Translations under genes and position numbers: made by a program
Part shown: positions 1 to 64,000 of the stretch, piece after piece
How positions within the stretch are numbered: position 1 is the first letter of the stretch
Layout: each line of letters starts with the position of its first letter
The notes under the pieces: generated by a model
What the model was told of the DNA's origin: nothing
The model's database searches: none
Seen by the model: the letters and a program-made list of their open reading frames with translations, nothing else
From: Candidatus Eiseniibacteriota bacterium
Lineage (GTDB): Bacteria > Eisenbacteria > RBG-16-71-46 > DASYSL01
Assembly (NCBI GenBank): GCA_031431875.1
Contig: JANPEF010000061.1
Coordinates: 1 to 64,000, forward strand
Direction: 5' to 3'
Length of the DNA: 64,000 bases

Positions 1-2323
1 GCCGGCCACCGGCTTCTCGGTCATCGGGAAGCGCAATCGCAAGGTCGAGGGCCGCCGCAAGGTCACCGGCCAGGCGATCTACGCCGACGACCTGGTCTTC
101 CCGCGGATGCTCCACGCGAAGATCCTGCGCTCGCCGCATCCCCACGCCCGGATTCGCGAGATTGATCTGAGTGCCGCGCTCGCCCATCCGGGCGTGATTG
201 CGGCGTGCACGGGCAAGGACTTCCCGGTGCCGTTCGGCATCATCCCGTGGACGCAGGATGAGTACGCGCTCGCGCTGGACAAGGTCGCCTACGTGGGCGA
301 CGCGGTTGCCTGCATTGCCGCGGTCGACGAGCGCACCGCCGCCGAGGCGCTGGCGCTGGTGCGCGTGAAATACGAGCTCCTGCCCAACGTGCTCACCATC
401 GACGATGCGCTGGCTCACGACGACGACGCGCACAAGGTCAATCCGTTCGCCAAGCACGGCAACATCTCGAAGCAGGTGACGCTCACGTTCGGCGACGTCG
501 ACGCGGCGCTGGCGTCCTCCGACATCGAGCTCGAGCAGGAGTTCTTCTACGCCGGCTCGACGCACGTGCCGATCGAGCCGCACTGCGCGATCGGCGTGCC
601 GGAACTCAACGGCGTGATCACCGTCTACTCCTCGACGCAGGTGCCGCACTACCTGCACCGCGACCTGGCGAAGGTGCTGCGCATCCCGGCCGATCGCGTG
701 CGCTTGATCCAGCCGTCGGTGGGTGGCTGCTTAGGCGGCAAGTCCGAGGCGTTCTCGCTCGAGTTCTGCGTCGCGTTCCTCGCGCTCAAGACCGGCCGGC
801 CGGTGAAGATCCTCTACACCCGCGAGGAGGTGTTCTACGCGCACCGCGGGCGGCACCCGATGCGGCTCCACTACCGCGCGGGCGTGACGAAGGACGGGAT
901 GCTCACGGGCGTGAAGTCGAAGATTTATCTCGACGGTGGGGCTGCCTCGTCGTTCGGGCTGGTCACGACCTATTACTCCGGGCAGCTGTTGACGGCGCCG
1001 TATCGCTTCCCCACCTATGAATTCGACTCGACGCGGGTGTTCACCAACAAGCCGGTGTGCGGCCCCAAGCGGGGACATGGCTCGGTCCAGCCACGCTTCG
1101 CCTTCGAGTGCATGATGGACATGCTGGCCGAGAAGGTCGGCATGGACCCGATCGAGATGCGGCGGAAGAACTCCATCGGCGACCACGTGCGCACGGTCAA
1201 CGAGCTGCGCGTCACCTCCAATGGATTCCTCGAGTGCCTCGACAAGGTCGAGGGCGCCTCGGGCTGGAAGGAGCGCTTCCGCAAGTTGCCGTTCGGGCGC
1301 GGACTCGGCGTCGCCGGATCGATGTACATCTCGGGCACGAACTACCCGATCTACCCGAACGACATGCCGCAGAGCGCGGTGCAGTTGCGCGCCGATCGCA
1401 GCGGGCGGGTGACGATCTTCTGTGGCGCGTCGGACATCGGGCAGGGCTCGGACTCGATGCTCGCCTACGTCGTCGCCGAGGAACTGGGCGTCACGCTCGA
1501 GTCGATCCGCGTCGTCGCCGCCGACACCGACCTCACCCCGGTCGACATGGGCGCCTACTCGAGCCGCGTCACCTTCATGGTCGGCAACGCCGCGCTCGAC
1601 GCGTGCAGGAAGTTGAAGAAGTGGGTGCAGGAGGCGGTCGCCGAGGCGTGGGAGGTGCCCGCGCACAGCGTGTGGCTGGCCGGTGGAAAGGTCGGCACGT
1701 GGCAGGACACGGCGCGCACGATGACGCCCGCCGAGGCGTTCGTGCTGGCCGAGTCGAAGTTCGGCACCCTGGGCTCGGTCGGCTCGTACAACACGCCCAA
1801 GGACGTGCACGGCGCGTACCGCGGCGGCACGATCGGCGCCTCGCCGGCGTACTCGTTCACGGCGCACCTGGCCGAGGTCGACGTCGATGTCGAGACCGGC
1901 GTCGTCGAGGTGAAGAAGATCTGGGTGGCGCATGACTGCGGCCGCGCCTTGAACCCGACGCTGGTCGAGGGCCAGATCGAGGGCTCGACCTACATGGGCT
2001 TCGCCGAGGCCCTGATGGAGGAGCAGGCGTACAGCCCGACCGGCCTGCACACGGGCCCGTCGCTGCTCGACTACCGGATCCCGACGTCGCTCGACTGCCC
2101 CGAGTTCGAGGCGCACATCGTCGAGTCGGTCGACCCCGAGGGGCCGTACGGTGCCAAGGAAGCGGGCGAGGGCCCGCTCCACTCGTCGGTGCCGGCGATC
2201 GCGAACGCGATCTACGACGCAATCGGCGTGCGCCTGACGGTGCTGCCGTTCTGGCCCGGGCGCGTGCTCGCCGGCCTCGCCGAGAAGCGCGCTGCCGGCC
2301 GCGCGTGGAAGGGCGTGCTCTGA
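1..2323 (+). CDS. Xanthine dehydrogenase-family molybdopterin-binding subunit, 4-hydroxybenzoyl-CoA reductase alpha (HcrA)-like; 5' end outside the window
   Basis: Frame is open from base 2 (PATGFSVIGKRNRKVEGRRKVTGQAIYADDL, a typical XdhA/HcrA N-terminus). Motifs LRSPHPHARI, STQVPH, GPKRGHG, DIGQGS, GQIEG, GPYGAKEAGEG. Confidence 0.92.
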   Translation, partial: PATGFSVIGKRNRKVEGRRKVTGQAIYADDLVFPRMLHAKILRSPHPHARIREIDLSAALAHPGVIAACTGKDFPVPFGIIPWTQDEYALALDKVAYVGDAVACIAAVDERTAAEALALVRVKYELLPNVLTIDDALAHDDDAHKVNPFAKHGNISKQVTLTFGDVDAALASSDIELEQEFFYAGSTHVPIEPHCAIGVPELNGVITVYSSTQVPHYLHRDLAKVLRIPADRVRLIQPSVGGCLGGKSEAFSLEFCVAFLALKTGRPVKILYTREEVFYAHRGRHPMRLHYRAGVTKDGMLTGVKSKIYLDGGAASSFGLVTTYYSGQLLTAPYRFPTYEFDSTRVFTNKPVCGPKRGHGSVQPRFAFECMMDMLAEKVGMDPIEMRRKNSIGDHVRTVNELRVTSNGFLECLDKVEGASGWKERFRKLPFGRGLGVAGSMYISGTNYPIYPNDMPQSAVQLRADRSGRVTIFCGASDIGQGSDSMLAYVVAEELGVTLESIRVVAADTDLTPVDMGAYSSRVTFMVGNAALDACRKLKKWVQEAVAEAWEVPAHSVWLAGGKVGTWQDTARTMTPAEAFVLAESKFGTLGSVGSYNTPKDVHGAYRGGTIGASPAYSFTAHLAEVDVDVETGVVEVKKIWVAHDCGRALNPTLVEGQIEGSTYMGFAEALMEEQAYSPTGLHTGPSLLDYRIPTSLDCPEFEAHIVESVDPEGPYGAKEAGEGPLHSSVPAIANAIYDAIGVRLTVLPFWPGRVLAGLAEKRAAGRAWKGVL

Positions 2324-3396
2324 TGCTCCCGCTCCCGCGCTTTCGCCTGCTGCGCCCGCGCTCGCTTTCCGAGGCGCTCGATGCGCTCGCGCGCAATGGG
2401 GCCGACGCCGGGCCGACGGTCGCCAATGCCGACGCGTGGGGCTCACGTCCGGTGCGCCTGCTCGGCGGCGGAACGGACCTCGTGCCGAACTTGAAGCACG
2501 GCTTGCTGGATGTCGAGATAGTGGTAGCGCTGAAAGCGCTACCGGGTTTGAGGGATATCCTGTCCGGCGAAGCCGGACAACTCAGGATCGGCGCGCTCAC
2601 CTCCATCGCCGGTGCCGCCTCCGATTCCGCCGTTGGCGGGACATGGCCCGCGCTCGCGCGCGCATGGGGACAGATCGCGGGACCGCAACTGCGCGCGATG
2701 GGCACCGTGGGCGGCAACCTCTGCCTCGACACGCGCTGCACCTACTACAACCAGACCGCCCACTGGCGCGAGGCGCTGGGCTACTGCCTCAAGCGCGACG
2801 GCACGAAGTGCCACGTCGTCCCCGGCGGCACGCGCTGCGTTGCGGCGATGTCATCGGATGGCGCGACGATGCTCGTCGCCCTGGGCGGCACGGTCGTGCT
2901 GAACAGCGCCGCGCGCGGCGAGCGGGTCGTGCCACTCGCCGACTGGTTCGCGGGCGAAGGCCGGCGCAACATCGTGCTCGCCGCCGACGAGATCCTGACC
3001 GAGGCGCGCGTTCCGGCTCCCGTGCCCGGCGCATTCGCGGGCTACCAGAAGCTGCGGGCGCGCAACGCGATCGACTTCCCGCTGCTGTCGGTCGCGGTGG
3101 CGGGAACGGTCGCGCCGGACGGGACGCTGGCCACCGCACGCGTCGTGGTCGGCGCGTTGGGTGCGAAGCCGCGCGAGGTGACCGGGCTCGATGCCCTCGC
3201 GCGCGGGCAGCTGCCGACGCTCGAAGTGTTCACCGCGCTCGGCGAGGCGGCAAAGAAGCAATGCAAACCGCTGACCAACATCCCGGTCGATCCGGACTGG
3301 CGCCACGCGATGGTGCCGGTGCTGGTGCGCCGCGCGTTCGCCCAGGCGCTGGGCCTGCCGGCCGGGCCGCCCATCCTCGAACCCGTTCCCGCGTGA
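2323..3396 (+). CDS. FAD-binding subunit of the molybdoenzyme, HcrB-like with extra [4Fe-4S] cysteines
   Basis: GGGTDL, GTVGGNLC and the insert CLDTRC..YCLKRDGTKCH..RC. ATG overlaps the upstream stop (TGATG). Confidence 0.9.
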   Translation: MLPLPRFRLLRPRSLSEALDALARNGADAGPTVANADAWGSRPVRLLGGGTDLVPNLKHGLLDVEIVVALKALPGLRDILSGEAGQLRIGALTSIAGAASDSAVGGTWPALARAWGQIAGPQLRAMGTVGGNLCLDTRCTYYNQTAHWREALGYCLKRDGTKCHVVPGGTRCVAAMSSDGATMLVALGGTVVLNSAARGERVVPLADWFAGEGRRNIVLAADEILTEARVPAPVPGAFAGYQKLRARNAIDFPLLSVAVAGTVAPDGTLATARVVVGALGAKPREVTGLDALARGQLPTLEVFTALGEAAKKQCKPLTNIPVDPDWRHAMVPVLVRRAFAQALGLPAGPPILEPVPA

Positions 3397-3403
3397 GGCG
3401 CGC

Positions 3404-4276
3404 ATGACCGACCCCTTCGTCCTCGACCGCGACGTGCCGCGCGCGCTCGTCCAGGTGCGCGCCGCTCGTGTGCCGGCGGTGCTCGCCACGGTCGTCCAGG
3501 TGACGGGCTCTACGCCACAGAGTCCGGGTGCGAAGCTGCTGGTGCTCCCCGACGGACAGCAGGCCGGGACCGTGGGCGGGGGCGCCCTCGAGCACCGCGT
3601 GCTGGCCGACGCAGCGGCGTTGCTGGCTGCGCCCGATGCCCCCGCGACGCAACTGCTGGCGATCAACCTGACGACCGAACTGGGCATGTGTTGCGGCGGG
3701 ACGATGAGCGTGTTCCTCGAGCGCGTGACCATGCCCGCACGGCTGGTCGTGCTGGGCGCGGGGCACATCGCGCTGCCGCTCGCGCAGTTCGCGGCGGGCG
3801 TGGGCTTCACCACCGTGGTCGTCGACGGGCGCGAGGCGTGGGCCGACCCGGCGCGCTTCCCGGCCGGCACGCGGGTGATTTGCGACGAACCCGAGGCAGT
3901 CGTCCACGAGCTGGTGCTCGATGCGGACACCGCCGTGGTCGTCGTCACCCACCACCACCCGCTCGACCAGGCGCTGGTTCGCGCGCTTGCGGGCTCCCGG
4001 GCCGGCTTCTTCGGGCTCGTTGGTTCGGAGTCGAAGCGCAACAAGTTCGTCATGCGCCTGCGCGCGCAGGGACTGAGCGACGAGTCGCTGGCGAGGCTGC
4101 GCTCGCCGCTCGGCGTCCAGATCGGCGCCGTCACGCCCGAGGAGATCGCGCTGTCGATCACGGCCGAGCTGGTGGCGTGGCGCCGCGGGGTGCCGATTGA
4201 TGATGGTATGCCCATACGCGCGAAGCGCGTACGAGAGAGCGCGAGCGAAGCGAACGCTTCGATGGAGCGCGCGTGA
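3404..4276 (+). CDS. xdhC: XdhC/CoxI family molybdoenzyme maturation factor
   Basis: GSTPQSPGAK, GTVGGG, LGMCCGG, GAGHIA, TPEEIALSI. Confidence 0.92.
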   Translation: MTDPFVLDRDVPRALVQVRAARVPAVLATVVQVTGSTPQSPGAKLLVLPDGQQAGTVGGGALEHRVLADAAALLAAPDAPATQLLAINLTTELGMCCGGTMSVFLERVTMPARLVVLGAGHIALPLAQFAAGVGFTTVVVDGREAWADPARFPAGTRVICDEPEAVVHELVLDADTAVVVVTHHHPLDQALVRALAGSRAGFFGLVGSESKRNKFVMRLRAQGLSDESLARLRSPLGVQIGAVTPEEIALSITAELVAWRRGVPIDDGMPIRAKRVRESASEANASMERA

Positions 4277-4902
4277 GCTTTGGCGCGATCTTGCTGGCGG
4301 CCGGATCGTCCGACCGCATGGGCGCCCCGAAGCCGCTGCTGCAGATCGAGGGGCAGACCTTCCTCGAGCACATTCTCGACCGCATCGACTCGGTGCCCGA
4401 AATCGACTCGACGGTCGTCGTCCTCGGTGCCAAGGCGCCGCTGATCAAGGACACGGTCGAGCTGGGGCGCGCTGTGGCGATTCTGCACCGCGGGCACAAG
4501 CTCGGCATGTTCTCCTCGGTGCGCGCGGGTTTGCGCGCGCTGGTGCGCAGGCAGCCCGACCTCGAGGGCGCGATGATCGTCCTGGTCGACATGCCGATGG
4601 TGCGCGCCGAGACGTACGCCGCCGTGGTGAACGCCTACCAGGTCGATCTCGATGACGCCGTCCTCGCCGCCTACGAGGGCGAGGCGGGGCACCCCGTGCT
4701 GCTGTCGCGCTCCCTGGCATACCGCCTCGGGGACACGGCCGCGGCCGATCCGGCCGAGACGACGCTCGCCGACTTCCTCGTTGCCCATGCGGAGCGGCGG
4801 CGGTTCGTCGACGCGAAAGATCCGGCGGTGCTGATCAACATCAACACGCCCGACGCCTACCGCACGCACCTGGGCCCGGACGCCGCGGGCAACGGCCTGT
4901 GA
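4273..4902 (+). CDS. mocA: Molybdenum cofactor cytidylyltransferase-like NTP transferase
   Basis: LLAAGSSDRMGAPKPLL, GMFSSVRAG, LVDMP, GHPVL, NINTPDAY; operon context. Confidence 0.85.
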   Translation: MSFGAILLAAGSSDRMGAPKPLLQIEGQTFLEHILDRIDSVPEIDSTVVVLGAKAPLIKDTVELGRAVAILHRGHKLGMFSSVRAGLRALVRRQPDLEGAMIVLVDMPMVRAETYAAVVNAYQVDLDDAVLAAYEGEAGHPVLLSRSLAYRLGDTAAADPAETTLADFLVAHAERRRFVDAKDPAVLININTPDAYRTHLGPDAAGNGL

Positions 4903-6074
4903 GCGAGACGACCGATCCGCTCCTCGCCTGGCGCGACGAGTTCCCGCTGTCGCAGCGCACGCATCACCTGATCGCCCATTCGCTCGGCGCCATGCCGCGT
5001 CGCGCCCGCGCCCGGGTCGCGAACTACCTCGACACGTGGGACGAGCGCGGCATTCGCGCCTGGTCCGAGGCGTGGTGGATGTTGCCGATCGAGGTGGGCA
5101 ACGTGCTCGCACCGCTGATGGGCGCGCCCCCCGGCTCGGTCACGATGCACCCGAACGTGACGCAGGCGCAGGCGACGGTTCTGTCGGCGATCGACTTCCA
5201 GGGCGGGCGCGATCGCATCGTGTGCACGGAGCTCGATTTTCCGTCCTGCCTGTACTTGTACGAGGGGCTTGCGGATCGTGGTGCCAGGATGACTCGCGTC
5301 GCCTCTGGCGACGCAGTATCTATCGACCCGCTTCGCGTAGCTGACGCGATCGACGAGAAGACCGCGATCGTCGCGATCTCGGGCGTGATCTTCAAGAGCG
5401 CGGCCCTGGTCGACATCGCGCCGATCATCGCGGCCGCGCACCGTCACGGTGCGCCGGTGCTGCTCGACGCCTACCAGTGGATCGGCACGGTGCCGATGGA
5501 CGTGACCGCACTCGGCGTCGACTACCTGACCGGTGGCTCGGTGAAGTACCTGTGCGGCGGGCCCGGCGCGGGCTTTCTTTACGTGCGGCCGGACTTGCTG
5601 TCGTCGTTCCGCCCCAGGCTTACCGGCTGGGTGGCGCATCCCGAGCCGTTCGGGTTCGACGCCGGGCCGATGCGCTATCGCGACGACGGCCTGCGCACGC
5701 TGTCGGGTACGCCGCACATCCCGTGCCTGTACGCGGCGCGCGCGGGCTACGAGATCCTGGGCGAGATCGGCATCGACGCGATCCGTGCGAAGTCGCAGCG
5801 CCTGACGTCGCGCATCGTCGCGTTTGCGCAGGAACAGGGCTGGCCGGTGAACTCGCCGCTCGAGGCCGCCCGGCGCGGCGGCTCAGTGTCGCTGGGCGTT
5901 CCCGAGGCGGCGCGCGTGCAGGCGGAACTCGACCGCCGCGACGTCCTGTGCGACTGGCGGCCCGGCGTTGGCGTGCGCCTGGGCCCGCACTTCTACACCA
6001 GCGACGACGATGTCGAAGCCGCGCTCGCCGCGATGAAGGACATCGTCGACCGGATGCGCGCCGGGGTGGCGTGA
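4899..6074 (+). CDS. kynU: Kynureninase (PLP-dependent, class V)
   Basis: WRDEFP, HSLGAMP, DFPS, DAYQ, GGSVKYLCGGPG, GWVAH, RRGGSV; adjacent to kynB. Confidence 0.85.
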   Translation: MSETTDPLLAWRDEFPLSQRTHHLIAHSLGAMPRRARARVANYLDTWDERGIRAWSEAWWMLPIEVGNVLAPLMGAPPGSVTMHPNVTQAQATVLSAIDFQGGRDRIVCTELDFPSCLYLYEGLADRGARMTRVASGDAVSIDPLRVADAIDEKTAIVAISGVIFKSAALVDIAPIIAAAHRHGAPVLLDAYQWIGTVPMDVTALGVDYLTGGSVKYLCGGPGAGFLYVRPDLLSSFRPRLTGWVAHPEPFGFDAGPMRYRDDGLRTLSGTPHIPCLYAARAGYEILGEIGIDAIRAKSQRLTSRIVAFAQEQGWPVNSPLEAARRGGSVSLGVPEAARVQAELDRRDVLCDWRPGVGVRLGPHFYTSDDDVEAALAAMKDIVDRMRAGVA

Positions 6075-6703
6075 GCCGCCTGATCGACATCTCGCCCGCG
6101 ATCGGCGTCGGCGCGCCCGTGTACCCCGGCGACACGGAGCTGTCGATCGATCTCGCCTTCGATCCCGCCTCCGGAGACTCCGTCACCGTCTGCCGCGTCA
6201 CGCTGTCGCCGCACACCGGTGCGCATGCCGACGCGCCCATGCACGTGGGCGCCGGGCCGGGCGACGCGGCGTCGCTGCCGCTGGATGCGTTCTGGGGACC
6301 GTGTGTGGTCGTTGCGGTGCGCGGGGTCGAGGCGATCGGGGCGGGGGAGGTGGAACGCGCGCTCGCCGACACCGGCGGCGCGGTCGAGCGCCTGCTCGTC
6401 CGCACCCAGGATGCGGCGTACGCGACCTTCCCGGAGCGCTTCCCGCACTTCACGGCCGAGGGCGCGACAGCGCTCGCCCGGCACCCCGGGCTGCGGCTCG
6501 TGGGGATCGACACGTTCTCGGTCGACGCGGTCGACTCGAAGGACCTGCCGGCGCATCGCGCGCTGTTCGGCGCGGGGATCGTGCTGCTCGAGGGACTCGA
6601 TCTGTCGAACGCCCCTCCGGGGCAGTATGAGCTTGTCGCGCTGCCGCTCAAACTCGTCGGGGCGGATGCGAGCCCGGTGCGAGCAGCGCTGAGGACGCTT
6701 TAG
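6071..6703 (+). CDS. kynB: Kynurenine formamidase (cyclase family)
   Basis: GTG start overlaps the kynU stop. LIDIS, PVYPGD, PHTGAHADAPMH, GIDTFSVD, LEGLDL, LPLKLVGADASPVRA. Confidence 0.9.
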   Translation: MSRLIDISPAIGVGAPVYPGDTELSIDLAFDPASGDSVTVCRVTLSPHTGAHADAPMHVGAGPGDAASLPLDAFWGPCVVVAVRGVEAIGAGEVERALADTGGAVERLLVRTQDAAYATFPERFPHFTAEGATALARHPGLRLVGIDTFSVDAVDSKDLPAHRALFGAGIVLLEGLDLSNAPPGQYELVALPLKLVGADASPVRAALRTL

Positions 6704-6879
6704 CGCGCGGACCACTCCAGAGGGCGTGGGGGTCCCTGCGTGCAGGCTCCTCGGGGGGGCGCCACAGGCTGGCCGGCGAGCGGTGCGCATGGTAGCCTTG
6801 TCCGGCCACGGCACTCTGGGATGCCCGGTTGCGGCACCGCAGCCGCGTCATGAGCCGTGCGGGAGGAGGGGGGAATTCC

Positions 6880-8013
6880 ATGCGCCAGATCAAGACCTGC
6901 CGCGGGCATGTGCGGACTCTCGTGGTGACGATCCTGGCCTGCGCCGCGATGCCGGCCGGCGCGGAGACCTGGGGCGTCAAGACCAAGGATCCATTGTCGT
7001 CGCCCCCCTCGACCCTCTTCCGGGTCGTGTCCGGGTCGGTGCTGGCCGTCGGCGAGATCAAGCTCGCCACGGTTCCGATCGATGTGGACGGGCTCGCCGT
7101 GCTCCCCGGGCCGACCCTGCGTGCCTTCGAGGTTCAGGGAAGCCCGCTTGGCTCGCGACTCATCGCCATCGATCCTGCCACGGCCGCGGCAACAGCCATC
7201 GGGGCTCTCCTCCCCGGACGGAACATCCGCGGAGCTGCGCACGGGGGCGGCGGGCGCCTGCTCGCGCTCGACGCGGCGACGAACGAACTCCTCGAAGTAG
7301 ACGAGACGACCGGAGCGATCATCGGCTCCGCAATGCCCCTCACTCTTCTCGGTGTTCCGTTCGACCTCGGCGATGGCTGCGATCTCGTGGAGTCAGCCGG
7401 GGGCCAGTGGATCGTGGTCGGCGGAAACGCGTTCTACTCGATCGATATCGGATCCGGCGCCCTCACCGCTCTGCACGTCGACGCCGCGCTGGCGCCGGAC
7501 GGGAGCGCGATCTTCCTGGCCGGGTTGAGCTGGGGGGATGATCTGGGTGGGGAGATGCGCCTCGCGGGCTACGACATCAATGGTGATGAGGATCTGTTCA
7601 CCTACGATCCGACGGCCGGGTTCGCCCGCACGCTCGCCCTCGGAAACATCCTCCCTGTGTACAACGCGGGGCGTGGTGATCTCGCCAGCCCTGCCGTGAT
7701 CACGACCGGCGTGATTCCCGTGCCGGAGGCTGCGGATGGGCGCATGAGGATCGCTGCATGGCCCAATCCGGCGCGTCACGCGGAGACGATTGCACTGGCA
7801 TTGCCGCTCGACGCCTGGGCGGAAGTGACCGTGCACGACGCGTCGGGCCGCTTCCTGCGCAAGGTCGCCGGCGGAGCCTACTCCGCCGGGAGCCATGTCG
7901 TGCGCTGGGACGGGCGCGATCAGGACGGCCGGTCACTGTCGAACGGGATCTACTTCCTCCGACTGCGCTCCGGCATGCGCTCAGTCTCCTCACGTTTCGC
8001 CGTCGTGCGCTGA
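6880..8013 (+). CDS. Secreted protein (possible beta-propeller) with C-terminal FlgD-Ig/T9SS-like domain
   Basis: GGAGG RBS upstream; signal-peptide-like N-terminus; tail AWPNP...VHDASGRFLR...WDGRDQDGRSLSNGIYFLRL. Confidence 0.8.
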   Translation: MRQIKTCRGHVRTLVVTILACAAMPAGAETWGVKTKDPLSSPPSTLFRVVSGSVLAVGEIKLATVPIDVDGLAVLPGPTLRAFEVQGSPLGSRLIAIDPATAAATAIGALLPGRNIRGAAHGGGGRLLALDAATNELLEVDETTGAIIGSAMPLTLLGVPFDLGDGCDLVESAGGQWIVVGGNAFYSIDIGSGALTALHVDAALAPDGSAIFLAGLSWGDDLGGEMRLAGYDINGDEDLFTYDPTAGFARTLALGNILPVYNAGRGDLASPAVITTGVIPVPEAADGRMRIAAWPNPARHAETIALALPLDAWAEVTVHDASGRFLRKVAGGAYSAGSHVVRWDGRDQDGRSLSNGIYFLRLRSGMRSVSSRFAVVR

Positions 8014-8050
8014 CGCCGAGCCGCCGTCGCGAGGCGGGTCGTCGTGCCCC

Positions 8051-8088
8051 GCCAGCGCCTCGTGTGTGATCTCGAGCGCGAGTCCCGA
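8051..8088 (+). repeat. 38-bp direct repeat of 9726-9763 (inside the aminotransferase gene)
   Basis: gccagcgcctcgtgTgtgatctcgagcgcgagtcccga versus gccagcgcctcgtgCgtgatctcgagcgcgagtcccga, 37/38 identical. Confidence 0.9.
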
Positions 8089-8267
8089 ACTTTACCGCCG
8101 AGGCTGCGGGGGAGCTGGCGTGCGCGCCCGTGCTGCGCCTGGTCGGGCCCGACACCGTCTCGGTCGACGCGGTTGCTGCGCCCGGGCGATACGAACTGGT
8201 CACGTTACCGCTGAAGCTGGTCGGGGCGGATGCGAGCCCGGTGCGAGCGGTGTTGCGCAGCGACTAG
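8085..8267 (+). pseudogene. Truncated, internally deleted duplicate of the kynB 3' end
   Basis: Translates PNFTAEAAGELACAPVLRLVGPDTVSVDAVAAPGRYELVTLPLKLVGADASPVRAVLRSD*, versus kynB PHFTAEGATALARHPGLRLVGIDTFSVDAV[...]PPGQYELVALPLKLVGADASPVRAALRTL*. No start codon. Confidence 0.85.
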
Positions 8268-9511
8268 ACCGGCCTCCGCACCACCACCACGGTCACGTCA
8301 TCGTCGAACGCGCGGCGCGTGCCGTGCTTGCGCAGCCGGTCGAGCAGGTCCTCGACTGCGGCCCTTGCCGGACCAGCTCGCCACTCGAGCATCCACTGCC
8401 GTACGCCTCCCTCGCCGAACGGTTCGCCGCCGTCCTCGGTTCCGCGTTCGATCACGCCGTCGGTGAACAGCACGAGCATCGAGCCGCGGTCGAGGTGTGC
8501 GAAGCCCATCTTGTAGGTCGCCTCGGGCAGTGGCCCGAGGACCGTTCCGCCGATCGAAAGTTCGTGGAAGCCGGCCTCGTCGAGCAGCAGCGGAGCCGGG
8601 TGTCCGGCATTGACGTAGGCGAAGTTGCCGTTCTTCTCCAGCTCGCCGGTGACCGCCGAGATGAAGCGCGTGGACAGGCTGCTGCGGTGGATGACCTTGT
8701 TCAGCTTCTCGACGATGCGGTGGATCTTGAAGTCGCGCTCGATGCCCATGCGCAGGCCGATGAGCACGTCGCGGGCCTGGAGTGCCGCGGGCAGGCCGTG
8801 CCCGGAGGAGTCCGCGATCGTGAGTCCCAGCGTGTCGGCGTCGACCGCCGTGAAGTCGTAGACGTCCCCACCCACGGCCGTTGCGGGAACCGACGCGGCG
8901 TACACGTCGTAGTCGGCGAACGCGACGGTCGGATCGGGGAGAAGGCTCATCTGGATCGCGCGCGCCTGCTCGAACGTGCTCTCGAGGCGGCGGCTGTGGA
9001 CCTGGCGCGCGAACGCATGTTCGATCCATGTGCAGGCGAAGGAGAGCCGTTCGATGGTGGCAGGATCCAGCGGCGCGTCGGCGGGGGCGGTGTCGAGGTC
9101 GCCGAAGGCGAACAGAGTCTCGCGCTCGCCGTCGACGAGGCTCAGCCAGGTGACGCCGAGCGCGGTCCGGCCGATCCACACGGGATGCTCGGCGTCTGGC
9201 TCGAAGGGCACGTCGGCAGCGGCTGCGGCCACCACTTCCGCGATCGAGGCCGCTTCGTCACCCCAGGCATGGGACAGGCGATACCCGTCGCGCGTGCGAT
9301 CATAGAGCTGGACGACGCGCCAGCCGAGCAGGCCTGCGAACTGCTCGAGCAGGCGTGGGCCGATGCGCTCGGCGAGCGGGCGCAACGTGAGGCCGGCCGG
9401 GATGCCTTCGAGCACGGCCTCGATGCGACGGTAGAACTGCTTCGGGTCGGGCAGCGTGTCGTTGCGCCGGGTGGCCGTGCCGATGGAATCGCTCGTCGTT
9501 CGCGCAGTCAT
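8264..9511 (-). CDS. SpoIIE/RsbU-type PP2C serine phosphatase
   Basis: ARAIQMSLLP, VGGDVYDF, IADSSGHGLPAAL, YVNAGHP, LFTDGVIE, DDDVTVVVV. Confidence 0.92.
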   Translation of the reverse strand: MTARTTSDSIGTATRRNDTLPDPKQFYRRIEAVLEGIPAGLTLRPLAERIGPRLLEQFAGLLGWRVVQLYDRTRDGYRLSHAWGDEAASIAEVVAAAAADVPFEPDAEHPVWIGRTALGVTWLSLVDGERETLFAFGDLDTAPADAPLDPATIERLSFACTWIEHAFARQVHSRRLESTFEQARAIQMSLLPDPTVAFADYDVYAASVPATAVGGDVYDFTAVDADTLGLTIADSSGHGLPAALQARDVLIGLRMGIERDFKIHRIVEKLNKVIHRSSLSTRFISAVTGELEKNGNFAYVNAGHPAPLLLDEAGFHELSIGGTVLGPLPEATYKMGFAHLDRGSMLVLFTDGVIERGTEDGGEPFGEGGVRQWMLEWRAGPARAAVEDLLDRLRKHGTRRAFDDDVTVVVVRRPV

Positions 9512-9559
9512 GTCGGGAAGGCTAGCAGGCGCAAGCGGATGCGTCCATGACCGCCGGCG

Positions 9560-10990
9560 TCAAGCCGGTGGATCGGTTGCCGCAGCGTCGTGTCCCGCCC
9601 TTGCATGGAGCAGGTGATCCAGCACCGACAGTCCCCACGCCAGTTGTCGCTCGTCGATCGTCCACGGCGGCGAGAGCGTGAGCGTGTCGCCCTCGATCGC
9701 GCCGGGGAGCACGATCAGCCCCGCGGCCAGCGCCTCGTGCGTGATCTCGAGCGCGAGTCCCGACGAGGCGAGCACGAGCCCGGCGAGCATGCCGCGCCCA
9801 CGCACCTCGCGCACCAGGTCCGGATACGCGAGTGCCAGCTGCGCGAGCCCCTCGTGCAGTCTTGTGCCGACGACGGCGCAACGCTCGACCAGGCCCTCGT
9901 CGTCGATCACGTCGAGCGCGGCCAGCGCCGCGGCGCAGGCGATCGGGTGCGCGTAGAATGTCGAGGCATGCAGAGTCTCGCCACTCCAGGGTGCGGCGGC
10001 TTGCCACGCGTCGGCGTCGGCGGCGTGCATGAGCACGGCGGCGAGCGGCATGCCGCCGCCGAGCGCCTTGCCCACGCAGACGACATCGGGCGTGACGCCG
10101 GCATCGACTGCCGCCCAGAGAGCCCCCGTGCGACCGAGTCCGCTGTAGATCTCGTCGACGATGAGCCGCGCCCCTGCGCGACGCGCCAGCTCGGCGATGC
10201 CGGGTAACCACTCGGGCGGTGGCACGTGCTCGCCGCCGCGACCGAGGATGGGCTCGACGAGAATGCCGCCCACGCCGCCGGTGCGGCGTTCGGCGTGTTC
10301 GAGAATGCGGCCCGCCTCGCGCACGCAGGCGATCCCGCATGCGGGGTAGGCGAGGCCCAGGTCGCAGCGCGAGCAGCGGCCGTAGGGCGCGAAGTGCGTG
10401 CGGCTGCGCGATAGCACGGCGCCACCGACCTCGAACGGATCGCGGAAGCGGCCCCAGCCCGTGACCTCGAGCGCTCCGAGGGAGACGCCGTGATAGCCGG
10501 CGGTGAACGCGAGCACGCCTTGCTTGCCCGTGGCGAGGCGCACGGTCTTGAGGGCCAGCTCGACCGCCTCGGCGCCCGACTGCGCGAACAGCACGCGCGC
10601 GTCGGCGAACGGCGCGAGCGCGGCGAGGCGCTCACCGAGAGCGACGCGCGCGGCGTGCGGATGCACGTCGCCGAAGCCGTGGACGAGCGTGTCGGCTGCG
10701 GCGTGGATCGCGGCGACGACACGCGGGTGCGCGTGGCCCACGGCGGCGGCGCCAAAGCCCGCGGAGAAATCGAGGTAGCGATTGCCGTCGACATCGTCGA
10801 CCAGGGCGCCGCTCGCGCGGGACCAGACCGGGGGCCGGTCACCGCGGCCCAGGTTGTGCGCGGCGGGGGCCTCGGCCGCCCGCATCCGCTCGAGCAGGGC
10901 TGCGCTGAGCGGTCCCGGCGGGGGCGTGCGAACCTGCCCCCGCAATTCAACCGGGCAGAGCGCGTCGGCGAGCCTCGGATCGAGCGGCAT
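9560..10990 (-). CDS. Class III PLP aminotransferase (GabT/ArgD-like)
   Basis: DVDGNRYLDF, GHAHP, QSGAEAVE, GYHG, EPILGRGG, DEIYSGLGRTG, GKALGGG, VRGRGML. Confidence 0.9.
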   Translation of the reverse strand: MPLDPRLADALCPVELRGQVRTPPPGPLSAALLERMRAAEAPAAHNLGRGDRPPVWSRASGALVDDVDGNRYLDFSAGFGAAAVGHAHPRVVAAIHAAADTLVHGFGDVHPHAARVALGERLAALAPFADARVLFAQSGAEAVELALKTVRLATGKQGVLAFTAGYHGVSLGALEVTGWGRFRDPFEVGGAVLSRSRTHFAPYGRCSRCDLGLAYPACGIACVREAGRILEHAERRTGGVGGILVEPILGRGGEHVPPPEWLPGIAELARRAGARLIVDEIYSGLGRTGALWAAVDAGVTPDVVCVGKALGGGMPLAAVLMHAADADAWQAAAPWSGETLHASTFYAHPIACAAALAALDVIDDEGLVERCAVVGTRLHEGLAQLALAYPDLVREVRGRGMLAGLVLASSGLALEITHEALAAGLIVLPGAIEGDTLTLSPPWTIDERQLAWGLSVLDHLLHARAGHDAAATDPPA

Positions 10991-11104
10991 CGTGCGTTCC
11001 TCGAAGGACTTCCGGGCGTGACGCCCCGCGAAGTCGCGTGCTAGACTCGGCGGGTCCGCCGGGCTCGTGGCCCGTCCCCGATCCTCTTCCTGCCGGAGAT
11101 CCCG

Positions 11105-13249
11105 ATGGCAAAGGTCGCCCCGCAGCAGAAGGCCGCTTTGCGGCCGGTCGCGCCCGCTGACGATCGCGCGGGGCTCACCGACGCCGAACTCCTCCGCCTG
11201 TACCGCCTCATGTACACGTCGCGCAAGACCGACGACAAGGACATGACGTTCAAGAAGCTCAACCTGTCCTTCTTCCAGATCTCGGGCGCCGGCCACGAGG
11301 CGTTGCTGGTCGGCGTCGCGCAGGCGATGAAATCGGCCTACGACTGGTTCTTCCCATACTACCGCGACCGCGCGCTGTGCCTGGCCCTCGGCATGACGCC
11401 CGAGGAGATGCTCTCCCAGTCCGTCGCCGCGGCCGACGAGCCCGCCTCGGGCGGCCGCCAGATGCCGTCGCACTGGGGGCACAAGGCGTACAACATCGTC
11501 TCCTCGTCGTCGCCCACCGGCACGCAGTTCCTGCAGGCCGTCGGTTGCGCCGACGCCGGAGTCTACTACGCCGGCGAGCCAGCCCTCGCCCAGAAGAACG
11601 GCGCGTTCAAGTCCGACGAGGTGGTCTTCGTCTCCTGCGGCGACGGCACCACGAGCCAGGGCGAGTTCTGGGAGGCGCTGACGACCGCGTGCGTGCGCCA
11701 GCTCCCGGTCGTCTTCGTCGTCGAGGATAACGGCTATGCGATCTCGGTCCCGGTCGAGGTGCAGACGCCGGGTGCCAACATCCTGTCGGTCGTCGCCGGC
11801 TTCCCCGGCCTCGCCACGTTCGACGTTGACGGTTGCGACCCGGTCGCCAGCTACGCGGTGGCCCGCGAGGCCGTGAGTCGGGCCCGTCGCCGCGAGGGAC
11901 CCAGCCTGATCCGCGGCACGGTGATCCGCCCCTACGCGCACTCGATGTCCGACGACCAGGCACTGTATCGGCCGAAGGCCGAAAGAGACTCCGAGCTCGA
12001 GAAGGACCCGCTGCGTACCTTTCCCGCCCAACTCATCGCCTGGGGCGTGGCCACGGAGGCCGACCTCGAGGCGATCCGCAAGGAGTGCGAGGCCGCGGTC
12101 GACGCCGCCGGCAAGATCGCACAGCAGAAGGTGCAGCCCGGTCCCGAGACGGTGATGTCGTTCGTCTACTCGCCGACGATCGATCCGACCGGCCCCGCGT
12201 TCGAAGCGACGGCCGTGCCCGACGGCGAGCCGACCACGGTCGCGACGCTGATCAATCGTACGCTCAGGGACGAGATGCGGCGCGACCCGCGCATTCTCGT
12301 GTTCGGCGAGGATGTCGCCGATGCGTCGCGCGAAGAGATCCTGCCCGAGGTCAGCGGCAAGGGCGGCGTGTTCAAGCTCACGCACGGCCTGCAGCGCGAG
12401 TTCGGCGGGCGGCGGGTGTTCAACTCGCCGCTGGCCGAGGCGAACATCGTCGGCCGCGCGATCGGCATGGCGGTGCGCGGGCTCAAGCCGGTGGTCGAGA
12501 TCCAGTTCTTCGACTACATCTGGCCGGCGATGATGCAGATCCGCGACGAGCTCGCGATGATGCGCTACCGCTCGAACAACACGTTCGCCTCGCCGATCGT
12601 CATTCGCGTCGCCTACGGTGGGTATCTCAAGGGCGGTGCGCCGTATCACTCGCAGTGCGGCGAGTCGATCTTCATCCACTGCCCGGGCTTGCGCGTCGTC
12701 ATTCCGGCCACGGCTGAGGACGCGACGGGCCTCCTGCGCACCGCGATCCGCTGCGACGATCCGGTGATCTTCCTCGAGCACAAGCATCTGTATCGCCAGC
12801 CCTACGCCAAGTCAGCGTACCCCGGCCCCGATTACATGGTGCCGTTCGGCAAGCTGCGGGTGGCGCGCGCGGGCACGAAGCTCACCATCGTGACCTATGG
12901 TGCGCTCGTCCAGCGCTCCCTCTACGCCGCGAGCGACCTGGCCGACGAGGGCATCGACTGCGAGGTGCTCGACCTGCGCTCGCTCGCGCCGTGCGACTGG
13001 GACGGGATCTACGCCTCGGTCAAGAAGACCGGCCGCGTGCTCGTCGCCCACGAGGACTCGCTCACCGCAGGCTTCGGCGGGGAGATCGCGGCGCGCATCG
13101 GCGCGGAGTGCTTCGAGTTCCTCGACGCTCCGGTGGAGCGACTCGGCGCGCTCGATTGCCCGGTCGCCTACGCACCGCAGCTCGAGGACATCATCCTGCC
13201 GCAGAAGGACCACCTGGTCGCGGCCGCGCGCAAGCTCGCGGCCTACTGA
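11105..13249 (+). CDS. 2-oxoacid (probably branched-chain) dehydrogenase E1, fused alpha+beta
   Basis: YYRD, TPP motif [22 protein letters not shown]; beta half GEDVA, NSPLAE, EIQFFDY, YHSQ, FLEHK, LDAPV. Confidence 0.93.
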
Positions 13250-13286
13250 TCGCCGTCGACACGACGCAAACGGAGGCCACAGCGCG

Positions 13287-14678
13287 ATGAACCTCGAGCC
13301 GGTGCTGACCCACGAGCCGATCCGCCGCCTGCCCGGCGCCACGTTCCACGCGCGCCGCGAGGCCCTCCTCGCGCAGATGACCGCCCTGGGCGGGGGCGTG
13401 ACCGTCGTCCGCTCGAACCCCGAGCAGACGCGTTCGCACGATACCGAGTTCACCTATCGCCCCGACTCGGACCTGTGGTGGCTGACCGGCTTCGCCGAGC
13501 CCGACACGGTCGCGGTGTTCAGTGACACGCATCCCGAGCATCGCTTCGTGCTGTTCGTCCGCCCGCGCGATCCCGAGAAGGAGACGTGGAACGGGCGCCG
13601 CGCCGGTGTCGAGGGTGCGCGGCGCGACTTCGGCCCCGATGCGACCTATTCCATCGAGGAACTCGATGGCGTCCTTCCGAAGTACCTGGAGACGTCACCG
13701 ACACTCTGGTGGACACCGGGGATCGAGCGCGCGTTCAACGGACGGATGGATGCCTGGCTCGCTGCATCCCGGCGCGTGCGCGCGCGCTCGGGCAAGGGGC
13801 CTTCCAACGTCGCCGAGCTGGCGATGCTCACGCACGAGGCGCGCCTGCACAAGACCGCCGAGGAGGTGGCACTCCTGCAGCGCGCGGGGGACATCACCTC
13901 CGAGGCGCACAACGCCGCACTCGAGGGCACGCGCCCCGGCATGTACGAGTACGAGGTCGAGGCGCTGGTAAACTACGTGTTCCGTGCGCGCGGCGCGAAG
14001 GCGCCCGGCTACAACTCGATCGTCGCCGGCGGGGTCAACGGGACGATCCTGCACTACACCGAGAACGAGTCGCGCCTGGCCGCGACCGACCTGCTGCTCA
14101 TCGACGCCGGCGCCGAGGTCGAGGGTTACACCGCCGACGTCACGCGCACGTTCCCGGTGGGGGCGCGCTTCTCGCCCGCGCAGCGCGCGGCGTACGACGT
14201 CGTGCTCGCCGCGCAGGAGGCGGCGATCGCGGTGATCCGTCCGGGGGCGCTGTTCGACGACGTGCACCATGCGGCCTTGACGACGCTGGTCGAGGGGCTC
14301 GTGTCCCTCGGCGTCCTGGCCGGCCGGGCCGAGGAGCTGATCGCGCAGAAGGCACACCAGCCGTTCTACATGCACAGGACGAGCCACTGGCTCGGGCTCG
14401 ACGTGCACGACGTGGGTCTCTACGTCGACGGGAAGGGCAAGTCTCGCCCGCTCGAGCCGGGGATGGTGCTCACCGTCGAGCCGGGGCTCTACTTCGGGGA
14501 TGGCGGTCCGACCTACGATCCGCAGTACCGCGGCATCGGCATCCGCATCGAGGACGACCTCGTGGTCACCGAGGGCGGCTCGCTCAACCTCACGGCGGCG
14601 GCGCTCAAGAAGGTCGCCGACGTGGAGGCGGCGCGCGCCCGCGGGCTTCAGCGCGAGAGGTCGGCGCTGCCGGTCTAG
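13287..14678 (+). CDS. pepP: Xaa-Pro aminopeptidase (M24B)
   Basis: YRPDSDLWWLTG, W.GRR.G, LHY, IDAGAE, YTADVTRT, HWLGLDVHD, TVEPGLY, GIRIEDD; GGAGG RBS. Confidence 0.93.
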   Translation: MNLEPVLTHEPIRRLPGATFHARREALLAQMTALGGGVTVVRSNPEQTRSHDTEFTYRPDSDLWWLTGFAEPDTVAVFSDTHPEHRFVLFVRPRDPEKETWNGRRAGVEGARRDFGPDATYSIEELDGVLPKYLETSPTLWWTPGIERAFNGRMDAWLAASRRVRARSGKGPSNVAELAMLTHEARLHKTAEEVALLQRAGDITSEAHNAALEGTRPGMYEYEVEALVNYVFRARGAKAPGYNSIVAGGVNGTILHYTENESRLAATDLLLIDAGAEVEGYTADVTRTFPVGARFSPAQRAAYDVVLAAQEAAIAVIRPGALFDDVHHAALTTLVEGLVSLGVLAGRAEELIAQKAHQPFYMHRTSHWLGLDVHDVGLYVDGKGKSRPLEPGMVLTVEPGLYFGDGGPTYDPQYRGIGIRIEDDLVVTEGGSLNLTAAALKKVADVEAARARGLQRERSALPV

Positions 14679-15985
14679 TTCGACTCGGGGGTGGCGATTT
14701 CGCGCGGCCCCGCCCACACTCGCATGACCCGCCGCTGCCGCGTCTCGAGCACCCGCAGCGCATGGTCGTCGCCCAGCGCGACGACGTCGCCGACGCGACC
14801 GATCCGGCCCAGGCGATTCTGCACGTAGCCGCCCACCGTCACCGCCTCGTCGGGATCCTCGAGTCGCAACTCCAGCAGGTTTACCAGGTCGGCCAGCGCG
14901 TAGCCGCCGGCGACGCTGTAGGCACCGCCGCCCAGCGCGATGACCGGCGCGGCCTCGCCGGCGTCGAACTCGTCCTGGATCTCCGAGCCGATCAACTCCT
15001 CGAGCAGGTCCTCGAGCGTGACCAGCCCGCTCGTCCCACCGTACTCGTCGACCACGATCGCCTGGTGCAGGCGGCGCGACTGGAACTGGCGCAACAGCAC
15101 GTCGGCGGGCGAGGCCTCGGGGGTGAACAGCGGCTCGCGCGCGACGCGCACCAGATCCTCCGAAGTGTCGAGCCGCCCGGCGCCCGCGGTCAGGTCGCGA
15201 ATGTGGACGATTCCCAGCACGTCATCCAGCGCTCCGCGCACCAGCGGGTAGCGCGTGAAGCCCATGCGCCGCGCCGCATCGAGGTTCTCGGCCAGCGACA
15301 CCGTGACGTCGAGGGCGACGATGTCGGCGCGCGGCACCATGAACTGGTGCGCGCGCTTGCGCGTGAACTCGAACGCACGCTCGACCAGGCGGCGGCGCGT
15401 GTCCTGGTCGCGACCGCCGGCCAGCGATTCGGCGAGGATCATGCGCGCTTCCTCCTCGGTGTGCTGGCCCTCGCTGCCGGCGGCGGTGACGCCAAACGGG
15501 GCGAGCAGCGCGCGCGCCGCGCCGTTGAGCAGCGTGATGAACGGGTAGAACAGGCGATAGAACGCCTGCATCGGCCGCGTCACGGCGAGCGTCGTCTCCT
15601 CGGGCTTCCAGATGGCGAGGCTCTTGGGCGCCAACTCGCCGACGACGATGTGCAGCACCGTGATCACGGTGAACGCGCCGGTCACCGCGATGCCGTGCGC
15701 GAGCGGCGCGGCCCACGCCCCCAGCTTCGACAAGCCGGGTTCGATCAGCCCCGCGAATGCGGGCTCGCCGACCCAGCCAAGGCCCAGCGAAGCGAGCGTG
15801 ATCCCGAGCTGGCAGGCCGAGAGGTAGGCGTCGAGCTGGCCCACGATCTTCTCGGCCGCCGCGGCGGTCGTGTTTCCCGCCCGCGCAAGCTGGCGCAGGC
15901 GGGTGGCCCGCACCTTGACGAGCGCGAACTCGGTGGCGACGAAGAAGCCATTCAACGCGACGAGGAACAGCGCGAGCAGGATCAT
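14675..15985 (-). CDS. Hemolysin-family CNNM/CBS/CorC-HlyC transporter-associated protein
   Basis: NGFFVATEFAL, QLGITLASLGLG, HIVVGELAPK, MVPR, TRYP, VVDEYGGTSGLVTLEDLLEE. Confidence 0.92.
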   Translation of the reverse strand: MILLALFLVALNGFFVATEFALVKVRATRLRQLARAGNTTAAAAEKIVGQLDAYLSACQLGITLASLGLGWVGEPAFAGLIEPGLSKLGAWAAPLAHGIAVTGAFTVITVLHIVVGELAPKSLAIWKPEETTLAVTRPMQAFYRLFYPFITLLNGAARALLAPFGVTAAGSEGQHTEEEARMILAESLAGGRDQDTRRRLVERAFEFTRKRAHQFMVPRADIVALDVTVSLAENLDAARRMGFTRYPLVRGALDDVLGIVHIRDLTAGAGRLDTSEDLVRVAREPLFTPEASPADVLLRQFQSRRLHQAIVVDEYGGTSGLVTLEDLLEELIGSEIQDEFDAGEAAPVIALGGGAYSVAGGYALADLVNLLELRLEDPDEAVTVGGYVQNRLGRIGRVGDVVALGDDHALRVLETRQRRVMRVWAGPREIATPESN

Positions 15986-15989
15986 GGCG

Positions 15990-16721
15990 TCAGGCGACCA
16001 GGGAGCGGGTGGGCAGCGCGGTCTCGCGCGCGGTGGGCGCGGTCTCGGCGCCGGACGGGCCGGCGGGCTCGACGCGGTACGCGCCGGCACCCGGACGGAA
16101 GCTCACCGCCTCGACGAAGCGCGTGTCCTCGAAGACGACGGCCGCACCATCGTCGGCCGCGTAGCCGGGAGCGAGCGTGCCTTCGGCGACGAACTGGTGG
16201 TACAGCGGGCGACGCGTGACCTCGCTGTCGTAGTGAGGGCAGAAGCTGCCCTCGAGAATCCCGAGCAGGTGATGGAGCGGTTTGAGCGCCGTGGGATGGA
16301 ACGAGTCGGTCACGCCCTCCTCGAACCAGCACAGGCCGCCGGCCGACACACCCGCCATGACCGTGCCCTGCTCCCAGGCGCGGCGCAGCAGCGCGTCGAC
16401 GCCATGCACCCCCCAGATCGCCGCCAGGTTCGCGGTGTTGCCGCCGGTGACGAAGATCAGGTCCTGGGCGAGCACGAGCGGGGCCAGGTCCTCGTGCTCG
16501 CGGTTGAACAGGCGCAGCACCGACGGCACGCAGCGGCGCTCGAGGAACGAGCGGTGAAACGCCTCGATCACCGGCTCGGCATCGCCGCCCGCAGTCGGCA
16601 CGAGCAGGACGCGCGGATGCTCGCGGCCCGTGCGCGCCAGCAGGAAGTCGTCGAGCGCGTTGCCGGGATCGGTGCGGAAACTGCCGCCGCCGATCGCCAC
16701 GATGGTGCGGGCGTTCGTCAT
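15990..16721 (-). CDS. pepE: Peptidase E (S51 dipeptidase)
   Basis: IVAIGGG, PTAGGD, GGNTAN, GVSAG (nucleophile), CPHY. Confidence 0.88.
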   Translation of the reverse strand: MTNARTIVAIGGGSFRTDPGNALDDFLLARTGREHPRVLLVPTAGGDAEPVIEAFHRSFLERRCVPSVLRLFNREHEDLAPLVLAQDLIFVTGGNTANLAAIWGVHGVDALLRRAWEQGTVMAGVSAGGLCWFEEGVTDSFHPTALKPLHHLLGILEGSFCPHYDSEVTRRPLYHQFVAEGTLAPGYAADDGAAVVFEDTRFVEAVSFRPGAGAYRVEPAGPSGAETAPTARETALPTRSLVA

Positions 16722-18067
16722 CGCGTCTTCCCTCCATGGAACGAGAGCACGTGGGCGGCCGCGGCCCTCCCGGAACGGACGGCCGCCTCGATCGTGGCGG
16801 GCAGCTCGCTCGCGGTCCAATCGCCCGCGACGACCAGGCCCGGCCGCCCCGTCGTGACCGCGGGCCGGGCACCGACTGAGACCGCATCATACGACGGCGT
16901 GGCCCGCGGTTCCTTGACCACGCGCGCATCGAGCGGCGTGGCCGTCGTGAGATCGTAGGCGGACAGCGTCGCCCGTGCGGCCTCGACCACGCGCGCGACC
17001 GGCTGGGCGACGAGCGTGCGGGCGGCACTGGCGACCACGGTGATCGCGTGGCGACCGTCGCGGGCGCCCACGAGCGCGCTGCGGTCGAAGGCCCAGTGGA
17101 ACCCGGGTCCGCCGCCGGCGGGGGGAGCCACGAGACCGACGACCGGCGCGGTGAGCACCGGCCGGTCGAACCACAGGGTCACGGTGACGATCGGCGCGGA
17201 GGGCACCGCGGCCGCGGCGTCGAGGCTGCGCGCGATGTCGGGCCACGCCGCGGCGACGAGCTCGCGCGCCTCGGCGGCGGGCACGGCGAGCACGACGTGA
17301 GGCACGTCGAACGTGCGACCGTCCTCGAGCGTCACGCGCTGCGCCCCGTCGGCCGCCGGGCCCACCGCCGCCACCGCGTGCCCGAGGAACGCCTGCCCGC
17401 CGCGCGCGGCCAGCACGGCACCGACGGGGGCAACGAGTTCGCCCAGGCCGACGCTCGCCAGGCCGAGCGCGGCATCGCTTGCGGTGCCGCGGAATGCGTT
17501 GACGACCGTCGAGAAGAGAAGCGCGGCGGGTGCGCGGTCGGGTGTTTCGTTGATCGCCGCCTCGGTGAGCGGGTGCCAGAAGAAGCGACGCACCGTGGGC
17601 CCCGCAGCGGCGCCGAGCGTATCGAGCCAGCGCTCGACGGTCGCACCCGGCGGCGGCGGCGGCGCACTCACCAGCGCGCGCGCCAGGCCGATGCGCTCGC
17701 CGAGCGGAATGCGCGTCCAGCACGCGAGTCCGAGCGCGAGCCCCGCGCGGCCCAGGGCACCCGGAGCGGTCAGCCGGCTCGTGCGTCCGCCCAGCTCGCG
17801 GTACTCGAGATCGAGTCCGTCCTGGAACGCGACCAGCGACGCCGTGCCGAGGCGCGCGAGCAGTGCGCGCGTTTTCGCGTAGCAGCCGAGGAACACGTGC
17901 TGTCCGTTGTCGACCGGATCGCCGAGCCGCGGATCGGGCCACGAGGTCGCGCGGCCTCCCCACGTGCGGCGGGCCTCGAGCAGCGTGACGCGCGCGCCGG
18001 CGTCGCTCAGCGCGACGGACGCGGCCACGCCCGCCCAGCCGCCACCGATGACGATCGCGTCGTTCAT
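16718..18067 (-). CDS. hpnE: Hydroxysqualene dehydroxylase
   Basis: IGGGWAG FAD motif, GGRATS, DNGQHV, KEPRAT, AGDWT...PATIEAAVRSG; follows hpnC/D. Confidence 0.88.
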   Translation of the reverse strand: MNDAIVIGGGWAGVAASVALSDAGARVTLLEARRTWGGRATSWPDPRLGDPVDNGQHVFLGCYAKTRALLARLGTASLVAFQDGLDLEYRELGGRTSRLTAPGALGRAGLALGLACWTRIPLGERIGLARALVSAPPPPPGATVERWLDTLGAAAGPTVRRFFWHPLTEAAINETPDRAPAALLFSTVVNAFRGTASDAALGLASVGLGELVAPVGAVLAARGGQAFLGHAVAAVGPAADGAQRVTLEDGRTFDVPHVVLAVPAAEARELVAAAWPDIARSLDAAAAVPSAPIVTVTLWFDRPVLTAPVVGLVAPPAGGGPGFHWAFDRSALVGARDGRHAITVVASAARTLVAQPVARVVEAARATLSAYDLTTATPLDARVVKEPRATPSYDAVSVGARPAVTTGRPGLVVAGDWTASELPATIEAAVRSGRAAAAHVLSFHGGKTR

Positions 18068-19752
18068 CGCCGGTGGCCCAGCACACCGAGCCCGCGCAGT
18101 GCCGACTCGAGGCGCGGCAGGCGGACGCGCGTCGTCCACGTCCGTGCCGGATCATCCTCGAGCCGCGTGAGCACCGCCTCGTAGACGCGCCCCATGCCCA
18201 GGGCCGGCGCAAGCGCGCGTTCGGCGCCGGGCGGCACGGCGGTGCGAGCCGCGGCGAACGCGGCGCGGGCGCGGCCGGCGAGGGCGCGGGCGACCCGGCG
18301 AAACGCAGGAGGCATGTGCGCGGCAGCCAGGTCGTCGAGGCCGAGGCCGGTGGGGCCGAGGTCGTCGGCAGGCACGTAGAGGCGGCCGACGCGCGCATCG
18401 GCGGCGACGTCGCGCAGCACGTTCGTGCGCTGGAGGGCGACGCCGAGCGCGATGGCAAAGGCGCGCGCATCCTCACGTGCGAAGACCGGAAGCGCGGCGA
18501 GCCCCGGGCCGCCGCCCACCTGGCGACAGTACTGTTCGAGATCGGCGTCGTTCACGATGGGCGGGGCGGCGGCGTCGGCGGCGAGCCCGTCGACGAGCCC
18601 GGTGAGGCCCTCGTGCAGCAGGCCGTCGAGCGGCGCGCCGAGTGTGGCCCAGGCGCGGGCGACACGGCGGGCCGCGAGCATGCGCGGCGCGCCGGCAGCG
18701 AGGGCTGCGACTTCGGCGCGGGCGGCGTCGACCGCGGCGCACGCGATCGCTGCGTCCGGTGCCTCGTCAACATCGTCGTCGAAGGCGCGGCATAGCGCAT
18801 GAAGCGCGGCGAGCGCCTCGCGTCGCGGCGCCGGCAGGAGCAGGAACGCCGGGGCGAACGACGAGCCCGCGGGCCCGCCGGTTGCGCGTGCCCGCACCGC
18901 GCGGAGGGCGATGCGCGCGCGATCACCGCCGCCCAGGGAAGGGCGCGTGCGGAAGGCGCGGGGGCCGAGCGCGCGACTGCGCTCGAGAATCGTGCGGCCT
19001 CCGGCGTGCACGGCGGCGAGCCATGGGCCGAGTGCGCGAGGCGCGCTCATCACCAGCGGCGCGGCATCGTCGAACAAGCGCGCCGTGCGGGCGATCGCAT
19101 AGGCAAGGGCGCGCTCGTCGCCCCAGCGGCCACGCTCCTCGCGCGGCAAGTAGCAACGCCCGCGCGGCTCGTCGCGGGAGAGGTCCTGCCAGTGATTGGC
19201 GAGCTGGAGCGCGGTGCACAGGCGATCGGAGCGCTCGGAGTTCTCGGGGTCGGTGTCGCCGGCAGCGGCAAGCACGAGGCGCCCGACCGGCTCGGCCGAG
19301 TCGCGGGAATACGACAGCAGATCGTCCCATGTGTCGTACGCGGGCTGGACCAGGTCGCGCTCGAACGCGTCGAGCAGGCGCGCGAAGAGGCTCGTGTCGA
19401 GGCCGAGCCCGGCGCGTGTTGCGGCGAGCGCCGCGAAGATCGCGTCATCGCCGTGCCAGCGGCCATCGGGACCAGGCGGGAGCGGTGCGGGCGCCTCGAG
19501 CCGGGCGCGCAGGGCGGCAAGAGCCGCGCGGCGTGCGGCGAGCGAGCCACCGCCGGGTTCGTCGGCGACGTCGTCGGCGCGGCGCGCGAATGCATAGAAC
19601 GCGGCCAGGTGCGGGCGCATGGCGCGGGGGAGCAGCAGCGTGGCGACCGGGAAGTTCTCGGCGTGTGCGGCCGCACTGCGGCGACAGGCGTCGTAGGCCG
19701 CGGCGAGCGCGGCGGACGGCGCGGGGGACGGGACGACGGCATCGGGCGGCAC
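18064..19752 (-). CDS. Fused HpnC-HpnD squalene/phytoene synthase-family protein (start approximate)
   Basis: N-half HAENFPVA, ADDVADE, LQLANHWQD (HpnC). C-half GSSF..AF.LLP..RREAL, DDDVDE, LQRTNVLRD..D...GRLYVP (HpnD). One uninterrupted frame. Confidence 0.82.
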   Translation of the reverse strand: MPPDAVVPSPAPSAALAAAYDACRRSAAAHAENFPVATLLLPRAMRPHLAAFYAFARRADDVADEPGGGSLAARRAALAALRARLEAPAPLPPGPDGRWHGDDAIFAALAATRAGLGLDTSLFARLLDAFERDLVQPAYDTWDDLLSYSRDSAEPVGRLVLAAAGDTDPENSERSDRLCTALQLANHWQDLSRDEPRGRCYLPREERGRWGDERALAYAIARTARLFDDAAPLVMSAPRALGPWLAAVHAGGRTILERSRALGPRAFRTRPSLGGGDRARIALRAVRARATGGPAGSSFAPAFLLLPAPRREALAALHALCRAFDDDVDEAPDAAIACAAVDAARAEVAALAAGAPRMLAARRVARAWATLGAPLDGLLHEGLTGLVDGLAADAAAPPIVNDADLEQYCRQVGGGPGLAALPVFAREDARAFAIALGVALQRTNVLRDVAADARVGRLYVPADDLGPTGLGLDDLAAAHMPPAFRRVARALAGRARAAFAAARTAVPPGAERALAPALGMGRVYEAVLTRLEDDPARTWTTRVRLPRLESALRGLGVLGHRR

Positions 19753-19835
19753 GGCCGCAGCGTAGCCGACACCCCCGGCCCCCGCAGCGGAAAATGCGCT
19801 GCCCCCGCCGGGAAGCCGTGCTAGCGTCCCGGCCC

Positions 19836-21830
19836 ATGAGCGCCCCCCGAGCCGTCCGCGTCCTCGCCACCGTCTTCGCTCTCGCCGGCGCCCTTGCCGC
19901 GCGGCCGATCCCGTCGTCCGCGGCCGATCCCGCAGCGGGCACACTGCGCGAGGAGGGCACGCGCGCGCGCCTGCCCCGGCCGCCGGCGCCGATCGTCGCC
20001 GCCTTGCCCGCCGGAGCCGACGTCGAGCGCTATCTCAACATCCGCTCGGCGGGGATGCCCGACTGGTCCGCCTCGGGACGTCGCCTCGCGTTCCGGACGG
20101 CGATCACCGGGCAGAACCAGGTGTGGATGGTGGATCGCGCCGGCGCATGGCCGACGCAGGTCACGTTCGGGACCGAACCGGTCGGCGCGTTCGCGTGGTC
20201 GCCGGTGGACGACGATCGCCTGATCTTCAGCCGCGACGTCGGTGGCAACGAGCGTCGCCAACTCTACCTTGCCGACGTGGCGACCGGAGCGGTCCGCCGC
20301 CTCACCACGCGCGACGACGTCATCCACAACTGGGGCGGCTGGTCGCGCGACGGCCGCCGCATCGCCTACACCGCGAACGAGCGCAACCAGGCGTTCTTCG
20401 ACGTGTACGTGATGGACGTCGAGAGCGGCGTCGCACGGCGCATCCTCGAGCGCGATGGGGCGATGTACGGATCGGGATTCACGCCGGACGGCACGCACTA
20501 CCTCGCCGCCGAGATCCGCTCGAGCCAGGACATGGACCTGTGGCTGCTCGACGCGGACGGGACGCCGGCGCCGCGACGTCTCACGCCGGAGGACAACGCC
20601 GCGGCCTACGGAGATGCGGCCTGGATGCCGGACGGAAAGAGCCTCCTGTTGATGGGCAACCGCGATCGCGAGTTCGCCAGCCGGGCCCGGCTCGATGTGG
20701 CGACCGGCGGGCTCGCTTACGCCGACTCGCTCGCCTGGGACCTCGAGGAACTCGCGCTGTCGGACGACGGCCGGATGCTCGCGACCGTGGTCAACGAGGA
20801 CGGCCGCGGGCGGCTCGTCGTGCGCGACCTGCGCCTGCGCAGCGCGGACCAGGCGATTCGTCTGCCCGAACTGCCCGACGGCACCGTGACCGATCCCGTC
20901 TGGTCGCGCGACGGCACCCGCCTGGCGTTCGCGCTCAGCGGCCCGCAGCACCCGTCGGATGTGTGGGTGTTCGATCGCACGGCGAGCACCGTGACGCGCT
21001 GGACCGACTCGTGGACCGCGGGCATTCCGCGCGCGACGTTCGCGGCCAGCCGGCTCGTGCACTTCGACTCGTTCGACGGGACGCGCATCGCCGGCTTCCT
21101 CTACCTGCCGCCCGGAACGAGCGGACCGGTGCCGATCGTGTTCAGCGTGCACGGCGGACCCGAGGAGCAGGCGAAGGCCGTGTTCTCGCCGCTCATCCAG
21201 TACTTCGTGCAGCGCGGCTTCGGTGTCTACCAGCCGAACGTGCGCGGATCGACCGGCTACGGGCGCTCGTTCGCGCGCCTCGACGATGTCGGGAAGCGCC
21301 TCGACTCGGTGAAGGACCTGACCGCGGCCGCGCAATGGCTGGTCGCCCAGGGAATCGCCGAGCCTGGCCGCATCGCGGTCAGCGGGGGATCGTATGGCGG
21401 GTACATGACCCTCGCCGCGCTCGCGTTCGATCCCGGGACGTGGGCGTGCGGGGTCGACATCGTCGGGATCTCGGACCTGCGCACGTTCATCGCCAACACC
21501 GGCGCCTGGCGCCGCAACCTGCGCGCCGCCGAGTATGGCGATCCCGACAAGGACGGCGCGGCGATGGATGCCGCCTCGCCGATCCATCGCGTGGCCGACA
21601 TCCGTGCGCCGCTCATGGTGATCCAGGGCGCAAACGATCCGCGCGTGCCGCAGTCCGAGGCCGACCAGATGGTCGCGGCGTTGCGCGCCCGTGGCGTGAC
21701 CGTCGACTACCTGCTCTATCCCGATGAGGGGCACGGCCTGGCCAAGCTCCCCAACCGCATCACCGCCTACACGAAGATGGCCGATTTCTTCACCACCCAC
21801 CTCAAGCCCGCGGTGTCGGCGACGCCCTGA
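19836..21830 (+). CDS. Secreted S9 family peptidase (acylaminoacyl/dipeptidyl peptidase)
   Basis: Signal peptide, beta-propeller, HGGP, NVRGSTGYG, GGSYGG, QGANDPRV, DEGHG. Confidence 0.92.
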   Translation: MSAPRAVRVLATVFALAGALAARPIPSSAADPAAGTLREEGTRARLPRPPAPIVAALPAGADVERYLNIRSAGMPDWSASGRRLAFRTAITGQNQVWMVDRAGAWPTQVTFGTEPVGAFAWSPVDDDRLIFSRDVGGNERRQLYLADVATGAVRRLTTRDDVIHNWGGWSRDGRRIAYTANERNQAFFDVYVMDVESGVARRILERDGAMYGSGFTPDGTHYLAAEIRSSQDMDLWLLDADGTPAPRRLTPEDNAAAYGDAAWMPDGKSLLLMGNRDREFASRARLDVATGGLAYADSLAWDLEELALSDDGRMLATVVNEDGRGRLVVRDLRLRSADQAIRLPELPDGTVTDPVWSRDGTRLAFALSGPQHPSDVWVFDRTASTVTRWTDSWTAGIPRATFAASRLVHFDSFDGTRIAGFLYLPPGTSGPVPIVFSVHGGPEEQAKAVFSPLIQYFVQRGFGVYQPNVRGSTGYGRSFARLDDVGKRLDSVKDLTAAAQWLVAQGIAEPGRIAVSGGSYGGYMTLAALAFDPGTWACGVDIVGISDLRTFIANTGAWRRNLRAAEYGDPDKDGAAMDAASPIHRVADIRAPLMVIQGANDPRVPQSEADQMVAALRARGVTVDYLLYPDEGHGLAKLPNRITAYTKMADFFTTHLKPAVSATP

Positions 21831-21962
21831 CGCCGCTGCAGGCCGCGCCATCGTGCAAAGCGCCTCGTCATCGGGGCCGTTCGGGGCCGCGCCGGGCTTG
21901 GTCCGGCGAGGCACCCGCGTTACAATTGCGGACATGGTTCTCCCCGCGGAGGTCGCTCGTCC

Positions 21963-23639
21963 ATGAAGTCGTTCAGCCGGATCCTCCCGCTCCACGTCCT
22001 GCTTGCCGGCGCCATCGCGCCCGCTGCCGGGGCGCAGTGCACGTATCCGCTGATCACCAACGGCGCGACGGTGACCGCTTCGAGCCAGGTGGCCTCGGTG
22101 CGCTTCGCGACGCCGATCACTTCCTTCGTCGCCCTCGGCCTGCGCTCCGACGCCGGCAGCGATCATTCCCTCGCCCTGTACGGCGCGACGGGCGGCGCGC
22201 CTGCGTGCGGCAGCGGACTTCTCGCCACGTCGAACACGCCGGCAGGCGTCGAGGTGCTCGTCGGCGACTACCGCCCGGGACACAACCCGACCGGTCCGCG
22301 CTTTGCGACGGGAACACGGACCAGCGGCACGGGCGGCATGACGTTCGAACTGGAGACCACCGCGCGCATCCTGGTCGCCGGCACGCCGCCCGAGTCGTCG
22401 CTCGTGGCACCGCCGGTGCTCGACGTCTACCAGACGTTCCTCGAGGCCGGCAGTTCCTACACGTTCAACCTGGCGAGTGCGGGACCCGATCTCATGGTGC
22501 TCGTCTTCCGCAACCCGGGAGCGAATCCGTTCTGGGCCGGTCGCGGCGCCCCGGAGATGCTCGCCAGCGCGAACGGCCCCACGCTGTTCACTGCACCCGC
22601 GTCGGACGACTACGCCCTGGTCGTGGTCAACGATGACGGGGCCGCCGGCACGTACACGCTCTGGGTCGAGCTGTGCCAGGAGCCCGATACGCTGCTGTCG
22701 ACTGTGGCGCGCCCGGTGACGTATCCGTATCGCGACAAGCTCGCCATCGAGGACCTCTACTGGCAAGGCGTCGGCGTTCGCCCCGACGCGGGCTCGGATT
22801 GGAACCTCGCGCTCTACGACACGGCGCGCGGGGCACCGGAACCCATCTGCTTCGAGGGCCTGGTGACGTCGTCTTCGCGCACGAGCGGCGTGGACTTCGT
22901 CGTCGGTGACCTGTCGAGCGGACCGCTCAAGCCGTTCTACGTGCGCGAACTGCGCGCCGGGGGAGACGGTGGCGCCACGGTCGAGTGGGACGCGGGTCCC
23001 GACGAGATCGCGGTCGGGGACACGCTGAGCCCGATCGTCCGCACGACCGGCCCCGCGGACGTGCTCACGGTCTGGGACGCGTACCTGAATCCCGGCACGA
23101 CCTACACCGTGCTGTTCTCGCCCTCCGGGAGTGCGGAGCTGCGCTGGTTCCTCTTCGCCAACCCGGCGCAGGGCCCCGGCGGGGAGCGCTGGTTCGCGCG
23201 CGACGAGGCGATCCTCACGGCCACGGGGAACGCGCTGGTGACGCCGACCACCCAGGGCTGGCACGGACTGGTCGTGGTCAACGAGAACGGCGCGGCCGGT
23301 TCGTATTCGCTCGCGATCGCCGGGCTGCCCTACGTCGGTGTCCCGGACGGGGGCGTGCTGCGCAACGCGCTGGGGGCGATCCAGCCCAACCCGATGCGCA
23401 CCCGCGCGACGATCGGCTTCACGCTTGCCCGCACCGCTCGCGTCACGATCGAGATCGTCGACGTGGCGGGGCGCATCGTCGCGCTGGTCGACGGCGGAAT
23501 GCAGGAGGGGGGACCGGGCGGGCTGGCCTGGGACGGGCGCGATGTGCAGGGCAGCCGGGCCGGCCCAGGCGTGTACTTCGCGCGCCTGGTGGTCGACGGT
23601 GCGGCGATCGGAGCGGCGCGACTCGTCCTCCTCCGCTAG
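21963..23639 (+). CDS. Secreted protein with two internal tandem modules and a C-terminal FlgD-Ig/T9SS-like domain
   Basis: Signal peptide; duplicated R.DAGSD..LALY and LVVVN..GAAG.Y.L; tail QPNP...VDVAGRIV...WDGRD...PGVYFARL. Confidence 0.82.
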   Translation: MKSFSRILPLHVLLAGAIAPAAGAQCTYPLITNGATVTASSQVASVRFATPITSFVALGLRSDAGSDHSLALYGATGGAPACGSGLLATSNTPAGVEVLVGDYRPGHNPTGPRFATGTRTSGTGGMTFELETTARILVAGTPPESSLVAPPVLDVYQTFLEAGSSYTFNLASAGPDLMVLVFRNPGANPFWAGRGAPEMLASANGPTLFTAPASDDYALVVVNDDGAAGTYTLWVELCQEPDTLLSTVARPVTYPYRDKLAIEDLYWQGVGVRPDAGSDWNLALYDTARGAPEPICFEGLVTSSSRTSGVDFVVGDLSSGPLKPFYVRELRAGGDGGATVEWDAGPDEIAVGDTLSPIVRTTGPADVLTVWDAYLNPGTTYTVLFSPSGSAELRWFLFANPAQGPGGERWFARDEAILTATGNALVTPTTQGWHGLVVVNENGAAGSYSLAIAGLPYVGVPDGGVLRNALGAIQPNPMRTRATIGFTLARTARVTIEIVDVAGRIVALVDGGMQEGGPGGLAWDGRDVQGSRAGPGVYFARLVVDGAAIGAARLVLLR

Positions 23640-23648
23640 ACTGCGCGG

Positions 23649-24068
23649 ATGGACACGTACCGCCTCTGGGTTGCGATCACGCCCCGCTTTCGTGACACCG
23701 ACGCCATGGGCCACGTCAACAACGCGGTCTACCTCACGTATTTCGAGGTCGCGCGCACCGCCTACTGGACCGCGCTGACCGGCGATCCCGATTACCAGCG
23801 CGTCCCGTTCATCCTCGCCCACACGACGCTCGACTTCCGCTCGCCGGCACTCGTGCGCGAGGCACTCGAGGTCGGCATCCGCGTCGAGCGCGTGGGCACC
23901 AAGTCCTTCGCCTGCGCCTACCGGATCGAGGAGGCGACGTCGCGGCGCCTGGTCTGCGAGGGCCGCTCCGTGCAGGTCATCTTCGATTACGCGAAGAACG
24001 AGAGCTACCCGGTGCCCCCCGAGCTGCGGGCCAGCCTGCGCGCCTTCGAGGGCTGTCCGGACCTGTAG
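23649..24068 (+). CDS. Acyl-CoA thioesterase (4HBT/YbgC hot-dog fold)
   Basis: RFRDTDAMGHVNNAVYLTYFEVAR. Confidence 0.9.
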   Translation: MDTYRLWVAITPRFRDTDAMGHVNNAVYLTYFEVARTAYWTALTGDPDYQRVPFILAHTTLDFRSPALVREALEVGIRVERVGTKSFACAYRIEEATSRRLVCEGRSVQVIFDYAKNESYPVPPELRASLRAFEGCPDL

Positions 24069-24148
24069 ACGCGCCCGCGCCGATCCGGTAGCCTCCCGCG
24101 GTCCGGGCCCAGGGCCCGGCCGACCACCATCCAATGGAAGGAACGCCG

Positions 24149-24700
24149 ATGAGCTTCGTTTCCGAACCCACGATCCTGCACGCGTCGCGGCTGCGGCTCG
24201 TCGCCGGCGTGGCGGCGCTGTGCATCGTCACGACGGCGATCGGCTGCGCGTCGTCGGGCGGCTCCAAGACCCAGGCCGGCACGACCGCGACCGCAACCGC
24301 GAAAGCCGGCGGAGAGACCATGACCACGACTCCGGCGAAGGAACCCGATCACATCAAGGTGCAGCACATCCTGATCGGGGCGAAGGGCACGGTGCCCGGC
24401 AAGAGCATCACGCGCAGCCTCGATGAGGCGAAGATTCTCGCCTACCAGCTGGCCGATCGCGCGCGCAAGGGCGAGGACTTCGGCGCGCTGGTGAGCCAGT
24501 ACACCGACGACGCGGCACCCGGCATCTACGGGATGTCCAATCGCGGCGTCGCGGCGGGTCAGGGTGAGTACGGTCGCGAGTCGATGGTACCAGCCTTCGG
24601 CAACGTCGGCTTCCCGCTGGCCCTCGGCGCGATCGGTGTCGCGGACTTCGACGCGTCGACGAGCCCTTACGGCTATCACGTCATCAAGCGCGTCGAATGA
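24149..24700 (+). CDS. Parvulin-type peptidyl-prolyl isomerase, lipoprotein
   Basis: Lipobox AIGC; VQHILI, GEDF..L..YTDD, MVPAF, SPYGYHVIKR. Confidence 0.88.
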   Translation: MSFVSEPTILHASRLRLVAGVAALCIVTTAIGCASSGGSKTQAGTTATATAKAGGETMTTTPAKEPDHIKVQHILIGAKGTVPGKSITRSLDEAKILAYQLADRARKGEDFGALVSQYTDDAAPGIYGMSNRGVAAGQGEYGRESMVPAFGNVGFPLALGAIGVADFDASTSPYGYHVIKRVE

Positions 24701-25263
24701 CGCGGGAGGCTCTCGTGAATCCCATGATCCGTCGCGGGCTGCGGCTCGCCTCGCTCGCCCTCGTCCTCGCCGTGGTCGGCTGCTCGCCGAAGGCGGACGA
24801 GGCGGCGAAGACCGCCGTCGATGACGCCGCCGCCGTGGCCAAGGCGGCAGCGGACAGTGTCGCCAAGCTCGCCGCCAGCACGATGCCCGCCCCCCCGGCG
24901 ACGGCGCCGGAGCACATCGAGGTGCAGCACGTGCTGATCGGCTTCGAGGGCAAGATCCCGGGCAAGCCGGTGACGCGTTCGCAGGCCGAGGCCGAGAAGC
25001 TCGCGGCCGAGCTGCTCGAGCGCGCCCGCAAGGGCGAGGACTTCGACCAGCTCGTCCAGAAGTACACCGACGACCAGTGGCCGGGGATCTACGGCCTGGC
25101 CAACACCGGGATCACGCCAGCACAGGGCGAGTTCACGCGTGACGGCATGGTCAAGGGCTTCAGCGACATCGCCTTCAGCCTGTCGCCCGGCAACATCGAC
25201 GTCGCCGTCTACGATCCCAAGACGAGCCCGTACGGCTGGCACATCATCAAGCGGTTGAAGTAG
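24697..25263 (+). CDS. Parvulin-type peptidyl-prolyl isomerase, lipoprotein (tandem paralog)
   Basis: Lipobox VVGC; VQHVLI, GEDF..L..YTDD, MVKGF, SPYGWHIIKR. Confidence 0.88.
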   Translation: MTREALVNPMIRRGLRLASLALVLAVVGCSPKADEAAKTAVDDAAAVAKAAADSVAKLAASTMPAPPATAPEHIEVQHVLIGFEGKIPGKPVTRSQAEAEKLAAELLERARKGEDFDQLVQKYTDDQWPGIYGLANTGITPAQGEFTRDGMVKGFSDIAFSLSPGNIDVAVYDPKTSPYGWHIIKRLK

Positions 25264-25286
25264 CGCGCGGTCGATTCGATGATTGT

Positions 25287-25322
25287 GGCCCCCGGGAGAT
25301 GCCTTCCGGGGGCCGTTTCATT
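25287..25322 (+). terminator. Rho-independent terminator-like hairpin
   Basis: ggcccccgg...ccgggggcc stem followed by gtttcatt, downstream of the parvulin stop. Confidence 0.7.
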
Positions 25323-25398
25323 GTTTCGCCGCCTGCGGGCCGGGGCGTAGACTCATCCCCCCGCATCCTCAGGGGTTTTCCGACTCGAGAGGTGAACC

Positions 25399-26120
25399 AT
25401 GCGCACCGCAGTCCATGCCTTGCTTGCCGCCGCGCTCTGCCTGTCGGCCTCGCCCGCACTGGTCAAAGCGGCCGACGGCACGTACGACCTGCGCTGGGAC
25501 AGCTGCACCGGACCGATCGAACGCTGTCCCACGGTGGACGACCAGAACTCGCTGTACGCCTCCGTGATCGGGCTGGACCAACCGCATCTCGCCTACCAGG
25601 TTCAAGTGATCTAAGGGAACGCGACGACCAACACCGTTCCCGACGCGTGGCGATTCGATGCGCAGGGGTGCCAGACCGGCGTGCCCCTCTTCACGATCGA
25701 TCACTTCGCGCCTCCGGCGGTGGCGAAGGCGTGCCCGTCCCTCCAGGGCACCGCGCCGAGCATCCAGATCAAGGACGTCAGCTTCGTTCCACCATCGATC
25801 CTCCTGCCGCAGACACTCCTGCGCATCACGCTGGCGAACGTGTACAACGGCAACCCACAGACCGGGGACCCCGCGAAGCGCTACTTCCTCGGGCGATTCC
25901 AGTTCGATCACGGGTTCTCGGTGATCGGTCCGACGACTCCGGGTGTCGATTGCAGCGGCTTCGAGGTTCCGCTCCGGTTCGACACGTACTGCACCAGCTA
26001 CGTCGACACGCAGGGGATGGAATGGAGCTTCGGCCTCGGGGGCACTGGCACCGTGACCTCGAAGGGGGTGGAAACCTGCCTCCCGGTCCCGGCCGAGACC
26101 TCGACCAGCTCGTGCAGTAG
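25399..26120 (+). pseudogene. Secreted Cys-containing protein interrupted by an in-frame TAA (25612-25614), with a damaged C-terminal tail
   Basis: GAGG RBS and signal peptide; the frame continues past the stop (..YQVQVI*GNATTNTVPDAWRFDAQGCQ..CLPVPAETST). A terminator-like hairpin follows at about 26130. Confidence 0.7.
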
Positions 26121-26127
26121 TCCACCG

Positions 26128-26167
26128 ACGGCCCCCGGGGGAGACACTCTCCCGGGGGCCGTTTCGT
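26128..26167 (+). terminator. Rho-independent terminator-like hairpin, near copy of 25287-25322
   Basis: acggcccccggg...cccgggggccgt followed by ttcgt. Confidence 0.7.
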
Positions 26168-26364
26168 CATCGCGCGTTCGGGGGAAGATGACTGCGGCCA
26201 CCAACCCGGGATGGTCTCAGTTACTCGCCCCCGGAACAGGCACTGCGACCATGAGGCGGACATGGTCACACTCGCCTCTTCCAAGCAAGGTGACTGCGAC
26301 CACCTGGGCTCACCCCCCCTCCGGCCCGATCCCGTGCCGCATCCCAATCTGGTAGATTCCCCTC

Positions 26365-26964
26365 GTGAAGGATTTCACGAGCCTCGCCCTCCTTTTCGTC
26401 GCCCTCCTCTTCCTCGTCGAGATCGCGCTCCTTGCGCGCTTCCTGCGCGCGCGCGGCCCTGCGCCCGGCCTTCGCTGGATCCTCGCTCCGCTCGTCGTCA
26501 CGCTCGCATTCGCGCTGCCCGCCGCGTGGATTGCGCGCGCGGGCGGGCTCGCGCCCGGCCTGCCCGGAGCCGGCATGCCCTGGGAGGACGTGACCGATGC
26601 GACGCCGCGGGCGGAGTCCGCCGCCGCCGGTGAGCGCGCGTACCTCAACCGCTGCGCGCCGTGTCACCTGCCCGAGGGAAGTGGACTGCCGCCGTCGTAT
26701 CCGCCACTCGTCGGCAGCGCCGTCGTCGCCGGTCCGGTCGACCTGCACGTCCGCTACGCGCTATGGGGCAGTCGCGGCATCGCTCGACCACGCGCCGGTG
26801 CGGCGCAGATGCCGGGTTTCCATGGCGCGACCAGCGACGCGGAGCTCGCCGCGATCCTGACGTGGGAACGGAATGCGTGGGGGCATGACGCGGGGATCGT
26901 CCGGCCGTCGGACGTCGCGCGCGGGCGTGCCGCCGGCGCGGCCGAAGGGCTCGACCGCCCGTGA
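26365..26964 (+). CDS. Membrane-anchored monoheme cytochrome c
   Basis: Two N-terminal TM segments, CAPCH, G.G.P..YPPL, MPGF, SDAELAAILTWERNAWG. Confidence 0.85.
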   Translation: MKDFTSLALLFVALLFLVEIALLARFLRARGPAPGLRWILAPLVVTLAFALPAAWIARAGGLAPGLPGAGMPWEDVTDATPRAESAAAGERAYLNRCAPCHLPEGSGLPPSYPPLVGSAVVAGPVDLHVRYALWGSRGIARPRAGAAQMPGFHGATSDAELAAILTWERNAWGHDAGIVRPSDVARGRAAGAAEGLDRP

Positions 26965-27833
26965 ACACGACGGCGCGCCTGGCGCGCGGCACCGTGCTCG
27001 CGACGTTCGCCCTGATCGTGCTGGGCGCGATTGTCCGCTCCACCGGGTCCGGCCTCGCCTGCCCCGACTGGCCGCTGTGCCACGGGCAGCTGATCCCGCC
27101 GTTCCAGCCGCAGGTGCTGCTCGAGTGGGGACACCGCGCGGTCGCGCTGATCGTCAGCCTGTTGACCGCGGCGCTCGCGGGGCGGATCCTGCTGGTTCCG
27201 GACGAGCGGCGGGCATTGGGAGGCCTCGTCGGCCTCGCGCTCGCGCTGCTCGCGATGCAGATCCTCCTCGGCGCGCTCACCGTGTGGAAGCTGCTGCACT
27301 TCTCGGTGGTGACGCTCCACCTGGGGAATGCACTGCTGTTCTTCGCGACGCTGATCGCGATCGCCGAGCGCGCGGGGCGCGGTGCCGAGGCGGCTTTGGA
27401 CGCGTCGCCTGGCGACGACCGCAGGCTCTGGTGGATCGCCACACTCGCGACGCTCGCCCAGATCCTCCTGGGCGGGCTGGTCAGCACCAATCATGCGGGG
27501 CTCGCCTGCCCCGATTTTCCGCTCTGCCACGGTGCGTGGTGGCCGGCGGGGGAAGGACCTCTCGTGCACCTGCAACTGGCGCATCGCTTCGGGGCGTACG
27601 CGCTCGCCGCCTTCCTCGCGTTCGCCTGGTGGCGGTCGCGCGGCGAGGCGAATCCGCACGTGCGAGCGGGTGCCACGGCGGTGCTCGGGCTGGTGCTCAT
27701 CCAGATCGTGCTCGGCGCGTTCAACGTGCTGCTCGCGGTCCCCGTGTGGCTGACGGCGGCGCATCTGGCCACCGCGACGGCGCTGTTCGCGCTGACCGTG
27801 CTGACCGCGCTGCGTGCCGGGCGTTCGTCATGA
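26961..27833 (+). CDS. ctaA: Heme A synthase (COX15/CtaA)
   Basis: GSGLACPDWPLCHG, EWGHR, QILLG, HLG, ACPDFPLC, HR. Confidence 0.92.
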   Translation: MNTTARLARGTVLATFALIVLGAIVRSTGSGLACPDWPLCHGQLIPPFQPQVLLEWGHRAVALIVSLLTAALAGRILLVPDERRALGGLVGLALALLAMQILLGALTVWKLLHFSVVTLHLGNALLFFATLIAIAERAGRGAEAALDASPGDDRRLWWIATLATLAQILLGGLVSTNHAGLACPDFPLCHGAWWPAGEGPLVHLQLAHRFGAYALAAFLAFAWWRSRGEANPHVRAGATAVLGLVLIQIVLGAFNVLLAVPVWLTAAHLATATALFALTVLTALRAGRSS

Positions 27834-29125
27834 GCTTCGCCGTGGCGCGCACCGACCTGCGCACGATCGCGCTGGCGTACCTCGAGCTGGCCAAGCCGCG
27901 GATCGTGCTGCTCGTGCTGCTGACCGGCGTGCCGGCGCTGCTCATGGCGGCGCGCGGGCTGCCCGAAGCGACGACCGTGATCGGCGCCATCCTCGGCACC
28001 GCGTTGGCAGCAGCCTCGGCGGCGGCGTTCAACCACGTGTTCGATCGCGACATCGATGCCCTGATGGTGCGTACGAAGCTGCGCCCGCTGCCGACCGGCG
28101 TGCTCACGCCGACGCAGGCGACCGTGTTCGCGATCGGGCTCGGCATCGCCGCCTGGCTGGTGCTCGACCTCATGACGACCCGGCTGGCCGCGATCATCGG
28201 GCTGATCTCGATCTTCTATTACGCGGTGGTCTACACCGTGTGGCTCAAGCGCTCGACGCCGCAGAACATCGTGATCGGCGGCGCGGCGGGGGCGACCGCC
28301 CCGCTCATCGCGTGGGCCGCGGTGACCGGGCGCATCGACCTGCCTGCGGTCCTGCTCGCGGCGATCGTCTTTTTCTGGACGCCGCCGCACTTCTGGGCGC
28401 TCGCGCTCTATCGCCGCGAGGACTACGCGCGGGCGAACATCCCGATGTTGCCGGTGACGCACGGGGAGGACGAGACGCGGCGGCAGATCCTGCTCTACAC
28501 GCTGGGGCTGGTGCCGATCACGCTCGCCCCCGTTGGCATTGGCGCGGCCGGGCCGATCTACGGCGTACCGGCGCTGATGCTCGGCGCCCTGTTCGCGTGG
28601 TACGCGCTGCGGCTGTTCCAGACCAAGGCGACCGCGCGCGCGGTGAAGTTGTTCCGCTTCTCGATCCTCTACCTGTTCGTGTTGTTCGTCGCGCTGGGCG
28701 TCGATGCCGCGGTCGTGGGCGGGCGCAATCGCGCCGCGGCAGAGCGCACGCGAGCGGCGGCGGCGGCGGCGGTCGCATCGGTCGAGAACCCGGTTGCGGT
28801 GCGGGTGACGGCCGGTGCGACCGGGGCGCTGGCGCTCTCGGTGACCGCGCCGCTCGAGGAGGTCGCGGTGCGTCGGGGCGGGGAGCAGGAGCGCGTGCTG
28901 CGGGTCATCAACGGTGGCTCCGACACGTTGCGGGTCTCCGTGAAGCGGAGGGTCCTTCCGGAGGTGGCGGCGGCCTTCGTGCGCGATGCGGACGGCGGCG
29001 CTCCGCGAGTGATGATCGCGCCGGGGGCAACCGTCGACCTGCCGGTGCGCTTCACGATCGATGCGGCCCTGCCGCTCGACGTGCCAGTCCTGACCGTGAT
29101 CTACTCGCTCGATGCCTCGCGCTGA
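27830..29125 (+). CDS. cyoE: Protoheme IX farnesyltransferase (heme O synthase) with a C-terminal Cox11/CtaG-like extension
   Basis: KPRI, DRDIDALMVRT..RPLP, YTVWLKR.TPQNIVIGG, FWTPPHFWAL, DYARANIPML; extra tail of about 130 aa. Confidence 0.9.
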   Translation: MSFAVARTDLRTIALAYLELAKPRIVLLVLLTGVPALLMAARGLPEATTVIGAILGTALAAASAAAFNHVFDRDIDALMVRTKLRPLPTGVLTPTQATVFAIGLGIAAWLVLDLMTTRLAAIIGLISIFYYAVVYTVWLKRSTPQNIVIGGAAGATAPLIAWAAVTGRIDLPAVLLAAIVFFWTPPHFWALALYRREDYARANIPMLPVTHGEDETRRQILLYTLGLVPITLAPVGIGAAGPIYGVPALMLGALFAWYALRLFQTKATARAVKLFRFSILYLFVLFVALGVDAAVVGGRNRAAAERTRAAAAAAVASVENPVAVRVTAGATGALALSVTAPLEEVAVRRGGEQERVLRVINGGSDTLRVSVKRRVLPEVAAAFVRDADGGAPRVMIAPGATVDLPVRFTIDAALPLDVPVLTVIYSLDASR

Positions 29126-29718
29126 GGCGCTTGCAGCGTCCCCTGCACCCACTTGCGCAGCGCCACGATTCCGTCGTTGTCCTTGGCCGAGGTCGCGATC
29201 ACGTCGATCTCCTCGCGCCAGGGCAGGAGCTTGCGCAGCTCGGCCAGCTTGCGCGCGGGGGCGCTGCGGTTCACGCGGTCGCACTTGGTGAACGCGAGCG
29301 CGAACGGCACGTCGTCCTCCAGCAGCCACGACAGCATCTCGAGGTCCGAGTCCTGCCACGGCACGCTCACGTCGACCAGCTGGAACACCGCGGCGCGGCG
29401 CGACGGATCGCCCAGCAGGTCGCGGGCGGCGCGGGTGAACGTGCGGCGTTCCTTCTCGGGTCCGGCGGCGTAGCCGTAGCCGGGCAGATCGATCAGGTAG
29501 AAAGGCGGCGTCTTGTCCGACTCGAGCTCGAAGTAGACGAGCTGGCGCGTGCGGCCCGGCGTCTTGCTCGTGCGCGCGATCGCCTGGTTGGCGAAGCGAT
29601 TGACGAGCGACGACTTGCCCACGTTCGAGCGCCCCGTGAAGGCGATTCCCGGACGCTCGTTCGGGCATGCGGCGGGGTCGAGAAACGAGCCGAGGAACTT
29701 CGTGCGGAGGATGCGCAT
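29101..29718 (-). CDS. engB: Ribosome biogenesis GTP-binding protein YihA/YsxC
   Basis: [28 protein letters not shown]. Confidence 0.93.
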
Positions 29719-29773
29719 GAAGCCCAAGGTAGCATGCCTTGACACCCGGCGACGGCCCGACGAACATGCGCCC

Positions 29774-30286
29774 ATGAACGAGCCGCGCCCCGCCGATGCC
29801 GCGCCCGCGCCCCGGGTCGGCGTGATCATGGGCAGCCAGAGTGATCTCGAGACGATGGCGCCCGCCGTCGAGCTCCTGACCGCGCTTGCCGTGCCGCACG
29901 AAGTGCGCATCGTCTCGGCGCACCGCACCCCCGACTGGATGTTCGAGTACGCCTCGACGGCCGAGGCGCGCGGGCTCGCCGTGATCATCGCCGCCGCAGG
30001 CGGCGCGGCCCACCTGCCCGGGATGACCGCGGCGAAGACGATCCTGCCGGTGCTCGGCGTGCCCGTCGCCGCGACCGCGCTCGGCGGCGTCGACGCGTTC
30101 CTCTCCATCGTCCAGATGCCGAAGGGCGTGCCAGTCGGTACGCTTGCCATCGGCGCGCCCGGGGCGGCAAACGCGGCGCTGCTCGCGGCGCGCATCGTCG
30201 CCCTCGGCGATCCGGCGCTGCGCGAAAGACTGCGCGCATGGACCGCGGCTCGACGCGACGAGGTCCTCGGCGACTCGACGCCGTGA
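29774..30286 (+). CDS. purE: N5-CAIR mutase
   Basis: [39 protein letters not shown]. Confidence 0.96.
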
Positions 30287-31485
30287 GCGCGGTCCTCGGC
30301 ATCCTGGGCGGGGGACAGCTCGGGCGCATGACCGCGCTTGCCGCCCGCCCGCTCGGCTTCGCCGTGCACGTGCTCGATCCCGATCCTTCCTGTGCCGCCG
30401 CACCCGTCGTCGAGCGCGTGGTCGCCGCGTCGTTCGACGATGCCGCTGCCGCGGAGGAGCTGGCGCGCGCGTGCAGCGTCGTCACTCTCGAGATCGAGCA
30501 GATTGCGCCGGCCTCGCTGGCCGCGGCGGCGCGGCACGCGCCCGTGCGCCCGGCGCCGGCCGTGCTGCACGTGGTGCAGGATCGCGTGCGCCAGAAGCAG
30601 TGGCTCGCGGCGCAGGGCTTCCCGACGGGGCCGTTCCGTGCGGCTGCCGACGAGGCGGAGTTCGTCGCGGCGGTGCGCGTGTTCGGCGGTCGGGTCTTTG
30701 CCAAGTCGAGCTTCGGCGGTTACGACGGTCGTGGCCAGGCCGCGCTCGACGAGGACGACGATCGCGCCCATGCCGAGGCCGTCGTCGTCGCGCGGGCGGC
30801 GAATGCGCCGGCCGCCGACGCGCGGCTCGACGCGGCGGCGCGCACGGCCTGGCGGGCGGTGGGGGCGGCGCCGTGCGTGGTCGAGGAGGCGCTCGCGCTC
30901 GAGGGCGAGTTGTCGGTACTGGTCGCCCGTGGCGTCGACGGCGCGATCGCGGTCTACCCGCCGGCGCGCAATCACCACGTCGATCGCATTCTCGCCTGGT
31001 CTGAGCTGCCGGGCGATCTGTCGCCGACGCTCGCGGCGCGGGCGCAGGAGCTGGCGGCGGCGATCGCGCGCGCGCTGGACGTCGTGGGGCTCCTCTGCGT
31101 CGAGTTCTTCCACACGCGCGACGGGCGCCTGCTGGTCAACGAGTTGGCGCCCCGGCCGCACAACAGCTACCACGGCAGCGACCTCGCCTGCGTCACGGGC
31201 CAGTTCGAGCAGCTGGTCCGGGCGGTGACCGGGCTGCCGCTCGGGGCGGTCGACGTGGTCCGCCCGGCCGCCATCCACAACCTGCTCGGCGACCTGTGGG
31301 CCGACGGCGCCGAGCCCGCGTTCGACCGCGCCCTCGCGATCCCCGGCGTCCGGCTCACGCTCTACGGCAAGGGGACGCCACGCCCGGGGCGGAAGATGGG
31401 GCACCTGACGGCGACGGCTGCCACGCCGGGGGCGGCCCGGGCACTCGTCGAGCAGGGCTTCGCCAGCTTGCAGCAGGCCACCTAA
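30283..31485 (+). CDS. purK: N5-CAIR synthetase
   Basis: [45 protein letters not shown]. Confidence 0.95.
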
Positions 31486-31503
31486 GCCCTTCCGGGTTTA
31501 CGA

Positions 31504-31532
31504 TTTACAGGCCAGCCCGGACGTGCTATTCC
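31504..31532 (+). promoter_or_regulatory. Putative sigma70 promoter for icd-pnt
   Basis: TTTACA-N17-TATTCC with extended TG. Confidence 0.4.
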
Positions 31533-31597
31533 CTCGGTGATCCGTTCCCCGCATCCCCAATCGTGGCGGGCGCTGGCGCCCGCGAGGAGCCCGATTC

Positions 31598-33064
31598 ATG
31601 TCCCAGTTCCACCTGACCCCCGAAGGCAAGAAGCTCGTCACCTTCATCCCCGGCGACGGCATCGGCGCCGAGGTCACCGGCGCCACCCGCCGCATCATCG
31701 AGGCGACCGGCGCGGCCGTCACCTGGGAGGACTGCGAGGCCGGGGCGAGCGTGTTCAAGAAGGGCCTGCCGTCGGGTGTGCCGCAGGAGACGATCGACTC
31801 GATCAAGAAGACGAAGGTCGCGCTCAAGGGCCCGCTCGAGACGCCAATCGGCTTCGGCGAGAAGAGCGCCAATGTCACCCTGCGCAAGTTGTTCGAGACC
31901 TACGGCAACATCCGCCCGGTGCGCACCCTGCCCGGCGTGCCGACGCCATTCTCGAACAAGGCCATCGACCTGGTGGTCGTGCGCGAGAACGTCGAGGACC
32001 TCTACGCCGGCATCGAGTACATGCAGACGCCGGGCGTCGCCGAGGCGCTCAAGCTGATCTCGCGCAAGGGCTGCGAGAAGATCGTGCGCCTGGGCTTCGA
32101 GGTCGCGCGCGCCGAGGGCCGCAAGAAGGTCCATTGCGCGACCAAGTCGAACATCATGAAGATGACCGAGGGCACGCTCAAGCGCACGTTCGAGGCGATC
32201 GCCCCCGAGTACCCCGAGATCGAGTCGACGCACATCATCGTCGACAACTGCGCCCACCAGCTCGTGCGCTTCCCGGAATGGTTCGACGTCATCATCATGA
32301 CCAACATGAACGGCGACATCCTGTCGGACATGACGTCCGGCCTGATCGGCGGGCTCGGCTTTGCACCGTCGGCGAACCTGGGCACCGACTATGCGATCTT
32401 CGAGGCCGTGCACGGCTCGGCGCCGAAGTACACGGGCAAGAACGTGATCAACCCGACGGCCGTGCTGTTCGCGGGCGTGATGATGCTGCGGCGCCTCGAG
32501 GAGTTCGCGGCGGCGGCGGCGATCGAGAACTCCGTGATCGCCGTGCTCGAGGACGGGAAGTTCCGCACGCGCGACGTCGTCGGCGACGCCGGCTCGGTGA
32601 GCACGAGCGACTACACCGATGCGATCATCGCCAACCTGGGGCGCAAGCCGTCGAAGGCGTTCGTGCGCGAGTACCGGCCGATCAAGATGCCCGACGTGCC
32701 CGCCGCGCCTGATTTCGTCAAGGTGAAGGAGCGCATGGTCGCCGGTGCCGACGTCTACGTCGAGTGGACGAGCTCCGTCGAGACGCTCGGAAAGAGCCTC
32801 GAGACCGCGCTCGCCGGCTCGCCCTTCCGGCTGCACATGATCGCGAGTCGCGGCACGAAACTCTACCCCGGGGTGAGCGCCGTGACCGACACGGTCGACG
32901 CGTTCACCGCCCGCTGCATGCGCGCCGACGGGGGCGACACGACCGACGCCGAGATCCTCGACCTGCTCGCCCGCGTGGGTGCCAGGGCGCCCTGGTCCCA
33001 CGTCGAGAAGCTGAACGTGTTCGACGGCGCGCTCGGCTACACGAAGGCACAGGGCGAGGATTGA
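31598..33064 (+). CDS. icd: NADP-dependent isocitrate dehydrogenase (type with C-terminal extension)
   Basis: IPGDGIG.EV, KGPLETP, SANVTLRK, RENVEDLY, KSNIMK, NMNGDILSD, FEAVHGSAP; ends YTKAQGED. Confidence 0.93.
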   Translation: MSQFHLTPEGKKLVTFIPGDGIGAEVTGATRRIIEATGAAVTWEDCEAGASVFKKGLPSGVPQETIDSIKKTKVALKGPLETPIGFGEKSANVTLRKLFETYGNIRPVRTLPGVPTPFSNKAIDLVVVRENVEDLYAGIEYMQTPGVAEALKLISRKGCEKIVRLGFEVARAEGRKKVHCATKSNIMKMTEGTLKRTFEAIAPEYPEIESTHIIVDNCAHQLVRFPEWFDVIIMTNMNGDILSDMTSGLIGGLGFAPSANLGTDYAIFEAVHGSAPKYTGKNVINPTAVLFAGVMMLRRLEEFAAAAAIENSVIAVLEDGKFRTRDVVGDAGSVSTSDYTDAIIANLGRKPSKAFVREYRPIKMPDVPAAPDFVKVKERMVAGADVYVEWTSSVETLGKSLETALAGSPFRLHMIASRGTKLYPGVSAVTDTVDAFTARCMRADGGDTTDAEILDLLARVGARAPWSHVEKLNVFDGALGYTKAQGED

Positions 33065-34197
33065 AACTCTCCGTTCCCCGCGAGATCGCCCCGGGCGAGA
33101 CGCGCGTCGCGCTCGTGCCCGAGACGCTGGCGCGCCTGATCAAGGCCGGCGCAAGCGTGACCGTCGAGGCCGGCGCGGGGGAACGCGCGGGCTTCCCGGA
33201 TGCGGCGTACGCCGCGGCGGGGGCACGCATCGAACCGGACGTGCGCGCGCTGTGGCGCGCTGCCGACCTGGTGCTCAAGGTCCGCGAGCCTCTCGATCAT
33301 CCCGGCGCCGGCGCGCACGAGCTGGACCTCGCGCGCGAGGGGTCCATCGTCGTCGGCCTGCTGCGGCCGGTCGAGAACGAGGCGCTCCTGGCGCGCTACA
33401 CCGCGCGCCGCGTGACCGCGTTCGCGATGGAGAAGGTGCCGCGCACGTCGCGCGCGCAGAAGATGGATGCGCTGTCGGCGATGAGCACGATCGCGGGGTA
33501 CAAGGCCGTGCTGCTGGGCGCGATGCGGCTGCCGCGCTTCTTTCCGCTCATGATGACCGCGGCCGGGACGATTCCGCCGGCCCGCGTCCTCATCCTGGGC
33601 GCCGGTGTGGCGGGGCTGTCGGCGATCGCAACGGCGCGTCGCCTGGGCGCGGTCGTCGAGGCCTTCGACGTCCGTCCCGCGGTGCGCGAGGAAGTGCAGA
33701 GCCTGGGCGCCACGTTCGTCGGCCCGAGCGGGGACGCGGTCGCGTCGTCGGTGGCCGGCGCCGGCGGCTCGGGTGCGTACGCCGCCGAGCAGAGCACCGA
33801 TGACGCGCGTCGCCGCCAGGAGATGCTGGTGCCGCACGTCGCGCAGGCCGACGTCGTGATCGCGACCGCGCTCGTTCCGGGTCGCCCGGCGCCGCGCCTG
33901 GTGACTGCGGCGATGGTCGAGTCCATGAAGCCCGGCGCCGTGATCGTCGACCTGGCCGCCGAGACCGGGGGCAATTGCGAGCTCACCCGCGCCGGCGAGG
34001 ACGTCGTTGCGCACGGCGTGACCATCCTCGGGCCGGTCAACCTGACCGCCACGGTGGCCGGGGACGCCAGCCGAATGTATTCGCGCACGATCGCCGCGTT
34101 CGTGCTCCACCTGGTCAAGGACGGCGCACTCGCGCCCGACTTCGCGGACGACATCGTGCGCGAGTCGTGCATCGCCCGCCCGGGGGACGCCGCGTGA
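33061..34197 (+). CDS. pntA: NAD(P) transhydrogenase alpha subunit, part 1 (dI)
   Basis: TTG overlaps the icd stop; ETRVA, RAQKMDALS, AGYKAV, GAGVAGL, DLAAETGGNC. Confidence 0.92.
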   Translation: MKLSVPREIAPGETRVALVPETLARLIKAGASVTVEAGAGERAGFPDAAYAAAGARIEPDVRALWRAADLVLKVREPLDHPGAGAHELDLAREGSIVVGLLRPVENEALLARYTARRVTAFAMEKVPRTSRAQKMDALSAMSTIAGYKAVLLGAMRLPRFFPLMMTAAGTIPPARVLILGAGVAGLSAIATARRLGAVVEAFDVRPAVREEVQSLGATFVGPSGDAVASSVAGAGGSGAYAAEQSTDDARRRQEMLVPHVAQADVVIATALVPGRPAPRLVTAAMVESMKPGAVIVDLAAETGGNCELTRAGEDVVAHGVTILGPVNLTATVAGDASRMYSRTIAAFVLHLVKDGALAPDFADDIVRESCIARPGDAA

Positions 34198-34496
34198 GCG
34201 CAGCCGAAGTCCTCACCGTCCTCACCATCTTCGTGCTCGCCGTCTTCACCGGTTTCGAGGTGATCTCGAAGGTGCCGGTCGTCCTGCACACGCCGCTCAT
34301 GTCGGGCACCAACGCGATCCATGGCATCGTCGTCGTCGGCGGGATCGTCGTGCTGGCGCATGCCGAGGGGCCGTGGCTCGTGGGGCTCGGCTTCGTCGGC
34401 GTCGTCTTCGGCGCGGCCAACCTGGTCGGCGGGCTGGTCGTCACCGACCGCATGCTCGGCATGTTCAAGAAGAAGCCGAAGGACGCGCCGAAGTGA
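34194..34496 (+). CDS. pntA: NAD(P) transhydrogenase alpha subunit, part 2 (membrane)
   Basis: LHTPLMSGTNAIHG, NLVGG..VTDRML.MF. Confidence 0.92.
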   Translation: MSAAEVLTVLTIFVLAVFTGFEVISKVPVVLHTPLMSGTNAIHGIVVVGGIVVLAHAEGPWLVGLGFVGVVFGAANLVGGLVVTDRMLGMFKKKPKDAPK

Positions 34497-35899
34497 GCCC
34501 GGCCGTGCTCGATCTCGTGCAGCGCATCCTGTTCCTCGTCTCCATCGTGACGATCATCGTGGGGCTCAAGCGCCTGAGCTCGCCGGCCACCGCGCGCTCG
34601 GGCAACGCGCTCGCGGGCTGGGGCCTGGCGATCGCGGTGCTCGCCACGTTCGTCACCGGCGTGCCCCAGAACCTGGGGCTCATCGTGCTGGGCCTCGTGG
34701 TGGGCTCGGGCCTGGGCTGGTGGGGCGCGCGGGTGGTCCAGATGACCGACATGCCGCAGATGGTCGCCCTGCTCAACGGGCTGGGCGGCGGCGCGGCGGC
34801 GGCGGTGTCGGTGGCCGAGTTCATCGCCTGGCGCTCCGGGCCGGGGGCGGGCGGGCCGGTCCACATCGTCAGCATTCTCGCCGGCACGGTGATCGGCGCG
34901 GTGTCGTTCGCGGGCTCGCTGCTCGCCTTCGCCAAGCTGCAGGGCATCGGCGAGCGCGCCGTGATCCTGCCGGGCGGTCGCCTGCTGCAGGCCGCGGTCG
35001 TCGTGGCCGCGCTGGTCACGGGCGGGCTCGCTGCGACCAGCGGCGGCCTTCCCGTGTTCGTCACGTTCGTCGTCCTGGCGCTGGCGCTTGGCGTGCTCAT
35101 GGTCGTGCCGATCGGCGGCGCCGACATGCCGGTCGTGATCTCGATCCTCAACTCATGCACCGGGCTCGCCGCGGCCGCGGCGGGTCTCGTGCTCGACAAC
35201 CACGCCCTGCTGGTCAGCGGCACGCTGGTCGGTGCCTCGGGTACGCTGCTCACGCGGCTCATGTGCAAGGCGATGAACCGCTCGCTGGCCAACGTGCTGT
35301 TCGGCGCGCTGGGCGCTGCACCGGCGGCCGGCACGGCCGCAGCGGGGGCGGGCCCCCCAAAGCGTCCCGTGCGCGACGTGTCGGTCGAGGATGCGGCGGT
35401 GCTGCTGGCCAACGTGCAGAGCGTGATCATCGTCCCCGGCTACGGCCTGGCGGTGGCGCAGGCGCAGCACGTCGTGCGCGAACTGGCGGACCTGCTGGCC
35501 AGGCGCGGCGTCGAGGTGAAGTACGCCATCCATCCCGTGGCGGGCCGCATGCCCGGGCACATGAACGTGCTGCTGGCCGAGGCCAACGTGCCGTACTCGC
35601 AGTTGTTCGACCTCGAACAGATCAACGGTGACTTCGAGCGCACCGACGTGGCGCTGGTCATCGGCGCCAACGACGTGGTGAACCCCGCGGCGCGGCACGA
35701 CAAGGCGAGCCCGATCTACGGCATGCCGATCCTCGACGCCGACAAGGCGCGTCACGTGGTCTTGATGAAGCGATCGCTCAACCCCGGCTTCGCGGGCATC
35801 GACAACGAGCTCTACTACGATCCGAAGACGACGATGCTGTTCGGCGACGCGAAGCAGGTGCTCGGCCGACTTGTCGAGGAATTGAAAAGCGAGGCGTAG
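34493..35899 (+). CDS. pntB: NAD(P) transhydrogenase beta subunit
   Basis: MPQMVA, IGGADMPVV, AMNRS, PGYGLAVAQAQ, HPVAGRMPGHMNVLLAEA, GANDVVNPAA. Confidence 0.96.
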   Translation: MSPAVLDLVQRILFLVSIVTIIVGLKRLSSPATARSGNALAGWGLAIAVLATFVTGVPQNLGLIVLGLVVGSGLGWWGARVVQMTDMPQMVALLNGLGGGAAAAVSVAEFIAWRSGPGAGGPVHIVSILAGTVIGAVSFAGSLLAFAKLQGIGERAVILPGGRLLQAAVVVAALVTGGLAATSGGLPVFVTFVVLALALGVLMVVPIGGADMPVVISILNSCTGLAAAAAGLVLDNHALLVSGTLVGASGTLLTRLMCKAMNRSLANVLFGALGAAPAAGTAAAGAGPPKRPVRDVSVEDAAVLLANVQSVIIVPGYGLAVAQAQHVVRELADLLARRGVEVKYAIHPVAGRMPGHMNVLLAEANVPYSQLFDLEQINGDFERTDVALVIGANDVVNPAARHDKASPIYGMPILDADKARHVVLMKRSLNPGFAGIDNELYYDPKTTMLFGDAKQVLGRLVEELKSEA

Positions 35900-36014
35900 C
35901 CCCGGGCGATTTTCATGCTGTGGGCGGGTCGTTCCGCTAGACTGCCTCACCGTTCCCCCGGGGCCGGATCGCTCCCGACCTCCTCCGCCGTTCCCCCGGT
36001 CCTTGCGAGTGCCC

Positions 36015-39000
36015 ATGATGGCCACCCAGGCCCCCCGTCCCGGTCGCGGTTCGTTCGTCGGCTTTGTTCCGCTTCTGACGCTGCTCCTGTCCACGCCGGT
36101 CATCGCGGTTCCCGTCGGCACGGCGCCGCCCCTGGCCCTGCGCGATCGGACGCCGGGCCTGGTCGCGTTCACCGACGCGCGGCTCGTGATCGCCCCGGGC
36201 CGGACGGTCGAGAAGGGGACACTGGTCATCAAGGACGGCATGATCGTCGCCGCCGGTGCGGGGGTGAAGATCCCCGCCGGCGCAACCGTGCGCAGTCTCG
36301 CGTGGGCGACGATCTATCCCGGCTTCCTCGATGCCAGCGTGCCGGTCGGTTTCCCGTCGTCGGCGACCACCGGCCTGATTCGCGACGGCGCCGACGGTCC
36401 CTCGGGCGGGCCGGGCTCCGGCGGCCCGAGCGGCATTGCCGGGCCGGGCGCGTCGAGCTGGAACCCGCACGTCACGCCGGGCCGGCGCGTCGAGCTCGAC
36501 CTGCCGGCCGACAGCCTGGCCGCGAAGCTGCGCTCCACGCTGCGCAGCCAGGGCGTCACGGTGGCGCTGGTCGCCCCGGCGCGCGGCGTCGTCAGGGGGC
36601 AGGGCGCCCTGCTTACCACCGCCGACGGCCCGCTCGGGCGACTGGTGGTCAAGCCGCAGGCGAGCATGCACCTGGCGCTCAACTCGGGGCTCTCCTTCGA
36701 CGACCAGGGCTATCCGCAGTCGCCGATGGGCGCGGTCGCGCTGTTGCGCCAGACTTTCGCCGACGCCGCCTGGTACACCAGGGCGCAGGCGGCCTGCGCA
36801 CGCGACCCGAAGCTGCCGCGGCCCGAGACCGAGGAGGGCCTCGCCGCGCTCACCGCGTTCCGCACCACGCGCGCGCCATTCGTGATCGACGCCCAGGACG
36901 AGCTCTACGTGCTGCGCGCCGACCGTCTCGCCCGCGAGCTCGGATTCGACGCGATCGTGCGCGGCTCGGGTCGCGAGTACCGCCAGCTCGACGCGATCAG
37001 GGCGACGGGGCGCACGATCATCGTTCCGCTGTCGTTCCCGAAAGCGCCGATCGTCGACACGCCCGAGCAGGCGATGAACGTCTCGCTCGAGGACCTCATG
37101 CACTGGGACGTGGCCCCCGAGAACGCGGGCCGGCTGGCGAAGGCAGGCGTGCCGATTGCCTTGACCTCGGATCGGCTCGAGGATCGCGGCACGTTCCTGG
37201 TCCAGGTGCGGAAGGCCGTCGACCGCGGTCTCACGCCCGCGCAGGCGCTGGCCGCGCTGACCACCACGCCGGCGCGCGCGCTCGGGGTGGGTGATCGCCT
37301 GGGCACGCTCGAGGCCGGGAAGCAGGCGCACTTCGTCATCACCGACGGGGACCTGTTCGCCGCCACGACGAAGGTGCGCGAGGTGTGGATCGATGGCGAG
37401 GCCTACCCGATCAAGCCCTGGCCCGAGCTCGATCTGCGCGGGCGCTGGCTGGTGACGCTCGATCCGCCTGCAGCCGGAGCCGACTCGATCGTGCTCGCGC
37501 TCGCCGGGCAGCCCGATTCGCTGGGCGGCACGCTGCGGCTGGGCAAGGACACGATGCTCAAGTCCGCGCAGCTCCTCGAGCGACAGCTGTTCGTGTCGCT
37601 GTCCGGCGACTCGCTGGGAAAGCAGGGCGTCGTGCGCCTCTCCGGCGCGGTCGAGGGCGCAGGCGCCGAGCCGATCGTACGCGGCACGGGTGTGTGGCCC
37701 GACGGGGCGCCGTTTGCGTGGAGCGCCCGCCGCATCGCCGCCTACACGCCGCCGGCCGACACGGCGGCGAAACCGCCCCCCGTGCGCGCCAGCTACGAGC
37801 CGAACTTCCCGTTGGGCGACTGCGGTCGCAACGGCATTCCGGAGCGCCCGGCCGTCGTCGCGTTCGAAGGCGCGACCGTGTGGACGTCGGGTCCGGCCGG
37901 GAGGATCGAGGGCGCGACCGTGCTGGTCGAGAATGGGGTGATCCGCGCGGTCGGCAAGGACGTGCGCGTGCCGGCGAGCGCAGTCCGCATCGACGCGCGC
38001 GGCAAGCACATCACGCCGGGCCTGATCGACGCGCACTCGCACACCGCGACCGACGGTGGGATCAACGAGGGCGGGCAGAACGTCACCGCCGAGGTGCGCA
38101 TCGGCGACTTCATCGACCCGAACGACATCGCGCTCTACCGCGAGCTTGCCGGCGGCCTGACCGCGGCGCACATCCTGCACGGTTCGGCGAACGCAATCGG
38201 CGGGCAGAGCCAGATGATCAAGCTGCGCTGGGGAGCACCCGACTCGGCGCTCAAGTTCGCGGGCTGGCCGGCGACGATCAAGTTCGCGCTGGGCGAGAAT
38301 CCCAAGCAGTCCAACTGGGGCCTGCAGGACCCGACGCGCTATCCGCAGTCGCGCATGGGCGTCGAGCAGTTGATCCGCGACCGCTTCGCTGCGGCGCGGG
38401 ACTACACGGCCGAGCAGAAGCGCGGCACGATGGCGAACGGCCTGCCGGCGCGGCGCGATTACGAACTCGAGACGATCGCCCAGATTCTCGACGGCACGCG
38501 CACCATTCACAGCCACGCGTACCGCCAGGACGAGATCCTGATGCTCATGCGCGTGGCCGAGGAATACGGCATCCGGGTCGGCACGTTCCAGCACATCCTC
38601 GAGGGCTACAAGGTGGCCGACGTGATGGCCGCGCACGGGGCCGGCGGCTCGACGTTTTCCGACTGGTGGGCCTACAAGATGGAAGTCATCGATGCCATCC
38701 CGTTCAACGGCGCGCTGATGCATCGCGCCGGCGTGCTCGTGTCGTTCAACTCGGACTCGGACGAGCTGGCGCGTCGTCTCAACACCGAGGCGGGGAAGGC
38801 GGTCAAGTACGGCGGGGTCTCCCCGGAGGAAGCGCTCGAGTTCGTCACCGCAAACCCGGCGAAGCAGCTCAAGGTCGACGCGAAGGTCGGCTCACTCGAG
38901 CCCGGCAAGGATGCCGACCTCGTGGTGTGGAGCGGCCCGCCGTTGTCGCCGCTATCGCTCTGCGAGCAGACGTGGATCGACGGCCGGCGCTACTTCGACC

Positions 39001-39215
39001 GCGCGGAGGATCTCGCGATGCGCGTCGAGCAAGAGAGGATGAAGCAGGTGCTGGCGCAGAAGGCGCTCGCGGCACCCGGGGGCAGCGGCGGCGGGGGCCC
39101 GGGAGGCCGCGGCGTGCCGCGCCACGACTGGGCCGACGAACATGACGAGGGGGATGACGGTGGCTTCGGCTCGCGGGCCGCCGCGGCGCGTAGCTGCGAA
39201 GGAGGTGCGCGATGA
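36015..39215 (+). CDS. Secreted double-domain amidohydrolase-family protein
   Basis: Signal peptide; two TIM-barrel units (IYPGFLDAS..; TPGLIDAHSH, KFALGENPK, HAY, FQH, GSLEPGKDAD). Confidence 0.88.
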   Translation: MMATQAPRPGRGSFVGFVPLLTLLLSTPVIAVPVGTAPPLALRDRTPGLVAFTDARLVIAPGRTVEKGTLVIKDGMIVAAGAGVKIPAGATVRSLAWATIYPGFLDASVPVGFPSSATTGLIRDGADGPSGGPGSGGPSGIAGPGASSWNPHVTPGRRVELDLPADSLAAKLRSTLRSQGVTVALVAPARGVVRGQGALLTTADGPLGRLVVKPQASMHLALNSGLSFDDQGYPQSPMGAVALLRQTFADAAWYTRAQAACARDPKLPRPETEEGLAALTAFRTTRAPFVIDAQDELYVLRADRLARELGFDAIVRGSGREYRQLDAIRATGRTIIVPLSFPKAPIVDTPEQAMNVSLEDLMHWDVAPENAGRLAKAGVPIALTSDRLEDRGTFLVQVRKAVDRGLTPAQALAALTTTPARALGVGDRLGTLEAGKQAHFVITDGDLFAATTKVREVWIDGEAYPIKPWPELDLRGRWLVTLDPPAAGADSIVLALAGQPDSLGGTLRLGKDTMLKSAQLLERQLFVSLSGDSLGKQGVVRLSGAVEGAGAEPIVRGTGVWPDGAPFAWSARRIAAYTPPADTAAKPPPVRASYEPNFPLGDCGRNGIPERPAVVAFEGATVWTSGPAGRIEGATVLVENGVIRAVGKDVRVPASAVRIDARGKHITPGLIDAHSHTATDGGINEGGQNVTAEVRIGDFIDPNDIALYRELAGGLTAAHILHGSANAIGGQSQMIKLRWGAPDSALKFAGWPATIKFALGENPKQSNWGLQDPTRYPQSRMGVEQLIRDRFAAARDYTAEQKRGTMANGLPARRDYELETIAQILDGTRTIHSHAYRQDEILMLMRVAEEYGIRVGTFQHILEGYKVADVMAAHGAGGSTFSDWWAYKMEVIDAIPFNGALMHRAGVLVSFNSDSDELARRLNTEAGKAVKYGGVSPEEALEFVTANPAKQLKVDAKVGSLEPGKDADLVVWSGPPLSPLSLCEQTWIDGRRYFDRAEDLAMRVEQERMKQVLAQKALAAPGGSGGGGPGGRGVPRHDWADEHDEGDDGGFGSRAAAARSCEGGAR

Positions 39216-40558
39216 TGCCAGCGAGTGCCGCAGGCGCGAGCTTGGCCTTCGCCCTGGTCTTCATGCTCTCGGCCTCTGCCGCTCACTCCGCCGTCCCCAT
39301 CCCCGGCCCGCCCCAGACCCGTCCGGTCGCGATCGTCGGCGCTGCCCTGTACCCGGTGTCGGGGCCGCGCATCGCCGACGGCACGATCGTCTTCGCCGAA
39401 GGGAAGATCGTCGCCGTGGGGCCCACGGCTAGCATGACGGTTCCAGCCGAGGCCGAGCGGATCGACGGCCGCGGCAAGCGCGTTTACCCGGGGCTGGTCG
39501 ATGCGTGGACCCAGCTCGGCCTCAACGAGGTCACCGCGGTGCGAGCCACCGTCGATGCGCGCGAGGTCGGCCCGATCAATCCGAACGTGCGCGCGCAGGT
39601 GTCGTTCAACCCGGAGAGCGAGCTCCTGCCGGTGACGCGCTCCAACGGCGTGCTCGTCGTCGGGGTTGCGCCGCAGGGCGGCCTGCTCGGCGGCCAGGTC
39701 GCCGCCATGACCCTCGATGGCTGGACATGGGAGGAGATGACGCTGCGTGCCCCGGTCGGCATGCAACTGAGTTGGCCGCCGATGGTGCTCGTGCGCGACG
39801 GCGCGCCCGAGGATCGGCAGAAGGAGAATCGCGAGAAGGCGCTGCGCGCCGTGCACGAGGCGTTCGCCGATGCCCGCGCCTACCGTGTGGCGAAGCTGGG
39901 GGCGGGGAGCGCCGGCATCGAGACCGACCTGCGCTGGGAGGCAATGATCCCGGTGCTCGAGCGGCGCGTTCCGCTGTTCGTCGAGGCCGAGGAGATCCAC
40001 CAGATCGAGGCGGCCGTCGCCTTCGCCGCGGCCGAGAGCCTGAAGCTGGTGATCGTCGGCGGTTACGACGCGGCCGCCGCGGGCGAACTGCTGCGACGCA
40101 ACGACGTGCCGGTGATCGTCGGCGGGATCCTCCGCCTGCCACGCCGTCGCGGCGATGCCTATGACGCGCCGTACACGCTGCCGGCTCGATTGCACCGCGC
40201 CGGCGTCCGCTTCTGCCTGACCAACGGCAGCCTGTGGAACGAGCGCAACCTGCCGTACGCGGCCGGCACCGCCGTCGCCTATGGACTGCCGGCGGAGGTC
40301 GGCCTGGCGGCGATCACGCTCGAGGCGGCAAGGATTCTCGGCGTCGGCGATCGCGTGGGTTCGCTCGAGCCGGGAAAGGATGCGACACTGCTGGTCACCA
40401 ACGGTGATCCCATGGAGGAGCCCACGGCGGTCGAACGCGCGTGGATCGGCGGCCGTGCAGTCGACCTCGATGATCGCCACAAGACGTTGAACGCGAAGTA
40501 CGTGGAAAAATACCGCCGCCTCGGCATCGATCCGGGCGCCGACGGCACACGGCCCTGA
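39212..40558 (+). CDS. Secreted amidohydrolase-family protein (partner of the upstream gene)
   Basis: VYPGLVDAWTQ, GSLEPGKDATL; overlapping start. Confidence 0.85.
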   Translation: MMPASAAGASLAFALVFMLSASAAHSAVPIPGPPQTRPVAIVGAALYPVSGPRIADGTIVFAEGKIVAVGPTASMTVPAEAERIDGRGKRVYPGLVDAWTQLGLNEVTAVRATVDAREVGPINPNVRAQVSFNPESELLPVTRSNGVLVVGVAPQGGLLGGQVAAMTLDGWTWEEMTLRAPVGMQLSWPPMVLVRDGAPEDRQKENREKALRAVHEAFADARAYRVAKLGAGSAGIETDLRWEAMIPVLERRVPLFVEAEEIHQIEAAVAFAAAESLKLVIVGGYDAAAAGELLRRNDVPVIVGGILRLPRRRGDAYDAPYTLPARLHRAGVRFCLTNGSLWNERNLPYAAGTAVAYGLPAEVGLAAITLEAARILGVGDRVGSLEPGKDATLLVTNGDPMEEPTAVERAWIGGRAVDLDDRHKTLNAKYVEKYRRLGIDPGADGTRP

Positions 40559-40574
40559 CGGGCGGGAGAGAGTC

Positions 40575-40994
40575 ATGAAGCGGAATGCAGAGAGAACGAC
40601 GGGCAAGACGGCGACGTGGTGCGGGATCCTCATCTTCGCGGCCGCTCTCGCGGCCGGAGCTGGCTGCGCGCCTGCGGCCGAGAAGGCCGCCGAGGCGCCC
40701 GCGGTCACCACCCCGGCGCCTGCGCCCTCGCCCGGCGTGGTCGAGGTGACGGTCGATGGTTCGGGCTTCCACCCGGATCGCATCACCGCGCACGCGGGAC
40801 AGCCGATCACCCTGGCCATCACGCGGACGACCGACGAGACCTGCGGCACCGAGATCGTCATCCCCACGATGGCGATCGACACGAAACTGCCGCTCAACCA
40901 GCGCGTCGAGGTGACCGTGACGCCGGTGGCCACGGGCGAGGTCGCGTTCGCCTGCGCGATGAACATGCACAAGGGGACGATCGTCGTCGAGTAG
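40575..40994 (+). CDS. Cupredoxin-domain lipoprotein
   Basis: Lipobox-like GAGC; GFHPDRI, TC.TEI, FACAMNMHKGTIVV. Confidence 0.85.
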   Translation: MKRNAERTTGKTATWCGILIFAAALAAGAGCAPAAEKAAEAPAVTTPAPAPSPGVVEVTVDGSGFHPDRITAHAGQPITLAITRTTDETCGTEIVIPTMAIDTKLPLNQRVEVTVTPVATGEVAFACAMNMHKGTIVVE

Positions 40995-41034
40995 CTCCGA
41001 GTCGAGGCGTCGTCCACGGGAGGTCGGGATGGGA

Positions 41035-43722
41035 ATGACGCATTGCGTTCGTCGTCATCAATCGTACGTCGCAGTCGCGATCGCCGCGGGTTCGCTCGCG
41101 TGGGCCGCGCTCGGCGGGGCGGTCGCAGCGGTGGGCGCACCGGCTGCGGCGCCCGTCGACTCGGCCGGGACGGTGGGCAGCCGACTGGGCCGCGCTGTCG
41201 TGCCGCTGTCGCAGAAGGTCGAACTCCGCCTCGACCCCGCGTCCCCGGACTACAGCGGCTCGACCACGATCTCGATCGAGGCAGCCGCGCCGTTCCGTTC
41301 GCTGCGCGTGCACGCGAGGGAGCTGTCGGTCGAGACGATCCTGCTCGCGGGCGGCCTCGTGCACGTCGCGCCGAAGTGGGCCAGCGAGACGGACGGGACG
41401 ATCCGTATCACCTTCAGCGAGCCCGTGCCGGCGGGGATCTACCTGCTCACGCTGCGCTTCCGCAACGACTTCAACACGCAGGCCACGAGCCTGTACCGCC
41501 TCAAGGCCGGCGACGACTGGTACTGCTTCACGCAGTTCGAGGCGACCGACGCGCGCGAGGCCTTCCCGTGCTTCGACGAGCCCGAGTTCAAGATCCCGTG
41601 GGACCTCGAGCTGACCATTCCGGGCGGGCACAGCGCGGTCGCGAACACGCCGATCGTCTCGAGCGCCCCGGCCGGCGACGGTTGGACGAAACACGTGTTC
41701 AAGCGCTCGAAGCCCATGCCGACCTACATCCTGGCGATCGCCACCGGGCCGCTCGAGATGACGCCGATCGAGGGCATGTCGATTCCGGGCAACGTTGTGA
41801 CGGTGAAGGGGCAGGCGACGCTCACCGCCGAGGCGAGGCGCGTCGCGCCGCCGATCCTCGCCGCGCTCGAGGCCTACTTCGGGCGCCCGTATCCCTACGA
41901 GAAGCTCGACCTGCTCGCGGTGCCCGAGTTCTGGCCCGGCGCCATGGAGAACGCGGGCGCGATCACGTTCGCCGATGGCGTGCTGCTGCTCGATGACAAG
42001 ACGGCGACCGTCTCGATGCGGCGCTCGCTGGCGTCGATCACGGCGCACGAGCTCGCGCACATGTGGTTCGGTGACCTGGTGACGATGAAGTGGTGGGACG
42101 ACCTGTGGCTCAACGAGTCGTTCGCCTCGTGGCTGGGCGAGAAGGTGACCCACGGCGTGTACCCGGAGTTCGGGATCGAGGACCGCCTCGTGCTCGACGC
42201 GGACGAAGCGATGCTGGTCGACGGTCGACTGAGCACGCGCGCGGTCCGCCAGCCCGTCAAGAGCCTCGACAATCTCCTGCAGTCGGCCGATGCCCTTGCA
42301 TACCAAAAGGGACAGACGGTCCTCGGCATGTTCGAGCAGTGGCTGGGCCCCGACGTGTTCCGGGCCGGCGTGCGCGACTACATCTCTCGCCATGCGTGGG
42401 GGAACGCCGTGGCGGACGACCTGTGGTCGGCGCTGTCGCGCTCGGCGAAGAAGGACGTGGGTGGCTCGATGGGCACGTTCCTCAACCAGCCCGGGCTCGC
42501 GCTCGTCGGGGCCGAGCCGCTGCCGGGCGGCCGGGTGCGCCTCACGCAGTCGCGCTTCCTGCCGGCCGGAACGGTCGCGCCGACACCCCAGCGCTGGTCG
42601 ATCCCGGTCACGCTCAAGTATGGCGGGGCGAGCGGGGCGGCGAAGACGAAGAGCGTGCTGCTCTCCGCGCCGACGCAGGTCGTCACGCTCGAGCCGGGGG
42701 TGAAGTGGGTGTACCCGAACGGGCGCGCCTGGGGCTACTACCGCTGGAAGATGCCCGACGCCTCGATCACCGCGCTGGTCGAGCGGGCCAGCACCTCCCT
42801 CGAGTTGCGCGAGCGCATGGAGCTGACCACCAATGCAGCGGCCTTGCTCGACGCCGGTGCGATGCCTGGCGACACCTACCTGCGCCTGCTCGAGAAGCTG
42901 GCCGCAGACGAGGAGCCCGCCGTGGTCGGCGCGGTGCTCGACGGGATGGAGAAGGTGAAGCAGACGTTCATCACGCCCGAGGTCGAGCCCGCCTATGCCG
43001 CGTACGTCCAGCGCGCGCTCGCGCCGGCGGTGGATCGCTTCGGCCTGACGAGGCAAGCGGGCGAGCAGGAGTCGGTGTCGTTCATCCGCGGGCGCCTGCT
43101 CGGCATGCTCGCCGACGAGGGTCGCGACCCCCGCGCGCGCGCCTACGCCGACTCGCTGGCGCAGGCGTACCTGGCCGACGTGACGAGCGTCGATCCGTCG
43201 CTTGCGTTCACGTCGCTGCAGGTCGCCGCCATGGACGGGGATCCCGCGCTGTGGGAGACCTATCGCACGCGCTTCGAGTCGGCGCCGAACCCCGGCGAGC
43301 GGCGCAACTTCCTTGCGGCGCTGGGCTCGTTCCGCTCCCCGCCGCTGCGCCAGAAGTCACTCGACTACGCGCTCGCCGGCCCGCTCCGGCCGCAGGAGGT
43401 GCTGGCCGTCCCGCGCGCCATGGGCGGCGCCTCCGAGGAGGGCCGGGAAGCGCAGTTCCAGTGGGCGATGCAGAACTACGATGCGATCATGAAGCGCGTG
43501 CCACCCATGTTCGCAGTGTTCATGCCGTTCGTCGGATCCGGCTGTTCCGGCGACCGGCTCACGGCGACGCAGTCGTTCTTCGCCGATCCGGCGCACGCGC
43601 CTCCGGGCACCGAGAAGGAACTGGCAAAGGTGACCGAAACGGTCGAGGACTGCATGAAGCTGCGGGCGCGCGAAGGTCCGCGCGTGCGCGAGTTCCTGCA
43701 GCGAGGTCCGGTTGCGAACTAG
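41035..43722 (+). CDS. M1 family zinc aminopeptidase with ERAP1-like C-terminal domain
   Basis: TQFE..DAR.AFPCFDEP, GAMEN, HELAH..WLNE. Confidence 0.93.
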   Translation: MTHCVRRHQSYVAVAIAAGSLAWAALGGAVAAVGAPAAAPVDSAGTVGSRLGRAVVPLSQKVELRLDPASPDYSGSTTISIEAAAPFRSLRVHARELSVETILLAGGLVHVAPKWASETDGTIRITFSEPVPAGIYLLTLRFRNDFNTQATSLYRLKAGDDWYCFTQFEATDAREAFPCFDEPEFKIPWDLELTIPGGHSAVANTPIVSSAPAGDGWTKHVFKRSKPMPTYILAIATGPLEMTPIEGMSIPGNVVTVKGQATLTAEARRVAPPILAALEAYFGRPYPYEKLDLLAVPEFWPGAMENAGAITFADGVLLLDDKTATVSMRRSLASITAHELAHMWFGDLVTMKWWDDLWLNESFASWLGEKVTHGVYPEFGIEDRLVLDADEAMLVDGRLSTRAVRQPVKSLDNLLQSADALAYQKGQTVLGMFEQWLGPDVFRAGVRDYISRHAWGNAVADDLWSALSRSAKKDVGGSMGTFLNQPGLALVGAEPLPGGRVRLTQSRFLPAGTVAPTPQRWSIPVTLKYGGASGAAKTKSVLLSAPTQVVTLEPGVKWVYPNGRAWGYYRWKMPDASITALVERASTSLELRERMELTTNAAALLDAGAMPGDTYLRLLEKLAADEEPAVVGAVLDGMEKVKQTFITPEVEPAYAAYVQRALAPAVDRFGLTRQAGEQESVSFIRGRLLGMLADEGRDPRARAYADSLAQAYLADVTSVDPSLAFTSLQVAAMDGDPALWETYRTRFESAPNPGERRNFLAALGSFRSPPLRQKSLDYALAGPLRPQEVLAVPRAMGGASEEGREAQFQWAMQNYDAIMKRVPPMFAVFMPFVGSGCSGDRLTATQSFFADPAHAPPGTEKELAKVTETVEDCMKLRAREGPRVREFLQRGPVAN

Positions 43723-44486
43723 CGGTAGCCAGCCTTGATGCGGCCCCACGTCGCCGGAACGGCCGGCGTGGGTGTCTCGTAGGTGATGGTGAGCGCGGGG
43801 CGGAGTGTGGGATCCGTCGATTCGCGGGAGTCGAACTTCTTGACCGTCTGCGCTATCGCCTCGTTGCCGCGCAGCAGCCAGCCGTGGTTGCTCGCAGGCT
43901 CGTCGAGCCACGCCTGCACGTCGGCGACCAGCCCGGGATTCGACGTCCACACGTAGGTTCCCGTTGCGTCGACCGCCAGCGTCGCGCTCGCCGCCGCCGC
44001 GAAGTCGCCCCCGGCCGCGGCCCAGAGGGATCCCGGGAAGAAGGTGTGCTTCCACGTTGCGTCGCCGGCCTGTGCCGGCGCGCCGCTGCCACCGGCGATC
44101 CCGGCGTCCGAGGCGCCCTCACCCCAGGCGGCGCTCGCGCGGTGCAACCCAACGTTCGCGGCTCCGGCACTCGTCTGGCTCATGATCAACTCAAGATCGA
44201 CCGACAGGATCGTCGCGCCGTCGGGAATCGCCGCGGCCACGTTGAACCACAGCAACCCGCGGCGGATGCTGTTCGTGGCCTGGTTGTTGCGGCCGGCGAA
44301 AAAGCTGGTGCCCGCGCCGTTGCTGAGGGATCCAGTAGCGCTCTCGTAGAGCGTATTGTCTTTCGCCGCGCCGATGACCAGCGTCGTGCCGGCCCGCGCA
44401 CCCGGAGCGGGAACGAGCAGGGCGACGAGGACGGCGACCAGCCGGGCCGCGGATCGGCCGCCGCGATGGGCGTGGAACGGGTTCAC
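43719..44486 (-). CDS. Secreted DNRLRE-like domain protein with C-terminal TWGxxKxxYR motif
   Basis: GAGGAG RBS, GTG start, signal peptide; KDNTLYE, RRGLLWF, FDSRE..RPAL; ends PATWGRIKAGYR*. Confidence 0.8.
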   Translation of the reverse strand: MNPFHAHRGGRSAARLVAVLVALLVPAPGARAGTTLVIGAAKDNTLYESATGSLSNGAGTSFFAGRNNQATNSIRRGLLWFNVAAAIPDGATILSVDLELIMSQTSAGAANVGLHRASAAWGEGASDAGIAGGSGAPAQAGDATWKHTFFPGSLWAAAGGDFAAAASATLAVDATGTYVWTSNPGLVADVQAWLDEPASNHGWLLRGNEAIAQTVKKFDSRESTDPTLRPALTITYETPTPAVPATWGRIKAGYR

Positions 44487-44652
44487 GAAATTCTCCTCGA
44501 ATGGGGTCGCCGGCGACCGATCGGCAGGGGAAGGGCCGACGACGAGTATACAACGCCCCCCCTTGCGCCCGCACCTGTGGGCGGGGAGAATGCGGCGTCC
44601 GGCCGTAGGGCTCGCCGTCCGATCATCCACCCTCCAGCTGTTCTGGGGACCC

Positions 44653-46749
44653 ATGCGCGAAGAAGACCTGCTCCGCCTCGTCTGGATCACCGATCCGCAG
44701 ATCGCACCCGCGGGGGATCGCATCGTGTTCGTGCGCGTCATCGTCGACGAGGCGAACGATCGCTACGCGACCTCCCTGTGGATCGCTGATGCCGCCCTTG
44801 GCCGGCCGCGGCCGCTCACCTTCGGGCCCGGCGATGCACAGCCCCGCTGGTCGCCCGACGGCACGCGCCTCGCGTTCGTGCGCTCGCCCGAGCCCGGCCA
44901 GCCCGCACAGCTGTGGGTGATGCCCATGCGCGGCGGCGGCGAGGCCGTGCGGTTGACCGACCTGGTGAAGGGCGCGGGATCCCCGGCATGGTCGCCCGAC
45001 GGCATGCAGATCGCGTTCACCAGCGGCACGAACCCCGAGCTCGACACGCCCGACGCGGAGGCGAAGAAGCCGAAGAACGCCCCCGGGCGGATCGTCGCGC
45101 GGCCCATGGTGAAGCTCGACAACGTGGGTGCGCTCGATCCCGAACACCAGGACCACGTGTGGGTGGTGGCACTCGCCGTCGACGGCGCCGCCGCTGGAGC
45201 GCCGCGCATGCTGACCTGCGGCCGCTTCAACGAGGACGCGCCCGAGTGGTCGCCCGACGGCGCGGGCGTCTGCTTCGTGAGCGATCGCCGGCTCGCACCG
45301 TGGTATGGCCTCGATGATGCGGACGTGTGGTCCGTCGCGGCCGACCGCACGGTCCCGACCGAGAGCGAGGTCACGCTCGTTGCAGACGTGGCGGGCACCA
45401 TCGGCCGCTTCACGCTGGGCGCTGACGGTCGCGTGCTCGCGGTGGGGATGCTGACGCAGGAACCGCCTCGCTCCTACGACCAGCCCGACGTGTTCGTGTG
45501 CGCGCCGCCGTTCCCGCAGCCCACGCCGCACGGGCTCACCCAGGCATACGAGTTCGAGGCGGGGGACTCGTCGATCTCCTCCGACCAGCACCCGCCCCGG
45601 GCGGGCGGCAGCGTTCCGCTGGCGTTCATCGAGGGTGGGGCCGCCGTGCTCACGGTGGTGGGGCGGCACGGCGCGTGCATCCTGGCGCGCATCGGCGCCG
45701 ACGGTTCGGTGACCGAGCTCACGCCCGCCGATCGCGAGATCGTCTCGGGCACCGTGTCGGCCGACGGGAAGTGCGCCGCGGTGATCGTCGGCTCACCGTC
45801 CCGGCCCGGGGTGCTTTGCGCCTGCGACGTGGCGAGCGGCGCGCTGACGCCGTTGTACGACCCGAACGAGGCACTGTTCACCGAATCGAAGCTGGGGAAG
45901 GTCGAGGAGGTCTGGTACCCGTCGTTCGACGGGCAGAAGGTCCAGGGCTGGGTGGTGACGCCGCCCGGGTTCGATCCCGCGCAGAAGTATCCGCTCGTGC
46001 TGCAGATCCACGGCGGTCCGCACGTGGCGTACGGCGTCGGCTTCTTCCACGAATTCCAGGTGCTCGCCGAGGCCGGCTATGTCGTCCTCTACGTGAACCC
46101 GCGTGGCTCGACGACGTACGGGCAGGAGTTCGGCAACGTGATCCAGTTCGAGTATCCAGGCGACGACTGGAAGGACCTGATGGCCGGCGTCGACCTGCTG
46201 GTCGGCCGCGGCTTCATCGACGCGACGCGGATGGGCGTCACCGGCGGATCGGGCGGGGGGCTCCTGACCAACTGGACGGTGGTGAACACCGATCGCTTCG
46301 CCTGCGCGATCACGCAGCGCTGCGTCGCCGACTGGACGTCGTTCTGGTACGGGGCCGATTTCGCGCAGTTGACGAACTTCTGGTTCCGCGGCGCGCCCCA
46401 CGAGGATCCGGCCGACTATGCGCGCCGCTCACCGCTGACGCACGCGGCCCGGGCGAAGACGCCGCTGCTCGTCGTCCACAGCGAGGACGACTGGCGGACG
46501 CCGATCGTTCAGGGGGAGGGGATGTTTCGCGCCATGCTTGCCCAGCGCGTGCCCACGGCGATGATCCGCTTCCCGGGCGAGGGCCACGAGCTGTCGCGGA
46601 GCGGCGCGCCGTCGCGGCGGGTGCAGAACCAGCGCGTGATGCGCCGCTGGTTCGATCGCTGGCTCCAGGGCAAGGACGCGCCCGAGTTCGACGATCCGCT
46701 GGCCGCGGCACCGGCGCCGCTTCCGGCAGGGGCCCGCGCGAAGGGCTAG
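44653..46749 (+). CDS. S9 family peptidase
   Basis: WSPDG repeats, KYPLVLQIHGGP, NPRGSTTYG, GGSGGG, HSEDDWR, GEGHELSRSG. Confidence 0.92.
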   Translation: MREEDLLRLVWITDPQIAPAGDRIVFVRVIVDEANDRYATSLWIADAALGRPRPLTFGPGDAQPRWSPDGTRLAFVRSPEPGQPAQLWVMPMRGGGEAVRLTDLVKGAGSPAWSPDGMQIAFTSGTNPELDTPDAEAKKPKNAPGRIVARPMVKLDNVGALDPEHQDHVWVVALAVDGAAAGAPRMLTCGRFNEDAPEWSPDGAGVCFVSDRRLAPWYGLDDADVWSVAADRTVPTESEVTLVADVAGTIGRFTLGADGRVLAVGMLTQEPPRSYDQPDVFVCAPPFPQPTPHGLTQAYEFEAGDSSISSDQHPPRAGGSVPLAFIEGGAAVLTVVGRHGACILARIGADGSVTELTPADREIVSGTVSADGKCAAVIVGSPSRPGVLCACDVASGALTPLYDPNEALFTESKLGKVEEVWYPSFDGQKVQGWVVTPPGFDPAQKYPLVLQIHGGPHVAYGVGFFHEFQVLAEAGYVVLYVNPRGSTTYGQEFGNVIQFEYPGDDWKDLMAGVDLLVGRGFIDATRMGVTGGSGGGLLTNWTVVNTDRFACAITQRCVADWTSFWYGADFAQLTNFWFRGAPHEDPADYARRSPLTHAARAKTPLLVVHSEDDWRTPIVQGEGMFRAMLAQRVPTAMIRFPGEGHELSRSGAPSRRVQNQRVMRRWFDRWLQGKDAPEFDDPLAAAPAPLPAGARAKG

Positions 46750-46755
46750 AGGCCG

Positions 46756-47748
46756 CTAGGCAGCGCGGCGGGCGGGCGTCTCGACGCAGTTGCCGCCGTG
46801 CTGCCGCGCATCGCGCAGCACGCGCTCGGTCACCGCCCACAAGGTCTCGAGATCCACGCCGTCGCCCGGGAACGTGGCGACGCCGAACGTTGCCGACACG
46901 GCGCCCGCGGCGTGCGGTGCGAAGGCGTGGGTGGTGAGCGCGCTGCGCATGCGTGCGGCCACTTCGACCGCACCCTCGCGGCCGGTCTGCGGGAGCACGA
47001 CCGCCGTCAGGCCGCCCGTGCAGCGGCCGACCAGGTCGATGTCGCGCACGTGCGATCCCAGGAGTTCCGCGACGTCCGCCAGAGTGCCCGCCGGCCAGGA
47101 TTCGTCGCCGGCATCCGCCGCCGGATCGACCGCGACGAGGATCAGCGACAACTCCTGCCCGTGACGATGGGCTCGCCGGATCTCCTTCTTGAGCGCGGCG
47201 CGCAGTGTGCGCTCGCCCACGGCATCCCCGTCGTCGGCCCTGGGTACACGTGCGGCGAGGCGGCGGCGTTCGAGCGCGGCGCCGAGCCACGCGGCGAGGA
47301 GGAGCATCGACTGCATCTCGCCTGCGGTGAAGCGGGCGCGGCCGCGACGGCGATGGACGGCGAGGTACGAAGGCTCGTGATCGGCCCGCGCGATCGGCAC
47401 GAACAGCACGGGCCCGGCCTCGACGCCCGGGCAGCCGTCGCCCTCGGCATAGGCCGGTTGTTCGGACAGGTCGGCGAAGCTGATCGTCCGGGGTTCGGCC
47501 GCGAGGGCGCGCAGCGCCTCGCTGCCCTCCGGCGCGAGCGGCAGCACGGCCGGCAGGTCGCCGCCCGCGTGCAGAACCAGGCGCTCGGTCGGACGGCGCG
47601 ACGACACGAGGACGACCGCGGCCGCATCGGCGTCGACGAGGGCGCCCGCGGTGCGCAGGGCGCGCGCGAGCAACTGCCCGCGCGTTCCGGGTGACGCCGG
47701 GTTCTCGAGTGCGAGCAGCAGTTCGTGGATCCGGTCGGCCTGGGCCAT
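46756..47748 (-). CDS. GAF plus degenerate GGDEF-domain protein
   Basis: GGAGG RBS; GAF-like N-terminus; EIRRAHR..LSLILV, RDIDLVGRCTGG in place of GGDEF, SATFGVATFP. Confidence 0.8.
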   Translation of the reverse strand: MAQADRIHELLLALENPASPGTRGQLLARALRTAGALVDADAAAVVLVSSRRPTERLVLHAGGDLPAVLPLAPEGSEALRALAAEPRTISFADLSEQPAYAEGDGCPGVEAGPVLFVPIARADHEPSYLAVHRRRGRARFTAGEMQSMLLLAAWLGAALERRRLAARVPRADDGDAVGERTLRAALKKEIRRAHRHGQELSLILVAVDPAADAGDESWPAGTLADVAELLGSHVRDIDLVGRCTGGLTAVVLPQTGREGAVEVAARMRSALTTHAFAPHAAGAVSATFGVATFPGDGVDLETLWAVTERVLRDARQHGGNCVETPARRAA

Positions 47749-47798
47749 TGCCCTTCCTCCTTGGCGACGCCGGACGGTCGGCGTCGAGGCAAGGAAGT

Positions 47799-47814
47799 GC
47801 AACCGCCATGCCAG
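47799..47814 (-). promoter_or_regulatory. Putative sigma54 (-24/-12) promoter
   Basis: Minus strand CTGGCATG-GCGG-TTGC, about 50 bp upstream of ATG 47748. Confidence 0.65.
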
Positions 47815-47949
47815 CGAGGTCAGGTCGGGCACCGAACGCGCAGTGTGTTGTCCCGGTGTGCATTGCGCTTGTCGCTTGCGATGTCAGGTGAGCCTGGCGG
47901 CTTTGCCACCAGGACAGGTGGCGTCGATTTGGCCACCCGGGGTGGGCGA

Positions 47950-47978
47950 TTGACACCCGGTGCGGATGCTCCTATGCT
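47950..47978 (+). promoter_or_regulatory. Putative sigma70 promoter
   Basis: TTGACA-N17-TATGCT upstream of the CDS at 48088. Confidence 0.7.
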
Positions 47979-48087
47979 CCTTGGGCTCGCCGATTCGAGC
48001 CCCCCACGAGCATCGTTCGCAGCACCGGGACTTCGGCCCGGTCCCCTGCCCCAGCCAGCAAACTCACGGTTCCGTGGAGGCAGTCCC

Positions 48088-48798
48088 ATGAAGCGCTTGT
48101 CATTCCTGTCCGCGTTTGCCCTCTTGGCCGCGCCCGCCCTTGCCTTCGCCGCTCCGAATGCCGGCACCTACCAGACCACCGACCTCGGCGGCCAGCTCCT
48201 CACCGGGCGCGCCTCGTCGCACCGGACGGGGATCAACTCCGGCCTGCCGCATGTCCTGCACTCGCAGTCGTGGAACGGCTCGACGCTCGGCACGCAGTGG
48301 GAGTTGCGCTGCGCGGTCGAGAACGCCGCGTTCGGCATCCAGGACAACCGCGTCAACGGCACCGGCACCATCGTCTACAGCTCGACCTACACCGGCGGCC
48401 AGTTCGAGCTGTACAACACCGGCGGCGCCTGGGGTGACGGCGTGGCCGCGCTCGGAACGACGAGCATCATCTCGACCGTGCAGTTCGTGAACATCAACAA
48501 CGTCTCGACGCCGGTCGCGTCGGTCGTCAATGCCAACACCTCGGGTGACTTCGGCGGCGGCTGCGTCCTCACCTTCGCGATCGCGAATGGCGTCGGCGTG
48601 GGCGAGACGACGAGCCTCGACGTTTCGATCCAGAAGCCGGCCGACTACCCGACGTTCCTCGCCGCCAACTGCGGCCTCGCCTTGCCCAACGAGCAGTTCG
48701 GCACGTGGGGCACCATGATCACCGGGACGCTGCGCATCGATTGCTCGGTCGACGCAACGACTTCGACCTGGGGCGCGGTGAAGAACATCTATCGCTGA
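48088..48798 (+). CDS. Secreted hypothetical protein with C-terminal TWGxxKxxYR motif
   Basis: GGAGG RBS; signal peptide MKRLSFLSAFALLAAPALAFA; ends TSTWGAVKNIYR*; the stop is completed by the IS end. Confidence 0.88.
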   Translation: MKRLSFLSAFALLAAPALAFAAPNAGTYQTTDLGGQLLTGRASSHRTGINSGLPHVLHSQSWNGSTLGTQWELRCAVENAAFGIQDNRVNGTGTIVYSSTYTGGQFELYNTGGAWGDGVAALGTTSIISTVQFVNINNVSTPVASVVNANTSGDFGGGCVLTFAIANGVGVGETTSLDVSIQKPADYPTFLAANCGLALPNEQFGTWGTMITGTLRIDCSVDATTSTWGAVKNIYR

Positions 48799-48831
48799 TA
48801 TGGCATGACCTCTTGTCAAGCTGGTCCACAC

Positions 48832-48857
48832 GCGACCACCGCTCCGGCGGTGGTCGC
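48832..48857. terminator. Perfect 11-bp hairpin in the IS right end
   Basis: gcgaccaccgc-tccg-gcggtggtcgc. Confidence 0.5.
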
Positions 48858-48873
48858 TGTGTTTTGGGGAGAT

Positions 48874-49095
48874 GAGCTTCTGGAAGGACGGACGCGGAAG
48901 TCGCCGACGGCGTGTCACTCTGATATCCGCGGGTTGCCTCGAAGGATCGGGGCCGAGCCGCATGACCGTAGTTCGTCGGGAGGTACCGCAGTCTAGCATC
49001 GTGAGTCGGTGGCTCCGGTGAACCGGAGTCCCGTCGCGTAGCGATATCGCGGGTTATCTCACGCATCATCCCCTCGTCCGTCCATCCTGAAGCTC
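48874..49095 (-). ncRNA. Putative bridge RNA / seekRNA of the IS110 element
   Basis: Closing stems gagcttc/gaagctc and ggacggacg/cgtccgtcc; two AACCCGCG motifs; segments matching the reconstructed target (TATCGCTA, CTAG) and donor junction (TACGGTC approximately TAGGGTC; ATATCAG). Confidence 0.75.
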
Positions 49096-50215
49096 AGCCT
49101 TGGGCCTTCGCGGCTTCCGGCCGGGCCAGTGCGGCCCAGAGGAAGCCGGCGAGCTCGCGAGCAATCGCGATGACGATCTTGTTGCGGTGCTTGCCTCGAG
49201 CCTCCATCTGCCGGAATCGACGACAGAGCCGCTTCTGGGCCCGATCGGCCAGGGCAATCATGGCCGGCGGCTGGCCAAGCCGCCGGTTCGCCAGGTCCTT
49301 GCTGACCCGAGCCTTGTGGCGGTAGTTCCAGGAGCCTTCGATCAGAGTGCGGCGCACGTGCTGGTTGCCGGCGCGCGTGATCCCGCCGCGGCGATGATGA
49401 TCTCCACTGCTGGCTTCCGAGGGCACGAGCCCGAGAAAGGCCATGAGCGAAGGAGCAGACGGAAACCTCCGAACGTCATGAAGCTCCGACAGCAAGATCA
49501 TGGCGTTCACCGTGTCGATCCCGCGAAAGCAGCGGAGCCAACCGACTCGTTCGCGCCACGGCTCTCCCTGGGAGATCGCCAGGAGCTCGACATCGAGCGC
49601 GGAGCGCTGGGCCTCACGCTGCTCGACCGTGAGCAGGTAGTCCTCGAAGACGATCCGCTCGGAAGGGCGTTCGAACACCAGGCTCGTGAGCCAGGTCCGA
49701 TGGGCCTGAGACCACGAGTGTGCTTGCCCCGTGCCGAAGACCAGCCCGTGCCGCAACAGGAAGTGCGTGAGGCGGTGACGCGCCCGCGTGAGATCGACGC
49801 GCGCATCGTCGCGGCAGCGGCACAGATCCCGTACCGCCTCCTCGTCAACGCTCGGAGGATGGACTTCGGTCAGAAGCCCTGCGCGAAACAGCTCGGCCAG
49901 CTTGCGCGCATCCCTGCGATCGGTCTTGATGCGATCGCCCGGCCGAAGCGGCGTCAGGGACGGCGCGATCACCGTGCACTCGCAGCCCTGAGCGATCAGA
50001 TCACGCTGAAGCACGTAACCGCAGGGTCCTGCTTCGTAACAGCAACGAACCGGTCCCTGCGCCTGGGCCTTGATGCGCTGGACCAACTTGCGGACTTGGG
50101 CCGCCTGGTTCGCGATCTGCCCATTCCACGGCTCCCGATCCTGGGGCTTGAGTACGCAAAACGAGATCGTGTTGCGATGGACATCCAGACCGACGATGGT
50201 GCTAGGCTCTTGCAC
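49094..50215 (-). CDS. IS110-family transposase/recombinase
   Basis: GLDVH, YEAGPCG, KTDRRDA (DEDD); GLVPSEASSG with the conserved Ser; GITRAGN, IAIARELA; GGGAG RBS before GTG. Confidence 0.95.
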   Translation of the reverse strand: MQEPSTIVGLDVHRNTISFCVLKPQDREPWNGQIANQAAQVRKLVQRIKAQAQGPVRCCYEAGPCGYVLQRDLIAQGCECTVIAPSLTPLRPGDRIKTDRRDARKLAELFRAGLLTEVHPPSVDEEAVRDLCRCRDDARVDLTRARHRLTHFLLRHGLVFGTGQAHSWSQAHRTWLTSLVFERPSERIVFEDYLLTVEQREAQRSALDVELLAISQGEPWRERVGWLRCFRGIDTVNAMILLSELHDVRRFPSAPSLMAFLGLVPSEASSGDHHRRGGITRAGNQHVRRTLIEGSWNYRHKARVSKDLANRRLGQPPAMIALADRAQKRLCRRFRQMEARGKHRNKIVIAIARELAGFLWAALARPEAAKAQG

Positions 50216-50363
50216 GGCCGGCTCCCTTCGTATGCGGCTCTGCTGCTTCAAGCAGCAAACCGCGTCAGAGTGGATCAAACCACCCGGTCGTTCCCGGGGT
50301 TCCTGGTTGGGAACGACGGTACGAACCGGGGGCCGGTCATGCCATAGGGTCTAGAGTCGGGGC

Positions 50364-51083
50364 CTAGTCCGGCAGCGTCGAGACCTTGAACGGCGTCGGC
50401 GGAGACGAGGTGACGACCTTGCCGCCTTCGTCCCGGGCGTCCACGCGGACGAGCAGCGCCTGTCCCGCAACCGGACGGAAGTCGAGTTCGGAGGCCGGCA
50501 CGTCGAGCGCCGAGTCGCCGCGCACGCTCCGGTATGCCAGCTCTTCGAGGCGGTCCGAGTAGACGCGCACCTCGTAGGTGTCGGCGCCCGGAACCGCGTT
50601 CCACGAGACGTGCAATCCGTCGACATCGAGCCCGGCCGAGCGGACGCGCAGCATCGGCGCATTCGCATCGCTCGATCCGCCGCGCAGGACCTGCGATGGA
50701 TCGTGCTCCGCATGGCGCGGCCACAGAACGACCCCGCCCACCACGATTGCCGCCACCACGAGCCCCAGCGCGGGCCGCAGTGCCGGCGCGAACAGCGCGG
50801 CCCACCACGAGGTGCGCGGCGTCGCGCGTAACGGCGCGTGGGGTGCAGGGTCGGGTTCGGAAGGCGCGCCGATCGTCCGCGCCAGGAACGCCGACAGCCG
50901 GGCGTCCGCCGCCGCGACGTCCGGCAGCGCGGCGTCGGCGCCGGGATCCATGAACCGGGCGTAGGCATCGAGCAGCGCGCCGCAGCGCGGGCACTGCGCG
51001 ACGTGGGCGCGGCGCGGATCCGTCGCCGGCAGCTCGGCGACCGTGGCCAGTTCCTCGACCGGCATGCAGGGCGTGACGGTCAC
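50364..51083 (-). CDS. Putative zinc-binding membrane anti-sigma factor
   Basis: HVAQCPRC (HxxxCxxC ZAS motif), single TM helix, extracytoplasmic tail; overlaps the sigma stop. Confidence 0.8.
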   Translation of the reverse strand: MTVTPCMPVEELATVAELPATDPRRAHVAQCPRCGALLDAYARFMDPGADAALPDVAAADARLSAFLARTIGAPSEPDPAPHAPLRATPRTSWWAALFAPALRPALGLVVAAIVVGGVVLWPRHAEHDPSQVLRGGSSDANAPMLRVRSAGLDVDGLHVSWNAVPGADTYEVRVYSDRLEELAYRSVRGDSALDVPASELDFRPVAGQALLVRVDARDEGGKVVTSSPPTPFKVSTLPD

Positions 51084-51661
51084 GGCGTTCTCCCTGCGAG
51101 CGCGGTGCGGAGCTTGCGCCGGGCGCGCTGCAGGAGTGCGCGTGCCCCGGTCGCATTGTCGAGCCTCATCACGACCGTGATCTCCTCGACGGGCAGTCGC
51201 TCGAAGCAGCGCAGCCACAGCGCTTCCCGTTCCTCGGGATCGAGAGTGTCGGCAAGCAGCTGGCGCAACGCTATCTCATCCTGCAGCTCCCCCAGCATCC
51301 GTTCCGGGGTGCCGTCCGTCGCCGGCAGCGTCTCGAGCTCGACGTCGTCGTCGCGCAGCAGGCCCGGCGCCGCGAGTTCGTTCAGGCAACGATTGCGCGC
51401 GATCGCGAAAAGCCACGAGCCGAAGAGCGCCCGGCCCTGGAACGAGCCCAGGGCGCGCCACGCCCGCAGCAGCACCTCCTGCGCCAGTTCGAGCGCTCGT
51501 TCCGGATCCCGCACGTAGCGGTGACACCACACGTACACCCGACGCTGGTAGCGCCCGAGCAACGCCGAAGCCGCGGCCCGCCCGCCCGCCCCGTCGGGAT
51601 CGGCGGCGTGGCGGGCGAGGAACTCGTCGTCGGTCGGCTCGGGGCGCGGGGCCTCGCTCAT
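51080..51661 (-). CDS. ECF RNA polymerase sigma factor
   Basis: ELAQEVLLRAW, F.G.A.F.SWLFAIARNRC, region 4 EREALWLR..E.L..EEI..LQRARRKL. Confidence 0.9.
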   Translation of the reverse strand: MSEAPRPEPTDDEFLARHAADPDGAGGRAAASALLGRYQRRVYVWCHRYVRDPERALELAQEVLLRAWRALGSFQGRALFGSWLFAIARNRCLNELAAPGLLRDDDVELETLPATDGTPERMLGELQDEIALRQLLADTLDPEEREALWLRCFERLPVEEITVVMRLDNATGARALLQRARRKLRTALAGRTP

Positions 51662-51851
51662 CGGATAGGAACGGCTCCAGGGCCGGAAATCACAGGCGGC
51701 GGGCCGGGACGGGGCAGGCGACCGGTAGCGGACAGCGTAAGCCGTGGCGCCGCAAACGGGAAGGGGCCCGTCCGGTTTCGCTTGTCGCGCCCGAAAGCGC
51801 CCCGTACCGTGCGGGTCGCGCGGCGCATCGTGCCGCCGCAGGGAGGACGCC

Positions 51852-52301
51852 GTGACCAATTCCGTGAACTGGATGCTCATCATCGTCGGGGCGCTCGCGC
51901 TCGTCGCCGAGGTCGTCCTCGGCGTCATCACCGGTTTCGACCTCGCGATCGTCGGCCTGGCGCTCATGGTCGGCGGCGGAATCGGGCTCGCCTTCGGGTC
52001 GGCCGAGGTCGGCCTGTTCGCCGCCGGCGCGTTCGCGTTCCTCTACCTCGCGTTCTTCCGCCGGCAGGTCAAGGCGCGGCTGGCCGCCGGGCCCGCCCGG
52101 CCGACGAACATCGACGTGGTGCTGGGCAAGAGCGGAATGGTGACCGAGCGGATCGGGCCGCATGCGCCGGGAATGGTACGGGTCGGCGACGAACTGTGGC
52201 GCGCGGCGCTGCTGGACGAGGGCGCGGGCGCGATGGCGAAGGAACCCGGAACGACGGTGCTGGTGGACTCGGTCGAGGGCGTAACCCTTAAGGTGAGGTG
52301 A
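51852..52301 (+). CDS. NfeD family membrane protein
   Basis: TM helices, then G.VRVGDELWRA..V.V..VEGVTL.V; upstream of an SPFH gene. Confidence 0.88.
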   Translation: MTNSVNWMLIIVGALALVAEVVLGVITGFDLAIVGLALMVGGGIGLAFGSAEVGLFAAGAFAFLYLAFFRRQVKARLAAGPARPTNIDVVLGKSGMVTERIGPHAPGMVRVGDELWRAALLDEGAGAMAKEPGTTVLVDSVEGVTLKVR

Positions 52302-53317
52302 CGACGATGAACGAAGGCAACAGTTTCTTCCCGGTCCTGCTCGGGATCTTTGCCGTCCTCGGGCTCATCACGCTGGCGCGCACGGCGCGCATCGTGAACC
52401 AGTACGAGAAGGCGCTGGTCATGCGCCTGGGCAAGTACAAGTGCACGGTCGACTCGGGTCTGACCTTTCTCGCGCCGTTCATCGAGGACATGATCAAGGT
52501 CGACATGCGCGAGAAGGTGATCAACGTCGAGCCGCAGAAGGTCATCACCAAGGACAACGTGACCGTCATCGTCGATGCCGTCATCTACTACAAGGTGATC
52601 GACCCGGTGAAGACCGAGTTCGAGGTGCAGAACTTCGGCTATGCCTGCACCACGCTGGCGCAGACCAACCTGCGCAACCTGATCGGCGACCGCACGCTCG
52701 ACGAGACGCTGGTCGCCCGCGACATGATCAACACCAACCTCCGCCTCGTCCTCGACGAGGCGACGAACCTGTGGGGCGTCAAGGTGACGCGCGTCGAGGT
52801 GCAGAAGATCGACCCGCCGGTCGACATCACCGAGGCGATGTCGCGGCAGATGAAGGCCGAGCGCGACAAGCGCGCCTCGATCCTCGAATCCGAGGGCTTC
52901 AAGCAGAGCCAGATCCTGCAGGCCGAGGGCGTCAAGCAGGCCGACATCCTGCGCGCCGAGGGCGAGGCCCAGGCCCGCGTGACGCGCGCCAACGCCGAGG
53001 CCGAGGCGATCAAGCTGGTTTCGACCGCCGCCGAGACGTACTTCAAGGACCGCGCCGAGGTGATGCGTCGCCTCGAAGTGCTGAACCACACCCTGTCGGA
53101 GAACACGAAGTTCGTGCTGCCGTCGAACGGCGAGTTCGTCAACGTGCTCGGGCTGGGCGATGCCGGTGGTGGCGGTGGTCGTCGCCGTGGCGGGGATGAC
53201 GGCGGGAGCGGTGGCGGTGGCAAGGGCGGCTCCGGCGGTTCTTCAGGCCCGAGCGGCGGGATGGGTGGCGGCTTCGGCGGCGGCGAGATCCCGGTCGTGC
53301 CCCTGCGCCGCTCGTGA
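52298..53317 (+). CDS. SPFH/band 7 (QmcA/stomatin-like) protein with Gly-rich tail
   Basis: RLGKY, QKVITKDNV, AQTNLRN.IG, WGVKVTRVE, QMKAERDKRA. Confidence 0.93.
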   Translation: MTTMNEGNSFFPVLLGIFAVLGLITLARTARIVNQYEKALVMRLGKYKCTVDSGLTFLAPFIEDMIKVDMREKVINVEPQKVITKDNVTVIVDAVIYYKVIDPVKTEFEVQNFGYACTTLAQTNLRNLIGDRTLDETLVARDMINTNLRLVLDEATNLWGVKVTRVEVQKIDPPVDITEAMSRQMKAERDKRASILESEGFKQSQILQAEGVKQADILRAEGEAQARVTRANAEAEAIKLVSTAAETYFKDRAEVMRRLEVLNHTLSENTKFVLPSNGEFVNVLGLGDAGGGGGRRRGGDDGGSGGGGKGGSGGSSGPSGGMGGGFGGGEIPVVPLRRS

Positions 53318-53667
53318 GCGACGGCGGCGAGCTCTTCGCCTCCGACGTCCGCATCGTGTTCTCGACGGCGCCCGACACCGAGGCGGCGCTCCGCCTCGGC
53401 CGGACGCTGGTCGAGGAGCGCCTGGCCGCGTGCGTCAACGTCGTGCCCGGTGTGCGCTCGATCTATCGCTGGCGCGAAGCGGTGGAGGAGGCCGAGGAAG
53501 TGATGCTTGTCCTCAAGACGACGGCCGCCGCCGCCCCCGCGCTGGCTGCGCGGCTGGCGGCGCTCCATCCCTACGAGGTTCCCGAGGTGCTTGCGATCGA
53601 GCCGGCCGCCGGTGCCGAGGCGTACCTCGGCTGGATCGGCGAGAGCGTGACAACACCGGCGCGTTAG
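53314..53667 (+). CDS. cutA: Divalent-cation tolerance protein
   Basis: LVEERLAACVN, SIYRW, LKT, HPYEVPE. Confidence 0.93.
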   Translation: MSDGGELFASDVRIVFSTAPDTEAALRLGRTLVEERLAACVNVVPGVRSIYRWREAVEEAEEVMLVLKTTAAAAPALAARLAALHPYEVPEVLAIEPAAGAEAYLGWIGESVTTPAR

Positions 53668-53674
53668 CGCCGCT

Positions 53675-55069
53675 CTACGGCCCGAGGCCTTCGGGAATCG
53701 CCGCCCCGGGAGCCGTCGCGGCGAATACATCCTGCGATTCCGTCGCCACGGCCGTACCCGGCTTCGGCTTCATGAACGGCAGCAGGACCAGCGGCAACAG
53801 CCCCACGACGCAGTCGATCACGAGCGTCTTCGGGTAGCCGAAGCGCACGATCGAGAAGCCCTGCCACGTCGAGGTGTACGAGATGGCGAAGTTCTGCATC
53901 GCCATGTACGCCGTGAACTGCGTCGCCGCCACCGCCGGCGTCGTGATGTCCATGAACAGCGCGCTGCGGATCCCGTAGTACAACCCCTGGAACACGTTGT
54001 AGGAGATGCAGGCAATCCAGAACGCCTGGACGAGCCCGGCCGGCACCGCGGGGCGGTCCGGGGCGTTCGCCGCGATCGAGTGGATCCAGCCGTACTGTTG
54101 CATCTGCCAGGCGAGGTACAGCGTCGGCACCGCGGTCATCGCGATGAAGACGGCCAGCGTGCGCCGCCGGCCGAAACGGTCGGAGACCCACCCGCCGGTG
54201 ATGCAGGTCACGGCGAAGATGACCGTCGACCAGAGATTGAGCGTGGCCACCTGGTTGTCGGTGAAGCCCAGCTCGACGGCCAGAGTCGACTGCAGCGCGA
54301 GCGCCAGGGCGTAGGCGCCCAGCGGCAACAGCGCCGAGAACACGCCGACGAGCGCGGCTTGCGACCCGATGAACGCCCTATACGCCTGGACGACGAAGGT
54401 CTTGAGCTCGAGGCCGACGGCCGCGACCTTCGAGCCGACGACCGGCGCAGCGAGCGGACGCGCGACCTCGCGCAGCGGCAACACGACGAAGACGGTGACC
54501 AGCAGGATCACACCGATGACGAAGAAGTACGTCGACTGGAACGGCATGACGCCGGCGAGGAACAGCACCATCGATCCGCCGATCGTCTGTCCCACCGACG
54601 CGCCGCCGAACATGAAGCCGTTGGCCACGCCACGCTCCGACTCGGGGAGCACGTTGCAGGCGAGCGCGTCGATGGCCACGTCCATGATCGCCGCGAACGA
54701 GTTGTGGACGGCGATGATGATGGTGAAGAGGGCGAGGTTCTTCACGTAGTCGATCGGCCAGGCGAGGAGCAGCGTGGCGGCCATGCCCAGCTGCATGAGG
54801 AAGATCCACAGCCGGCGGCGGCCGAAGCGGTCGCTCGAGAACGTGTCGACGAACGGCCCGGCGATCCACTTGAACGCCCACGGCAGGTAGAGCGAGCCGA
54901 CGAACGCGCCGATCAGCTCCGGCGACAGGCCCTGGCGGCGCATCTGCGTGCCGATGGCGGTGGCGGTGAAGCCGAGCGGGATGCCCTCGGTCATGTAGAG
55001 CAGGAAGAACGCGGTGAGGCGACCGTTCTTGGTCGCCAGCAGGTCGGGGAGCGGCAGGCGGAAGCTCAT
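53675..55069 (-). CDS. AmpG-like MFS transporter
   Basis: LLYMTEGIPLGF, LPWAFKW.AGPFVD, DVAIDALA, ERG.ANG, AATQFTAYMA. Confidence 0.88.
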   Translation of the reverse strand: MSFRLPLPDLLATKNGRLTAFFLLYMTEGIPLGFTATAIGTQMRRQGLSPELIGAFVGSLYLPWAFKWIAGPFVDTFSSDRFGRRRLWIFLMQLGMAATLLLAWPIDYVKNLALFTIIIAVHNSFAAIMDVAIDALACNVLPESERGVANGFMFGGASVGQTIGGSMVLFLAGVMPFQSTYFFVIGVILLVTVFVVLPLREVARPLAAPVVGSKVAAVGLELKTFVVQAYRAFIGSQAALVGVFSALLPLGAYALALALQSTLAVELGFTDNQVATLNLWSTVIFAVTCITGGWVSDRFGRRRTLAVFIAMTAVPTLYLAWQMQQYGWIHSIAANAPDRPAVPAGLVQAFWIACISYNVFQGLYYGIRSALFMDITTPAVAATQFTAYMAMQNFAISYTSTWQGFSIVRFGYPKTLVIDCVVGLLPLVLLPFMKPKPGTAVATESQDVFAATAPGAAIPEGLGP

Positions 55070-56430
55070 CAGTGAACGACTCCTTCCGGAATGGCCGCGC
55101 CGGGACCGGGGCCCGACGGCGGAGCGAACCCCGCGGCCGCATGTCTGGCGGACAGCGGAGTGACGAACGGCAGGATGAGCAGGCACACCAGGCCGAAGGC
55201 CGCGTCGAACCCGAGGGTGAGAGGATACCCGAATCGCTCGATCGAGTGGCCCTGCCACCACGCGGCCATCGAGGAGGCCAGGTTGCACAGGGCCATGTAC
55301 GCGGTGAACTGGGTGGCGGCCACGCGCGGCGTCGTGATGTCCATGTAGAGCGCGGTGCCCGCGCCGTACATGAGGCCCTGCGCGATGTAGTACGAGAGGC
55401 AGGCGGTCCAGAACGCGCTGATCGCCGCCGCCCCGATCGCCCCGCCGGCGAGCAAGAGTGCGAGGCAGACGCCGGGCACGGACATCAGGGCGACGAAGAG
55501 CGCGATCGTGCGGCGGCGGCCCAGGCGATCCGACAGCCAGCCGCCGACCACGCAGCCCAGCGCCCCGCAGAACGACGAAGCCATCGCCAGCGCGCCGATG
55601 GCGCCGTCGTCCATGCCCAGCTCGACCGCGAGGTTCGATTGCAGCGCCAGGCCGAGGCCCATGGCGCCCATCGGCAGGAGCGCCAGCAGCACGCCGAACA
55701 GGGCGCCGCGCGAGCCGGTGAAGGCGTGCCACGACGCGACGAGGAACTCGCGCATGCGCGCGCCCGCCGCCGCCAGCGCCGCCGCAGGGCCGGCGCCGGG
55801 GCCGCCCGCGTGCGCCGCCGCCACCGCAGCCGTCTCGCGCAGGCGCAGCGAGACCACGATCCCGATCAGCGCGACCGCTCCGGCAACGACGAGGAACGTG
55901 GCGCGGAACGGCATGGCCGCGGTCAGCATGAGCACGCCGCCGCCGCCCAGTGCGGTGCCCACCGCTTGTCCCGCGAACATGACGCCGTTCGCCGTCCCAC
56001 GTTCCTCGACGGGCAGCACGTTGCAGGCGAGCGCGTCGATCGCGACGTCCTGCGTCGCGGCGAAGGCGTTGTGCAGGATCAGGAGCCCGGTGAAGAGTGC
56101 GAGCTGCTGCGCGGGATCGACGGTCATGGCCACCAGCAGCGTGACGACCATGAGGCCCTGCGCCAGCACGACCCAGAATCGCCGCGGTCCCCAGCGCGCC
56201 ACGGTCAGCGAGTCGACGATCGGCCCCACCGCCCACTTGAACGCCCACGGCAGGTAGAGCGCAGCGACGTAGGTCCCGATCTCCGCGGGACCCAGGCCCA
56301 GTCGGCGCATCTGTGTGGCCACGGCGACCACCGCGAAGCCCGAGGGCAGGCCCTCACTGACATAGAGGAGGAAGAACGAGACGAGGCGGGCGCGACGCGT
56401 GCCGAGAGGGTCGGACGGAAGGAGGCGCAT
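55069..56430 (-). CDS. AmpG-like MFS transporter (tandem paralog)
   Basis: LLYVSEGLPSGF, LPWAFKW, ATQDVAIDALA, AATQFTAYMA. Confidence 0.88.
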   Translation of the reverse strand: MRLLPSDPLGTRRARLVSFFLLYVSEGLPSGFAVVAVATQMRRLGLGPAEIGTYVAALYLPWAFKWAVGPIVDSLTVARWGPRRFWVVLAQGLMVVTLLVAMTVDPAQQLALFTGLLILHNAFAATQDVAIDALACNVLPVEERGTANGVMFAGQAVGTALGGGGVLMLTAAMPFRATFLVVAGAVALIGIVVSLRLRETAAVAAAHAGGPGAGPAAALAAAGARMREFLVASWHAFTGSRGALFGVLLALLPMGAMGLGLALQSNLAVELGMDDGAIGALAMASSFCGALGCVVGGWLSDRLGRRRTIALFVALMSVPGVCLALLLAGGAIGAAAISAFWTACLSYYIAQGLMYGAGTALYMDITTPRVAATQFTAYMALCNLASSMAAWWQGHSIERFGYPLTLGFDAAFGLVCLLILPFVTPLSARHAAAGFAPPSGPGPGAAIPEGVVH

Positions 56431-56578
56431 GGGCGCGCACCTTAGCACAGCCGGCGTCCGATTCTCCCGACGAGCGTCCGGCACTCCCGACAGGGCGGCG
56501 GGCACCGCGTGCAGCGCCTCGATCCGGGACTTCCCGCGAACCCACGCGAATTCGCGGGCTGGAGGGACCGCGACGCGC

Positions 56579-56593
56579 TGGCATGGCGCGTGC
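56579..56593 (+). promoter_or_regulatory. Putative sigma54 promoter
   Basis: TGGCATG-GCGC-GTGC about 28 bp before ATG 56622 (GGAGGT RBS). Confidence 0.5.
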
Positions 56594-56621
56594 ATCCCTC
56601 CCCGTGCAGGGGAGGTGGACC

Positions 56622-57404
56622 ATGCACTCGTCCAAGGTCTGTTGGCATCGCTTCATCGCAGTTGCGCGGCGTCGACGTCGCCTGCTGATCCGCCGGGCAG
56701 GCGCGCTCGCGGCGACGTTCACCATCGTGCCGCTCGCCATCGGCGTCGATCCGGTCGATCGCGACACGTCGTTCACGACGTTCACGGTCGGCATCGGCGC
56801 GGGGTCCTACGCCGACGTGGCGCGCGGCTGCAGCGGAGAGGTGATCTCCGCGCGCAGCCGGCCGGTCGGCGACGTCGGGTTCGGCGTCGAGCACGAGATG
56901 GACAGCGCGGTGCTCGGCGTACGGGCCACGCGGCGAGGGTCCGGCATCGGCGGCGACGACGCCGTCGAGTCCTGGGTGGCGAATCCCCACGCGTCGTACG
57001 AGGGGGATCGGTTCGGGATCGGCGCGGGTATCACGCTTCCGGATCAGGTCTCGGCGGGCAACTACACCGACGAGGACTTCGTCCTTCCGTTGACGGGTCA
57101 CATCCGGACCGGCAATCGCGCTCGCGGCACGGACTTCCGCATCAGTTTCGGCGAGAACGTCCCGGCATATTCGCCGGGCGGCGGGGCCGAGATGACGCAG
57201 GGTTTCCGCATCTCGCGTGTCGTCCGGGGCCGCGTCGGCGTGGCGGGGCCGGTGCCGTTCGATCAGGTCGGTCTCATCGTGCGGACGAACGTTCGGGCCA
57301 CCGACGCGCTCACGATCGAGCTGCGCGGTCGCCTCGGGCAGTCCGAGGGTGTCGGCGAGTCGACGATCGGCGTGGGCGTGAGCTACCGGATCGACCACCA
57401 CTAG
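56622..57404 (+). CDS. Hypothetical protein, possibly an outer-membrane beta-barrel
   Basis: Strong RBS; alternating beta-strand pattern; ends IGVGVSYRI. Confidence 0.6.
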   Translation: MHSSKVCWHRFIAVARRRRRLLIRRAGALAATFTIVPLAIGVDPVDRDTSFTTFTVGIGAGSYADVARGCSGEVISARSRPVGDVGFGVEHEMDSAVLGVRATRRGSGIGGDDAVESWVANPHASYEGDRFGIGAGITLPDQVSAGNYTDEDFVLPLTGHIRTGNRARGTDFRISFGENVPAYSPGGGAEMTQGFRISRVVRGRVGVAGPVPFDQVGLIVRTNVRATDALTIELRGRLGQSEGVGESTIGVGVSYRIDHH

Positions 57405-57504
57405 TTCCCGCCACGCGAACGGGCCCGGCGTGCATCCGCCGGGCCCGTCGTGCACCGCGGGCCGGGGCCCGCGCGGGGGGTGCTCGTCTGCGGTCGCGCG
57501 GCGT

Positions 57505-59283
57505 CTACCGCACCATCACCAGCTTGGCGTCGAAGCGCGTCTCGCCCACCTCGCCACGGTAGAAGTACATGCCGGGCGCCACGCGCGCGCCCGTGTCGTC
57601 GGAGCCGTCCCACGCGATCGACGCTTCACCGGCGGGACGCGCCTCGTCGACGAGCGTGCGCACCTTCTGGCCGCGCACGTTGAAGATCTCGAAGTGCACG
57701 TGGCCCGCGGTCGGCTGCGCGTAGCGGATGCGCGCGCCGCCGGTCGTGCTGGCGAACACGACGCTCGATGTCCGCGGAGCAATTTCTGCGAGCGGCAGGA
57801 CGCTGCCGGACTCTGCGGTGACTCCGCCTCTCGGCACCGTCAATCCAGCAGCCGTGGCGTCGAAGGCTGCTCCTTCATTCGCCCTCGCCGCCTGCGGCGG
57901 CGAGATCATGTGATGATCGTGCGCGAAGCCCGAGTGCGATGGCGCGACATACGGGAACGCGCCCTGGAACGGAAGTTCGTTTGCGTCGACGCCGTCGCCC
58001 AGCAGGGAGTTCGGCTCGCCCGCGCCCAGCAGCACGCCCGCGACGGCGCGCAACTCGATGTCGACCACGTCGTCGACCAGGCGGCGGCCGTTGGGGAAGC
58101 CGTCGAGCTGGCCGGCGAGCACGCCGAGGCGGTTCGGCGACAACGACGGGGCGATCGCGGTGTTGAGGCGGATCATCTCGGAGGGGACGACGTCGGCGCG
58201 CTTGTTGAGGCCGTCGACGCCGGTGAGGAACACCGCGACGAGATCGTTGCGCGGCGCCGGAGGTACGGTGAGGCCGTACAGCAGGTTGAGCAGCCGCGCC
58301 GGCTCGGGGTCGACCACGTACGAGAGGAACTGCCCGTCGTCGGCCGGCTTCGACGCGTTCCAGCGATCCTTCTGCGACAGCGGCAGCACGATCTCGTTGA
58401 CCAGCGGCATGCCCAGGCGCGACACCTGCTGCCACGGACCCTTCTCGTCGTCCCACGCCATCTTCCTGCCGGTGCCGCCGGCCTTGCGGCTCGCCGTCGC
58501 CCACACGCCGAGGATCGCGTTCGGATCGGTGGTACCGGTGGGCATCGCGCCGGTCGCGGTCAGCTTCGCGATCGGCACCTGGATCGCGATCGTCTGGCAG
58601 TTGTACCCGCCCAGGCCGTCGACTCCGCCACCGGCGTTACCCGGCGCGCCCGGGCGAATGGTCAGCAGGTCGAACACCGCACCCAGGTCGACGAAGAACG
58701 GATCGTCGCTCTGGCCGGCGTACACCTTGATGTCGCCGTCGAGGGTGCGCACCGCCTGCTGCATGAGCACGGGCCAGTTCGGCGTCGACGCCGGGCCGAT
58801 GTTCGACGGGGTCGTGGACAGGTCGTTGCCGAGCACACGACGCCCGTTCGACTCCTCGCTCGTGACGTAGAGCTGGTAGGTCTGCGGCCGGTTCCAGTTC
58901 GGGTCGGTGAGGCTGTGGATCGGCCCGACGTTGTAGAGGAACGTGTTGGCGTTGCGGGTCGCGGTCGAGAAGCGGAAGTTGTAGACGATCTCGGCGGCCG
59001 GGTCGCCGTCATTGCTGACCTTGACCTGGTAGAGCACCTCATCGCCGAACTTGTAGAAGTTCGGGCCGCCGCCGGGCTCCTGCACGCCGTTGTAGGTCGC
59101 GATCAGCGTGACCGTGCCCGGCGCATCGGGGCTGACGAAGGCATAGACGTCGAGGTTGTCGGCGACGGGATCTTCGGCGATGGCGGGGGCTTCGCGGTGG
59201 CTCGAAGCCAGGGCGATCGACGGCAGCAGGGACACGGCGCTGGCAAGCAGCAGGGCACGGGCAAACGAAAGCGGACGGGACAT
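57505..59283 (-). CDS. DUF4331-domain secreted protein with C-terminal FlgD-Ig/T9SS-like domain
   Basis: ASSHREAP, DVYAF, DDPFFVDL, QVSRLGMPLVNE, GFPNGRR..DDVVD; tail FNVRGQKVRTL...WDG.DD.G...PGMYFYR. Confidence 0.88.
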   Translation of the reverse strand: MSRPLSFARALLLASAVSLLPSIALASSHREAPAIAEDPVADNLDVYAFVSPDAPGTVTLIATYNGVQEPGGGPNFYKFGDEVLYQVKVSNDGDPAAEIVYNFRFSTATRNANTFLYNVGPIHSLTDPNWNRPQTYQLYVTSEESNGRRVLGNDLSTTPSNIGPASTPNWPVLMQQAVRTLDGDIKVYAGQSDDPFFVDLGAVFDLLTIRPGAPGNAGGGVDGLGGYNCQTIAIQVPIAKLTATGAMPTGTTDPNAILGVWATASRKAGGTGRKMAWDDEKGPWQQVSRLGMPLVNEIVLPLSQKDRWNASKPADDGQFLSYVVDPEPARLLNLLYGLTVPPAPRNDLVAVFLTGVDGLNKRADVVPSEMIRLNTAIAPSLSPNRLGVLAGQLDGFPNGRRLVDDVVDIELRAVAGVLLGAGEPNSLLGDGVDANELPFQGAFPYVAPSHSGFAHDHHMISPPQAARANEGAAFDATAAGLTVPRGGVTAESGSVLPLAEIAPRTSSVVFASTTGGARIRYAQPTAGHVHFEIFNVRGQKVRTLVDEARPAGEASIAWDGSDDTGARVAPGMYFYRGEVGETRFDAKLVMVR

Positions 59284-59383
59284 CGGACGACCTCCGGACT
59301 GGGATGGGACACGGGTTCTGGGCCTCACCCGGGATACGGACCCCGCCGGCGATCGGATGACCCGCGGATGCTAGGATGCGGCC

Positions 59384-60448
59384 ATGTTCGTGCTCGGCAT
59401 CGAAACCTCCTGCGACGACACGGCCGCCGCCGTGGTCGAACACGGCCCCCGGCCCCCCCGGCTGGTCTCCAGCATCGTCGCGGTGCAGGACGTGCACCGC
59501 GAGTTCGGCGGCGTCGTGCCCGAGCTGGCCTCGCGCGCCCACCTCGAGCTGCTGCCCGGCGCGGTCGAGCGGGCGCTGGCCGAGGCCGAGCTCGATTTCG
59601 ACGACATCGACGGCATCGCCGTGACGCGCGCACCGGGGCTCCTCGGCGCGTTGCTCGTCGGCGTGAGTTACGCCAAGGCGCTGGCCGTCGCGCTGGAGAA
59701 GCCGTTCGTCGGCGTCAATCACATCGAGGCCCACCTGCTCGCGCCGCTGCTCGAGGGTGCCGTGTTCGAGTTTCCGGCGGTCGGCGCGGTCGTCTCGGGC
59801 GGACACTCCGAGATCTTCCTCGTGCACGCGCTCGGCGCCTACACGCTGATCGGCACGACGCGCGACGACGCGATCGGCGAGGCCTTCGACAAGGCCGCGA
59901 AGTTGCTGGGGCTGGGCTTTCCGGGCGGCCCCGTCGTCGACCGGCTCGCCGCCGTGGGCGACGCCGGGCGGCATCCGCTCCCGCGCGGGATGAGCGGCTC
60001 GGGCGACCTCGACCTCTCGTACTCCGGGCTCAAGGCGGCGACGCGACGGCTGATCGAGGGCCCGGCGGGTGCGCTGTTGCGCGCCGCGCCCGAGTCGGAC
60101 GAGGCGGCGCAGCTGCGCGCCGACATCTGCGCGTCGTTCCAGGTCGCCGCGGTCGATCCGCTCCTGTCGAAGCTCGAGACCGCCGCGCGCCGCCACGGCG
60201 CCCGCTCGCTCGTCGTCGGCGGGGGCGTGGCGTGCAACTCGCGGCTGCGCGAAGGCCTCGCCGGGATCGGCACGCGGCTGGGCATTCCCGCTTTCCGGCC
60301 GAGCCCCGCGCTGTGCGCCGACAACGCGGCGATGATCGCGCTCGTCGGCGGCTTCCGGCTGGCGCGCGGTGAGCGCGACGGACTCGACCTCGAGCCCGTG
60401 CCGAGCCTCGACGAGAGCGGCATGCTCTCCGTGAAGGCCCCCGCGTAA
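59384..60448 (+). CDS. tsaD: tRNA N6-adenosine threonylcarbamoyltransferase
   Basis: LGIETSCDDT, GGVVPELASRAH, NHIEAH, SGGH, DDAIGEAFDK, GGVACN, DNAAMI. Confidence 0.96.
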   Translation: MFVLGIETSCDDTAAAVVEHGPRPPRLVSSIVAVQDVHREFGGVVPELASRAHLELLPGAVERALAEAELDFDDIDGIAVTRAPGLLGALLVGVSYAKALAVALEKPFVGVNHIEAHLLAPLLEGAVFEFPAVGAVVSGGHSEIFLVHALGAYTLIGTTRDDAIGEAFDKAAKLLGLGFPGGPVVDRLAAVGDAGRHPLPRGMSGSGDLDLSYSGLKAATRRLIEGPAGALLRAAPESDEAAQLRADICASFQVAAVDPLLSKLETAARRHGARSLVVGGGVACNSRLREGLAGIGTRLGIPAFRPSPALCADNAAMIALVGGFRLARGERDGLDLEPVPSLDESGMLSVKAPA

Positions 60449-60728
60449 CTGCTTGTCCCCGCGCGCCGGGTGCGTCCGTCCCCGGTCGCAATTCGCTCGC
60501 CGGGGCCCGAAATCGTGCCGATCGCACGGGGTGCCGCGGTTTCGGATCGAACCGAGGCGGTCCGGGCATCGAAAATCCCTCGCCTGCCGCTGGCCAGGGG
60601 CCCGTTCCGCAATCTTCACTCAAACGATGCTCTGCCAATCACTTCCAGCGGGGGACCAGGCTCGGTTGCGCTCCCGGGACACCGCAAGGCGTGCGGCCCT
60701 ACGGGCCGCAGAGCTGGAACTCCTTGGG

Positions 60729-60743
60729 CGGCACGGGACTTGC
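60729..60743 (+). promoter_or_regulatory. Putative sigma54 promoter
   Basis: CGGCACG-GGAC-TTGC about 83 bp upstream of GTG 60826. Confidence 0.55.
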
Positions 60744-60825
60744 GCCGATATCGCGGCGGGGTCCCCGGGCCGGCGCGTCGCGCGCCGCGCCAAGGCGGGC
60801 GTGACCCCGGGGGAGGGGAGCGCAC

Positions 60826-61851
60826 GTGACGCAGGGGAAGTCTCGCATCCTGGTTGCCGACGACGAGCCGAACCTGCGTGAGGCGCTGCGCATCCTCCTC
60901 GATCGGAACGACTTCACCGTCCTGCTCGCCGTCGATGGGCAGGAGGCCGTCGAGATCGCACAGCGCGAGCAGCCGGACCTCGTGCTCCTCGACGTCATGA
61001 TGCCGCGCATGGACGGCTACGAGGCGTGCCGCACGCTGCGCGCCCACTACCGCACGGGCCATATCCCGATCATCATGCTCACGGCGAAGTCGCAGCAGGA
61101 GGACGATCGCGTCCAGGGCCTGTCCCAGGGCGCGAACGACTACATCGGCAAGCCGTGGCATGGCAAGGAACTGGTTCAGCGCATCAAGAACCACCTCGAG
61201 TGGGCGAAGACCCAGCGCTCCGTGAGCCCGCTCACCGGGCTGCCGGGCAACCTGTCGATTCTCGCCGAGCGACAGCGCCGCGTCGACGCGGGCCAGACGT
61301 TCGCCCAGATGTTCCTCGACATCGACAGCTTCAAGTCGTTCAACGATCGCTACGGCTTCCCGGTCGGCGACACCGCGATCACCGCCGTTGCCGACGTGCT
61401 CGCGCAGGTCATCGAGACGCAGGGACGGCCCGGCGACTTCGTCGGCCACATCGGCGGCGACGACTTCACGGTGGTCACCGAGCCCGACCGCGCGGAGAGC
61501 CTCGCCGAGGCCATGAAGAACGCTCTCGAGGAGCGCATGCCGCTGCTCTACGAGGAGGAGGATCGGGCCCGTGGCTCGGTGCGCGTCCTCAACCGGCGCC
61601 ACGAGTACGAAGACTTCCCGCTCATGAGCGTGACGATTGCGCATGCGACGTACGATCCGGCGACGGGGATGCACCTGGCGCAGCTCGACGATCAGCTGCG
61701 CGAGCTCAAGGAGTACGGAAAGAGCCTGCCTGGCTTCGTCGTCGCCAGCGAGCGCCGGCGCAGACGTGTCGACGCCGGGCCCGAGACGGCCTGGGGCAGC
61801 CCGCCGAAACTCGAGGCGCCACCGCCCCAGCGGAAGTCGAAGGCGGCGTGA
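60826..61851 (+). CDS. Response regulator receiver plus GGDEF domain protein
   Basis: ILVADDE, LLDVMMP, MLTAK, DYIGKP; SPLTGLPGN, DIDSFKSFND.YG..GD, GHIGGDDF. Confidence 0.92.
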   Translation: MTQGKSRILVADDEPNLREALRILLDRNDFTVLLAVDGQEAVEIAQREQPDLVLLDVMMPRMDGYEACRTLRAHYRTGHIPIIMLTAKSQQEDDRVQGLSQGANDYIGKPWHGKELVQRIKNHLEWAKTQRSVSPLTGLPGNLSILAERQRRVDAGQTFAQMFLDIDSFKSFNDRYGFPVGDTAITAVADVLAQVIETQGRPGDFVGHIGGDDFTVVTEPDRAESLAEAMKNALEERMPLLYEEEDRARGSVRVLNRRHEYEDFPLMSVTIAHATYDPATGMHLAQLDDQLRELKEYGKSLPGFVVASERRRRRVDAGPETAWGSPPKLEAPPPQRKSKAA

Positions 61852-64000
61852 GTCTCCGGCCCGCCCAGCGAACTCGCGGCGTCGCGGTCGGAACGCTCGC
61901 GCCCGCCACGGTGAGCTCGCCGTGCGCGGCCGCGGCATTCGTGCTGACCACCAGCGGCGATGTCACCGCGCACATCGACGTGTGCGCCGAGGCCGCAAGG
62001 GGGGCGGTCGGCGGGACAGCCTGGCGGCTGGATCATCTCGAGGCCGCAAGCGGAACGCTGCACGCCCACTCCTTCGACGGCCCGGTCCTCCTGCCCGAGC
62101 CCGGCGGCGCGCTCGAATGGCTGCTGCATCACGAGGCGCCACTCGTGCGCGAAGATGCGGCGGCCGAGGCGTTCGGTCCCGGGGCCACGGGCGCGATTCT
62201 CGGCCTGCCCGTGCGCGCGGGCGACATCCTCTTCGGCTTCCTGCGCATCGCCCTGCCGGCCGTCCCGCTGGCGGGTGTCGCCGCGCCCGGCGTGGCGAAC
62301 GCGCGCGTCTTCGCCGACCTGTGTGCGCTCGCGCTCGAACGCCACGCCGGTGAGCTTCAACTCGCCCGCCAGCGCGAGCGCATGGAGGCGCTCGAGCTCA
62401 AGGCCAACGCGGGCGAGACGCTGTTCAGCGAGCTGATCGCCGTCGTCGCGCACGAGATCCGCACGCCGCTGACCTCGATCAAGGCCTACACCGAGGCGCT
62501 GATCGACGCGCCGAGCGACGAGTTCGAGCGCCGCCGTGAGTTCCTGCACGTCATCGACGAGGAGTGTGATCGCCTGGGCCGTCTGGTCGGCGACGCGCTC
62601 GACCTGTCGCGCCTCGAGGCCGGCCTGCGCCTGCTCAAGGTGAAGCCGATGACGGCGACGACGCTGCTCGAGGACGTGGTGACCACGCTGGAGCCCGATG
62701 CGACGAAGCATGGTGTCGCGCTGGTGATCGAGGAGGGCGTGGCCATCGACGACGTCGAGGCCGACGGCGACCTGCTCAAGCAACTGCTGTTCAACCTGGT
62801 GGGCAACGCGATCAAGTTCTCGCCGGCGGACACGACGGTCACGTTGCGCGCCGAGACCCACGGTCAAGGCCAGTGGCGCCTGTCGGTCAGCGACCAGGGC
62901 GGCGGCATTCCCGAGGACCAGCTCGAGCGGATCTTCGAGCGGTTCCACCGCGTCGAGCTCAAGAGCGGCCGGCGCGTCCAGGGCACGGGGCTGGGACTGG
63001 CCATCGCGCGGCACATCGTCGACCTGCACGGCGGTCGCCTGTGGGTCGAGAATGCGCCGACCGGCGGCTCGATCTTCTCGGCGCTCCTGCCGCGGCGGCA
63101 GCTCGCGCCGGCGCAGGTGCGCTCGGTCGCGGCCGCGCTGGCGCGTCGGGCCGACGTCGCCGACCTGCTCGACGCGGCGATGGGCATGATCGCCGAGGTC
63201 ATGGCGGCGGACATCGTCTCGACGCTGCTGGTCGACGCCGCGGCGGGCGACCTGTGCATCGTGGCGTCGCGCGGGCTCGATCCGGACGCCCGCTCGCGGC
63301 GTATGCACTTCCGCGGCGGCGTTGCCGGTGCGGTGCTGTCGGCCGGACAGCCGGTGCGCGTCGAGAACATCGAGACCGATCGTCGCTTCGGCAAGAAGAG
63401 CCATCCGCAGTATTCGACGAAGTCGCTGCTGTGCGCGCCGCTGGCGGTCGGGGGCGTCGTCGTCGGCGTGGTCAACGTCACCGACAAGCGCTCGCGCGCC
63501 GAGTTCGACGAGTCGGACCTGGAACTGCTCACGTCTCTGGTCGATCGAATCTCGGCGGCGCTGTCGCGCGCCCACGCCTATCCCGACTCGACGGCGGTGG
63601 TCGCCGAGGCGAAGGCCTCGGTGCAGTCCGTGGCACGCGTGCGGCGCGACCTGTGGCTCGGCGACTCCGAGCTGTCGCGCCACGCGACGCGTGTCGCCGG
63701 ACGCGTGGGCGTCGATCTCGCAACGGCGGCGGCGATCGCGCGCCTGACCGCGGGCGACGCGGGTGACGCGGGCGACGCGGACGGGGTGTGGTCCGCCGAC
63801 GCGGCGAGCGCCGCGCGCGCGTTGCTGCTGTCGCGTGCCGAGCGCCTCGACGGCAGCGGCCGCCCCCATGGCCTGCGCGGCGAGGCGATCCCGATGGGCG
63901 CCCGCATCCTCGGAGTCATCGACGAGTTCGAGAGCATGACCCATGGGCGATCGTATCGCACCGCGTTCACCGTTGACGAGGCGCTCGGCGCGTTGCGCGA
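61848..64000 (+). CDS. GAF - histidine kinase (HisKA/HATPase) - GAF - degenerate HD-GYP protein; runs off the window and is absent from the ORF track
   Basis: Manual translation from GTG 61848 is stop-free: AHEIRTPLTSI, NLVGNAIKFS, DQGGGIP, GTGLGL; GAF SLLCAPL..GVVNV; RAERLDGSGRPHGLRGEAIPMGARI. Confidence 0.85.
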   Translation, partial: MSLRPAQRTRGVAVGTLAPATVSSPCAAAAFVLTTSGDVTAHIDVCAEAARGAVGGTAWRLDHLEAASGTLHAHSFDGPVLLPEPGGALEWLLHHEAPLVREDAAAEAFGPGATGAILGLPVRAGDILFGFLRIALPAVPLAGVAAPGVANARVFADLCALALERHAGELQLARQRERMEALELKANAGETLFSELIAVVAHEIRTPLTSIKAYTEALIDAPSDEFERRREFLHVIDEECDRLGRLVGDALDLSRLEAGLRLLKVKPMTATTLLEDVVTTLEPDATKHGVALVIEEGVAIDDVEADGDLLKQLLFNLVGNAIKFSPADTTVTLRAETHGQGQWRLSVSDQGGGIPEDQLERIFERFHRVELKSGRRVQGTGLGLAIARHIVDLHGGRLWVENAPTGGSIFSALLPRRQLAPAQVRSVAAALARRADVADLLDAAMGMIAEVMAADIVSTLLVDAAAGDLCIVASRGLDPDARSRRMHFRGGVAGAVLSAGQPVRVENIETDRRFGKKSHPQYSTKSLLCAPLAVGGVVVGVVNVTDKRSRAEFDESDLELLTSLVDRISAALSRAHAYPDSTAVVAEAKASVQSVARVRRDLWLGDSELSRHATRVAGRVGVDLATAAAIARLTAGDAGDAGDADGVWSADAASAARALLLSRAERLDGSGRPHGLRGEAIPMGARILGVIDEFESMTHGRSYRTAFTVDEALGALR

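What the first reader, a model, noticed from the sequence alone, without database searches (positions are those of the whole stretch)
48790..50358. IS110/IS1111 bridge-recombinase element apparently programmed to insert silently at the Tyr-Arg-stop of a conserved protein tail
Seen in sequence: the left junction is ..ATC TAT CG|CT|GATATGGCATGACC and the right junction is GGTCATGCCATAGGGT|CT|AGAGTC. Removing the element and one CT rebuilds AAG AAC ATC TAT CGC TAG (K-N-I-Y-R-stop). The inserted allele reads TAT CGC TGA, so the host protein is unchanged. A second TWGxxKxxYR gene here (43719-44486, minus strand) ends TAC CGC TAG, 8/9 identical to the target and unoccupied. Established knowledge: IS110-family recombinases use an element-encoded RNA to pair with target and donor around a short core. 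Inference: this element uses the codons of a multicopy C-terminal motif as a renewable safe-harbour target, analogous to IS110s that target REPs or attC sites, but using a protein-coding motif.
Basis: partly seen in the sequence, partly recalled or inferred. Interest (0 to 1): 0.92.

Follow-up and report, generated by a model that had tools for sequence, protein, structure and literature searches.

The report
RNA-guided insertion sequence homing to stop codons
This is a jumping gene of the RNA-guided IS110/IS1111 kind whose own guide RNA spells the last two codons plus the stop codon of a family of secreted proteins, so it lands exactly on the stop codon, replaces it with another stop and leaves the host protein unchanged.

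Summary
Window 48797-50352 is an intact IS1111-type member of the IS110 family, with its transposase on the minus strand, 12-bp subterminal inverted repeats and a 297-nt non-coding region 3' of the transposase.

- **Flanks.** All 4 assembled left junctions in this genome read TAY CGC T|GA after Tyr-Arg. All 3 assembled right junctions read CT|AG.
- **Target.** TAYCGCTAG occurs 6 more times in the genome, each as an in-frame Tyr-Arg-stop.
- **Empty sites.** Two congeners carry uninterrupted TAC CGC TAG at orthologous positions.
- **Guides.** Two loop segments of the non-coding region spell TATCGCTA and CTAG.
- **Covariation.** In relatives from the same order and from metagenomes, these segments change with the flank (CGC, CGG, CGT, CGA, CAC, TTC). 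Matches were 157 of 186 against 102 when shuffled.
- **Sister lineages.** They sit on the stop codons of T9SS sorting-domain genes.
- **Terminator.** The element carries a terminator-like hairpin facing the host gene.

Caveats:
- The two flanks of the window copy are not a cognate pair; this is either a repeat mis-join or recombination between copies.
- Nothing here is experimental.

This is a new variant of a known kind.

The parts
48088..48798 (+). Host gene: 236-aa secreted protein (MKRLSFLSAFALLAAPALAFA...) ending TWGAVKNIYR. Its stop codon TGA (48796-98) is made of the target's T plus the element's first two bases, GA.
   Evidence: ORF and tail; start. No Pfam or NCBIfam family. The G001 ortholog (86% identical) ends TAC CGC TAG.
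48790..48796 (+). Left half of the target, TATCG + core CT.
   Evidence: The same TAYCGCT lies before the element in contigs C18, C59 and C60.
48797..50352 (-). The insertion sequence, 1556 bp when one copy of the CT core is counted with it.
   Evidence: 100% self match; ends repeated on five other contigs. Boundaries fixed by the G002 empty site, where the two G000 flanks abut with a 2-nt overlap.
48799..48810 (.). Subterminal inverted repeat TATGGCATGACC at the end carrying the non-coding region, preceded by the 2-nt terminal extension GA (48797-98).
48814..48819 (-). TTGACA hexamer, 17 nt from the element's terminus and pointing outward. A TTGAC-like hexamer stands at this place in most relatives. 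No -10 partner was found.
   Evidence: alignment. The promoter scan found none.
48832..48867 (+). Terminator-like hairpin in host-gene sense (11-bp stem, 9 G-C pairs, loop 4) followed by TGTGTTTTGG. It starts 34 nt after the new stop codon.
   Evidence: The fold has z = -4.0. A hairpin at this place, with differing stem sequences and a T-rich tail, recurs in relatives.
48905..49051 (-). Structured core of the predicted seekRNA/bridge RNA: two stem-enclosed internal loops.
   Evidence: Alignment A1 of 19 elements. RNAalifold gave 31 pairs, 10 of them with compensatory changes. No Rfam family matched.
49039..49047 (-). Target guide 1 (pairs with the top strand), AUAUCGCUA. It is identical to the coding strand TATCG-CT-A of the target.
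   Evidence: It covaries with the flanks.
48991..48996 (-). Target guide 2 (pairs with the bottom strand), CUAG+AC: the stop-codon side of the target plus the first two bases of the element.
   Evidence: In 78 of 100 parsed relatives it spells C+TAG, C+TGA or C+TAA.
48918..48927 (-). Donor guide GAUAUCAGAG. It matches the element's own end ATATC + core AG + A of the other end.
   Evidence: It covaries with the terminal extension (TC, CT or GC) in relatives.
49094..50215 (-). Transposase gene: 373 aa from GTG at 50215 (the longest ORF reaches 50278). It carries the motif GLVPSEASSG (49403-49432).
   Evidence: Pfam PF01548 8e-20 and PF02371 4.7e-19. NF033542 236.5 bits. PDB ISCro4 2.5e-7 and IS621 3.2e-6. 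Motif position.
50335..50346 (.). Subterminal inverted repeat GGTCATGCCATA at the transposase end, followed by the 4-nt extension GGGT (50347-50).
50351..50354 (+). Core CT (50351-52) and AG (50353-54), the rest of the original TAG stop codon.
   Evidence: The same CTAG follows the element on contigs C104 and C46 and in a loose contig end of run X1.
43719..43727 (-). Free target TAC CGC TAG at the end of a second tail gene (DNRLRE-domain protein, ORF 43719-44741, ...TWGRIKAGYR).

Best explanation
The element is an active or recently active IS1111-type member of the IS110 family. Its 3' non-coding region encodes a seekRNA/bridge RNA.

**How the target is read.** One internal loop of that RNA carries two short guides.
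- The 5' guide, UAUCGCUA, pairs with one strand of the target. It covers the Tyr and Arg codons, the core CT and the A of the stop codon.
- The 3' guide, CUAG, pairs with the other strand across the stop codon.
- Together they specify TAYCGCTAG. A U opposite the Y position allows both TAT and TAC by wobble.

**What recombination does.** The DEDD recombinase exchanges strands at the CT core, whose T is the first base of the host stop codon.
- The element's own terminal GA follows that T, so TAG becomes TGA and the host protein is unchanged.
- The displaced AG stays at the far junction.
- Just inside its end, the element carries a hairpin with a U-tract in the sense of the host gene. This probably ends the host transcript and shields the element from antisense read-through.

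**Why this target pays.** In this genome the 9-mer exists only as Tyr-Arg-stop, mostly at the [ST]WGxxKxxYR tail of about 38 secreted proteins. The tail therefore gives the element several harmless landing sites.

**Shown:** family, anatomy, flanks, empty sites, guide-to-flank complementarity and its covariation across relatives.

**Inferred:** that the RNA is made and bound, that the crossover lies at CT, and that the hairpin terminates transcription.
For: **Family**
- Pfam domains; NF033542 at 236.5 bits; structure relatives.
- IS1111 traits as listed in PMC11187229 (sections 4 and 6 read): 12-bp perfect subterminal repeats, the long non-coding region downstream of the transposase, and the GL-P----SG motif.

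**Flanks in the genome**
- 4 of 4 left junctions read TAYCGC|TGA.
- 3 of 3 assembled right junctions read CT|AG. A fourth appears as a loose contig end.
- The four left ends are 100% identical over 133-136 nt.

**Target census**
- TAYCGCTAG is free at 6 places, all in-frame Tyr-Arg-stop ends of ORFs of 184-477 codons. Five of them are tail genes.

**Empty sites**
- The G001 ortholog of the left gene ends TAC CGC TAG.
- G002 contig L039 aligns at positions 1-2364 to C61:52721-50351 and at 2363-3857 to C60:22206-20693. That is the G000 arrangement minus the element and one CT.

**Guides**
- locate them.
- They lie on the two sides of an internal loop closed by conserved stems, with a covarying apical hairpin.
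- The top-strand match comes 5' of the bottom-strand match, as reported for IS1111 seekRNAs (PMC11187229, section 9).

**Covariation of guide with flank**
- 157 of 186 positions match against 102 +/- 6.3 after shuffling the pairings (0 of 20000 shuffles reach the observed value).
- Within tail-targeting elements alone: 102 of 114 against 86.1 +/- 2.9 (0 of 20000).
- The guides follow CGC, CGG, CGT, CGA, His CAC and Phe TTC.

**Clade pattern**
- 11 of 25 genome-derived junctions are on this tail, one is on an OMP gene and 8 are on T9SS-like tails. Two of the 8 pass TIGR04183.
- 10 of 54 metagenome junctions are on the tail.
- The second guide spells C+stop codon in 78 of 100 parsed elements.

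**Terminator**
-.
- Among 109 elements, a T-rich tail follows the best hairpin in host sense in 46, and in element sense in 7.
Against: - **No experiment.** There is no RNA evidence, and no Rfam family matches.
- **No sign of movement in reads.** The public contigs laid on the locus show no circle junction and no empty-site variant. They are contigs, so they cannot show rare forms.
- **Non-cognate flanks.** The window copy's flanks do not belong together. 'This locus' as assembled may not exist in the cell.
- **Imperfect pairing.** Only 10 of 31 elements match 7 of 7 and 25 of 31 match at least 6 of 7. Six have two or more mismatches.
- **Guide disagreement.** The C of the second guide disagrees with the first guide in the CGG and CGA variants.
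- **Non-independence and parsing.** Relatives are kin, so counts overstate independent events. Metagenome loci may repeat populations already seen in genomes. My regular expressions failed on 41 of 141 elements for the second guide. Only 54 of the 80 loci fetched with flanks (120 or more matched) had a usable junction.
- **Exceptions.** Five of 25 genome-derived junctions restore no stop codon or lie at no evident gene end (L007, L011, L019, L048, L053).
- **The junction stop is trivial.** Because the core T is followed by GA or AG, a stop triplet forms at the junction in any case. Only its frame and the tail motif carry information.
Confidence: 0.85

Rival explanations
1. By-product reading. 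The element is RNA-guided to the 9-mer, but the link with the protein tail and the stop codon has no adaptive meaning. TAYCGCTAG simply happens to occur only there in a 70% G+C genome.
For: One of the 4 copies sits on an outer-membrane barrel gene that only shares ...YR-stop. All 6 free copies of the 9-mer are Tyr-Arg-stop, so any element with this guide would look tail-specific.
Against: - Related elements in other genomes carry different guides that follow other codon spellings of the same tail: CGG, CGT, CGA, CAC, TTC.
- Sister lineages sit on the stop codon of a different sorting tail.
- 78 of 100 parsed second guides spell a stop codon.
- 109 of 125 donor guides give an end that restores TGA or TAG.
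- The terminator-like hairpin faces the host gene.
Confidence: 0.1
2. Selection-filter reading. Insertion is only loosely specific, and only copies that happen to spare genes survive. The pattern would then be made by purifying selection, not by targeting.
For: Bacterial genomes do purge disruptive insertions. Some relatives sit at sites with 2-3 mismatches to their guide.
Against: A filter would give insertions anywhere in intergenic DNA. It would not place them on the same base of the same 9-mer in 4 of 4 copies in a single orientation. It would not produce guide segments that match the flank and change with it.
Confidence: 0.03
3. Protein-read target. The recombinase recognises the site directly, helped by likeness between the target and the element's ends, and the matching segments in the non-coding region are not used.
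For: No RNA was observed here. The repeat word TGGCATGAC lies right after a free target on C46.
Against: The target and the element's ends share only the CT core. The matching segments lie in a conserved internal loop and covary with the flank while the transposase family stays the same. For IS1111 and IS110 members the RNA requirement has been shown experimentally (PMC11187229 abstract and sections read; PMC11208160 passages read).
Confidence: 0.02
4. Assembly reading of the window copy. Contig C61 joins, across a 1.55-kb multicopy repeat, the left flank of one insertion to the right flank of another. The true partners are C60-end + C61:50353 onward, and C61:...48796 + an unassembled stretch leading to the end of C126. 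This does not rival the mechanism; it only concerns this locus.
For: - G002 synteny.
- The G002 DNA downstream of the left gene matches the very end of contig C126.
- Public contigs break at both junctions, with different depths on the two flanks: 11.8 against 17.3 in run X1, and 10.9 against 13.6 in run X4.
Against: Homologous recombination between two copies in the cell would give the same picture. No read-level data were available.
Confidence: 0.6

Closest known systems
IS1111-family insertion sequences with seekRNA (ISEc11; ISKpn4/ISPst6 at attC sites; ISPa11 at REP sequences; IS4321/IS5075 at Tn21-type inverted repeats); Siddiquee et al. 2024, PMC11187229
   Same: DEDD transposase with the GL-P----SG motif. 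Subterminal inverted repeats of 11-13 bp. Long non-coding region 3' of the transposase. A short RNA with a top-strand match 5' of a bottom-strand match. One orientation at one short target. Natural reprogramming among relatives.
   Different: The target here is coding sequence: the last two codons and the stop codon of protein genes. The insertion restores a stop codon. The element brings a terminator-like hairpin facing the host gene. The terminal extensions are 4 (+2 core) and 2 nt instead of the 7 and 3 (or 6 and 3) reported. The transposase has about 373 aa against the reported 330-350.
IS621 bridge recombinase and bridge RNA (IS110 group); Durrant et al. 2024, PMC11208160 (passages read)
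   Same: Two internal loops, one for the target and one for the donor. A 9-base and a 4-base target guide overlapping at a CT core. The first core base can differ (AT, GT) at lower efficiency, which fits the A and G seen at that place in L008 and L010.
   Different: In IS621 the RNA lies in the left end, upstream of the recombinase, and the subterminal repeats are only 2-3 bp. Its natural targets are REP-like repeats. Sequence similarity of the proteins is weak (E 3.2e-6).
   Same: It reports IS110/IS1111-type relics that home to the stop codon of T9SS cargo genes and may serve as terminators. I saw the same independently for sister lineages (L009-L014, L052-L055) and for relics in this genus.
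   Different: The case here is a complete element with its guides. It has a different protein tail as target, and guide-to-flank covariation was measured.
Tn7 at attTn7 behind glmS, and homing guides of CRISPR-associated transposons (recalled from memory, not read here)
   Same: A mobile element reads conserved coding sequence at a gene's 3' end and inserts where the gene is not harmed.
   Different: Those systems use a single-copy essential gene, insert tens of bases downstream, and use unrelated machinery. Here the landing site is a multicopy motif and the crossover is inside the stop codon.

Membership tests
IS110 family (DEDD transposases) | N-terminal RuvC-like DEDD domain (Pfam PF01548) | tested here: met
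   E 8e-20, residues 29-175 of the 394-aa ORF.
IS110 family (DEDD transposases) | C-terminal Transposase_20 domain (PF02371) with the conserved Ser-Gly | tested here: met
   E 4.7e-19. GLVPSEASSG at residue 283 fits the GL-P----S(t)G motif given in PMC11187229 section 6.
IS110 family (DEDD transposases) | Whole-protein score over NCBI's curated cut-off for NF033542 | tested here: met
   236.5 bits against a cut-off of 140; profile positions 1-340 of 343.
IS110 family (DEDD transposases) | The four catalytic D-E-D-D residues, each in place | not tested
   Only a pairwise HMMER alignment to ISCro4 was seen. The residues were not mapped one by one.
IS1111 group | Subterminal inverted repeats of about 11-13 bp | tested here: met
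   12 of 12 bp, at 48799-48810 and 50335-50346.
IS1111 group | The longer non-coding region lies downstream of the transposase gene | tested here: met
   297 nt (48797-49093) downstream, against about 135 nt upstream of the GTG at 50215.
IS1111 group | Asymmetric terminal extensions of 7 and 3 bp (or 6 and 3) | tested here: inconclusive
   The extensions are asymmetric, but GGGT(+CT) and GA, that is 4-6 and 2 nt.
IS1111 group | seekRNA with the top-strand match 5' of the bottom-strand match | tested here: met
   In sequence only. Segment 49039-49047 precedes 48991-48996 on the minus strand. No RNA data.
IS1111 group | Circular intermediate with abutted ends | not testable with these tools
   The public runs were held as contigs only. 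No joint was seen.
IS1111 group | One target sequence, one orientation | tested here: met
   4 of 4 left and 3 of 3 right junctions, always with the non-coding-region end next to the host stop codon.
Bridge RNA of the IS621 type | Two internal loops, with guides covarying with target and with donor | tested here: met
   Consensus fold. Target covariation. The donor guide follows the terminal extension TC, CT or GC.
Bridge RNA of the IS621 type | Match to a curated RNA family | tested here: not met
   0 Rfam matches at E up to 1.

The most novel reading that the evidence does not exclude
A whole clade of RNA-guided insertion sequences in this uncultured order lives on the last codons of C-terminal sorting tails.

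- Its guides evolve along the synonymous spellings of a protein motif.
- One guide is kept on the stop codon.
- The element supplies a new stop codon and a terminator.
- Its decayed ends remain as the terminators of secreted-protein genes.
- The pressure of these elements may have shaped which stop codon the tail genes use.

That would be a long-term accommodation between a mobile element and a protein-sorting signal, and a natural model for scarless insertion at gene ends by bridge recombinases.
Probability: 0.35. Interest if true: 0.88.

Novelty: new variant of a known kind. Interest (0 to 1): 0.8.

Why it matters
**A new class of target.** IS110/IS1111 elements are known to home to extragenic repeats, attC sites and transposon ends. 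Here the repeated target is supplied by a protein motif, and the crossover falls inside the stop codon, which is restored. This is a landing site that costs the host nothing, and each new gene that acquires the tail adds another such site.

**RNA guides can track a protein-level feature.** Relatives carry guides for CGC, CGG, CGT, CGA, CAC and TTC versions of the same tail.

**Use for engineers.** For people who engineer bridge recombinases, this gives a set of natural guide and target pairs, including first-core-base variants. It also gives a design with a built-in stop codon and an insulator terminator.

**Use for annotators.** It explains why contigs of these genomes break behind secreted-protein genes. 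It also explains why short hairpin relics follow their stop codons.

Tried and rejected
- **Rfam** scan of 48600-50500 at E up to 1: no match.
- **The search for related loci** in genome contigs with the transposase: one locus only, a Planctomycetota MAG at 44% identity, of no use for flanks.
- **Exact 22-mer of the element's end** in metagenome contigs: 0 matches. I replaced it with a degenerate pattern from the conserved RNA core.
- **Public runs**:
  - All were held as contigs.
  - No joint, no circle junction and no empty allele was seen, which gives no verdict either way.
  - The element's unitig has depth 67.1 against 11.8 and 17.3 on the flanks in X1, and 74.2 against 10.9 and 13.6 in X4. 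This fits a multicopy repeat, but the tool warns that such depth is not a copy number.
- **Sigma-70 promoter scan:** none found. The outward TTGACA 17 nt from the end has no evident -10 partner at the abutted ends, so I make no claim of a junction promoter.
- **FastTree tree** of the 19 RNA cores with the guide columns masked. Two tail-targeting groups are well supported, but the deep nodes are weak (0.19-0.66). I draw no conclusion on whether tail targeting arose once or several times.
- **Possible scars.** I considered that TGA stops behind CGC tails might be scars of past insertions. The counts are 9 of 16 CGC tails ending TGA against 4 of 22 others, my own tally. The numbers are small and no test was run.
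- **Earlier findings by sequence:** nothing.
- **Literature searches** found no paper on IS110/IS1111 elements aimed at stop codons or C-terminal motifs. The library lacks most subscription journals, and I did not open the supplements of the two 2024 papers, whose target tables could hold such cases.
Full report
**1. The observation**

- The plus-strand ORF ends ...TGG GGC GCG GTG AAG AAC ATC TAT CGC TGA (48796-98). TATGGCATGACC follows at 48799-48810.
- At the other end, GGTCATGCCATA (50335-46) is followed by GGGT, CT (50351-52) and AGAGTC (positions rechecked).
- Taking out 48797-50352 leaves TAT CGC TAG.
- The host ORF ends TWGAVKNIYR. A second ORF on the minus strand ends TWGRIKAGYR with TAC CGC TAG at 43719-43727 and carries no insertion.

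**2. What the element is**

- *Transposase.* The minus-strand ORF 49094-50278 probably starts at the GTG at 50215, giving 373 aa. It has the DEDD_Tnp_IS110 domain (8e-20) and the Transposase_20 domain (4.7e-19). It scores 236.5 bits on NF033542, 'IS110 family RNA-guided transposase', against a cut-off of 140. It is the only such gene assembled in the genome. Its solved relatives are distant: ISCro4 at 2.5e-7 and IS621 at 3.2e-6.
- *IS1111 traits.* The element shows the traits that Siddiquee et al. (PMC11187229; abstract and sections 4, 6, 9 and 13 read) give for the IS1111 group. These are perfect 12-bp subterminal inverted repeats, asymmetric terminal extensions, the long non-coding region (297 nt) downstream of the transposase, and the motif GL-P----SG, here GLVPSEASSG.
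- *Departures.* The extensions are 4 (+2 core) and 2 nt, not 7 and 3. The protein is somewhat longer than the 330-350 aa they report.

**3. Other copies and their flanks**

The genome is a 3.75-Mb assembly of 166 contigs, and the window is C61:1-64000. The element's ends recur at five contig ends.
- Three left junctions, 100% identical over 133-136 nt, read:
  - ...SWGRVKGLYR TAC CGC TGA|TATGG (C18)
  - ...SWGGVKAIYR TAC CGC TGA|TATGG (C60)
  - ...LVKRFGSTYR TAC CGC TGA|TATGG (C59)
- Two right junctions read ...ATAGGGT CTAG AGCGG (C104, 90% identical over 140 nt) and ...ATAGGGT CTAG TTTCG (C46).
- With the window copy, that makes 4 of 4 left and 3 of 3 right junctions on the same half-sites, always in one orientation.
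- The C59 host is an outer-membrane beta-barrel protein (PF13505, 8.2e-16), not a tail protein. What is read is therefore the DNA word, not the motif.

**4. The target in the genome**

- TAYCGCTAG occurs 6 times in the unoccupied state. TAYCGCTGA occurs 17 times, 4 of them with the element.
- All 6 free sites are in-frame Tyr-Arg-stop ends of ORFs of 184-477 open codons with GC3 of 0.76-0.86. Five of them are [ST]WGxxKxxYR tails.
- A six-frame scan finds 38 ORFs that end in [ST]WGxxKxx[YW]R.
- No Pfam or NCBIfam model covers the tail. The proteins that carry it have different bodies: a DNRLRE domain, a weak CBM_4_9 match, or none.

**5. Empty sites and a correction**

- *G001.* The ortholog of the left gene (86% identical) ends AAC ATC TAC CGC TAG, followed by unrelated DNA with its own terminator-like hairpin.
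- *G002, left gene.* The ortholog (79% identical) ends TAT CGT TGA CATGGCATGACC CGT GGTCATGCCATG GGTT CTAG. This is a 35-bp relic made of the two inverted repeats with both junctions intact.
- *G002, right flank.* The DNA homologous to the window's right flank is preceded by ...AEPQFSWGGVKAIYR TAC CGC TAG. By blastn, contig stretch L039 aligns at positions 1-2364 to C61:52721-50351 and at 2363-3857 to C60:22206-20693.
- *What this means.* The G000 state equals the G002 state plus the element plus one CT. That is a clean empty site. However, the insertion it documents joins the C60 gene to the window's right flank.
- *Fate of the left gene's neighbourhood.* The native downstream neighbourhood of the window's left gene matches the very end of contig C126.
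- *Conclusion on C61.* C61 therefore either joins two different insertions across the repeat or reflects recombination between two copies. Each junction is sound on its own.

**6. The guides**

Read in the sense of the transposase, the non-coding region contains three segments:
- ...CCGCG AUAUCGCUA CGCG... at 49039-49047
- ...CUAGAC UGCGG... at 48991-48996
- ...CCGCG GAUAUCAGAG UGA... at 48918-48927

What each segment matches:
- The first is identical to the coding strand TATCG-CT-A, so it is complementary to the element's top strand.
- The second is CTAG plus the element's first two bases.
- The third is the element's last five bases, the core, and the first base of its other end.

Structure, from an alignment of 19 related elements and its consensus fold:
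- The first two segments lie on the two sides of one internal loop. The loop is closed by an invariant outer stem and an inner stem.
- The apical hairpin changes sequence while keeping its pairs. Ten of 31 predicted pairs show compensatory changes.
- The third segment lies in a second loop.

Comparison with published systems:
- The order (top-strand match first) is the one reported for IS1111 seekRNAs.
- The sizes (9 and 4 bases overlapping at a CT core) recall IS621 (PMC11208160, passages read).
- The U opposite the Y position explains the use of both TAT and TAC.

**7. Relatives within the order**

- A search of 102 genomes of the same order found the RNA region in 21. An earlier search of 61 genomes found the element in 23.
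- I could define the junction at the non-coding-region end for 25 element copies from 17 genomes. They sort as follows:

| Landing site | Copies | Loci |
|---|---|---|
| [WF]GxxKxx[YF][RH] tail | 11 | G000 x3, G040, G046, G096, G074, G075, G005, G043, G051 |
| OMP gene | 1 | L004 |
| Stop codon of ORFs with T9SS-like tails | 8 | L009, L010, L012, L013, L014, L052, L054, L055 |
| Former stop codon, no stop restored (12-aa extension) | 1 | L011 |
| No evident gene end | 4 | L007, L019, L048, L053 |

- Of the 8 T9SS-like cases, L010 and L014 pass the TIGR04183 cut-off. L012 has a sub-threshold Por_Secre_tail match. The rest are judged by the tail sequence only.
- The guides follow the flanks:
  - ATATCGGTA with TAT CGG (G005)
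  - ATTCCGCTA with TTC CGC (G075)
  - ATATCGATA with TAT CGA (G040)
  - ACTGCGCTG with CTG CGC TGA (G051)
  - CGTACACTA with CTA CAC TAA (G008)

**8. Metagenomes**

- A degenerate 22-position pattern from the conserved RNA core matched at least 120 stretches. Flanking DNA was fetched for 80 of them.
- In 54 I could place the junction with at least 45 nt of flank. They sort as follows:
  - 10 are on the tail motif. Their guides include ATACCGTTA with TAC CGT and ATATCACTG with TAT CAC (a Tyr-His tail).
  - 27 are on a stop triplet whose frame stays open through the available flank. About 15 of these have T9SS-like ends such as ...AVVVR or ...VLLVR.
  - 11 are on short frames.
  - 6 restore no stop.
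- Open frames are common in high-G+C DNA, and the other frames were often open too. Only the tail motifs carry weight here.

**9. Statistics**

- *Guide against flank.* For 31 elements with both guide and flank read, 157 of 186 informative positions agree, against 102 +/- 6.3 when flanks are shuffled among elements (0 of 20000 shuffles reach the observed value).
- *Within classes.* Within the 19 tail-targeting copies, 102 of 114 agree against 86.1 +/- 2.9 (0 of 20000). With a single G000 copy kept, 92 of 102 agree against 75.9 (0 of 20000). Within the nine T9SS-type copies, 40 of 54 agree against 32.1 (27 of 20000).
- *Quality of match.* Ten of 31 match 7 of 7, and 25 of 31 match at least 6 of 7.
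- *Second guide.* It spells C+TAG (51), C+TGA (24) or C+TAA (3) in 78 of 100 parsed elements; 41 of 141 could not be parsed.
- *Donor guide.* It implies an end that restores TGA (95) or TAG (14) in 109 of 125.
- *Caution.* These elements are kin, so the figures describe a clade and not independent events.

**10. The hairpin facing the host gene**

- The scan tool reports a terminator-like site on the plus strand at 48832-48857 (11 pairs, 9 G-C) with the tail TGTGTTTTGG. The 91-nt stretch folds with z = -4.0.
- With my own scan of 109 elements, 61 have a hairpin of at least 8 pairs near that end. A T-rich tail (at least 4 of 10) follows the hairpin in host-gene sense in 46, and in element sense in 7.
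- Stem sequences differ between lineages.

**11. How it most likely works**

- *Shown:* family, anatomy, flanks, empty sites, guide complementarity and covariation.
- *Inferred from the IS1111 and IS621 work:*
  - The region at 48905-49051 is transcribed and bound by the transposase.
  - Its first loop pairs with both strands of TAYCGCTAG.
  - Its second loop pairs with the abutted ends of an excised circle.
  - Strands are exchanged at CT.
- *Consequence of the geometry:* the T of the core is the first base of the host stop codon, and the element's GA completes TGA.
- *Inferred:* the hairpin ends the host transcript and keeps antisense transcription out of the element.
- *A detail.* In L008 and L010 the base before the core T is A or G at the left junction, as in their first guide, while the right junction keeps C. 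Durrant et al. found that the first core base can be changed at some cost.

**12. Comparison and novelty**

- Known IS1111 and IS110 targets named in the papers I read are a short linear site, attC sites, REP sequences and transposon inverted repeats.
- Six full-text searches found no report of such elements aimed at stop codons or C-terminal motifs. I did not read the supplements of the two 2024 papers.
- An earlier unchecked note of this scan, on another genome (e1-767677), reported relics of such an element at T9SS cargo stop codons. My data on sister lineages agree with it.
- Another note calls this genome 'probably Eisenbacteria'. I did not test that.
- Rating: a new variant of a known kind.

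**13. Reads**

- Twenty public runs hold part of the stretch, three of them possible sources. Four were laid, all as contigs.
- Contigs cross both junctions by about 26-28 nt and then stop.
- The element's body is a separate unitig of higher depth.
- One further right junction appears as a loose end after CTAG.
- No joint was reported, and this decides nothing.

Noticed in passing
whole genome G000; in the window 48769-48798 (+) and 43719-43751 (-): 38 ORFs end in [ST]WGxxKxx[YW]R, on proteins with different bodies, and no Pfam or NCBIfam model covers the tail. It may be an undescribed C-terminal sorting signal. Their stop codons are TAG 18, TGA 13 and TAA 7. A crude set of 1336 long high-GC3 ORFs of the genome gives TGA 61%, TAG 34% and TAA 4.6%.
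   Followed up: partly
L036 (G002:C41), just after the ortholog of the gene at window 48088-48798: A 35-bp relic made only of the two inverted repeats (CATGGCATGACC CGT GGTCATGCCATG) sits between TAT CGT TGA and GGTT CTAG. Both junctions survive while the body of the element is gone. It forms a perfect 12-bp hairpin right behind the stop codon.
   Followed up: partly
G000 contigs C67 (minus strand, offset 20000), C18 (plus strand, offset 10945), C46 (plus strand, offset 1902), C2 (minus strand, offset 21803): Probable decayed ends of related elements lie behind other tail genes.
- C67 keeps TGA TATGGCATGAC, GTCAAG and a GC hairpin.
- C18 has a hairpin like the terminators of the G040-type elements.
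- C46 has TAG followed by TGGCATGAC.
- C2 has TGA TATGGCC.

   Followed up: partly
window 48797-50352 within contig C61; contigs C60 and C126: Synteny with G002 shows that the window's right flank belongs with the gene at the end of C60. It also shows that the left gene's native downstream DNA is at the end of C126. So C61 is either a mis-join across the repeat or the product of recombination between two copies.
   Followed up: yes
L005 (G000:C104:1-140): A second variant of the element, 90% identical over the last 140 nt at the transposase end, has the same repeat and the same CTAG junction.
   Followed up: no
metagenome loci L093, L100, L111, L120, L160, L161, and L061, L073, L091, L104, L119: More distant sub-families share the RNA core but have other repeats (GGGCGTGCCATA, GGTCCTTCCATA). 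Their flanks recur and are not the tail motif (AGCTGCGAAGC..., AGCTAG...), so they have other targets. I did not study them.
   Followed up: no
window 48814-48819 (minus strand): An outward-facing TTGACA lies exactly 17 nt from the element's terminus, and a TTGAC-like hexamer stands at this place in most relatives. In other IS1111 and IS110 members, abutting the ends creates a promoter. Here no -10-like hexamer follows at the abutted ends, and the scan tool found no promoter.
   Followed up: partly
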